A stretch of 32,707 nt of DNA from an uncultured Ruminococcus sp. GTDB lineage: Bacteria > Bacillota > Clostridia > Oscillospirales > Ruminococcaceae. Under the pieces are notes generated by a model that saw nothing but the letters and a program-made list of their open reading frames with translations, ran no database searches and was not told the DNA's origin. A program made the translations under genes and the position numbers. The stretch's first letter is position 1. Each line of letters begins with the position of its first letter. The stretch lies in the NCBI GenBank assembly GCA_964425035.1, contig CAYRLM010000001.1, positions 1 to 32,707 on the forward strand, in the 5' to 3' direction. Below, piece by piece: positions 1 to 32,707 of this stretch.

Positions 1-1180
1 TGATTTGAATCATTTTGTCCCGCTCGATTTCCAATGCTTCGATTTCTTCGTCCATATTCCTCAACACAGAAACTATTGCTTTCTGCTCGTCAATATCAGC
101 AGGGATACACAATTCCGTTTCTCCAAAAGATTTTTTAGAGACAGATGAAACCTTGATACCCGTAATATATGGGTAAAGCTGATCATGATAAATCGAAGAA
201 TTCATGTAATATCCTAAGAATCCTTCAGCTGTTTCAAAATTCGGACGGCAGACCACAGTATGAAGTCCACCCACAAGTGGAATGGATATTTTCCCGACTT
301 GCACTACTTTCCCAACAGTTGCGTCCTCAGCGGTATCTGCAATTAAAACATCATGTGTTTGTAGATAACTTCTCTCCTTAATTTTGGAAGCATCCTTTAA
401 CCGAGGAATTTCATCATCATCTGACAACACACTACCGTATTTTATTAGGACATCCCCATAATGAATATCTCCTACAGCCCCTCTGTCAGATAGCTGATCT
501 CTTGAGCAGGTATTGTTAGGTAAAACCGAAAAATACTGTTTAAACGAATAAGTAATCCATTCCTTATTAAAGTCCTCCAACCTTGTATGCCCTCGCATCA
601 AATCCTCCAGTGCCCCGTCACGAATGCCTTTCTTTTTCTCAATCAACTCTGCAAGATCATCAATATAGGCATCAAACTGCGAAAGCGTCCGTGCAATTTC
701 TTCTTGTTCTGGTATAGACGGAAGATAGACCAATACCTTTTTAACAACTTCCTTATTAAGGTTCTGTACGCCACTTCCTGCTGCGAACGCTTCATACTGC
801 TTTTGCACATACTGTGATGACAACAAATAAAAAAGGAATTCATCATTTGCATCATTTTGAAAATCATATAGACGAAGCCATCCGTCATGGATACAACCAT
901 CAATATCAAGAATATAGGGTCTACCGAAGCTCATTGAATTCGAAAGAATAAAATCTCCTGAGTAAACGCTTACAGAATGTGCTGCACCCGTCCGAGTTAT
1001 TTTTTCTACCGTTGAAGTGATGTGCTTTCCAAACCGTGGAGCATCTCCTATTTTAATCCAATTCACGCCATTAATTCCATTTGTCAAATACGCTTCTATG
1101 GGACGTGGAGATGCTCCTCTTTTAATCTTCATAAAGTCATTGAACTTTTTTTCTCTCCACTCAACAGGATAAATTACCAT
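1..1180 (-). CDS. hsdS: Type I R-M specificity subunit HsdS (3' end runs off window)
   Basis: Not in the ORF track. Manual translation from ATG 1180 (overlapping the hsdM stop) is open to the window edge: MVIYPVEWREKKFNDFMKIKRGASPRPI...GDFILSNSMSFGRPYI...GSGVQNLNKEVVKKVLVYLPSIPEQEEIA...second TRD...IPADIDEQKAIVSVLRNMDEEIEALE. Two TRDs, each followed by the conserved P..EQ..I helix. Confidence 0.95.
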   Translation of the reverse strand, partial: MVIYPVEWREKKFNDFMKIKRGASPRPIEAYLTNGINGVNWIKIGDAPRFGKHITSTVEKITRTGAAHSVSVYSGDFILSNSMSFGRPYILDIDGCIHDGWLRLYDFQNDANDEFLFYLLSSQYVQKQYEAFAAGSGVQNLNKEVVKKVLVYLPSIPEQEEIARTLSQFDAYIDDLAELIEKKKGIRDGALEDLMRGHTRLEDFNKEWITYSFKQYFSVLPNNTCSRDQLSDRGAVGDIHYGDVLIKYGSVLSDDDEIPRLKDASKIKERSYLQTHDVLIADTAEDATVGKVVQVGKISIPLVGGLHTVVCRPNFETAEGFLGYYMNSSIYHDQLYPYITGIKVSSVSKKSFGETELCIPADIDEQKAIVSVLRNMDEEIEALEIERDKMIQI

Positions 1181-3864
1181 TTGTATCCCATCCTTTCCAG
1201 CGCAGCCACTACAGCCACCCTTGATTTTGCCGTTCTGTCCTCAATTTCGCCGAGCGTATGCTCATAACGCTTGGCAATCAGAAGAACTCTGGAGGACAGG
1301 ATATTTAGCACTTGCTCAATTTCATCACAAATGTCGGTTTCCAACTTTGCCATCCACTTCATGTCAAAGAGGAGATGCTTGATCTCATCCACCGTCAGTT
1401 CGCTGTATTTCGCCTCGACCTTTTCGTCCAAAGCTTTGCGAGCTTCTTTCCAAGCCTTGTCTGTCTCATCCTTCTCTGCGGATTTTGCAGCGTATGCCGT
1501 CAGAGCGTCATATTCGTCTTTGTAAATCTCCGGCACAACTGCGGAATCGGCAGCCGCCTTGAGTGCAGCCTTCAACTTTGCTTTTCCGAATGTACCATTC
1601 TTGTTGCGAATATCAAACTCAGCCAGTTTAGGCACTTCACGGATGAGTGCCTCCATCTCGTCCATCTTACCTGCATCAAAGAGTGCCACCAGCTTTGTCA
1701 TGGCATCCATAATGGAGGATGTCTTTTTACCCTCAAGTTCCTTAAGTCGCTTGTTCAGATTTGCCTTCGGAATGCTGTCACCTTTCTCGTTCAGCACATC
1801 CTTCAGCAAGCCATCATCGCCTGATTCTTCTTCACGCATCTCATCCAATTCAGCCTCAAGCGAAGCAGCTTTCTCCATCAACAAATTGATAGCAGCCAAC
1901 TCTTCTGCAAAATACACTGATTCAATAATCTCCCTCGGAATTAAAGTTCCCTCGAAAGACTTGACCTTGGATATGTCATCAACGGAGATCGTTTCTCCGT
2001 TCTCATCCTTTGCTTTTTTCTGTGCGTACTCGTATTCAATTTCTCGACCGACTTCGTAACCACCGGCTTTAATAGCATACACATCATCCTGCAATTTTTC
2101 ATTCCAATAGTTCAGCAGGCAGTCGTACACATCGTAATTATCAAGAAGCCGAGCGGATTCATAAGCCTTAAGAAGCATGATTGCAATCGTGCGAATCAAT
2201 TCCTTCGGATTGGTTTCATGCTCAATGCCGAGCAGGATTTCCTTTACCGAATCCCGCCATTGTGTGAATATCGTATCGGTTTCTTTCTGCTTTTCGGCAA
2301 GAATACTGGCATCCTGACCGATTGCGTCTTCAATCTCGCCGGAAGGAAGAGCAAGATTATATACATCATGTGCCTCATCCACGCAGGTGAAAATCTCCTG
2401 TTTCAATGCAGATGAGATATCCCACAGTCTTTTCAACGATTCAATATCTGTACCCGGTATTCCACCCTTCAGATGTGCCGCAATATTCTGGGGCAATGTG
2501 TCATCGATTTTCTGAATATAGCGGGGAACATTCAAATTTCCCGCATTTTGCTCCAGAATATCCGTATACTTCACAAAACGAGAATAACCCTTGATAATAT
2601 CACCGTGAGTAAAGGTCTGAACAATTTTCTCAATATCCTGCTCACGCAGTCTATTCTTGTTGCCATCTTTCTTAAATCCACGGCTGGCATCTATCAGGAA
2701 AATACCCTCTCTGGTTTCCGTATCTTCTTTATCAATGATAATGATGCAGGCTGGGATGCCCGTTCCGTAGAACAAGTTTGCCGGCAGGCTCACTATGCCC
2801 TTGATGTACTTTTTCTTAAGCACTTCAATACGGATGGTTTCTTCCGCATTGCCTCTGAACAGTACACCGTGCGGCATAATAATACCTGCTTTGCCGTTGC
2901 TGTCCAAAGACTTTAGAACATGGAGAAACCAAGCATAGTCTCCGTTCTTTTCAGGAGGGATGCCATATCCGTCAAAACGCTTGTATTTATCCTCGGAGGT
3001 TTTGATACCATCACTCCAGGATTTATCGGAGAACGGCGGATTCATAACAATGAAGTCAAACTTCTTCAGTTCGCCGAAATCGTCCGTAAAGGCAGGATCG
3101 ACCAATGTATTACCTCGTTTAATCTCACCTGTACCTTTCTGGTGAAGAATAAGATTCATCTTCGCCAAACCTGCCGTAGCGTGGTCTTTTTCCTGACCGA
3201 AAATGGTCACAATGGAATCACCGTTTTCATCCACAGGAGCTTCGTCCGCCGCCCTGATGAGAAGGCTTCCACTGCCTGCGGCCGGATCGTACAGAGTCCA
3301 CTTCTTTGTCGGCATCTGCCTAATCTTTCCGATACCGATAAGCCGTGCTATGATACGGGACACCTCACTTGGCGTATAAAACTGTCCCTTACTCTTTCCC
3401 GATTCCTGTGCAAACTTCATCATGAAGTATTCATAGGCATCGCCAATAATATCATCACCGCTTGCACGGTTGTTTTTGAAGTCAATCGCCGGATTTTGAA
3501 ACACGCCAATCAATCCGGACACTTTATCTACCAGCTCCTTGCCAGAACCCAATTCATCGGGATTGGTGAAGCTAACATCAGGAAGTGAACCTTGGAGTCT
3601 GTTGTCCTCCAGAAACTTTTGGATAATCTTATCCACACGTTCTCCGACATCAGGCTTTCCCTTTGCCTTAATCAAATCATCGAAAGATGCACCTTCGCTG
3701 ATAGTAAACTCCGCAAAAGGCTGTCCCTTGTATCTATCAGATACATATTTAAAAAACAACAGGACAAGCACATAGTCCTTGTACCTTGCCGGTTCCACAC
3801 CGCCTCTTAATTTATTACAAGCCTCCCAAAGGAGCGAATATAATTCAGATTTTTTCACAGCCAT
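1174..3864 (-). CDS. hsdM: Type I R-M methyltransferase HsdM (m6A), long 896-aa form
   Basis: LWEACNKLRG N-terminus, GQFYTP, motif I YDPAAGSGSLL, motif IV NPPF; directly upstream of hsdS. Confidence 0.97.
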   Translation of the reverse strand: MAVKKSELYSLLWEACNKLRGGVEPARYKDYVLVLLFFKYVSDRYKGQPFAEFTISEGASFDDLIKAKGKPDVGERVDKIIQKFLEDNRLQGSLPDVSFTNPDELGSGKELVDKVSGLIGVFQNPAIDFKNNRASGDDIIGDAYEYFMMKFAQESGKSKGQFYTPSEVSRIIARLIGIGKIRQMPTKKWTLYDPAAGSGSLLIRAADEAPVDENGDSIVTIFGQEKDHATAGLAKMNLILHQKGTGEIKRGNTLVDPAFTDDFGELKKFDFIVMNPPFSDKSWSDGIKTSEDKYKRFDGYGIPPEKNGDYAWFLHVLKSLDSNGKAGIIMPHGVLFRGNAEETIRIEVLKKKYIKGIVSLPANLFYGTGIPACIIIIDKEDTETREGIFLIDASRGFKKDGNKNRLREQDIEKIVQTFTHGDIIKGYSRFVKYTDILEQNAGNLNVPRYIQKIDDTLPQNIAAHLKGGIPGTDIESLKRLWDISSALKQEIFTCVDEAHDVYNLALPSGEIEDAIGQDASILAEKQKETDTIFTQWRDSVKEILLGIEHETNPKELIRTIAIMLLKAYESARLLDNYDVYDCLLNYWNEKLQDDVYAIKAGGYEVGREIEYEYAQKKAKDENGETISVDDISKVKSFEGTLIPREIIESVYFAEELAAINLLMEKAASLEAELDEMREEESGDDGLLKDVLNEKGDSIPKANLNKRLKELEGKKTSSIMDAMTKLVALFDAGKMDEMEALIREVPKLAEFDIRNKNGTFGKAKLKAALKAAADSAVVPEIYKDEYDALTAYAAKSAEKDETDKAWKEARKALDEKVEAKYSELTVDEIKHLLFDMKWMAKLETDICDEIEQVLNILSSRVLLIAKRYEHTLGEIEDRTAKSRVAVVAALERMGYKW

Positions 3865-3918
3865 AGCCCTCTTTAATCTCCATTCTTGCTTTAATCATTG
3901 TTGTGGACGTGCCGTCCT

Positions 3919-4113
3919 TCATTCCATTGCACTTTTTCCGCTCGCGACCCAATTGTCTAATTCGGAGCATTTAAACTTCCATTGCTTTCCTATTTTGTGA
4001 GCTGGAATCCCTTTGTCCTTTCTAATCCAATCCCGAATGGTTCCGGGCTTGACACCCAGATATTCTGCGGCTTCATCAATGTTAATCCATTTATTGTTAG
4101 TGACATCTGCCAT
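3919..4113 (-). CDS. Excisionase-like (HTH_17/MerR-like) DNA-binding protein
   Basis: 64 aa, WINIDEAAEYLGVKPGTIRDWIR...IPAHKIGKQWKFKCSELDNW; GGAGG RBS upstream. Confidence 0.9.
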   Translation of the reverse strand: MADVTNNKWINIDEAAEYLGVKPGTIRDWIRKDKGIPAHKIGKQWKFKCSELDNWVASGKSAME

Positions 4114-4155
4114 CTCCGCACCTCCGAACTAATTAATTACAATAATTCATTTTAT

Positions 4156-4184
4156 ATTATAGCAGATATTTCGTCCTTTTTCAA
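4156..4184 (-). promoter_or_regulatory. sigmaA promoter for the xis-like/hsdM/hsdS operon
   Basis: Minus strand TTGAAA-17 bp-TATAAT with TG extended -10. Confidence 0.75.
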
Positions 4185-4188
4185 TAGG

Positions 4189-4224
4189 TTTAATGTAATT
4201 TCTTGTTGTTTCTTATCATTTCTT
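4189..4224. repeat. 10-bp-phased direct repeats upstream of the -35
   Basis: TTTCTT at 4199, 4209 and 4219, plus TTTAAT at 4189. Confidence 0.6.
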
Positions 4225-4352
4225 TTCTTATATCGTTCTGCAATATAGCATTCGTGGCTGCAATGTTTCTACCGCTTGTCGCCATACATAGTAAACTTCT
4301 TTTCACAACTGCAGCAAACGATATCGCAATAGACTTTACAATTAACTGTTCA

Positions 4353-4418
4353 GCACACCCACATAACGAATGAAATTATAAATCGTTACGGAACGGTTTC
4401 ATCGTTATGGGTGTATGC
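4353..4418. repeat. Long imperfect inverted repeat
   Basis: GCACACCCACATAACGAATGAAA (4353-4375) versus TTTCATCGTTATGGGTGTATGC (4397-4418). Confidence 0.65.
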
Positions 4419-4480
4419 AAAATTGGAATACCACACATCTATCCTACCTAAACCAAAAGCATCTGGCGAACGGCTAAGAC

Positions 4481-4522
4481 AAAAAAAATAAGCCTTCTGC
4501 ACACCCCTCGGTGTCAGAAGGC
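4481..4522 (-). terminator. Intrinsic terminator
   Basis: GCCTTCTG/CAGAAGGC plus ACACC/GGTGT stem, followed on the minus strand by a long T run. Confidence 0.7.
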
Positions 4523-4591
4523 AAGTAAAGACTTTGTTTTTGATACACCTAAACGGAGAGCCGAAAAGCACACCACGCAATGGTATCGTCA

Positions 4592-4745
4592 AAAATAAAC
4601 CTCAATGCCTTTTTTTGAGTTTCCTGATTGTCACCAAGCTATCTGCCGTATTCCTTACAAATCGGTTCACGGCTTTTGTCACAATAAGGTCTATTTTCAC
4701 GTCAACAGCGTCCGAAATCATAGCATTAAATTCGTTGCATACCTT
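4592..4745 (-). pseudogene. Large serine recombinase catalytic-domain relic
   Basis: Manual translation KVCNEFNAMISDAVDVKIDLIVTKAVNRFVRNTADSLVTIRKLKK, then a frameshift to GIEVYF. Matches the resolvase-domain pattern FNxMIxDAxxGKIDLIITKSxSRFARNTVDSLxTIRKLKEKGVEVYF. Confidence 0.85.
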
Positions 4746-4934
4746 TTAATTATTCCTACACCTTTTAACGAAAAGCCAGAAGGGTGTGCAATTTGTATCA
4801 AAATAGGTCACCTTTCCCAAGAATAAGGTTCATTATGAGCTTTATGAGTAAATCTTGAAAAGTGAACATTGAACAGAAAAACCGAACATTGGAGAAAAAA
4901 GCGGGCATTGAATGTACGGTTTGGCAGCATTAGA

Positions 4935-5208
4935 GTTGAGACGATGGGATTTTACAGGTTTTCGGACTTATTTCCTCAGAGCGCAGTCTTGAGACGATTG
5001 GGAAATTATAGTAGGGACAAGCACATTGACCTGTTTCCGAGAACGTCAGAAGTTGATAAAATGGCGATTTTGAGGTCAAAAAGGGTGTGGATATGTTTCC
5101 GAGAACGAACGGGCTGATTTTACGAGGATTGGCCGATTATTTGACATTCATCTGGAGCAATCGAGCCATGTGGAGTGTGTGGTGTTGATGTCAAGAAAAG
5201 ATAAATAA
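4935..5208 (+). mobile_element. Island boundary: tandem degenerate copies of the rlmD/rumA 3' end (att-like sites)
   Basis: Encodes DLFPQS (4965), IDLFPRTSEVD (5025), VDMFPRT (5087) and SHVECVVLMSRKDK* (5164-5208). The RlmD C-terminal motif is DMFPxTxHVE. TGTTTCCGAGAACG is exact at 5032 and 5094. Confidence 0.8.
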
Positions 5209-5414
5209 GGGTTAAAAAGCCTGTATTTACCATCTTTTTTCGCTCTTTTGGCAAAAGACATCTATTTCACCCGCTCAAAATGCTTGTAAGGCGAAACCAA
5301 TCCAAGAGGAATTTTGCAAGCCGGAAAAAAATCGAGTGAGCGGATTGATTGTCAATCCGGAGATCTGTTTTGCTTACCCGAGCTTCTAAAAATCGAAAAT
5401 TTATAATCAATAAA

Positions 5415-5445
5415 AACTCTCTCAACCATCATGGCTGAGAGAGTT
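5415..5445 (-). terminator. Hairpin/terminator
   Basis: AACTCTCTCA...TGAGAGAGTT 10-bp stem; T run on the minus strand. Confidence 0.6.
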
Positions 5446-5562
5446 AGTGCTTCTCAAGATTAATCTGCATCCAGGACATTTAATGAAAGCCATATATTTC
5501 TCCTCTAATGCAGACAAAACTCTGCAATTTATTCACTTTTATTATATACTACAGAAAAGCTT

Positions 5563-5592
5563 AGCCCTCCGGTCAATTAAGACCGGAGGGCT
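5563..5592 (-). terminator. Intrinsic terminator of the NPXTG-SBP operon
   Basis: AGCCCTCCGGTC/GACCGGAGGGCT 12-bp stem 33 nt after the SBP stop. Confidence 0.8.
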
Positions 5593-5625
5593 GCTTATTT
5601 TATGGGAGGATTAGATTTCAATCAA

Positions 5626-7062
5626 TCACTGTAAGCCGGCGAGCGTTTCGTTTGCTGCGTCCAAATTAGCCTGAACTGCCGCCCGGTAAGTTTCACGGGT
5701 CTGAGTCCAGCTTACACCATTGTTGTAAGTTTCCTTAATCGGGTTGTTGACGAGATCAGCAACCTTAGATGTCACTGCATTGTACATCTCGATAACCGGA
5801 TGCTCGGCAGTCATCTTGTTGACACGCTCATACATATCCCACTGCTCCTGCGTCCAATTGTATTCATCGAACGCCTGACGCTTGCTTATTTCCTTGGCAG
5901 CTTCGCTGTCACGGGTAGCCATGCAGCACTTTAGGTAAGCCGCAACGCCCTCAGGGTTCTTTGCGCCCTTGCACAGCGAGAATCCGGAAATTCTTGCGGG
6001 CAGATAATAAGCGTCTGCCTCGGTGCACTTAGGCATCGGAACGAACATTACGTCTTCCTGATTGTTAGCGAAATCCTGAATATAGTTGTTGTAGGGATAA
6101 AGGGCATACAGACCAACAGGATAGAACAGCGTCTTGCCTTCCTTCACGCGAGTGGGCTGTACCTGCCAGTTATATTCTGCCTTCGGAAGCTGCAGATGCT
6201 GTGTATTCATGTCGAGCATGAAATTCTGAACCTTTTCGATCATGGGGTCGTCAAAATTCTGTACAATCTTTCCGTCATTCATGCCGATATAGGATTTGCC
6301 AGATGTCAAGGAGAAACCACCTTCGAACCACCAGCCGTCTGTCGCAAACTTACCTTCATCAACGTTGCAGAACTTCAGCATCATATTCTTGAAGGTATCC
6401 CAGTTCCAGTTGCCCTCATTAAGAAGCTCCACGGGGTCGTCAAGGTCGTTGTCACGGATAGTGTTCTTGTTGTAGAACATAACGCAATCGCTTTCTACGT
6501 CAACAGCGCCGACATAGTGCTTACCGGCAAATGCAAACTGCTCGTTTACTGAGCTCATAGGAGCCCACAGATCCTCGCTGAAATCAACATAGTCGTCCAG
6601 CGGCTGGAACATGCCGCTTAAAACACCCTTAGGGAACACGTCCATATCGCCTGCGCTGAACATATCGGGAGAATCATCTGACGATACCAGAACACCGAGT
6701 TTTGTAAATCTGTCATCAAACGGTGTGTTGATGTATTCAATTCTGCCGCCAAACTGTGTCTGGAACATTTCCAGAGCCGGTGCAACGGGCTGACCTTCTG
6801 CCGGATTCAGATCCCAAGAGGACAGGAACTTTACAGTGCCGTTCTCCAGCTTTTCTGCACCGATATCAATCTCTGCAATCTTCTCGGCATCTTCCTGATT
6901 CATAGTAGCGGTAGTGCCTGCAGTGGTCTGCTGTGCGGGAGCGTTTGCGGAAGCAGTTCCTGAAGCTGCTCCACTTATATCGGTCTGCTCGTCACAGCCT
7001 GTTACTGCCAAAACAGAACAGATTGCGAGCGCAGCCGCTGTGATACGAGTGATGTATTTCAT
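5626..7062 (-). CDS. Carbohydrate ABC transporter solute-binding lipoprotein
   Basis: Lipobox LAVTGC, Ala/Thr linker, family-1 SBP motifs (SPDMF, FQPLDDYVD, MFYNK, WNWDTF, FVPMP); glycosidase context. Confidence 0.88.
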   Translation of the reverse strand: MKYITRITAAALAICSVLAVTGCDEQTDISGAASGTASANAPAQQTTAGTTATMNQEDAEKIAEIDIGAEKLENGTVKFLSSWDLNPAEGQPVAPALEMFQTQFGGRIEYINTPFDDRFTKLGVLVSSDDSPDMFSAGDMDVFPKGVLSGMFQPLDDYVDFSEDLWAPMSSVNEQFAFAGKHYVGAVDVESDCVMFYNKNTIRDNDLDDPVELLNEGNWNWDTFKNMMLKFCNVDEGKFATDGWWFEGGFSLTSGKSYIGMNDGKIVQNFDDPMIEKVQNFMLDMNTQHLQLPKAEYNWQVQPTRVKEGKTLFYPVGLYALYPYNNYIQDFANNQEDVMFVPMPKCTEADAYYLPARISGFSLCKGAKNPEGVAAYLKCCMATRDSEAAKEISKRQAFDEYNWTQEQWDMYERVNKMTAEHPVIEMYNAVTSKVADLVNNPIKETYNNGVSWTQTRETYRAAVQANLDAANETLAGLQ

Positions 7063-7089
7063 TCTGCTCTTTCCTTTCGTGAAACAGGA

Positions 7090-7695
7090 TTACTTTCTTC
7101 TGCTGATGAGGAGTGCGCCGGCTGCGATAACTGCTGCGCCTGCAACTGCTGCTACGCCGGAAACGCCGGTATCAGGGTTACCCTTGGAAGGAGTTGTGGT
7201 GTCAACAGGAGTTGTAGTATCGGTAGCCGCTGCATCATCTGCCGGAGCGGAAGCAGAACCAGCCTCGAAAGTCATCTCATAAAGCTCGATGCCGTGACCC
7301 ATGATTGCCATACCAGCGGTCTGGAGGTGCTCAAGTTCCTCAGCGTTTGTGATTGTGAAGGTGATGGAGCTGCTGTCAACGTCGATAGTATAGCTGTCGC
7401 CGCCCTCAGAAAGCTCAACGCCGCTCAGATCGTTGATGAAAGGCCAGCCTGCATCATTAATCATGGTCTTGATGCACCAGTAGTCCTGACCAGGGAGATC
7501 TGCAAGAGTCTCGTCTGTCTTGTAGGTCATTTTAACTACCGTATCTGTGGTAACATCTGCGAACTCTTCCCCGGCGATGGTTACGCTGGTGCTCCAGCCG
7601 AAGCCGAGGTCAGTGTTGATGTCATAAGCTCCTGCTGTTGCGGAGATAGCTGCTGCGGCTGCTGCCGCTGTGATAACTGCGATGTACTTTTTCAT
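7090..7695 (-). CDS. NPXTG sortase-anchored surface protein, possible carbohydrate-binding module
   Basis: Signal peptide, roughly 120-aa acidic domain with Trp/Tyr residues, T/P linker, then KGNPDTG, a hydrophobic segment and an RRK tail. Confidence 0.85.
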   Translation of the reverse strand: MKKYIAVITAAAAAAAISATAGAYDINTDLGFGWSTSVTIAGEEFADVTTDTVVKMTYKTDETLADLPGQDYWCIKTMINDAGWPFINDLSGVELSEGGDSYTIDVDSSSITFTITNAEELEHLQTAGMAIMGHGIELYEMTFEAGSASAPADDAAATDTTTPVDTTTPSKGNPDTGVSGVAAVAGAAVIAAGALLISRRK

Positions 7696-7812
7696 GATAA
7701 ATTCTTCCTTTCTTCGGAATTTGCTTCCGTTTTGTTGGTTTAATTATATCATTTACCCCAATTCCTTTATATCAGAATTTTAATTTTTTTGTCGTGAATT
7801 TATCCAAATTAC

Positions 7813-7841
7813 TTGACTAAACTGAATTTTTTTAGTATAAT
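7813..7841 (+). promoter_or_regulatory. sigmaA promoter of araC
   Basis: TTGACT-17 bp-TATAAT. Confidence 0.7.
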
Positions 7842-7874
7842 TAGTATAATATTAATAATGAAAGGAATGTTATC

Positions 7875-8633
7875 ATGAGCGAACTGCACAAGGAACTGTC
7901 CCGCATTGAATTTCAGATGCGTGAGAGTTCAATGAAACACACACCGGTCGAGAACGAAATGCGCTTCTACGACGCTGTGAAACGCGGAGATCTCAACGGC
8001 GCAAAGAACCTTTCCACACCGCTGGGCGGCGTGGGATTCGGTGTGCTTTCTACCGACAAGCTGCGTAATCTGAAATACCATCTTGTAATAACAGTGTCTT
8101 TCATCACACGATTCTGCGTCGAGGGCGGAATGGAACGGGAAACCGCATATAATCTCAGCGACCTGTATATAAGAAAGGCGGACGCCGCCGTTTCAACTGA
8201 CGAAATACACATGATACACACAGAACTTATCACCGACTTTACTGAGCGAATGGCAAAGCTAAACAAGAGCAGCAGCTACTGCTATCAGGTGATAAAATGC
8301 ATGGAATATGTATACGACCACCTGCATGAAAAGCTAATGGTAAGCGATATTGCCGACGAGCTGGGGCTTTCCGTACAGTATCTGTCCAAACTTTTCCGGA
8401 CGGAAACAGGCATTCCGCTGAACCGATACATACTAAAGAAAAAAATTGACGCTGCCTGCCAGATGCTGAAATACTCTCAGTACGAGGCAGTGGACGTGGG
8501 AAACTTTCTGGCTTTCAGTTCACACAGCCACTTTATACAGAAATTCCGCGAGGAAACAGGACTTACCCCAAAGCAGTACCGGGAGAAATACTTCCACTCC
8601 TCCGGTCTTGACGCAGAAATTGATATAGAATAA
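7875..8633 (+). CDS. AraC-family transcriptional regulator
   Basis: C-terminal double HTH: IADELGLSVQYLSKLFRTETG...FLAFSSHSHFIQKFREETGLTPKQYR. Confidence 0.95.
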   Translation: MSELHKELSRIEFQMRESSMKHTPVENEMRFYDAVKRGDLNGAKNLSTPLGGVGFGVLSTDKLRNLKYHLVITVSFITRFCVEGGMERETAYNLSDLYIRKADAAVSTDEIHMIHTELITDFTERMAKLNKSSSYCYQVIKCMEYVYDHLHEKLMVSDIADELGLSVQYLSKLFRTETGIPLNRYILKKKIDAACQMLKYSQYEAVDVGNFLAFSSHSHFIQKFREETGLTPKQYREKYFHSSGLDAEIDIE

Positions 8634-8743
8634 GCTAAAAATATGATATTTTTATCCGCTTTTTTATATATTCGTTCCGTTTTTTGTGTTAAAATCTAAT
8701 CACAACATCAAATTATTATCCCTCAGAAAGGAACGTGACTTCT

Positions 8744-9580
8744 ATGAAAAAGCACATTATCAGAATCACAACAATTATCGCAGCACTCACGCTCTGCGGT
8801 TGTTCCGCAGCAAATTCCACTCCTGACAGCAGCGCAGGGCAATCCGCTGCCTCAACACCTGTTTCCGCAGTAACTACCGCAGAAGCTCAGACTCCGGCAG
8901 CAACAAAAGAAGCTTCCTCCGGCAGTGGAGCGCTCGCTGACCTCACAGGCACATATGACGATGTAAGTGAGAAATTTGAGTTCTCTGACGGCTGGTCTAA
9001 CGGCAGTATGTTCAACTGTACATGGCGCAAGAGCAACGCTTCCATATCCGACGGCTCCATGAAGCTCACCATCGACAGCGACGGCGATTTTACCGTTCCT
9101 CCCTATTCCGGCGCAGAGTTCAGAAGCAAGGGTTTTTACGGCTTCGGTATGTATGAAGTCGTTATGAAGCCGATAAAAAACGATGGCGTTGTAAGCTCTT
9201 TCTTCACCTACACAGGTCCCTCCGACAAAAATCCCTGGGACGAAATCGACATTGAATTCCTCGGCAAGGATACTACAAAGGTACAGTTCAACTATTTCAC
9301 CGACGGCAAGGGCGGTCATGAATACATCTACGACCTTGGCTTTGACGCTTCCGAGGACTTCCACACCTACGGCTTTGACTGGCAGGCAGACAGTATCACA
9401 TGGTACGTTGACGGCGAGGCAGTTTACACTGCTGACAAAAACCTGCCCTCTACACCGGGCAAGATTATGATGAATGTATGGCCCGGAACAGGTGTTGACG
9501 GTTGGCTTAACGCATTTGATGGTACTGTGCCGCTCACTGCTGAATACAAGTCGGTAGATTTCAAGGCTGCGGAGGAATAA
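8744..9580 (+). CDS. GH16 endo-1,3-1,4-beta-glucanase (lichenase), lipoprotein
   Basis: Catalytic [38 protein letters not shown]; lipobox LTLCGC. ATG 8744 preferred over GTG 8735 on RBS spacing. Confidence 0.95.
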
Positions 9581-9583
9581 AAA

Positions 9584-10618
9584 ATGACAGAATTTAAGGG
9601 TTACAAGAACGGCGTAAATCTCGGCGGTTGGCTGTCCCAGTGTGGCTATGAGAAAGAGCATATTGAGAACTTTATCACAGAAGCTGATATAGAAAAAATA
9701 AAGTCTTGGGGCTGCGACCATGTTCGTCTTCCTTTCGATTATAACATAATTCTCGACGATAACGGACAGGTTCTTGAAAGCGGTATGGAACTTCTTTCCC
9801 GCTGTGTGAACTGGTGCCAGAAGCACGGGCTGAATATCATTCTCGACCTGCATAAGACTTTAGGTTTTTCCTTTGACAAGGGCGAGCAGGAAAGCGGTTT
9901 CTTCACCAACGCACATTACCAGGACATATTCGTAAATCTCTGGGCAAAGATTGCAGAATGCTTTGCGGCATTTCCTGAAACAGTTGCGTTTGAACTTCTC
10001 AACGAGATAACAGAGCGCTCCTACGCTGAAATCTGGAACAAGATAGCAGCACGCACTATTTCCGAAATACGCAAATTTGCGCCGGATAATTTCGTACTGA
10101 TCGGCGGTATCTACCAGAACAGCATATTCGGTCTCACTTTGCTTGACAAGCCCTGCGACGATCACATTGTGTTCAACTTCCACTATTATGATCCGCTGGT
10201 ATTCACTCATCAGAGAGCCGGCTGGGTGGACGCAATGAGCCCTGACCTCATCATGAACTACCCCGGAAACACCGAGGATTATCACAAAAAGACGCTCGAA
10301 AATGTCGGCGCTGACCTCGCACATGTATTTGAAATATATCCTTACGATATGGTTGACAGACGCTTTATTGAGAACGCTCTCAGCATTGCAAACGACGTTA
10401 GCCAGAAAATGAACATACCGGTTTACTGCGGCGAATATGGCGTTATCGACCGGGCTCCGGCAGCTGACCTGCTCAGCTGGTATGACGATATTCACTCTGT
10501 ATTCAACCAGTTCGGATTCGGCAGAGCTGCATGGAATTACAAGCAGAAGGATTTCGGCATAATCGACGACTGCCGTGCGGATATATTTGAGGATATAATC
10601 AAGCACCTCAAGGCATGA
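9584..10618 (+). CDS. GH5 endoglucanase/cellodextrinase, CelC-like, no signal peptide
   Basis: GVNLGGWLSQ, DHVRLP, FELLNE (acid/base), FHYYDP, YCGEYG (nucleophile). Confidence 0.93.
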   Translation: MTEFKGYKNGVNLGGWLSQCGYEKEHIENFITEADIEKIKSWGCDHVRLPFDYNIILDDNGQVLESGMELLSRCVNWCQKHGLNIILDLHKTLGFSFDKGEQESGFFTNAHYQDIFVNLWAKIAECFAAFPETVAFELLNEITERSYAEIWNKIAARTISEIRKFAPDNFVLIGGIYQNSIFGLTLLDKPCDDHIVFNFHYYDPLVFTHQRAGWVDAMSPDLIMNYPGNTEDYHKKTLENVGADLAHVFEIYPYDMVDRRFIENALSIANDVSQKMNIPVYCGEYGVIDRAPAADLLSWYDDIHSVFNQFGFGRAAWNYKQKDFGIIDDCRADIFEDIIKHLKA

Positions 10619-10621
10619 TAA

Positions 10622-10820
10622 ATCATCAATAAATCGGATATGCTACTAATCGATTTGCTTTGCAAAGAATGCTGCCGCTTTTTTAGAAATTCATTTCCCT
10701 TTTTGCCTCATCCAATTCCCGCCGCAATCGCAAATTATCCTTCATTAAATCATACTCTTCCGCCAAACCTCGGATTGTCCGTCCGTTCTCCAAGTGCAGC
10801 CGCACTACCTTATTTTTAAG
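10622..10820 (-). mobile_element. IS3-family relic (internally deleted OrfA plus OrfA/OrfB junction)
   Basis: Manual translation LKNKVVRLHLENGRTIRGLAEEY|DLMKDNLRLRRELDEAKRE, frameshifted to EFLK/AAAFFAKQID*. The overlapping frame reads KSGSILCKANRLVAY/RFID. An AAAAAAG tract sits at the junction. Confidence 0.8.
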
Positions 10821-11524
10821 GAAACACAGTAGAAAAATCTGAAGCAGTCACAGCTGAAAAAGGTAATGATGACTGCGTGTATCTGACTTTCGATTTTACA
10901 TATATGAGATATGCAACTTCTATATGGGAAAACAGTGCTGAAAATCCGGATTTGATTGATTGGAATACTCTTGAGTTCAATGATAGTTCAAGTATCATTT
11001 TAAACAACCCAAAGTATTTCAAGGATAAAAAGGATGACGTCCTTGAAAACGGATTGACGGTTGCAAGTGCCAAAAGTGTTTTCTATGCAATTAATGAGTG
11101 CGATGAGGACGGAAATATCTGCAAAGAAGCAGTACAGCTTAAAAATGTGATTACCCTCAGCGGTGAGCTTACTCTTAACGGTATTTTACATTGCGTTTTG
11201 GGAGATTCGGATTATATTGACTCTGACGGTAATTTACTTTTCTTTGCGAACACATCGGAATCCTCATTTATACCCGTCCCAAGTACCGGCAATTCTGGCA
11301 TGGATATAATAACTAAGTCTGATGACACTTCTGCACAATTCGCAATCGTATGCGATGGGTATCGCTTTTATCTTGGAAACATCAATACAATTAGCATAGA
11401 CTTAAGCGGAATTATCGATTTGGGTAATTATGTAAACGACGCAATAACACTTGATAATATTCGGATATCGTATTCCGACAATGGCGGTAAGTTTGTTAAC
11501 GCAGATATTGTTTCCGTTAATTGA
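10820..11524 (+). pseudogene. AT-rich hypothetical protein, probably 5'-truncated
   Basis: The frame of ORF 10877-11524 is open back to 10820, where it abuts the IS3 relic. No RBS precedes GTG 10877. Confidence 0.55.
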
Positions 11525-11803
11525 AAAAGGTGCAACAAATCACCTCCTAAAATGGTTTTATTATATAGAGGGATTAAAAGTCCTCTGAAATCTGTCAAAT
11601 AGAGCTGTGTGCAAATATTATTAAAACAGCTTATATTATGTTTGTTTCCAATATGTCGTAAATTTGCAAGAATTTATGGTATTGCCCGATACGCACGGAG
11701 CAAATATCCGATTTGCGTATGTGCGAGGACTTTGTAATCTATAATAAATGCCCTGCGTTAATTATACCACATTGTCTAACTAAAGGAAGCCATTCACACA
11801 AAC

Positions 11804-11830
11804 GGGAGCGGATTTAATCCGCTCCCCTAC
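11804..11830 (-). repeat. GTAG-type REP-like palindrome
   Basis: Minus strand GTAG-GGGAGCGGATT-A-AATCCGCTCCC; single copy in the window. Confidence 0.5.
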
Positions 11831-11844
11831 ATATCAACAGTTCA

Positions 11845-11873
11845 TCGGAAAAGTCCCAACGGGGCTTTTCCGA
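11845..11873 (-). terminator. Hairpin after pepV (terminator or REP-like)
   Basis: TCGGAAAAG...CTTTTCCGA stem 6 nt past the stop; no strong T tail. Confidence 0.5.
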
Positions 11874-11879
11874 CAATTT

Positions 11880-13268
11880 TTATCCGCATATATCTGCAAT
11901 AGCACAGGCAAACAGCACTGCGTCCTTCAGCAGTTCGTCCTCTGTGATGAACTCGTCGTTGCCGTGCATATGGTAATCGGTATCGCCCCGCTCTGCGCCG
12001 AACGCTACTCCGCCCTCCACATTGTGGACATAGGTTCCGCCGCCGATAGCTATGCACCGCCCCGGTTCGCCCTCCACTTCGCCGTACACTTTCAGAAGCT
12101 TCTGTACAAATTCGCTGTCCTCGGGAACACAGTGCGGCTTCTCCTCTATATTCTTACCGTAATGAACCCCTGCCTGCTCCAGCGAGGCGGAAAGTCCCGC
12201 TACAACGTCCTCAAGCTCCGCAGACACAGGATAGCGGATATCTATGCAGCCGCCTATTTCTCCGTCAAGCATCGAGAATTTGCTGAACGTGAGCGTAAGC
12301 TCCCCCGACTTCTCGTCACTGAACCGCAGCGACGACGACCTGCCGTCTGTTTCGCCGAACGGGAACATTCTTTCAAGTCCCCGTAAAATATCACGCTGCC
12401 GACCGTCCGAAAGCGGCAGGCGGTTGAGCGTGGAAATAAGCGCCGTGACCGCATTTATTCCCGCCTGAGGGGTAGAAGCGTGCGCCGACCTGCCTGAGCA
12501 GTGCAGCGTGATATCGCCGTTGTCCGCCCTATCCACGGTGATTATTGCCCCTGTGGAATTTGCCGTGATAGCCGCACGGACTTCCTCGTACGAAATACCG
12601 TGAAGCACCGCCTGAGCCTTGTCAGGGACTGCATTCGGTATGCTACCTCCGATGAAGCTCACCACTGAGCCGGGCGTATAGCTGCCGCGGATATCCGCAC
12701 GGATCATTCCCTTTTCGATATTTATGACCGGGAAGCTTCCGTCGGGCGTGAACACCATCGGCGGCAGCTTATTGCTGCGGCGGTAGATCTCAAGATCCTC
12801 CGAGCCGTTCTCCTCGTCCGTTCCGAACAGCAGCGTCACTCCCTTTTTCAGCGGCAGACCAAGCTCTTTCACGCAGTACATAGCCATCAGCGCCGCCGCA
12901 CAAGGGCCCTTGTCGTCGATAACTCCCCTGCCGAACAGCTTGCCGCCGCTTCTTGTAAGCTGAAACGGAGGATAGCTCCAGTTTATCGGCTCCGCCGGAA
13001 CTACGTCCAAATGACAGAGTATGCCTAAACCCACCTCTACATCAGGCGCATATTCCGCCGTTCCCATAACATCGTCATGACATACGGTCACAAATCCGTG
13101 ACTGCGGCAAATCTCGAGCATTTTGTCCAACGCCCTTTTCGGCTCCTTTCCGAACGGTGCGCCGCTCTGCGGTTTCCCCTTCACACTCGGAATTTCCACA
13201 AGCTGACTTATTATATCTGTCATTTCCTCACGGTGGGAATATATAAAATCCGTGATCCTCTGCTTCAT
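11880..13268 (-). CDS. pepV: M20 family dipeptidase PepV/Sapep-like
   Basis: HLDVVP, GRGVIDDKGP, GTDEENG, FTPDGSFP, GGGTY, MHGNDE motifs. Confidence 0.88.
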   Translation of the reverse strand: MKQRITDFIYSHREEMTDIISQLVEIPSVKGKPQSGAPFGKEPKRALDKMLEICRSHGFVTVCHDDVMGTAEYAPDVEVGLGILCHLDVVPAEPINWSYPPFQLTRSGGKLFGRGVIDDKGPCAAALMAMYCVKELGLPLKKGVTLLFGTDEENGSEDLEIYRRSNKLPPMVFTPDGSFPVINIEKGMIRADIRGSYTPGSVVSFIGGSIPNAVPDKAQAVLHGISYEEVRAAITANSTGAIITVDRADNGDITLHCSGRSAHASTPQAGINAVTALISTLNRLPLSDGRQRDILRGLERMFPFGETDGRSSSLRFSDEKSGELTLTFSKFSMLDGEIGGCIDIRYPVSAELEDVVAGLSASLEQAGVHYGKNIEEKPHCVPEDSEFVQKLLKVYGEVEGEPGRCIAIGGGTYVHNVEGGVAFGAERGDTDYHMHGNDEFITEDELLKDAVLFACAIADICG

Positions 13269-13330
13269 GATGACACTACTTCCTTTCAGAGTTTTTCTGT
13301 ATGAATAATATAAATAAATGATTTGCGTTT

Positions 13331-13360
13331 ATTATGCCGCATGATTTATAAATCATGCAA
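13331..13360 (-). promoter_or_regulatory. Putative pepV promoter overlapped by a perfect 20-bp palindrome (ARG-box-like)
   Basis: TTGCAT-18 bp-CATAAT on the minus strand; GCATGATTTATAAATCATGC at 13339-13358. Confidence 0.5.
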
Positions 13361-13364
13361 AAAT

Positions 13365-15020
13365 TCAGCGTCGGTCAAGCATTTCCTCTGCCGCCTTTAA
13401 TCCGCTTTCGGTAAGCCCGCCGTCCATGATACGGGCAAGCTCCTGCTTTCTTCCCTCTCTGTCGAGGGGAATTATCCGCGTGTAGGTTCGGCGGTCGTCC
13501 GTCTGCTTCTCAATGAGCATATGGGTCTGCGCCAACGCCGCTATCTGGGCCAGATGCGTGATACAAAGCACCTGCCGCTTCTCGGCGGTCTGCGCAAGCT
13601 TTATGCCTACCTTCGAGGCGGTTCGTCCGCTTATCCCGGCGTCTACCTCGTCAAATATCATAGTGGGAATATCGTCGCCCTCCGCCATAACGCTCTTTAT
13701 CGCCAGCATCACACGGGACAATTCACCGCCGCTGGCTGTCTTGTTGAGCGGCTTCGGCTCTTCACCTGCGTTGGCGGAAATAAGTATCTCCACCTCGTCC
13801 ATGCCGTTGATGGTTATTTTATCGGGGCGCACGTCAAAGCTAAGCGTTACGTTGGGCATATTGAGGAATTTCAGCACCTCGCATATTTCTGCGGAAAGCT
13901 TCACGGAAGCCTCTCGGCGGCGTGCGCTTATTTCCTCGGCGAGGCGCTTCACATGTCCGGCAAGCTCGTGCTTTTCCTCAGACAGCTTGTCTATTTCACC
14001 GTCCAGTCCCGAAAGCTGCGACAGTTCGCTGCGGCATTCCTCAAGGTAATCCACCAGCTGGTCGGCATCCATGTTGTATTTGCGGCAGGCATGCTTCATG
14101 GCGGAAACTCTGTCCTCAAGGTCTGCTTCACGCTCCTCGCCGTCGTCTGACCCGAATGCCATAGAAGCCGCTTCGCTGCTTATATCCTCCAGCTCCGGGA
14201 GCAATTCCTCCAGCCTGCGGAACAGCGTATCCGCTTCGGGCAGCACCGCTCCGGCTGTGGCAAGCATACTCATGGACTGACGCACAAGATCGACGGCGCC
14301 GGGATTTTCCTCTCCGTTGAGCAGACTGTTTGCGGTGAACAGCGCACCCTGTATTTTTGCGGTATTGCGCAGCTTTTCAAGCTCCTCCTCCAGCCGCTCG
14401 CCCTCGCCGTAGGTAAGGTTAAGCTCCGACAGTTCCTCCGTTATGGCGGTAAGCTGCGCCGTGCGCAATTCACGGGTACGGTTTTCCTCCTGAAGCTCCT
14501 TCAGCCTACGGGAAAGCTTCGAGAAACGGCGGAACTCCGTGCGGTATTCCTCCAACGCCCCTGAAAGCTCGCCGTAGCTGTCAAGTATCTGCCGCTGATT
14601 ATCGGTATCCATGAGTATACGGTTCTCGTGCTGCCCGTGGATATCAACCAGCAGCTCCCCTATCTCGCGGAGCATTGCCGCAGTAGCCGCCCTGCCGTTT
14701 ATGCGGGCGCTGCTCTTTCCCTCGGCGGTTATCTCGCGCATAAGCACCAGCTCTCCGTCCTCTGCGGAAAAACCGAGTTCCGACAGCTTTGCCCTCGCAC
14801 GCTCCGAAATATCGTCAAACAATGCGGAAACGACCGCCTTCGGCGCTCCGCTGCGAACTATATCCTTTGTCGTTCTGCCGCCGAGAACGGCGTTAATTCC
14901 TCCGATAATTACGCTCTTACCTGCGCCGGTTTCACCTGTAAACACATTAAAATTGCCGCCGAATTCCACCGACGCTTTTTCGATTACCGCAAGATTTTCA
15001 ATTGTAAGCTCCCGTAACAA
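13365..15020 (-). CDS. recN: DNA repair protein RecN
   Basis: FTGETGAGKS, DIHGQH, ASGGELSR, FDEVDAG, CITHLAQIA; follows argR. Confidence 0.97.
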   Translation of the reverse strand: MLRELTIENLAVIEKASVEFGGNFNVFTGETGAGKSVIIGGINAVLGGRTTKDIVRSGAPKAVVSALFDDISERARAKLSELGFSAEDGELVLMREITAEGKSSARINGRAATAAMLREIGELLVDIHGQHENRILMDTDNQRQILDSYGELSGALEEYRTEFRRFSKLSRRLKELQEENRTRELRTAQLTAITEELSELNLTYGEGERLEEELEKLRNTAKIQGALFTANSLLNGEENPGAVDLVRQSMSMLATAGAVLPEADTLFRRLEELLPELEDISSEAASMAFGSDDGEEREADLEDRVSAMKHACRKYNMDADQLVDYLEECRSELSQLSGLDGEIDKLSEEKHELAGHVKRLAEEISARRREASVKLSAEICEVLKFLNMPNVTLSFDVRPDKITINGMDEVEILISANAGEEPKPLNKTASGGELSRVMLAIKSVMAEGDDIPTMIFDEVDAGISGRTASKVGIKLAQTAEKRQVLCITHLAQIAALAQTHMLIEKQTDDRRTYTRIIPLDREGRKQELARIMDGGLTESGLKAAEEMLDRR

Positions 15021-15032
15021 CCGTCATTCTCC

Positions 15033-15479
15033 TTATCTGGTCATCATCTTTCTGAGCAGCTCCAAAAGCTGCACGGCATGGTTTTCCGTTCTGGTGAGGA
15101 CAAAAATGGTATCGTCCCCTGCGATAGTCCCTACAACAAAGCCCAGTTCCTGCTCGTCAAGCACCACGCAGGCGGCGTTCGCAAGCCCAGAACGGCATTT
15201 TATGACAACGGTATTCATGGCGTAATCCAGCGACAGCACCGCCTGTGCAAATACGCTGCTGTATTCCGGAGGATTTTCGCACTCCGGAGAATAATAGCAG
15301 TTCACGCCGCTGTCCGCCATTCCCTTGCGTATCTTCAGTTCTCTCATATCTCTCGAAACCGTTGCCTGAGTGGTGGGAAATCCCGCTTTCGTCAGTAGCT
15401 CGCCAAGCTGCTCCTGAGTTTCCACCTCCTGAGATGAGATGATTTTGAGTATTGCGCGCTGCCGCTGTTTTTTATCCAT
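15033..15479 (-). CDS. argR: Arginine repressor
   Basis: TQATVSRD and GTIAGDDTIF motifs. Confidence 0.97.
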   Translation of the reverse strand: MDKKQRQRAILKIISSQEVETQEQLGELLTKAGFPTTQATVSRDMRELKIRKGMADSGVNCYYSPECENPPEYSSVFAQAVLSLDYAMNTVVIKCRSGLANAACVVLDEQELGFVVGTIAGDDTIFVLTRTENHAVQLLELLRKMMTR

Positions 15480-15489
15480 AGTCTGCCCT

Positions 15490-16173
15490 CTAGCCGTAAA
15501 TGAATTTTTTTATCCTGCGCTCCTGCGCAGCCGGGTTCAGTTCAGATACACGGCGGCGCAGCCTTTCCGCTGCCTCCTGCGGGTCGGGAGCGTTGTCAAA
15601 TTCCCTGTGCCAGAACTCCTCCGGCGTGCAGAACACCGTACTGCTCCACCCGTAAGGCTCGCCGTATGCATTGCGCTTCTGACAGCTGCCGCAGATTGTC
15701 AGGAACATTCCCATCTGAAGGTCTGTCATGGCTTTTTCGATGTGCGCCGAGGTTTCGCCCGAAAGCCCTGCAAGGCGCTTTATGTCGTGCATTGGTACAC
15801 GTCCGTTCTCCCTGACGGCGGTGTAAATCCTCCGAGAAAGCTCCGAAATGCGCCCGTCCTCCCATGCCTCGTCGAAGGTCGTTCCCTGCCGCCTTACCGC
15901 CAGAAAGTACGGATACCACTCCTCTGTGATGTAGCCGCTGCTGCGGAAGAATACCTTTGCATACGCAATGTCGCTGCGCTGCTCAAGCACCCGAATACGC
16001 CATTCCCACGGGTCGGTGTCAGGCTCTCCGGTATGCCAGCGAACGGGGGTATTCTCAGGCTGCTCCGTCCAGTCGAACGGCACTACCGCAAATATTCCCT
16101 TGTCGCTGCCGCTGCCCAGAGAAAATCCGGCAGCCAAAAGCTCCTCACAGAAATCATCATAGCACTGTACCAT
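15490..16173 (-). CDS. Conserved hypothetical protein, AlkZ-related/winged-helix-like
   Basis: WHTGEPDTDPWEWRIR...IAYAKVF...GYIT..WYPYFLAVRR, and DLQM...YGW..TPE pattern recalled from the AlkZ-related family; GGAGG RBS. Confidence 0.6.
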   Translation of the reverse strand: MVQCYDDFCEELLAAGFSLGSGSDKGIFAVVPFDWTEQPENTPVRWHTGEPDTDPWEWRIRVLEQRSDIAYAKVFFRSSGYITEEWYPYFLAVRRQGTTFDEAWEDGRISELSRRIYTAVRENGRVPMHDIKRLAGLSGETSAHIEKAMTDLQMGMFLTICGSCQKRNAYGEPYGWSSTVFCTPEEFWHREFDNAPDPQEAAERLRRRVSELNPAAQERRIKKFIYG

Positions 16174-16244
16174 TTCAATTCACCCTCCGAAGCTTTTCAA
16201 GAAACGAATGTCATTCAGGCTCGGCTGAAATCAAGGCGTACATA

Positions 16245-17111
16245 CTACCTCAGCGGCTGCATAAGCTTCCGTTTTACCGAACCGAAGAAGCCCTCGCCGG
16301 TTTCTATCAGCATAAGGCTGCAGCCGCCCGAACGCATTGTCAGCACATCTCCGTCGCCGAACGGATAGCCGCTGTCACCGTCAAAGCTTATCGTCACACG
16401 GCTGCCCTGATATGAATTGACCCGAAGCTCCACGGTGCGCTCCGACGAGAATATCATAGGGCGAGAAAACAGCGAATGCGGGCAAAGCGCCGTGTATTCC
16501 ATGCAGGAAAGCGCAGGGTCGATTATCGGCCCTCCCGCCGCAAGCGAATATGCCGTTGAGCCTGTCGGGGTGCTGAAAATAACACCGTCCGCACGAAGCC
16601 TCGACGCCTCGGTATCGTCGCAGTAAACGCAAAATTCAGGCAGCTTTGACTTGCTGTCCCTCGATACCACAACATCGTTCAGCGTGTCACGGCTCAGCTT
16701 GCCGCCGTTGGCATAACTCACCTCCGCCGACATCATCATGCGGCGGCTCACCCGAAATTCGCCCAGTATGATTTCCGGGATACGCTTTATTTCGGACGGT
16801 TCAAGGTTCGCCATGAAGCCCAACCGCCCCGTGTTCACGCCCAGCAGCGGAATTCCCCACACTGCCGCAAGCTTTCCGTGCGAAATTATCGAGCCGTCGC
16901 CGCCGACGGTTATCATACAAAGGCAGCCCTCGCCGCTTTCGACAGACTGTGCGCCGCACAGCCCTCCGCTGCTTCCGTCGTCGTATTTAAGCGACAGCGG
17001 TATCAGCCCGGCAGCCTTAAGCTCTTCGCAAATGTCCTCGGCAATTCTGACCGAATTGTCGTCCATGCGGTTGTATGAAACTATGACATTTTTTTCGTTA
17101 TTTGCGTTCAT
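16245..17111 (-). CDS. nadK: NAD+ kinase
   Basis: GGDGS, GVNTGRLGFM, ND, DGVIFSTPTGSTAYSLAAGGP. Start 17111 gives an ATGA overlap with the tlyA stop. Confidence 0.95.
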   Translation of the reverse strand: MNANNEKNVIVSYNRMDDNSVRIAEDICEELKAAGLIPLSLKYDDGSSGGLCGAQSVESGEGCLCMITVGGDGSIISHGKLAAVWGIPLLGVNTGRLGFMANLEPSEIKRIPEIILGEFRVSRRMMMSAEVSYANGGKLSRDTLNDVVVSRDSKSKLPEFCVYCDDTEASRLRADGVIFSTPTGSTAYSLAAGGPIIDPALSCMEYTALCPHSLFSRPMIFSSERTVELRVNSYQGSRVTISFDGDSGYPFGDGDVLTMRSGGCSLMLIETGEGFFGSVKRKLMQPLR

Positions 17112-17827
17112 GCCCCGTCCTTTTCCAGACACATCAGGAACTCAACGTTCCCATCGCCGCCGGTTATCGGAGAGAGCGCCGAGCCTGTCACCGTAAATCC
17201 GCAGCCCTGCGCAAACCCGGCGATATCGTCCCTTATCCTCAGCCGCAGACGTTCGTCACGCACAACGCCCTTTTTGCCGAGATTGGCTTTCCCCGCTTCA
17301 AACTGCGGCTTTATCAGCACCACTGCCCTGCCGCCGCTTTTCAGCAGCCGATAAATATGCGGCAGTATCAGCTTCAGCGAAATGAACGAAACGTCCGTGC
17401 CGATGAAATCCGCCTGCGGCAGCTCCGCCGTACGTATATCCGTCTGTTCCATAGAAATCACACGGCTGTCGCTGCGCAGCTTGTCCGCAAGCTGGTTTCG
17501 CCCTACGTCCACGGCATACACTTTTGCCGCGCCGTAGCGGAGCATACAATCGGTGAAGCCGCCTGTCGATGAGCCTATGTCGATACATTCCGCCCCGGCG
17601 ATATCAAGCCCGAACCGCTCCAGCGCCGCCTCCAGCTTCAGACCGCCCCTGCCTACATACCGAAGCTGCTCTCCCGTTATCTCAACCCTGTCGGCTTCCG
17701 TTATCTCCTGAGAGGGCTTGCCGCAAACGCTTCCGTTGAGCGAAACTCCTCCGGACTTTATCAGCGCCTGCGCTGCCGTGCGGCTTTTGCACATGCCGTT
17801 TTCCGTTAAATAAACATCGAGCCGCAT
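17108..17827 (-). CDS. tlyA: TlyA-family rRNA methyltransferase
   Basis: S4 N-terminus, YVGRGGLKL, DIGSSTGGFTD, DVSFISL, LIKPQFEAG, GNVEFL. Confidence 0.96.
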   Translation of the reverse strand: MRLDVYLTENGMCKSRTAAQALIKSGGVSLNGSVCGKPSQEITEADRVEITGEQLRYVGRGGLKLEAALERFGLDIAGAECIDIGSSTGGFTDCMLRYGAAKVYAVDVGRNQLADKLRSDSRVISMEQTDIRTAELPQADFIGTDVSFISLKLILPHIYRLLKSGGRAVVLIKPQFEAGKANLGKKGVVRDERLRLRIRDDIAGFAQGCGFTVTGSALSPITGGDGNVEFLMCLEKDGA

Positions 17828-17832
17828 ATCCG

Positions 17833-19656
17833 TCAGCCCTCCGCAAGCCTTGCGGTCATAGCCGCACGGTCGAGCCCGAACAGCTCCAGCTGCTGCTGAA
17901 CCGTTCCTGCCGGAACAAATCTGCCGTCTGCGCCGACCGCTTCGTAGCTGCCCTTATAGCCATGCTCCAAAAGCGCAGCACCGAACTGCTCCGCAATGCC
18001 TCCTCGGATTATGCCCTCCTCAAAGAACACTATCCTGTCGTATTGCAGCGCCGTTTTCACCGCAAACTCCGGCAGCGGCGTTATCCTCACCAGCCTGAGC
18101 CAATCCACCGGAGCGCCCTTTACCGAGGCTGCCCGTGCAGCGGCGGCGGCTTCTGCGGAAAGTCTGCCGTAGCTTATCGCCAGAATATTGCCGTGTTTGC
18201 CTGAATACTCCAGCTCAGCAGACGGCTGCACGGCAGACGCAGGTTCGTTTCCCTTGGGGTATCTCACGGCTGCAACTCCGCTCGTATCATACAAAGCCTT
18301 GGAAAGGCACAGCCGCAGCTCCTCGAAGCTTGCGGGGGAATACACCGTGGTATTCGGTATCATTGACAGCATGGAAACGTCAAAAATCCCCTGATGTGTT
18401 TCACCGTCCTCTCCGGTAAACCCGGCACGGTCTATGGCAAGCGTCACATGGGTATTCTCTATCGCACAGTCATGCACCACCTGATCAAAGCCACGCTGGA
18501 GAAACGTTGAGTACACTGCGAACACAGGGAGCATTCCCTCCACCGCAAGTCCGGCAGCGAATGTCACCGCATGCTGCTCCGCAATGCCGACATCAAAATA
18601 CCGCTCGCCGCAGGAATTGCAGAAATAGTTCATTCCGGTGGCATACTTCATTGCGGCGGTAATGCCGCAAATTCGGCTGTCGGTCTTTCCGAGCCGCTCG
18701 AACTCCCTGCCGAATACCTCGCTGAACGACGCTGCGGCAGACGCCGAGAGTTTCCCCGACACGGCGTGATACTCTCCGGGATTGTCCTCCGCAGGCCGCC
18801 AGCCCTTTCCCTTTGTGGTGAAAACGTGTACCACGCAGGGTCTGCGCATAAGCTTTGCCACGGACAGCGCTTCTATCAGTGCTTCCAGATCATGACCGTT
18901 CACAGGGCCTATGTACTGAAAGCCGAAATTCTCGAACATGTTGCTGCTGTCGTAAATGGCGTCCTTAAGCAGACCCTTTGCGGTGCGCAGCGTCCTTTCC
19001 AGCTTATCGCCCACCAGAGGGACTGCGGATACCACCGACTTGACATGCTCCTTGGCGCAGTAATATTTCCTAGTGGAACGGATATGCGCAAGATACCTCG
19101 CCAGCGCACCTGTGCTCTTTGAAATGGACATACCGTTGTCATTCAGCACCACTACCAGCGGTGCAAGGCTTTTTCCTGCGTTGTTAAGACCCTCGTACGC
19201 CATTCCCCCGGTCATGGCGCCGTCGCCTATCACCGCCGCAACGCTGCCATGCCTGCCCTGAAGCCGCATAGCGCTTGCAATGCCGTATGCAGCAGATATC
19301 GACGTACTGCTGTGACCGGAGATAAATGCGTCCGCCTGCGACTCGCTGCGGCGTGTGAAGCCTGATATGCCGTTTCTGCTGCGCAGCGTAGAAAACTCGG
19401 AATACCGCCCTGTCAGCAGCTTATGCGCATAAGCCTGATGACCGACGTCCCATACTATGCGGTCGGTCTTTACATCAAAAACAAAATGCAGCGCCGTTGT
19501 CAGCTCCACCGTACCGAGATTGGAGGACAGGTGTCCTCCCGTTTCGTTTACCGTGGTCAGAATACAGCGGCGCATCTCCCGGCAGAGCTGTTTCAGCTCA
19601 GGCAGGGTCATATTTGAAATCTTTTCGTGATCTATATCGTTATCAAGTATCATCAT
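17833..19656 (-). CDS. dxs: 1-deoxy-D-xylulose-5-phosphate synthase
   Basis: GGHLSSNLG, WDVGHQAY, GDGAMTGG..NDN, GIAEQH, DRAG..GEDGETHQG. Confidence 0.97.
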   Translation of the reverse strand: MMILDNDIDHEKISNMTLPELKQLCREMRRCILTTVNETGGHLSSNLGTVELTTALHFVFDVKTDRIVWDVGHQAYAHKLLTGRYSEFSTLRSRNGISGFTRRSESQADAFISGHSSTSISAAYGIASAMRLQGRHGSVAAVIGDGAMTGGMAYEGLNNAGKSLAPLVVVLNDNGMSISKSTGALARYLAHIRSTRKYYCAKEHVKSVVSAVPLVGDKLERTLRTAKGLLKDAIYDSSNMFENFGFQYIGPVNGHDLEALIEALSVAKLMRRPCVVHVFTTKGKGWRPAEDNPGEYHAVSGKLSASAAASFSEVFGREFERLGKTDSRICGITAAMKYATGMNYFCNSCGERYFDVGIAEQHAVTFAAGLAVEGMLPVFAVYSTFLQRGFDQVVHDCAIENTHVTLAIDRAGFTGEDGETHQGIFDVSMLSMIPNTTVYSPASFEELRLCLSKALYDTSGVAAVRYPKGNEPASAVQPSAELEYSGKHGNILAISYGRLSAEAAAAARAASVKGAPVDWLRLVRITPLPEFAVKTALQYDRIVFFEEGIIRGGIAEQFGAALLEHGYKGSYEAVGADGRFVPAGTVQQQLELFGLDRAAMTARLAEG

Positions 19657-19689
19657 TGCCTCCGACAGGCTTTTTATTTGGCGGCAGCT

Positions 19690-20187
19690 TTACTGCGGCA
19701 GCGGAAATACCATTGCGATAATTATTCCCAGCAGCGCACCTGCCAACACCTCAATGGGCTTGTGACCCAGAAATTCCTTGAATTCCTTGCGGTCGGACAT
19801 TTCGTCAAGCTTCTCGTCCTTCTGCTCCTCGCCGCCAAGACGGGATATTTCGTCGTCCATCTCATCGATTACCTTGCGCAGACGGTTCAGCTCCTTGCCG
19901 TGAAGTCCCGCATTGTACCTAACGCTGAGTGCGTCGTAGATAACCACGCCCAGCATCATCATAGACAGCGCAAACGTGGTGCTGCCGAAGCCCTCCAGCC
20001 GCAGAAGATACAGCGAAACAGACACAACCATCGCCGAATGTGACGAGGGCATTCCGCCCGCACCGGTAATACGTTCGGGATTAAAAGTCTTTTGCTTTAT
20101 CGCATAGAGGGCGGTTTTGATTATCTGCGCTGAAATAAACGACATCAGCCCGACCGTTATAGTCGGATTAGCCATAAATATATTCAT
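19690..20187 (-). CDS. Divergent PAP2 (DUF212) membrane protein
   Basis: GGMPSSHSA, YDA..VR..AG, LGHKP.EV..G; usual position between ispA and dxs. Confidence 0.9.
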   Translation of the reverse strand: MNIFMANPTITVGLMSFISAQIIKTALYAIKQKTFNPERITGAGGMPSSHSAMVVSVSLYLLRLEGFGSTTFALSMMMLGVVIYDALSVRYNAGLHGKELNRLRKVIDEMDDEISRLGGEEQKDEKLDEMSDRKEFKEFLGHKPIEVLAGALLGIIIAMVFPLPQ

Positions 20188-20209
20188 GTATCAAATTTCC
20201 TTCCGGCAA

Positions 20210-21106
20210 TCAGTATTTTCTGTCCAGCAGCATCTGCGTCAGCCCGGTCAGGAACTCCCTGTCCCCGAACGCCTCCAGCGCCTGAACCGCCTCTTGAGTA
20301 AGGCGTGAGGCTTCGTCCCTTGCGCGGTCAATTCCCACCGCAGCGGCATATGTGTATTTGCCGCTTTCGGCATCGCTGCCCACCGGCTTTCCGAGCAGAC
20401 CCTCATCAGCGGTTATGTCAAGGATATCGTCAATTATCTGGAACGCCAGACCCAGCTTCTTCGCATAGGTTCCCGCCGCCAATTGCAGCTCCGCACCGCC
20501 GCCTGCCGCAATAACTCCGGCACGGCAGCAAAATTCCAGCAGAGCGCCGGTTTTCATGCGGTACATTTCAAGAATGACATTCTCCGGGAGCTTCCTGCCC
20601 TCGTTCTCGGTGTCGATGACTTGTCCGCCTATCATTCCGTAAATGCCCGCCTGCTCACCCAGAAGCGCCGTGATTTTCAGAGCCGCCGTCTGCGTAAGAG
20701 TACCCTTGAGTCCCGCCTCGGCGATTATCTGCGACGGAAGTATCGCCAATGCATCCCCGGCAAGAAGCGCATTCGCTTCCCCGAACGCCTTGTGGCAGCT
20801 CGGCTTTCCTCTGCGCAGGTCGTCGTTATCCATGCAGGGCAGGTCGTCGTGTATCAGCGAGAAGGTGTGCATCATCTCTATGGCACAAGCCACCGGAAGC
20901 GCCGTTTCCGGCTCTCCGCCGCATACACGGCAGAACTCCATGACCAGTGCAGGGCGCAGCCGTTTTCCCCCCGCGGTAATGCTGTGCCTTGCCGCAAGTA
21001 TCACGTTTTTTTGCAGACATTCACGCTCCGGCAGATATCGCTCCAATGCACGCTCGGTCATCTCCGCATAATCGTGCAGCTGTTCCTTTACAGTTTCCTT
21101 ATCCAA
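20210..21106 (-). CDS. ispA: Farnesyl diphosphate synthase
   Basis: GGKRLRP, LIHDDLPCMDNDDLRRGKP, FQIIDDILD. Confidence 0.96.
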   Translation of the reverse strand: MDKETVKEQLHDYAEMTERALERYLPERECLQKNVILAARHSITAGGKRLRPALVMEFCRVCGGEPETALPVACAIEMMHTFSLIHDDLPCMDNDDLRRGKPSCHKAFGEANALLAGDALAILPSQIIAEAGLKGTLTQTAALKITALLGEQAGIYGMIGGQVIDTENEGRKLPENVILEMYRMKTGALLEFCCRAGVIAAGGGAELQLAAGTYAKKLGLAFQIIDDILDITADEGLLGKPVGSDAESGKYTYAAAVGIDRARDEASRLTQEAVQALEAFGDREFLTGLTQMLLDRKY

Positions 21107-21121
21107 CTCAAACCCTCCGGG

Positions 21122-21301
21122 TCACTCCGCAGCCTCAAGCTTCTCGATTTGAAGCCGTGCATTACGAATATACTCGCCGCACTCCTTTGTGAGCTGCGCA
21201 GCCTCGGCGTACAGCTTCATGGAGTCCTCCAGGGAAAGCTCGCCGCCGCTCATTTTCGAGGATATTTCGGCAAGTCTGCCCATTGCTTTTTCAAAGTCCA
21301 T
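21122..21301 (-). CDS. xseB: Exonuclease VII small subunit
   Basis: Below the ORF-track cutoff. Manual translation MDFEKAMGRLAEISSKMSGGELSLEDSMKLYAEAAQLTKECGEYIRNARLQIEKLEAAE*. Confidence 0.93.
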   Translation of the reverse strand: MDFEKAMGRLAEISSKMSGGELSLEDSMKLYAEAAQLTKECGEYIRNARLQIEKLEAAE

Positions 21302-21304
21302 ATT

Positions 21305-22513
21305 TTACCTCTGTGTTGATATTTCGACAACCGACGCTCTCACCGAGCCTTCCGCCAGCTTCACGCTTATCTCGTCGCCGCATTTCAGCTGAGCTGCGCT
21401 GGTGACTACTCCCGCGGCGCTTGTGGTGAGGGAATACCCCCTCGCCAGAACTCCCAGCGGGTCAAGCGCCGAGATAAGCTCCGCATTGGCTCTCAGCGAC
21501 TGCTCCGCACGGTCAAGGCGGTCGTGCATTCCGGTATGTATTCTCGCAGTAAGCTCGTCAAGACGCTGCTCTGCGTTATTCAGGCGGCTTCTCGGCGATA
21601 ATGCGGCGATAAGCGCCATCTGCGCTTCCAATTCCCTGCTGCGCTCGGACAGATGCCTCAGCACTGCGGAACGTATCTGCTCCATCGTACCGTCTATCGC
21701 CGCAGAAATTACGCTCAGCTCAGGCACTGCCAGTTCTGCGGCAGCGGAGGGCGTAGGCGCTCTCATATCCGCCGTAAGGTCGGCTATGCTGAAATCGGTT
21801 TCATGTCCGACCGCAGAAACGGTCGGTATCCTGCTGGCATAAACAGCCCTTGCGACCGCCTCAGAATTGAATGCGCTCAAATCCTCTGCGGAACCTCCGC
21901 CCCTGCCGAAAATTATGACGTCCGCGTCGGTATCCTGCGCACGCCGAAGCGCAGCCGCAACGGAAATGTCAGCACCGTCGCCCTGAACCTTTGCAGGAAT
22001 AACTATAAGCTTCACCACCGGACAGCGCCGTGAAATAATATTTATGACGTCCTGCAGCGCAGCGCCTCCTGCGGAGGTTATGACCGCAACGCATTTCGGC
22101 AGCTTCGGGAGGGGTCTTTTCCGCTCAAACAGCCCCTCCGACGCCAGCCTTTTTTTCAACTCCTCAAGCGCCCTCGCCTGTTCGCCTGCGCCATCTGGCT
22201 GCATATCCGTGCAGTTTATCTGGTAAACGCCGTTCGGCTCATAGACGGTTACAGCGCCGAAGCACACCACCTTGTCGCCGTTGTCCGGGTCGAAATCAAG
22301 GTGCGCCGCATTCCCGGCGAACATCACCGCTTTAAGCTGCGTCTGCTCGTCCTTCAGCGTAAAATACAGATGCCCGGTTTTGTAATGACGGGTGAAGTTG
22401 GATATCTCCCCGCGAACCGCCACATCGGCAAGCCGCCTGTCGCCCTTTATGAGCATACCCACCACACGGTTCACCTGCGTAACCGAAACAATCGGCGGCT
22501 TAGTCCCGATCAT
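21305..22513 (-). CDS. xseA: Exonuclease VII large subunit
   Basis: GEISN..GHLYFTLKD, RGGGSAEDL, SAVGHETD, APTPSAAAE. Confidence 0.97.
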   Translation of the reverse strand: MIGTKPPIVSVTQVNRVVGMLIKGDRRLADVAVRGEISNFTRHYKTGHLYFTLKDEQTQLKAVMFAGNAAHLDFDPDNGDKVVCFGAVTVYEPNGVYQINCTDMQPDGAGEQARALEELKKRLASEGLFERKRPLPKLPKCVAVITSAGGAALQDVINIISRRCPVVKLIVIPAKVQGDGADISVAAALRRAQDTDADVIIFGRGGGSAEDLSAFNSEAVARAVYASRIPTVSAVGHETDFSIADLTADMRAPTPSAAAELAVPELSVISAAIDGTMEQIRSAVLRHLSERSRELEAQMALIAALSPRSRLNNAEQRLDELTARIHTGMHDRLDRAEQSLRANAELISALDPLGVLARGYSLTTSAAGVVTSAAQLKCGDEISVKLAEGSVRASVVEISTQR

Positions 22514-22916
22514 TCTCTATCTCCTCAAGACAGGAGTTCAGCACGCCGTTGATAAAGCTGCAATCCTGCTTGTAGGCGTATTTCTTTCCAAGCTCCACAG
22601 CCTCGTTTATGGCGGCTGCGCCCGGCACCTTGTCGTTGTATTTCATCTCGTATATTGCAATCTTCATCAGCACAAGGTTTACCTTTGATATGCGAGAAAC
22701 GGATCTTGTGGTGCTGTACTTTGCGATGTATGCCGTAAGCTCCTCGTCGTGGGACATCACGCCCTTGACGATGGAGTCTGTTTCATGGTTTCTGGCAAGT
22801 CCCATGGACTCCTCGTCCGCCTCGATTATCTCGTTCAGCTCCTGCCCGAACATCAGCTGATAAAGTATGATAAATGCGCCCTCACGCACCTCTCGTCTGG
22901 TAAGCTTTTCTTCCAT
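22500..22916 (-). CDS. nusB: Antitermination factor NusB
   Basis: TRREVRE, AINEAVELGKKY, FINGVL. Start 22916 follows an AGGAGA RBS. Confidence 0.95.
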   Translation of the reverse strand: MEEKLTRREVREGAFIILYQLMFGQELNEIIEADEESMGLARNHETDSIVKGVMSHDEELTAYIAKYSTTRSVSRISKVNLVLMKIAIYEMKYNDKVPGAAAINEAVELGKKYAYKQDCSFINGVLNSCLEEIENDRD

Positions 22917-22933
22917 ATTATCTCCTGCGGCGC

Positions 22934-23284
22934 TCATTCTGCGCTCTCCTTGAATTTTATGCCTGCCACGTTCACGTCCACTCTTGTCACGGTGAAGTTT
23001 GTCATGCTCTGTATGGCGGATTTTATGCTCTTCTGCACATTCTCGGCAACGGCTACCGCATTGTAGCCCTCAAGCACTACGATGTCGGCCCTTATCTCGG
23101 CGGTATCTGCGCCCAGCCTTGCCCTGACAGGCCCCAGAACCTTTGATTTTGTATTGGACGGCACGGGAGTCTGTCCGTGACAGTAAACTCCCTCGATTTC
23201 CGCTGCCGCAAGCTCCGCCATTTTGATTATAACGCTGTCGGAAACCTTTATGCTCCCGACCGGCTTGTTTGATCTCTTTTCCAT
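22934..23284 (-). CDS. Asp23/Gls24 family protein (YqhY-like)
   Basis: GSIKVSDSVI..A..EIEGV...VAENVQKSIKSAIQSMT..V.RVDVNVAG; upstream of nusB. Confidence 0.9.
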   Translation of the reverse strand: MEKRSNKPVGSIKVSDSVIIKMAELAAAEIEGVYCHGQTPVPSNTKSKVLGPVRARLGADTAEIRADIVVLEGYNAVAVAENVQKSIKSAIQSMTNFTVTRVDVNVAGIKFKESAE

Positions 23285-23327
23285 ATTTACCTCCTGTTAG
23301 TTTCGGGGTACACAATATATCTATTTT

Positions 23328-23356
23328 AGTATACCACACTTTTGTTTTTTGTTCAA
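23328..23356 (-). promoter_or_regulatory. sigmaA promoter of the asp23-nusB-...-recN operon
   Basis: TTGAAC-17 bp-TATACT with TG extension. Confidence 0.7.
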
Positions 23357-23440
23357 GTGTTTTTTTACAATTATGCAATATTACTTTATCGGGTAAAACG
23401 GTGCCGCAAGCCATTTTCTGTCAATCCGTTCTTTTCTCGG

Positions 23441-25012
23441 CTACATCATCGGCGCAAAAAGCCGCAGCACCGCTCTGCCTATTCGCCTGAAAACGCTGAT
23501 ATTCAGGCAGTCGGAGTAGGTTATTTCCCGACACTGCTTCAGCGTTTCGAGATAATCCTGCTTGATGTCCGCAATACAGCCGCATTTGTACATCCATGCC
23601 GCACATTCAAAGTGAAGATAAAGACTGCGGAAATCAAGGTTAATCGTTCCCACAACCGCCGTCTTGTCGTCTGATACAAAATTCTTTGCGTGTATGAAGC
23701 CGGGGGTGTATTCGTAAATCTTCACGCCGTACCGCAGCAGCTTGCGGTAATGTGCGCGAGTGACCGCAAACACCGCCTTTTTGTCGGGAATATGCGGCGT
23801 GATTATGCGCACGTCTACCCCGCTCTTCGCCGCAAGCACCAGCGCTGTCTGCATTTCGTTGTCAATGATAAGATACGGTGTGGTGATATATACATATTCC
23901 TCGGCGCTGTTGATTATATTCAGGTACACGTTTTCACCCACCGGCTCGTCGTCCAGAGGGCTGTCCGTGAACGGAACCGCCGTGCCGCCGCAATCCGTCT
24001 GCGCCGTATTTCCGCCTTGAAGCTCCGCCGTTTCCTCGGGTATCGGCCGAAATTTATCGATATCCTCCATATGGTTTCCGGTGAGGTAATTCCACATGGA
24101 AAGAAACATCACCGTGAAGCTCCACACGCCCTCTCCCCGCAGCATAACCGCACTGTCCTTCCAGTGACCGTATTTCTGCTTTTCGTTGATGTATTCGTCG
24201 GCGAGATTTATGCCGCCGGTGAATGCCGTGTGACCGTCTATCACAAGTATTTTGCGGTGGTCGCGGTTGTTCATTTTCGCAGACCACACCGGGCGGAACG
24301 GGTTAAATACGCAGCACCTTATTCCACGGCGCTCCAGCTCCTCGTTGTATTTGTATGGAAGCGTCAGCAGACAGCCGATATCATCATATATCAGCCTTAC
24401 GTCCACGCCCTCCCCCGCCTTGCGCTCAAGTATCTCAAGTATCGTATCCCACATTTTTCCTTCGGATATGATGAAATACTCAAGGAAAATAAACCTCCGG
24501 GCGCTCTCAAGCTGCTTAATCATCGCTGCGAATTTAGCCTCGCCGCTCGGGAAATATTCCGTGCCGGTATTGCCGTAAGCCGGGTAGCCCGCATAATTGT
24601 ACAGATACTTCGCCTGCTTTTCCGCAGCGGGGTTCTCGCAATGAAGCCTGCTCATCAGCTCGTTGTCCTGCGGAAGCAGCAGCCTTGCTTCGTCGTTGTA
24701 CTGCATCATTCTTTTGCGTATTCTGTCGCCGGAGTGGTTATTCCCGAAGAAAACGTAGAACATCACGCCGAATATCGGAAAGGACAATATCACAAATATC
24801 CATGCCAGCTTGTACGAGGGATTTATATCCGTATTGTAGATATAAAGCGACAAAACAGCACCTAATCCGATAAAAACGAGATAGGAGTAGGTGTAAAGAG
24901 TGCCGAATGTAAGAAATATGAAAATCAGATAGGATATTTGTATCAGTATCCCCAGAATGCACACGACGGTGCGGTTGAATATCTTTTTTAGGATCTTTGT
25001 GAGAAAATGCAT
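23441..25012 (-). CDS. cls: Cardiolipin synthase
   Basis: N-terminal TM helices and two HKD motifs (HRKILVIDG, HAKNFVSD). Confidence 0.95.
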   Translation of the reverse strand: MHFLTKILKKIFNRTVVCILGILIQISYLIFIFLTFGTLYTYSYLVFIGLGAVLSLYIYNTDINPSYKLAWIFVILSFPIFGVMFYVFFGNNHSGDRIRKRMMQYNDEARLLLPQDNELMSRLHCENPAAEKQAKYLYNYAGYPAYGNTGTEYFPSGEAKFAAMIKQLESARRFIFLEYFIISEGKMWDTILEILERKAGEGVDVRLIYDDIGCLLTLPYKYNEELERRGIRCCVFNPFRPVWSAKMNNRDHRKILVIDGHTAFTGGINLADEYINEKQKYGHWKDSAVMLRGEGVWSFTVMFLSMWNYLTGNHMEDIDKFRPIPEETAELQGGNTAQTDCGGTAVPFTDSPLDDEPVGENVYLNIINSAEEYVYITTPYLIIDNEMQTALVLAAKSGVDVRIITPHIPDKKAVFAVTRAHYRKLLRYGVKIYEYTPGFIHAKNFVSDDKTAVVGTINLDFRSLYLHFECAAWMYKCGCIADIKQDYLETLKQCREITYSDCLNISVFRRIGRAVLRLFAPMM

Positions 25013-25032
25013 GAGCGCTCCTTGAAAATATC

Positions 25033-25060
25033 AAAAAGGCGGCAGGAATTTCCCGCCGCC
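25033..25060 (-). terminator. Terminator after divIC
   Basis: GGCGGC/GCCGCC stem plus T5 on the minus strand. Confidence 0.7.
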
Positions 25061-25069
25061 GCTGTTTTA

Positions 25070-25402
25070 TCAATTGCCTGAATCCGGCACGATGTAGTAT
25101 ACGCGCTCGTCCGGGCGTGCGTAATCAAGCTTGTCGCGAGCCATATTCTCGATATACTCGCTCATATCCGCATCCTCGTCAAGATAGCGCCTTATTTCAT
25201 CGTTAGAGTCCTGAACGGCGGAGGTCTGCGCAACAAGGCTGTCATACTGCGCCTTGTACTCGCTTATCTTCATGTTGGAGGAAACAATTGACGCAACAAC
25301 AAACACCGCTACAACAACAACAGCCGAAAAAGCAATAAATCGAACAAATCCCCCCCGCTTCTTAGGGGTTGACGCCTCGTCTGACCTGAGCCTTAATGAC
25401 AT
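25070..25402 (-). CDS. divIC: Septum formation initiator DivIC/FtsB
   Basis: Basic N-terminus, TM segment, coiled coil, EYIENMARDKLDYARPDERVY. Start is ATG 25402 or GTG 25414. Confidence 0.9.
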   Translation of the reverse strand: MSLRLRSDEASTPKKRGGFVRFIAFSAVVVVAVFVVASIVSSNMKISEYKAQYDSLVAQTSAVQDSNDEIRRYLDEDADMSEYIENMARDKLDYARPDERVYYIVPDSGN

Positions 25403-25913
25403 GAACCGTTTCACTTCCTCCGTTAGTATCTATGTGACATCTATTATTATACCCTATTTCGGGTGATTTTTTCAAGGGCTTGAGCAGCTTTTTTATATGC
25501 GTTGAGTAAATTTTGGCGATGTTCACAAACAAGGCTGACAGTGCTTGTGCAATTTTTCCAAAAAACTTTGAGGCCATACGCCCCAATGCGCCGAATATTC
25601 CCGCAAGAACGGTGCGAACTGCGTTTGCTATGGAATTTTCGAGGATATTGAGCAGTCTGCCGACAGTGGTTATATATGCGAATACACCTGCGCCGAAACC
25701 CATGACCGCAGACCAACGAATATAATTTCCAAGCGCCAGCGAAAGCTTTGTCACGACCACCGCCGCCAGCAAAAAAAACGCAGCGTCGCACAGGAATATC
25801 ACCGCCCTGAACGGCAGAATTACCCGTACTATCCTGAGCGCTTCATACACCAGCGCAAAAACAAGCCCGGCAGCGAACGCAGCCATAAAGCATTCCGGTA
25901 CCGAATAGCTCAC
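25362..25913 (-). CDS. yabQ: Spore cortex biosynthesis protein YabQ
   Basis: G..YEALR..R, D..F and G..R membrane pattern; position between yabP and divIC. Confidence 0.85.
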   Translation of the reverse strand: MSYSVPECFMAAFAAGLVFALVYEALRIVRVILPFRAVIFLCDAAFFLLAAVVVTKLSLALGNYIRWSAVMGFGAGVFAYITTVGRLLNILENSIANAVRTVLAGIFGALGRMASKFFGKIAQALSALFVNIAKIYSTHIKKLLKPLKKSPEIGYNNRCHIDTNGGSETVHVIKAQVRRGVNP

Positions 25914-26170
25914 CTGAACAGCCTCCCGATCATATTTTCGCGGCTGCTGAAGCTGCTGTAAAGCAGGCTTCTCACCCTGCCCGTCATGGAGAAATCTCCG
26001 GTTTCGGGATCCAACCCGATAACGTGCAGCTCCTCCCCCTTGACCGTAAGCTCGCCCATAGACGTGTCCAGAATTATTTTCGTGTCCGAAAAGCTGCCGA
26101 TGTCCTTTACGCCGGATATCCGCAGACGGCTGCGTTCCTCAAGAATAAGAGTATGTGTTTCGTTGCTCAT
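25910..26170 (-). CDS. yabP: Sporulation protein YabP
   Basis: HTLILEERSRLRISGVKDIGSF...TSMGELTVKGEEL...RLFR. Confidence 0.93.
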   Translation of the reverse strand: MSNETHTLILEERSRLRISGVKDIGSFSDTKIILDTSMGELTVKGEELHVIGLDPETGDFSMTGRVRSLLYSSFSSRENMIGRLFR

Positions 26171-26195
26171 AGCGCACCTCCTGCCGCATTTGTAA

Positions 26196-26224
26196 AATAT
26201 ATGCGGAAAGCGATGCGAATATGA
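26196..26224 (-). promoter_or_regulatory. sigmaE-type promoter of yabPQ
   Basis: TCATATT-14 bp-CATATATT on the minus strand. Confidence 0.65.
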
Positions 26225-26227
26225 CAG

Positions 26228-26470
26228 TTACTGAACCACCTCATAGAGGGCGGCTGCGTCCTCCTTCTTGGTGAATTCCCTGACGTCCAGCACCTTTACG
26301 CGAAGCGGCTTTGCTCCGATATTTATCTCGATGATGTCGCCCTCCTTGACGTCGTAGGAGGCACGGGCGGGCTTTCCGTTTACCGAAACCTTTTCCGCGT
26401 CGCACGCCTCGTTGGCCACGGTGCGGCGCTTGATGAGTCTTGATACTTTCAGATACTTGTCTAATCTCAT
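26228..26470 (-). CDS. yabO: S4-domain RNA-binding protein YabO/RqcP
   Basis: MRLDKYLKVSRLIKRRTVANEACD; GGAGG RBS before ATG 26470. Confidence 0.93.
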   Translation of the reverse strand: MRLDKYLKVSRLIKRRTVANEACDAEKVSVNGKPARASYDVKEGDIIEINIGAKPLRVKVLDVREFTKKEDAAALYEVVQ

Positions 26471-26491
26471 AAAAAACCTCCCGAAACAATA

Positions 26492-26518
26492 AGCGGCAGG
26501 CAAAAGCTGCCCGCCGCT
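26492..26518 (-). terminator. Terminator after hup
   Basis: AGCGGCGGGCA/TGCCTGCCGCT stem followed by TATTGTTT on the minus strand. Confidence 0.65.
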
Positions 26519-26550
26519 CGGTTTCTTCTTATGCCGTTAAAACGCAGAAA

Positions 26551-26826
26551 TTACTTGCTTACAGCATCCTTGAGAGCTCTGCCTGCCTTGAATGCAGGAA
26601 CCTTTGTAGCAGCGATCTCGATCTTTTCCTTTGTTCTGGGGTTGATACCCTCTCTTGCTGCACGCTCGCGTACCTCAAATGTACCGAAGCCAACCAGCTG
26701 AATGGACTCGCCCTTTGCCAGTGTATCAGTTACAGTCTCGATGAAAGCTGCAAGTGCCTTCTCGGAATCCTTCTTGGTAAGACCGGACTTCTCTGCTAAA
26801 GATGTTACTAACTCTGCCTTTGTCAT
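26551..26826 (-). CDS. hup: DNA-binding protein HU
   Basis: MTKAELV...[22 protein letters not shown]...VPAFKAG. Confidence 0.97.
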
Positions 26827-26863
26827 AAGTTTAACCTCCAAAAATATTTTTATAATCTAACGG

Positions 26864-27664
26864 TCAGCGACCGCTATACACGATTTTCTTTAACTCCGAC
26901 AACTCCTCGGGCGACAGCTCGTCAAGCGTCTTTCCCTTTTCCGATGCGGAATTTTCGGCGTGACCGAAATCAATTATAAACTGATTTGACGCATATGTCA
27001 AGGCTTTTTCGCCGTCAACGCCTAAAATTCTGTCCAAATTACAAAAATTCAACAACAAATTACCCAATGTCTGTTGATTTTGCGAATTGACCTTGTCAAA
27101 GCCCGTCTGTTCAAGCTTATCCAACCCGGAGCGTATAGCCGCAGCGCATTCCGCCGGGTCGTCTATCGGCAGCCCTGCTCTCGACGCACGCTTGCACAGC
27201 TTTTCGCCCCTCAGCAGCGCAGGAAATGTCTTGGGTACGCTCTCCAGCGTTTCGGTGAAGCTCTCCTGATGCTTGGACTCTTTTTTCAGTGCGTCCCAGT
27301 TTTTGAGTACCGTGTCCGTATCTTCCGCTTTAACCTCGCCGAACACATGTGGATGGCGGTAAACAAGCTTCTGACAGATATCGTTGCATACGTCGCCAAA
27401 GTCGAACGTCCCTTTTTCACGCTCAATCTGGGCGTGGAACACTATCTGAAGAAGCAGGTCGCCAAGCTCCTCCCGAAGCATTTCGGGGCTGTCCTTGTCA
27501 ATGCCCTCGCAAACCTCGTAGGTTTCCTCGATAAGGTCGGTTCGTATGCTTTCGTGGGTCTGCACCTTGTCCCACGGGCAGCCGTTTTCAGACCGAAGCA
27601 GCTCTATGATATGCCTCAGGTCGTCAATATCGTATCTGTCCTTGAAATCAAAATCGACCATCAT
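26864..27664 (-). CDS. mazG: MazG nucleoside triphosphate pyrophosphohydrolase
   Basis: LRSENGCPWDKVQTHES, EETYE, EELGDLLLQ, RHPHVFG; second domain degenerate. Start is 27664 or 27661. Confidence 0.93.
   Translation of the reverse strand: MMVDFDFKDRYDIDDLRHIIELLRSENGCPWDKVQTHESIRTDLIEETYEVCEGIDKDSPEMLREELGDLLLQIVFHAQIEREKGTFDFGDVCNDICQKLVYRHPHVFGEVKAEDTDTVLKNWDALKKESKHQESFTETLESVPKTFPALLRGEKLCKRASRAGLPIDDPAECAAAIRSGLDKLEQTGFDKVNSQNQQTLGNLLLNFCNLDRILGVDGEKALTYASNQFIIDFGHAENSASEKGKTLDELSPEELSELKKIVYSGR
26973..27001 (-). promoter_or_regulatory. Consensus sigmaA promoter for hup embedded in the mazG CDS
   Basis: TTGACA-17 bp-TATAAT on the minus strand, about 150 nt upstream of the hup ATG. Confidence 0.75.
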
Positions 27665-27722
27665 AATCACCACGTTTGAAAAAGCTTGTGTCTGAGCCGT
27701 TTTCCAGCACAGCACCTTTTAT

Positions 27723-27751
27723 ATATTACCCTATTTTTTCGGATTTTTCAA
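27723..27751 (-). promoter_or_regulatory. sigmaA promoter for mazG overlapping the yabM 3' end
   Basis: TTGAAA-17 bp-TAATAT. Confidence 0.55.
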
Positions 27752-29443
27752 GTGTTTTTGCGAAAAAAATATGTCGCTCTTGATTAATTGGCGCTTTTTA
27801 CTAAAATCCTTGTTAATAATTAGTGATATTCCATAAACAAAAGCGCCCAAAATCACAGAAAATCCCACATGCAAAGCTGTTTCAAGGTCATCGGGAAGCA
27901 GCGTGAAGCACAGAAAAGCGGCACCGGCGCAGGCAGCCGAACCCAGCAGCGGTCTGCTCACGCAGCGGAATATACTGATACACGGCGATAAGTACCTTTT
28001 CAGCAGCAAGGAACCCGAAATTGCCATGAACACATATCCTGCCGCAGTGGAAAGAGCAGCCCCGGCAATATTGAGCTGCGGCACCGAAATCAGCAGCGGA
28101 TTAAGCAGCGCCTTGATACCGACGGAAGCAGCCATGAGTATCAGCGGCACATGCGCCTTCCCTATCGCCTGAAACACGCCGAACATAGCCGAGGCGATTA
28201 TCATGAAAAATCCTCCCAGACAAAGCACGGAAAAAGCGCCCGAGCACACGCTTACCTCTGCCGCGCGTCTGCCGTAAAGCATAAACAGCAGCGGCTGCCC
28301 GAGAACCGCAGCGCCGGCACATGCCGGAAAGCCTATCGCCGCCGCTGCCCTGAACATGGTGCAGCAGTGCTCCGCGGCGGCGGGGATATCCCTGCGCTCC
28401 CATGCGGCGGCGATTTCCGGAAGCGCAGTCTTTTCAGTCATTCCTGCAAAGGACGGGATAAGCATGAACATAGTCATTGCAATACCTGTATAGCTGCCGT
28501 ACATGAAGTTCGCCAGCCCGTCAATTCCTCCGCACTGCGGCAGTATCTCAGCGAATTGCCGCAGAAAATATTCGCTTTCGGAAAGAGCCGTGCTTTTCAG
28601 CGTCCGTGTAACGGTCAGAAGATCCACAAAGGAAACAAAATTCATGACCAGTGCGGAAGCCGCCACCGGGATAATTTCGCAAATCAGCCGCCGTGCGATG
28701 TCTGTCATGCGTTCCGTGCGTTCCCCGACGGGACATTTCAGTTTTCTTTTTCTGTCGGAAATCAGCAGCGAGATAAGTCCGCACAGCTCGCTTACGGAAA
28801 CAGCCGTCACAGCCCCTGCGGCAGCCATAGGGAGCACTGCGGCGTATGCTTCCTCATATGAGGAATAGCACTGCCCGAATATGTCAAGCCCCGCTTCAAA
28901 GCGGTATTTGGCCCAGAACACCGTTCCATAGGCTGCCGCCAGTCCCACTGCCGCACGGGAAGCGGCTTCCGTCACCGCAGCGGCTGCCGACGGCATGACG
29001 TCGGACAAGCCCTCATGATACCCCCGAAGAACCGAAGCAGCGCAACACAGAATTACCGCAGGAGCTATCGCCGCTACCGCAGGGGTGCTTTCGGGCGAGC
29101 AGGCTATATGTTCCGCAAAAAAGCCCGAAAACAACGCCACCGTCAGCGTACCCACCGCCCCGATGCAGGTGAACAGCATAAGTGCGGTGCGGCGTGTTTT
29201 CAGCGCGTTCCCCGGCCGCCCGGCGGCGATGTTCTGTGCGGTCATTCTCATCATTACTGACGGGATACCGGCGGCGGTCAGGGCAAACACCGGTGAATAC
29301 AGACCGTATGCGGTAGAGAAATATCCCATTCCGGTGCCGCCGAGAATATTCGCCAGCGGTATTTTGAATACTGCGCCGACTATCTTCGTTATGGTCATTG
29401 ACGCAAATAAAATTGCCGTGTTTCTGAAATATTTCTTGTTCAT
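27731..29443 (-). CDS. SpoVB/YabM-like MOP flippase (polysaccharide biosynthesis protein)
   Basis: KIVGAVFKIPLANILGGTGMGYF..AY, LRGY.EG, many TM segments; yabM position. Confidence 0.9.
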   Translation of the reverse strand: MNKKYFRNTAILFASMTITKIVGAVFKIPLANILGGTGMGYFSTAYGLYSPVFALTAAGIPSVMMRMTAQNIAAGRPGNALKTRRTALMLFTCIGAVGTLTVALFSGFFAEHIACSPESTPAVAAIAPAVILCCAASVLRGYHEGLSDVMPSAAAAVTEAASRAAVGLAAAYGTVFWAKYRFEAGLDIFGQCYSSYEEAYAAVLPMAAAGAVTAVSVSELCGLISLLISDRKRKLKCPVGERTERMTDIARRLICEIIPVAASALVMNFVSFVDLLTVTRTLKSTALSESEYFLRQFAEILPQCGGIDGLANFMYGSYTGIAMTMFMLIPSFAGMTEKTALPEIAAAWERRDIPAAAEHCCTMFRAAAAIGFPACAGAAVLGQPLLFMLYGRRAAEVSVCSGAFSVLCLGGFFMIIASAMFGVFQAIGKAHVPLILMAASVGIKALLNPLLISVPQLNIAGAALSTAAGYVFMAISGSLLLKRYLSPCISIFRCVSRPLLGSAACAGAAFLCFTLLPDDLETALHVGFSVILGAFVYGISLIINKDFSKKRQLIKSDIFFSQKHLKNPKK

Positions 29444-29478
29444 GGAGTTCCTCCCACCGCATACAGCATGTCTGGTTA

Positions 29479-29507
29479 AGTGTATTATTGCTGCCGGGGG
29501 AATATTA
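29479..29507 (-). promoter_or_regulatory. sigmaE-type promoter of the yabM-like gene
   Basis: TAATATT-14 bp-AATACACT, same geometry as the yabP promoter. Confidence 0.5.
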
Positions 29508-29514
29508 CTGCTGT

Positions 29515-29543
29515 GACAAAAATCCGCCCGATATCATAGAATA
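29515..29543 (+). promoter_or_regulatory. Mother-cell (sigmaK/sigmaE-type) promoter of cotJABC
   Basis: GACA-16 bp-CATAGAATA. Confidence 0.5.
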
Positions 29544-29583
29544 CAACAGCGATATCTTCGCTGAAACGAAAGGGGGAATCACA

Positions 29584-29754
29584 ATGAACGCATACGAGCA
29601 GGAAATGCTCAGAAAACCGGGGTACGCATATGTGCCGCCGCAGCGCATGGATAAGGTTTACCCGCCGAACAAGGCGCTTCAGGCAGGTACGATATTTCCC
29701 GAACTGAACATCACGATAGACGAATACGAGAGGGGGCTTTTCAATGGCAAATAA
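29584..29754 (+). CDS. cotJA: Spore coat protein CotJA
   Basis: GYAYVPPQ...AL.AGTIFPEL; AGGGGG RBS before ATG 29584. Confidence 0.9.
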   Translation: MNAYEQEMLRKPGYAYVPPQRMDKVYPPNKALQAGTIFPELNITIDEYERGLFNGK

Positions 29755-30058
29755 TATGTACCGCCGCCCCGTCATGCCGCAGAACAGACAGCAGCCGTCA
29801 CGTCCCGAATCACCGCAGGGCTGCGAGGAGCTTCTCAGGGCGATAGCGGAGGCGGCTTTCTTCGCACAGGATCTGAAGCTTTATCTCGACACCCACCCCG
29901 ACGACAAGCGTGCGGTAGAGATGTTTACGGAGGCATGCCGTCAGTATAAGGCGTGCAAGGCGGCTTTTGAGGACAGCTTCTATCCGCTTACGGCATGCAG
30001 CGCCGGGCAGGACGGCTGTTGGGACTGGCCGGAGGGAGTCTGGCCGCCGTTTAACTGA
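29744..30058 (+). CDS. cotJB: Spore coat protein CotJB
   Basis: F..DLKLYLDTHPDD..A...YPLT...WDW...WP. Confidence 0.92.
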   Translation: MANNMYRRPVMPQNRQQPSRPESPQGCEELLRAIAEAAFFAQDLKLYLDTHPDDKRAVEMFTEACRQYKACKAAFEDSFYPLTACSAGQDGCWDWPEGVWPPFN

Positions 30059-30073
30059 GATGGAGGTGACAAA

Positions 30074-30643
30074 ATGTTTATTTTCGAGAAAAGAACTCAA
30101 ATACCTGTTTGCATAAAGAACCGCAACCCGAAGCTCGCCGGAATTATTCTCAGTCAGTACGGCGGCCCCGACGGAGAACTTGGCGCTTCGCTGAGATATC
30201 TTTCGCAGCGCTTCACCATGCCTGACAATATGGGAAAGGCACTGCTCACGGATATCGGCACCGAGGAACTTGCGCACCTCGAAATGGTCGGCAGCATCGT
30301 TGGTCAGCTGACCGATGGAGAGGGCGCACGAAGCTTTGACAAGTACGGCAGAGGGGATTATTATGTTGACCACGGAAACGGCGTATTTCCTGCAAGCGCA
30401 GCGGGCGTGCCCTTTTCCGCCGCATATTTGCAGGTAAAAGCCGATCCCATTGCGGATCTCGTGGAGAACATGGCGGCAGAACAGAAAGCCCGCGCTACCT
30501 ATGACAATATCCTGCGGCTGTCTGACGATCCCGATGTAAACGAGGTAATACGCTTCCTGCGCGAGCGTGAGGTGGTACATTTCCAGCGCTTCGGCGAGCT
30601 GCTCGACATTTATCAGAATAAAATCAAAACGGACTGCCGCTGA
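30074..30643 (+). CDS. cotJC: Manganese catalase family spore coat protein CotJC
   Basis: SQYGGPDGELGASLRY, DIGTEELAHLEM, AAEQKAR, REREVVHFQRF. Confidence 0.96.
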   Translation: MFIFEKRTQIPVCIKNRNPKLAGIILSQYGGPDGELGASLRYLSQRFTMPDNMGKALLTDIGTEELAHLEMVGSIVGQLTDGEGARSFDKYGRGDYYVDHGNGVFPASAAGVPFSAAYLQVKADPIADLVENMAAEQKARATYDNILRLSDDPDVNEVIRFLREREVVHFQRFGELLDIYQNKIKTDCR

Positions 30644-30672
30644 ACCGAATATATGTAAATCGTTGTAAAAGA

Positions 30673-30703
30673 AAAGCTGTCGGGCTTGACGCTCGGCAGC
30701 TTT
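30673..30703 (+). terminator. Terminator after cotJC
   Basis: AAAGCTGTCGGGC/GCTCGGCAGCTTT stem with A and T flanks (possibly bidirectional). Confidence 0.7.
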
Positions 30704-30978
30704 ATTATAGCATTGCTCCACAGATTGCTTTTGCGCAAAATCTTTTTCGCATTTTCATTAATTCAAGCAGCCTAATATGGCAGATTCGGTTCCTATTTTG
30801 CAGTATAAAACAGGTATTTTTCTTGCCGAAGAGCCACTCTATTCATGCAAACTCAATTTGCAAAATTGCCTTACTTCCATTGCGGCAATTGATGCCGCAC
30901 GCAAACACCAACCGGGTAAAAGGCGGTCGGTATTATTTATGTAATCGGCAGGTCATGCTGTTGTTTTGGACGGCTTTG

Positions 30979-31466
30979 TCAATCAGCAATCTTCTCCGCA
31001 ATAAATTTTGCTGCGTTAGCATAGTCGTCCTCTGTCGGGTGAGAAGCGGCTTTCTTTGCTTCCTCGACAACTTTCTTCATGGATGGATTGTCGGGTTCTT
31101 CGGCGAGCTTTGCTTTCGCTGCGTCAAGAATTTTCTCGTCCTACTCGCCGTAGCCCATGGATAATCCCTTATAATCGCAGTCTTCCGAAATAAACGGCAC
31201 GATTTTCTTTTCGACGGAGCTTTTATACTCGTCCGAGGATTCAATCCCGCAGGTGAATTTTTCACGCTGAACTCGTCCAGAGCGTCCATTACGGGAAGCG
31301 GCACGATGCCCTTGTTTACTTCGTACCCGACAAGATAAATGTCCGCCTTTCTCGTCACATGCTCCAGCGTCAGGACTGTTTCGCTGTCGCCCAGAGCGTC
31401 CGCAATTCCGTAAGCGAGGTTCTCGGTGTTTCCCGATTGGCTTACATAAGCAATTTCATAATGCAT
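30979..31466 (-). pseudogene. Flavodoxin-family (BilS-like) pseudogene
   Basis: YVSQSGNTENLA FMN loop. Frameshift near 31260, after which the other frame reads FTCGIESSDEYKSSVEKKIVPF...GYGE*DEKILD...AASHPTEDDYANAAKFIAEKIAD* with an in-frame TAG at 31141-31143. Confidence 0.85.
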
Positions 31467-31544
31467 AACATTTACCCCTGTGTTTTGACTTCTTACAGTT
31501 TATCACAGGAATATAAACTGAAACCAAACAGCGTTGAAGCGCTG

Positions 31545-31642
31545 CTGTGGAAGTATGGAAGTTCATATAACACTCTTTGCTATAATATAAAAATTACATT
31601 TTTCGCACGATAGGTATATATACATCTTCCATACTTCCACAG
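31545..31642. repeat. Perfect 17-bp inverted repeats flanking a 64-bp promoter-like segment
   Basis: CTGTGGAAGTATGGAAG (31545-31561) / CTTCCATACTTCCACAG (31626-31642); internal TGCTATAAT at 31578-31586. Confidence 0.85.
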
Positions 31643-31657
31643 TTACATTTCATCACT

Positions 31658-31963
31658 TCAGGCGCTGACATCTGCGCTCTCTAACTGACTGTTGTAAAGC
31701 TCGGCATAGAAGCCGTTCTTCGAGAGAAGCTCTTCGTGTCTGCCGCTTTCGATAACATCTCCGTCTTTCAGGACAAGAATTAAGTCCGCATTTCTTATAG
31801 TCGACAATCTATGCGCAATGACAAATGAAGTCCTGTTTTTCATCAACTCGTCCATTGCTTTTTGAATTTTCTGCTCGGTGCGAGTGTCAACGAAACTTGT
31901 CGCTTCGTCAAAAATAAGCATAGGCTTGTCGGCAATCATCGCTCTTGCGATAGTGAGCTGCTG
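31658..31963 (-). pseudogene. C-terminal remnant of an ABC exporter ATP-binding subunit
   Basis: [41 protein letters not shown]; Walker A, signature motif and TM domain are absent. Confidence 0.88.
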
Positions 31964-32047
31964 CGGATTGGCTATCATCTGAGCGTAAACCGCTTTGAAA
32001 TCCCACACTGTAGTAATACAATATCTGTCACGGAACAACTTTCTCTA

Positions 32048-32093
32048 TTGACAATTTAACCGAACTGTGCTATAATATTAATAACAGTTATTA
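32048..32093 (+). promoter_or_regulatory. Consensus sigmaA promoter plus 7-1-7 Fur/Per-type operator
   Basis: TTGACA-17 bp-TATAAT with TG extension (32048-32076); TAATAAC-A-GTTATTA at 32079-32093. Confidence 0.85.
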
Positions 32094-32123
32094 TTTTACA
32101 GCAAATTCAAAGGCGGCGATATT

Positions 32124-32522
32124 ATGAATTTTTCAAAACAAAGAGAGATAATATATAATCAGGTGATGAATTATCCGACGCATCCGACAGCCGAGGAGGT
32201 CTACAATTCATTAAAGCGGGATAATCCCAATTTGAGTTTGGGTACGGTCTACCGCAATCTGAACCAGCTCAGCGAAGCCGGGATACTGCTGAAAATACCG
32301 ATAGCGGACGGAAGCGACAGATTTGACGGAAGAACAGACTGTCATTACCACATGATCTGCGAAAAATGCAGACGGGTCTTTGATATCGAGCTTGACTGTC
32401 TTGACGGAATACCGCAGAGCGTCAGCCGCCGTGACGGTCATCTTATCACCCGGATAACCCTCAATCTAAAGGGCATATGCGCAGAGTGCCTCAAAGACGA
32501 GGCGTTAAGCGCAGAACAATAA
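32124..32522 (+). CDS. Fur-family regulator, PerR-like
   Basis: HPTAEEVY, SLGTVYRNL, RFDG..HYHMICEKC and C-terminal CAEC. Confidence 0.92.
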   Translation: MNFSKQREIIYNQVMNYPTHPTAEEVYNSLKRDNPNLSLGTVYRNLNQLSEAGILLKIPIADGSDRFDGRTDCHYHMICEKCRRVFDIELDCLDGIPQSVSRRDGHLITRITLNLKGICAECLKDEALSAEQ

Positions 32523-32604
32523 ATTCATGGTTTTTGTGAAACAATTTCCTTTAATAAAAAGCAGGGCGGTGAAAATAATATAACTGCAAGGGCGAAGTGA
32601 AAAC

Positions 32605-32637
32605 GCTTCCGCTCCTGCCGGAGAACGGAGCGGAAGC
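32605..32637. other. GC-rich hairpin in the leader of the next gene
   Basis: GCTTCCGCTCC/GGAGCGGAAGC 11-bp stem. Confidence 0.55.
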
Positions 32638-32682
32638 TGCGTATATCCGAATACACTTTTACTGTTAAAGGAGATCATTATT

Positions 32683-32707
32683 ATGGCATCAAATAAGCAG
32701 ACCAAAA
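32683..32707 (+). CDS. Probable gene start running off the window (MASNKQTK...)
   Basis: AAGGAG RBS at 32668-32673, 9 nt before the ATG. Confidence 0.5.

Follow-up and report, generated by a model that had tools for sequence, protein, structure and literature searches.

Large serine integrases are generally held to need only short attachment sites, with no accessory DNA. They are valued for acting on two sites of roughly 50 bp without accessory DNA, as the available text of two accounts puts it (PMC5595907, PMC2475636). The closest described systems are the serine-recombinase elements at rum/rlmD, which include Phi-m46.1, the S. suis rum phages and phage-ICE tandems (PMC4288039, PMC13651849), vanG and ICE-r (PMC4120198), and further ICEs (PMC4701971). 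In the accessible portions of these papers, the elements resemble the ends reported here in that they target the HVE codons, replace the 3' end of the gene, accrete in tandem and carry multi-recombinase modules; their sites are described as a core of 8-18 bp with short inverted repeats, and those portions mention no accessory arrays. The rum phage integrases are also described there as acting on neighbouring elements (PMC13651849). Three serine recombinase genes per element, as in the elements considered below, are found in streptococcal ICEs (PMC4701971) and in the gin element (PMC5595907); the sections at hand leave the role of the extra genes unsettled, and for gin they report that one enzyme with an RDF is sufficient in vitro (PMC5595907). 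A further parallel, again from partial text, is offered by SCC/SCCmec and the ccr-less islands at rlmH, where the 3' end of an rRNA methyltransferase gene is the target and several large serine recombinases, composite stacks and enzyme-less islands occur; the SCC att sites are two half-sites around GA, and phased accessory arrays go unmentioned in that text (PMC13739063). The rlmD hotspot, tail replacement, stacking, recombinase triplets and enzyme-less islands are, on the portions cited, already known (PMC4120198, PMC4288039, PMC4701971, PMC13651849, PMC13739063, PMC9815147). In the literature searched, which comprised running text outside figures and supplements and part of the Ccr literature, we found no account of phased half-site arrays at such ends.

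The window analysed here is the first 32.7 kb (32,707 nucleotides) of contig C1 from an uncultured Ruminococcus assembly of 310 contigs that is 94% complete (G000). The contig begins inside an island whose other end lies beyond it. An earlier note, made from the sequence alone, had described about five degenerate tandem units resembling the 3' end of rlmD at the island edge. The motifs it listed are present, with GTTGAG at 4935, TTGAG at 4989, GTTGAT at 5052, GTGGAG at 5170 and the tail SHVECVVLMSRKDK* at unit 4. The array is real, and it is made of one true junction and spare half-sites; it is therefore not a row of five equivalent units (Table 1). U0 has a right half only and U3 a left half only, and the left half of unit 4, previously read as a DMFP mimic, is an element arm with GACATYMA 24 bp from the CA. 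The spare copies in the window comprise three of the target's left half and two clear ones of its right half. Unit 4 itself is the true junction, and its element arm, short core and rlmD-type tail are the composition of an attR or attP junction. A public contig joins a genuine rlmD arm (DLFPGTG) to the window's tail exactly at 5167. The tail carries TTGATGTC at +17 to +24, a mirror of the P motif 24 bp after the CA; it may be either the left end of an older neighbouring element or the other half of an attP. Decayed left-end repeats follow to the right of the reported stretch (5257-5353), and those at 5323-5353 stand at the usual left-end positions.

Table 1. Features at the island end and in the adjoining cargo. 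Offsets are given in bp from the CA of the junction.
Feature	Position	Strand	Evidence or remark
hsdS, island cargo, cut by contig end	2-1180	-	Pfam
Type I hsdM, island cargo	1174-3864	-	Pfam
HTH_17 gene, island cargo	3919-4113	-	Pfam
Broken large serine recombinase catalytic-domain fragment	4605-4745	-	Pfam Resolvase, E 4.5e-4, below cut-off
Collapsed 3' remnant of Fic-domain cargo gene	4858-4934	+	Partial alignment to the end of a longer gene, MT837304
U0, right-half-only unit GTTGAGACGATGGGA, resembles rlmD VET codons	4935-4949	+	Outer edge of conserved end
U1, attB-like mimic, left motif at -202	4962-5006	+	7.1 bits
U2, attB-spaced mimic, left motif at -139	5025-5077	+	19.4 bits
U3, left-half-only unit (VDMFPRT codons), motif at -77	5087-5107	+	27.0 bits
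Element (P) arm of true attachment site, GACATYMA motif at -24	5143-5166	+	Conserved in family alignment
CA, putative crossover dinucleotide	5167-5168	+	Right flanks diverge straight after CA
P'-type arm / replacement rlmD tail VECVVLMSRKDK*	5169-5208	+	Near-identical tail on C6 rlmD gene
Inverted P'-type repeat, neighbour's decayed left-end array	5257-5279	-	17.7 bits, P'-repeat matrix; best match in the window
Degenerate inverted attB-like motif and degenerate P'-type repeat	5323-5353	+	Pattern match; 6.8 bits, weak

The units were scored with a weight matrix built from the left arms of 23 real rlmD targets in other genomes, and 3,000 dinucleotide shuffles of positions 4901-5145 served as the null (mean best score -2.7). 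U3 (27.0 bits) and U2 (19.4 bits) were matched by no shuffle, which upholds the identity of the units with the rlmD target, and they are the top two of the six matches of at least 8 bits in the window. The score of U1 (7.1 bits) was reached by 1.9% of shuffles when the best site of each was used and by none when the third-best was used. U0 has no left arm and no DMFP-like half and scores -31 bits on the whole-site matrix. A steady leftward decay of similarity was not confirmed. The reading of U1 and U2 as attB-like mimics is supported: U1 is one base short, with GT at its would-be centre, and U2 has GA there in place of CA and a right part that ends in TTGAGGTC. At U3 the would-be centre is GG, and there is no VE-like right half. 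Homologs of the three units lie mostly at -207 to -219 (U1), at -128 or -139 (U2), and at -66 or -77 (U3), the last pair differing by an 11-bp indel. In the window, 16-17 bp have been lost to the right of U1, which puts it out of phase, and the period of 53-64 bp noted before, present in this copy, is specific to it. The window copy looks decayed, since its U1 is out of phase, its cargo gene has collapsed and no cognate recombinase triplet was found in the assembly.

We searched 185,579 genomes for the U2 motif without mismatch and obtained 21 loci, six of them chance matches and 15 true arrays with unrelated cargo, as the idea of conservation across unrelated islands had predicted. The true arrays come from diverse gut and anaerobic lineages, and the titles of their records name Lachnospiraceae, Clostridium, Dialister, Schwartzia, Moryella, Levyella, Murdochiella, Eubacteriaceae, Ruminococcus, Olsenella and others; the cargo to their left varies, as does the tail to the right of the CA. 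A scan of metagenomes gave at least 116 loci, with further family members and several shorter two-unit families. By BLAST, one record carries the window array at 83% identity with a different tail; there was no match among plasmids, and 60 relatives gave mostly short matches to the tail. A loose three-DMFP pattern on viral contigs was discarded, all 24 of its matches being unrelated repeats. Just left of the U0 motif, 13 distinct upstream flanks meet in 30 family members. The proposal that the array is encoded by the element agrees with this conserved end being kept while cargo and right flanks change. Window-type arrays may reach beyond Bacillota, to judge from the titles of two records: one, titled Olsenella urininfantis, has the array directly behind rlmD and a cargo gene (L069), and the other is a MAG titled Gastranaerophilales that may be misbinned (L074).

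Five elements of window type are complete (L064, L069, L076, L114, L295). They measure 2.4-7.4 kb, run from an rlmD gene with attL to a window-type end, and gave no recombinase match. With attL and attR kept and the recombinase absent, these five homologs are CIMEs, which the text available defines by attL and attR alone (PMC9815147). Enzyme-less cassettes with such ends span 2-13 kb. Like CIMEs and integron cassettes, they are att-bounded, carry co-directional cargo and stack at one site; unlike integrons, they have neither IntI nor an attC fold, and insertion is at the CA junction, not in repeated units.

A coding role for the array was rejected: an open frame across it is absent in 20 of 27 family members and no frame is conserved. 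We considered whether it might be regulatory, with operators around a promoter in the U1-U2 spacer or, as suggested previously, a transcribed target-mimic RNA. Between U1 and U2 the family retains a TATA-rich spacer, one promoter-like match of 9/12 lies in this spacer (L019), and genes follow U1-U2 directly in four loci (L020, L055, L056, L057). Promoter matches are, however, as frequent as in shuffles (one found, 1.0 expected), just 8 of the 27 family members have the hexamer pair in the spacer, with scores of 8-9 of 12, and the two-unit families lack the TATA-rich spacer. The fold z-score is 0.24, none of 17 consensus pairs shows a double change, and the only two Rfam matches are far below threshold and outside the array; a structured non-coding RNA is not supported. 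A regulatory role is accordingly very improbable. Neither of two gut RNA runs, represented by contigs and a small share of the data, covers units 0-3, and they are uninformative on expression. The four loci named above carry U1-U2 without U3 or a P arm (in L020 at 7940-8080); two different genes, each with a ribosome-binding site, begin after them at an identical base.

To look at such ends without reference to arrays, we scanned 401 genomes of Clostridia with the P arm and CA as the only criterion. The pattern occurs at 79 sites in 52 genomes, and its reversed form at 11. We fetched 62 distinct sites and analysed the 57 with 200 bp of upstream sequence. One to three target-left motifs lie within 260 bp upstream in 49 of the 57, and exactly two in 41; the same motif was found at 1/57 on the reverse strand, 0/57 after shuffling and 1/56 farther upstream. 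Some of the eight sites with no upstream motif are probably chance matches, and others resemble real junctions that have no array; arrays may therefore be dispensable. In some minimal ends the target-left motif adjoins the P arm at an offset of -44 (L053, L294, L304, L313).

The motifs stand at preferred distances from the CA (-44, -55, -65, -76, -87, -94, -105, -115, -126, -138 and -147). When 124 arrays were reduced to 39 clusters at 70%, giving 68 offsets, the best period was 10.3 bp (R 0.71), equalled by none of 20,000 nulls, with the limit that the arrays are kin and such counts overstate their independence even after clustering. Unit spacings in the 39 clusters are 28-31, 38-42, 50-52, 61-62 and 72 bp, with one of 79, and loci collected from the recombinase side gave a best period of 10.1 bp from 27 offsets. 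Indels within the window family measure 10, 11, 22 and 62 bp; the exceptions to the phase are a 4-bp duplication in L128, the rearranged L064 and the deletion at the window's U1. A-tracts are conserved in the array spacers. The left ends of the elements are also structured, with one to four P' arm repeats and, between roughly +120 and +170, the target motif in inverted orientation. Of 59 P sites, 13 are followed by P' repeats, as are 7 of 19 rlmD ends, against 0 in the reverse control; the inverted motif follows 15 of the 59 and 5 of the 19. Of 35 spacings between P' repeats, 31 measure 27-32 or 39-41 bp; the absolute positions of the repeats are weakly periodic (R 0.29), and the inverted target motifs fit 9.7 bp best.

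Eleven loci carry a full recombinase triplet upstream of a related array on the same strand. The triplet consists of a full enzyme, a 143-aa protein with the Recombinase domain only, and a second full enzyme; both full enzymes have the catalytic Y.RVS motif, and the middle protein is DNA-binding-only by domain content. Both this middle gene and the phased half-site arrays at the ends set the elements apart from the streptococcal ICEs and gin, whose triplets target mutT, traG and hsdM in the available text. In L074 and L322 a single-integrase match takes the place of the triplet. Starting from the triplet instead (33 loci, after the too short L380 was dropped from 34), we found a downstream array at 13, an rlmD gene faced by the triplet at seven, a reversed array at two, and none at 11. 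Six of these 11 end early at contig ends, and five triplets read over 14-16 kb have no array. The seven facing rlmD have the triplet at the attL end (L357, L358, L361, L363, L366, L371, L374), and an inverted target motif lies near attL in four of the seven. At none of these loci did a triplet share its element with the full window-type array (U0-U3 and P arm); behind triplets, window-type units occur as U1-U2 only (L020, L055). The window holds a broken catalytic-domain fragment and no intact triplet, and the middle protein has no match at E 1e-20 in its host assembly. The link between triplets and arrays is an association by co-occurrence in the sequences compared. A quick protein tree with long outgroup branches, used just for this grouping, places the third proteins of the triplets (c) apart, with a recombinase from C6 outside the clade on a long branch. 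Two described types of site were rejected. In the portion of the paper available, the vanG and ICE-r elements have a GA crossover, and their attR lies within the one integrase gene (PMC4120198); the array ends diverge after CA, 6 bp upstream of that GA, and their P arm lies in no conserved open frame. The active rum phage Phi-m46.1 has the same target gene but a different arm and no array at its right end, and its ORF57 recombinase falls outside the triplet clade.

Taken together, the stretch is probably the conserved right end of an rlmD element, composed of a true junction and CA-less spare halves that are likely to be binding-only sites for the three-gene recombinase. The spare units are copies of half-sites, lack the CA needed for strand exchange with a CA-bearing site and keep their phase with the crossover, and are therefore best read as accessory sites that are bound and not recombined. 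The accessory subsites of Tn3 and gamma-delta res are additional motifs for recombinase binding next to the crossover; in many cases they are helically phased with it, and they build a synaptic complex. Such sites in res are also mentioned in the text at hand of PMC2475636. The ends of IS607 are similar, with extra recombinase-binding motifs near the crossover, a helical phase and a synaptic complex, in the sections accessible (PMC6188088). The arrays show the res-like feature of extra non-recombining half-sites in helical phase with the crossover at the level of sequence. They differ from both systems in that the accessory units copy the half-site of the host target and in that the linked enzymes are large serine integrases, not small resolvases or serine transposases. 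By analogy, recombinase subunits, perhaps the non-catalytic middle protein among them, would sit in the spare halves along a single face of the helix and, with the A-tract-containing spacers, build an ordered synaptic complex, which would license or direct excision and integration as subsites II and III of res do for resolvases. Enzyme-less cassettes such as the window's would keep their arrays so that the triplet of a helper could move them. Binding of the recombinase to the spare units, and a need for them in synapsis or direction, are putative on the same analogy.

The earlier note had also proposed a decoy array against rival elements. The CA-less mimics would then trap the recombinases of incoming rlmD elements, or buffer the element's own enzyme, with no role in its own synapse. 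U1 and U2 are indeed near-complete attB mimics with wrong centres, and the rlmD site is a crowded hotspot in the available text (PMC4120198, PMC4288039). A decoy has no need of a phase relation to the element's own crossover, however, and leaves the strong phasing unexplained; array-bearing elements are moreover stacked several deep (L292, L296, L299, L303-L305). We consider it improbable. Still less credible, and hardly probable at all, is that the units are neutral scars, left at rlmD by rounds of integration and deletion and since transported with the element end. Tandem accretion is common at this site, and the stretch right of the CA in the window is such a remnant, but genuine scars consist of P arm, CA and tail and are separated by kilobases, whereas the units are CA-less halves of the target's left side that hold their phase through indels and recur in 39 diverged clusters.

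The units do not behave as a landing pad either. CA(Y)G is missing from the would-be centre of all 330 accessory units, and CA from that of all 68 cluster-level units; only one of 170 junctions has the look of an insertion within another array, and 526 kb of cargo contain one decayed unit pair, the sole paired units outside a junction. Stacking takes place at the true CA junction. These counts speak against an integron-like landing pad and confine the predicted insertion of elements into individual units to a single case. In that case (L355:11872-11960) the P arm and CA of one element abut the inner portion of an array of another family, in register with the would-be centre of a unit.

Integron-style capture of cargo is a different matter, in which the outermost unit would join new genes by relaxed recombination or as a transposon-like end, and the array might itself take insertions. 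The 45 arrays compared have 40 distinct upstream flanks, all of which join at a single point, where the last motif ends on its outer side; beyond it, 753 of 780 flank pairs share no more than three further bases; T stands at -2 in 36 of 40, and the nearest gene faces the array in 35 of 45. L055 and L056 carry different genes from the same base after U2, and L355 lies at a would-be centre. The joint is sharper than casual deletion would give, these alignments suggest, yet it coincides with the motif edge, and trimming to the part that is needed could produce it; the absence of CA from the units, the single insertion among 170 junctions and the lone decayed pair between cargo genes also tell against capture. 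Its probability is low in our view, and it can be compatible with the binding-only reading. Similar arsC-like cargo ends meet the outer motif of different array families (L232, L235, L308, L014), a pattern that suggests exchange of ends between elements.

A broader form of the binding-only reading, which is possible but rather unlikely, is that two different large recombinases, together with a DNA-binding subunit devoid of catalytic function, assemble at both ends on phased arrays of half-sites from host target and element; the arrays would replace a classical directionality factor, open a helper's machinery to enzyme-less cassettes and capture genes at their outer edges. If phased accessory half-sites are real, they would break the no-accessory-DNA rule for large serine integrases. 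The arrays would also give a direct handle on why elements carry three recombinase genes, making the purpose of the triplet testable; if gene capture is true as well, Bacillota have an integron-like gene-collecting system at rlmD. The design is common, as the 52 of 401 Clostridia genomes with the pattern and the arrays at most fetched junctions indicate, and the arrays mark ends of cassettes that tools would overlook. On an Enterococcus faecium plasmid the lsa(E)-lnu(B) resistance cluster terminates in a two-unit version, and the end of this cluster has matches in 130 plasmid records; an S. suis rum phage record holds an erm(B)/vat/lnu(D) block that terminates in a two-unit version as well. 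Array ends are thus found on resistance cassettes, and the motifs could therefore serve to annotate and track them. In NZ_CP023426 (L384:3957-4052) the lsa(E)-lnu(B) cluster ends in a -94/-55 array, P arm and CA, and upstream of it lies sequence that, by eye, resembles the last codons of the triplet c gene.

The host assembly bears on the surroundings of the window's array. The full rlmD expected to its left is not on C1; the genome has two rlmD-family genes, on C6 and C67. None of 24 related loci compared has rlmD within 1.5 kb of the neighbouring host gene, and the neighbouring solute-binding gene revealed no empty site in 100 members of the genus. On C6 (15524-27542) an rlmD gene with a replacement tail (VECVVLMSRNKDK*) is followed by three recombinase genes facing back and by phage lysis genes; these recombinases are of a different lineage from the array-linked triplets. 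The fragment at 4605-4745 is 67% identical to one C6 recombinase over 37 aa.

Left of the array, the Fic remnant consists of VNI/NIE repeats and the last codons of the gene, and it meets the array at the usual cargo junction of the family; a full-length version is present in L076 (Pfam Fic, E 5e-12). The low-GC cargo at 2-4113 (minus strand) may belong to the same element as the array. A P'-type repeat at 4434-4456 (minus strand, 10.4 bits) points into the HTH-hsdM-hsdS cluster, and a degenerate VVCFS-type tail lies near 4570-4590 (minus strand), beyond the recombinase fragment, within 4434-4745. Judged by these motifs, the restriction cluster may have a left end of its own, opposite to the array. 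On the other side, two terminator-like hairpins (5415-5445 and 5562-5593) stand between the island end and the host solute-binding gene.
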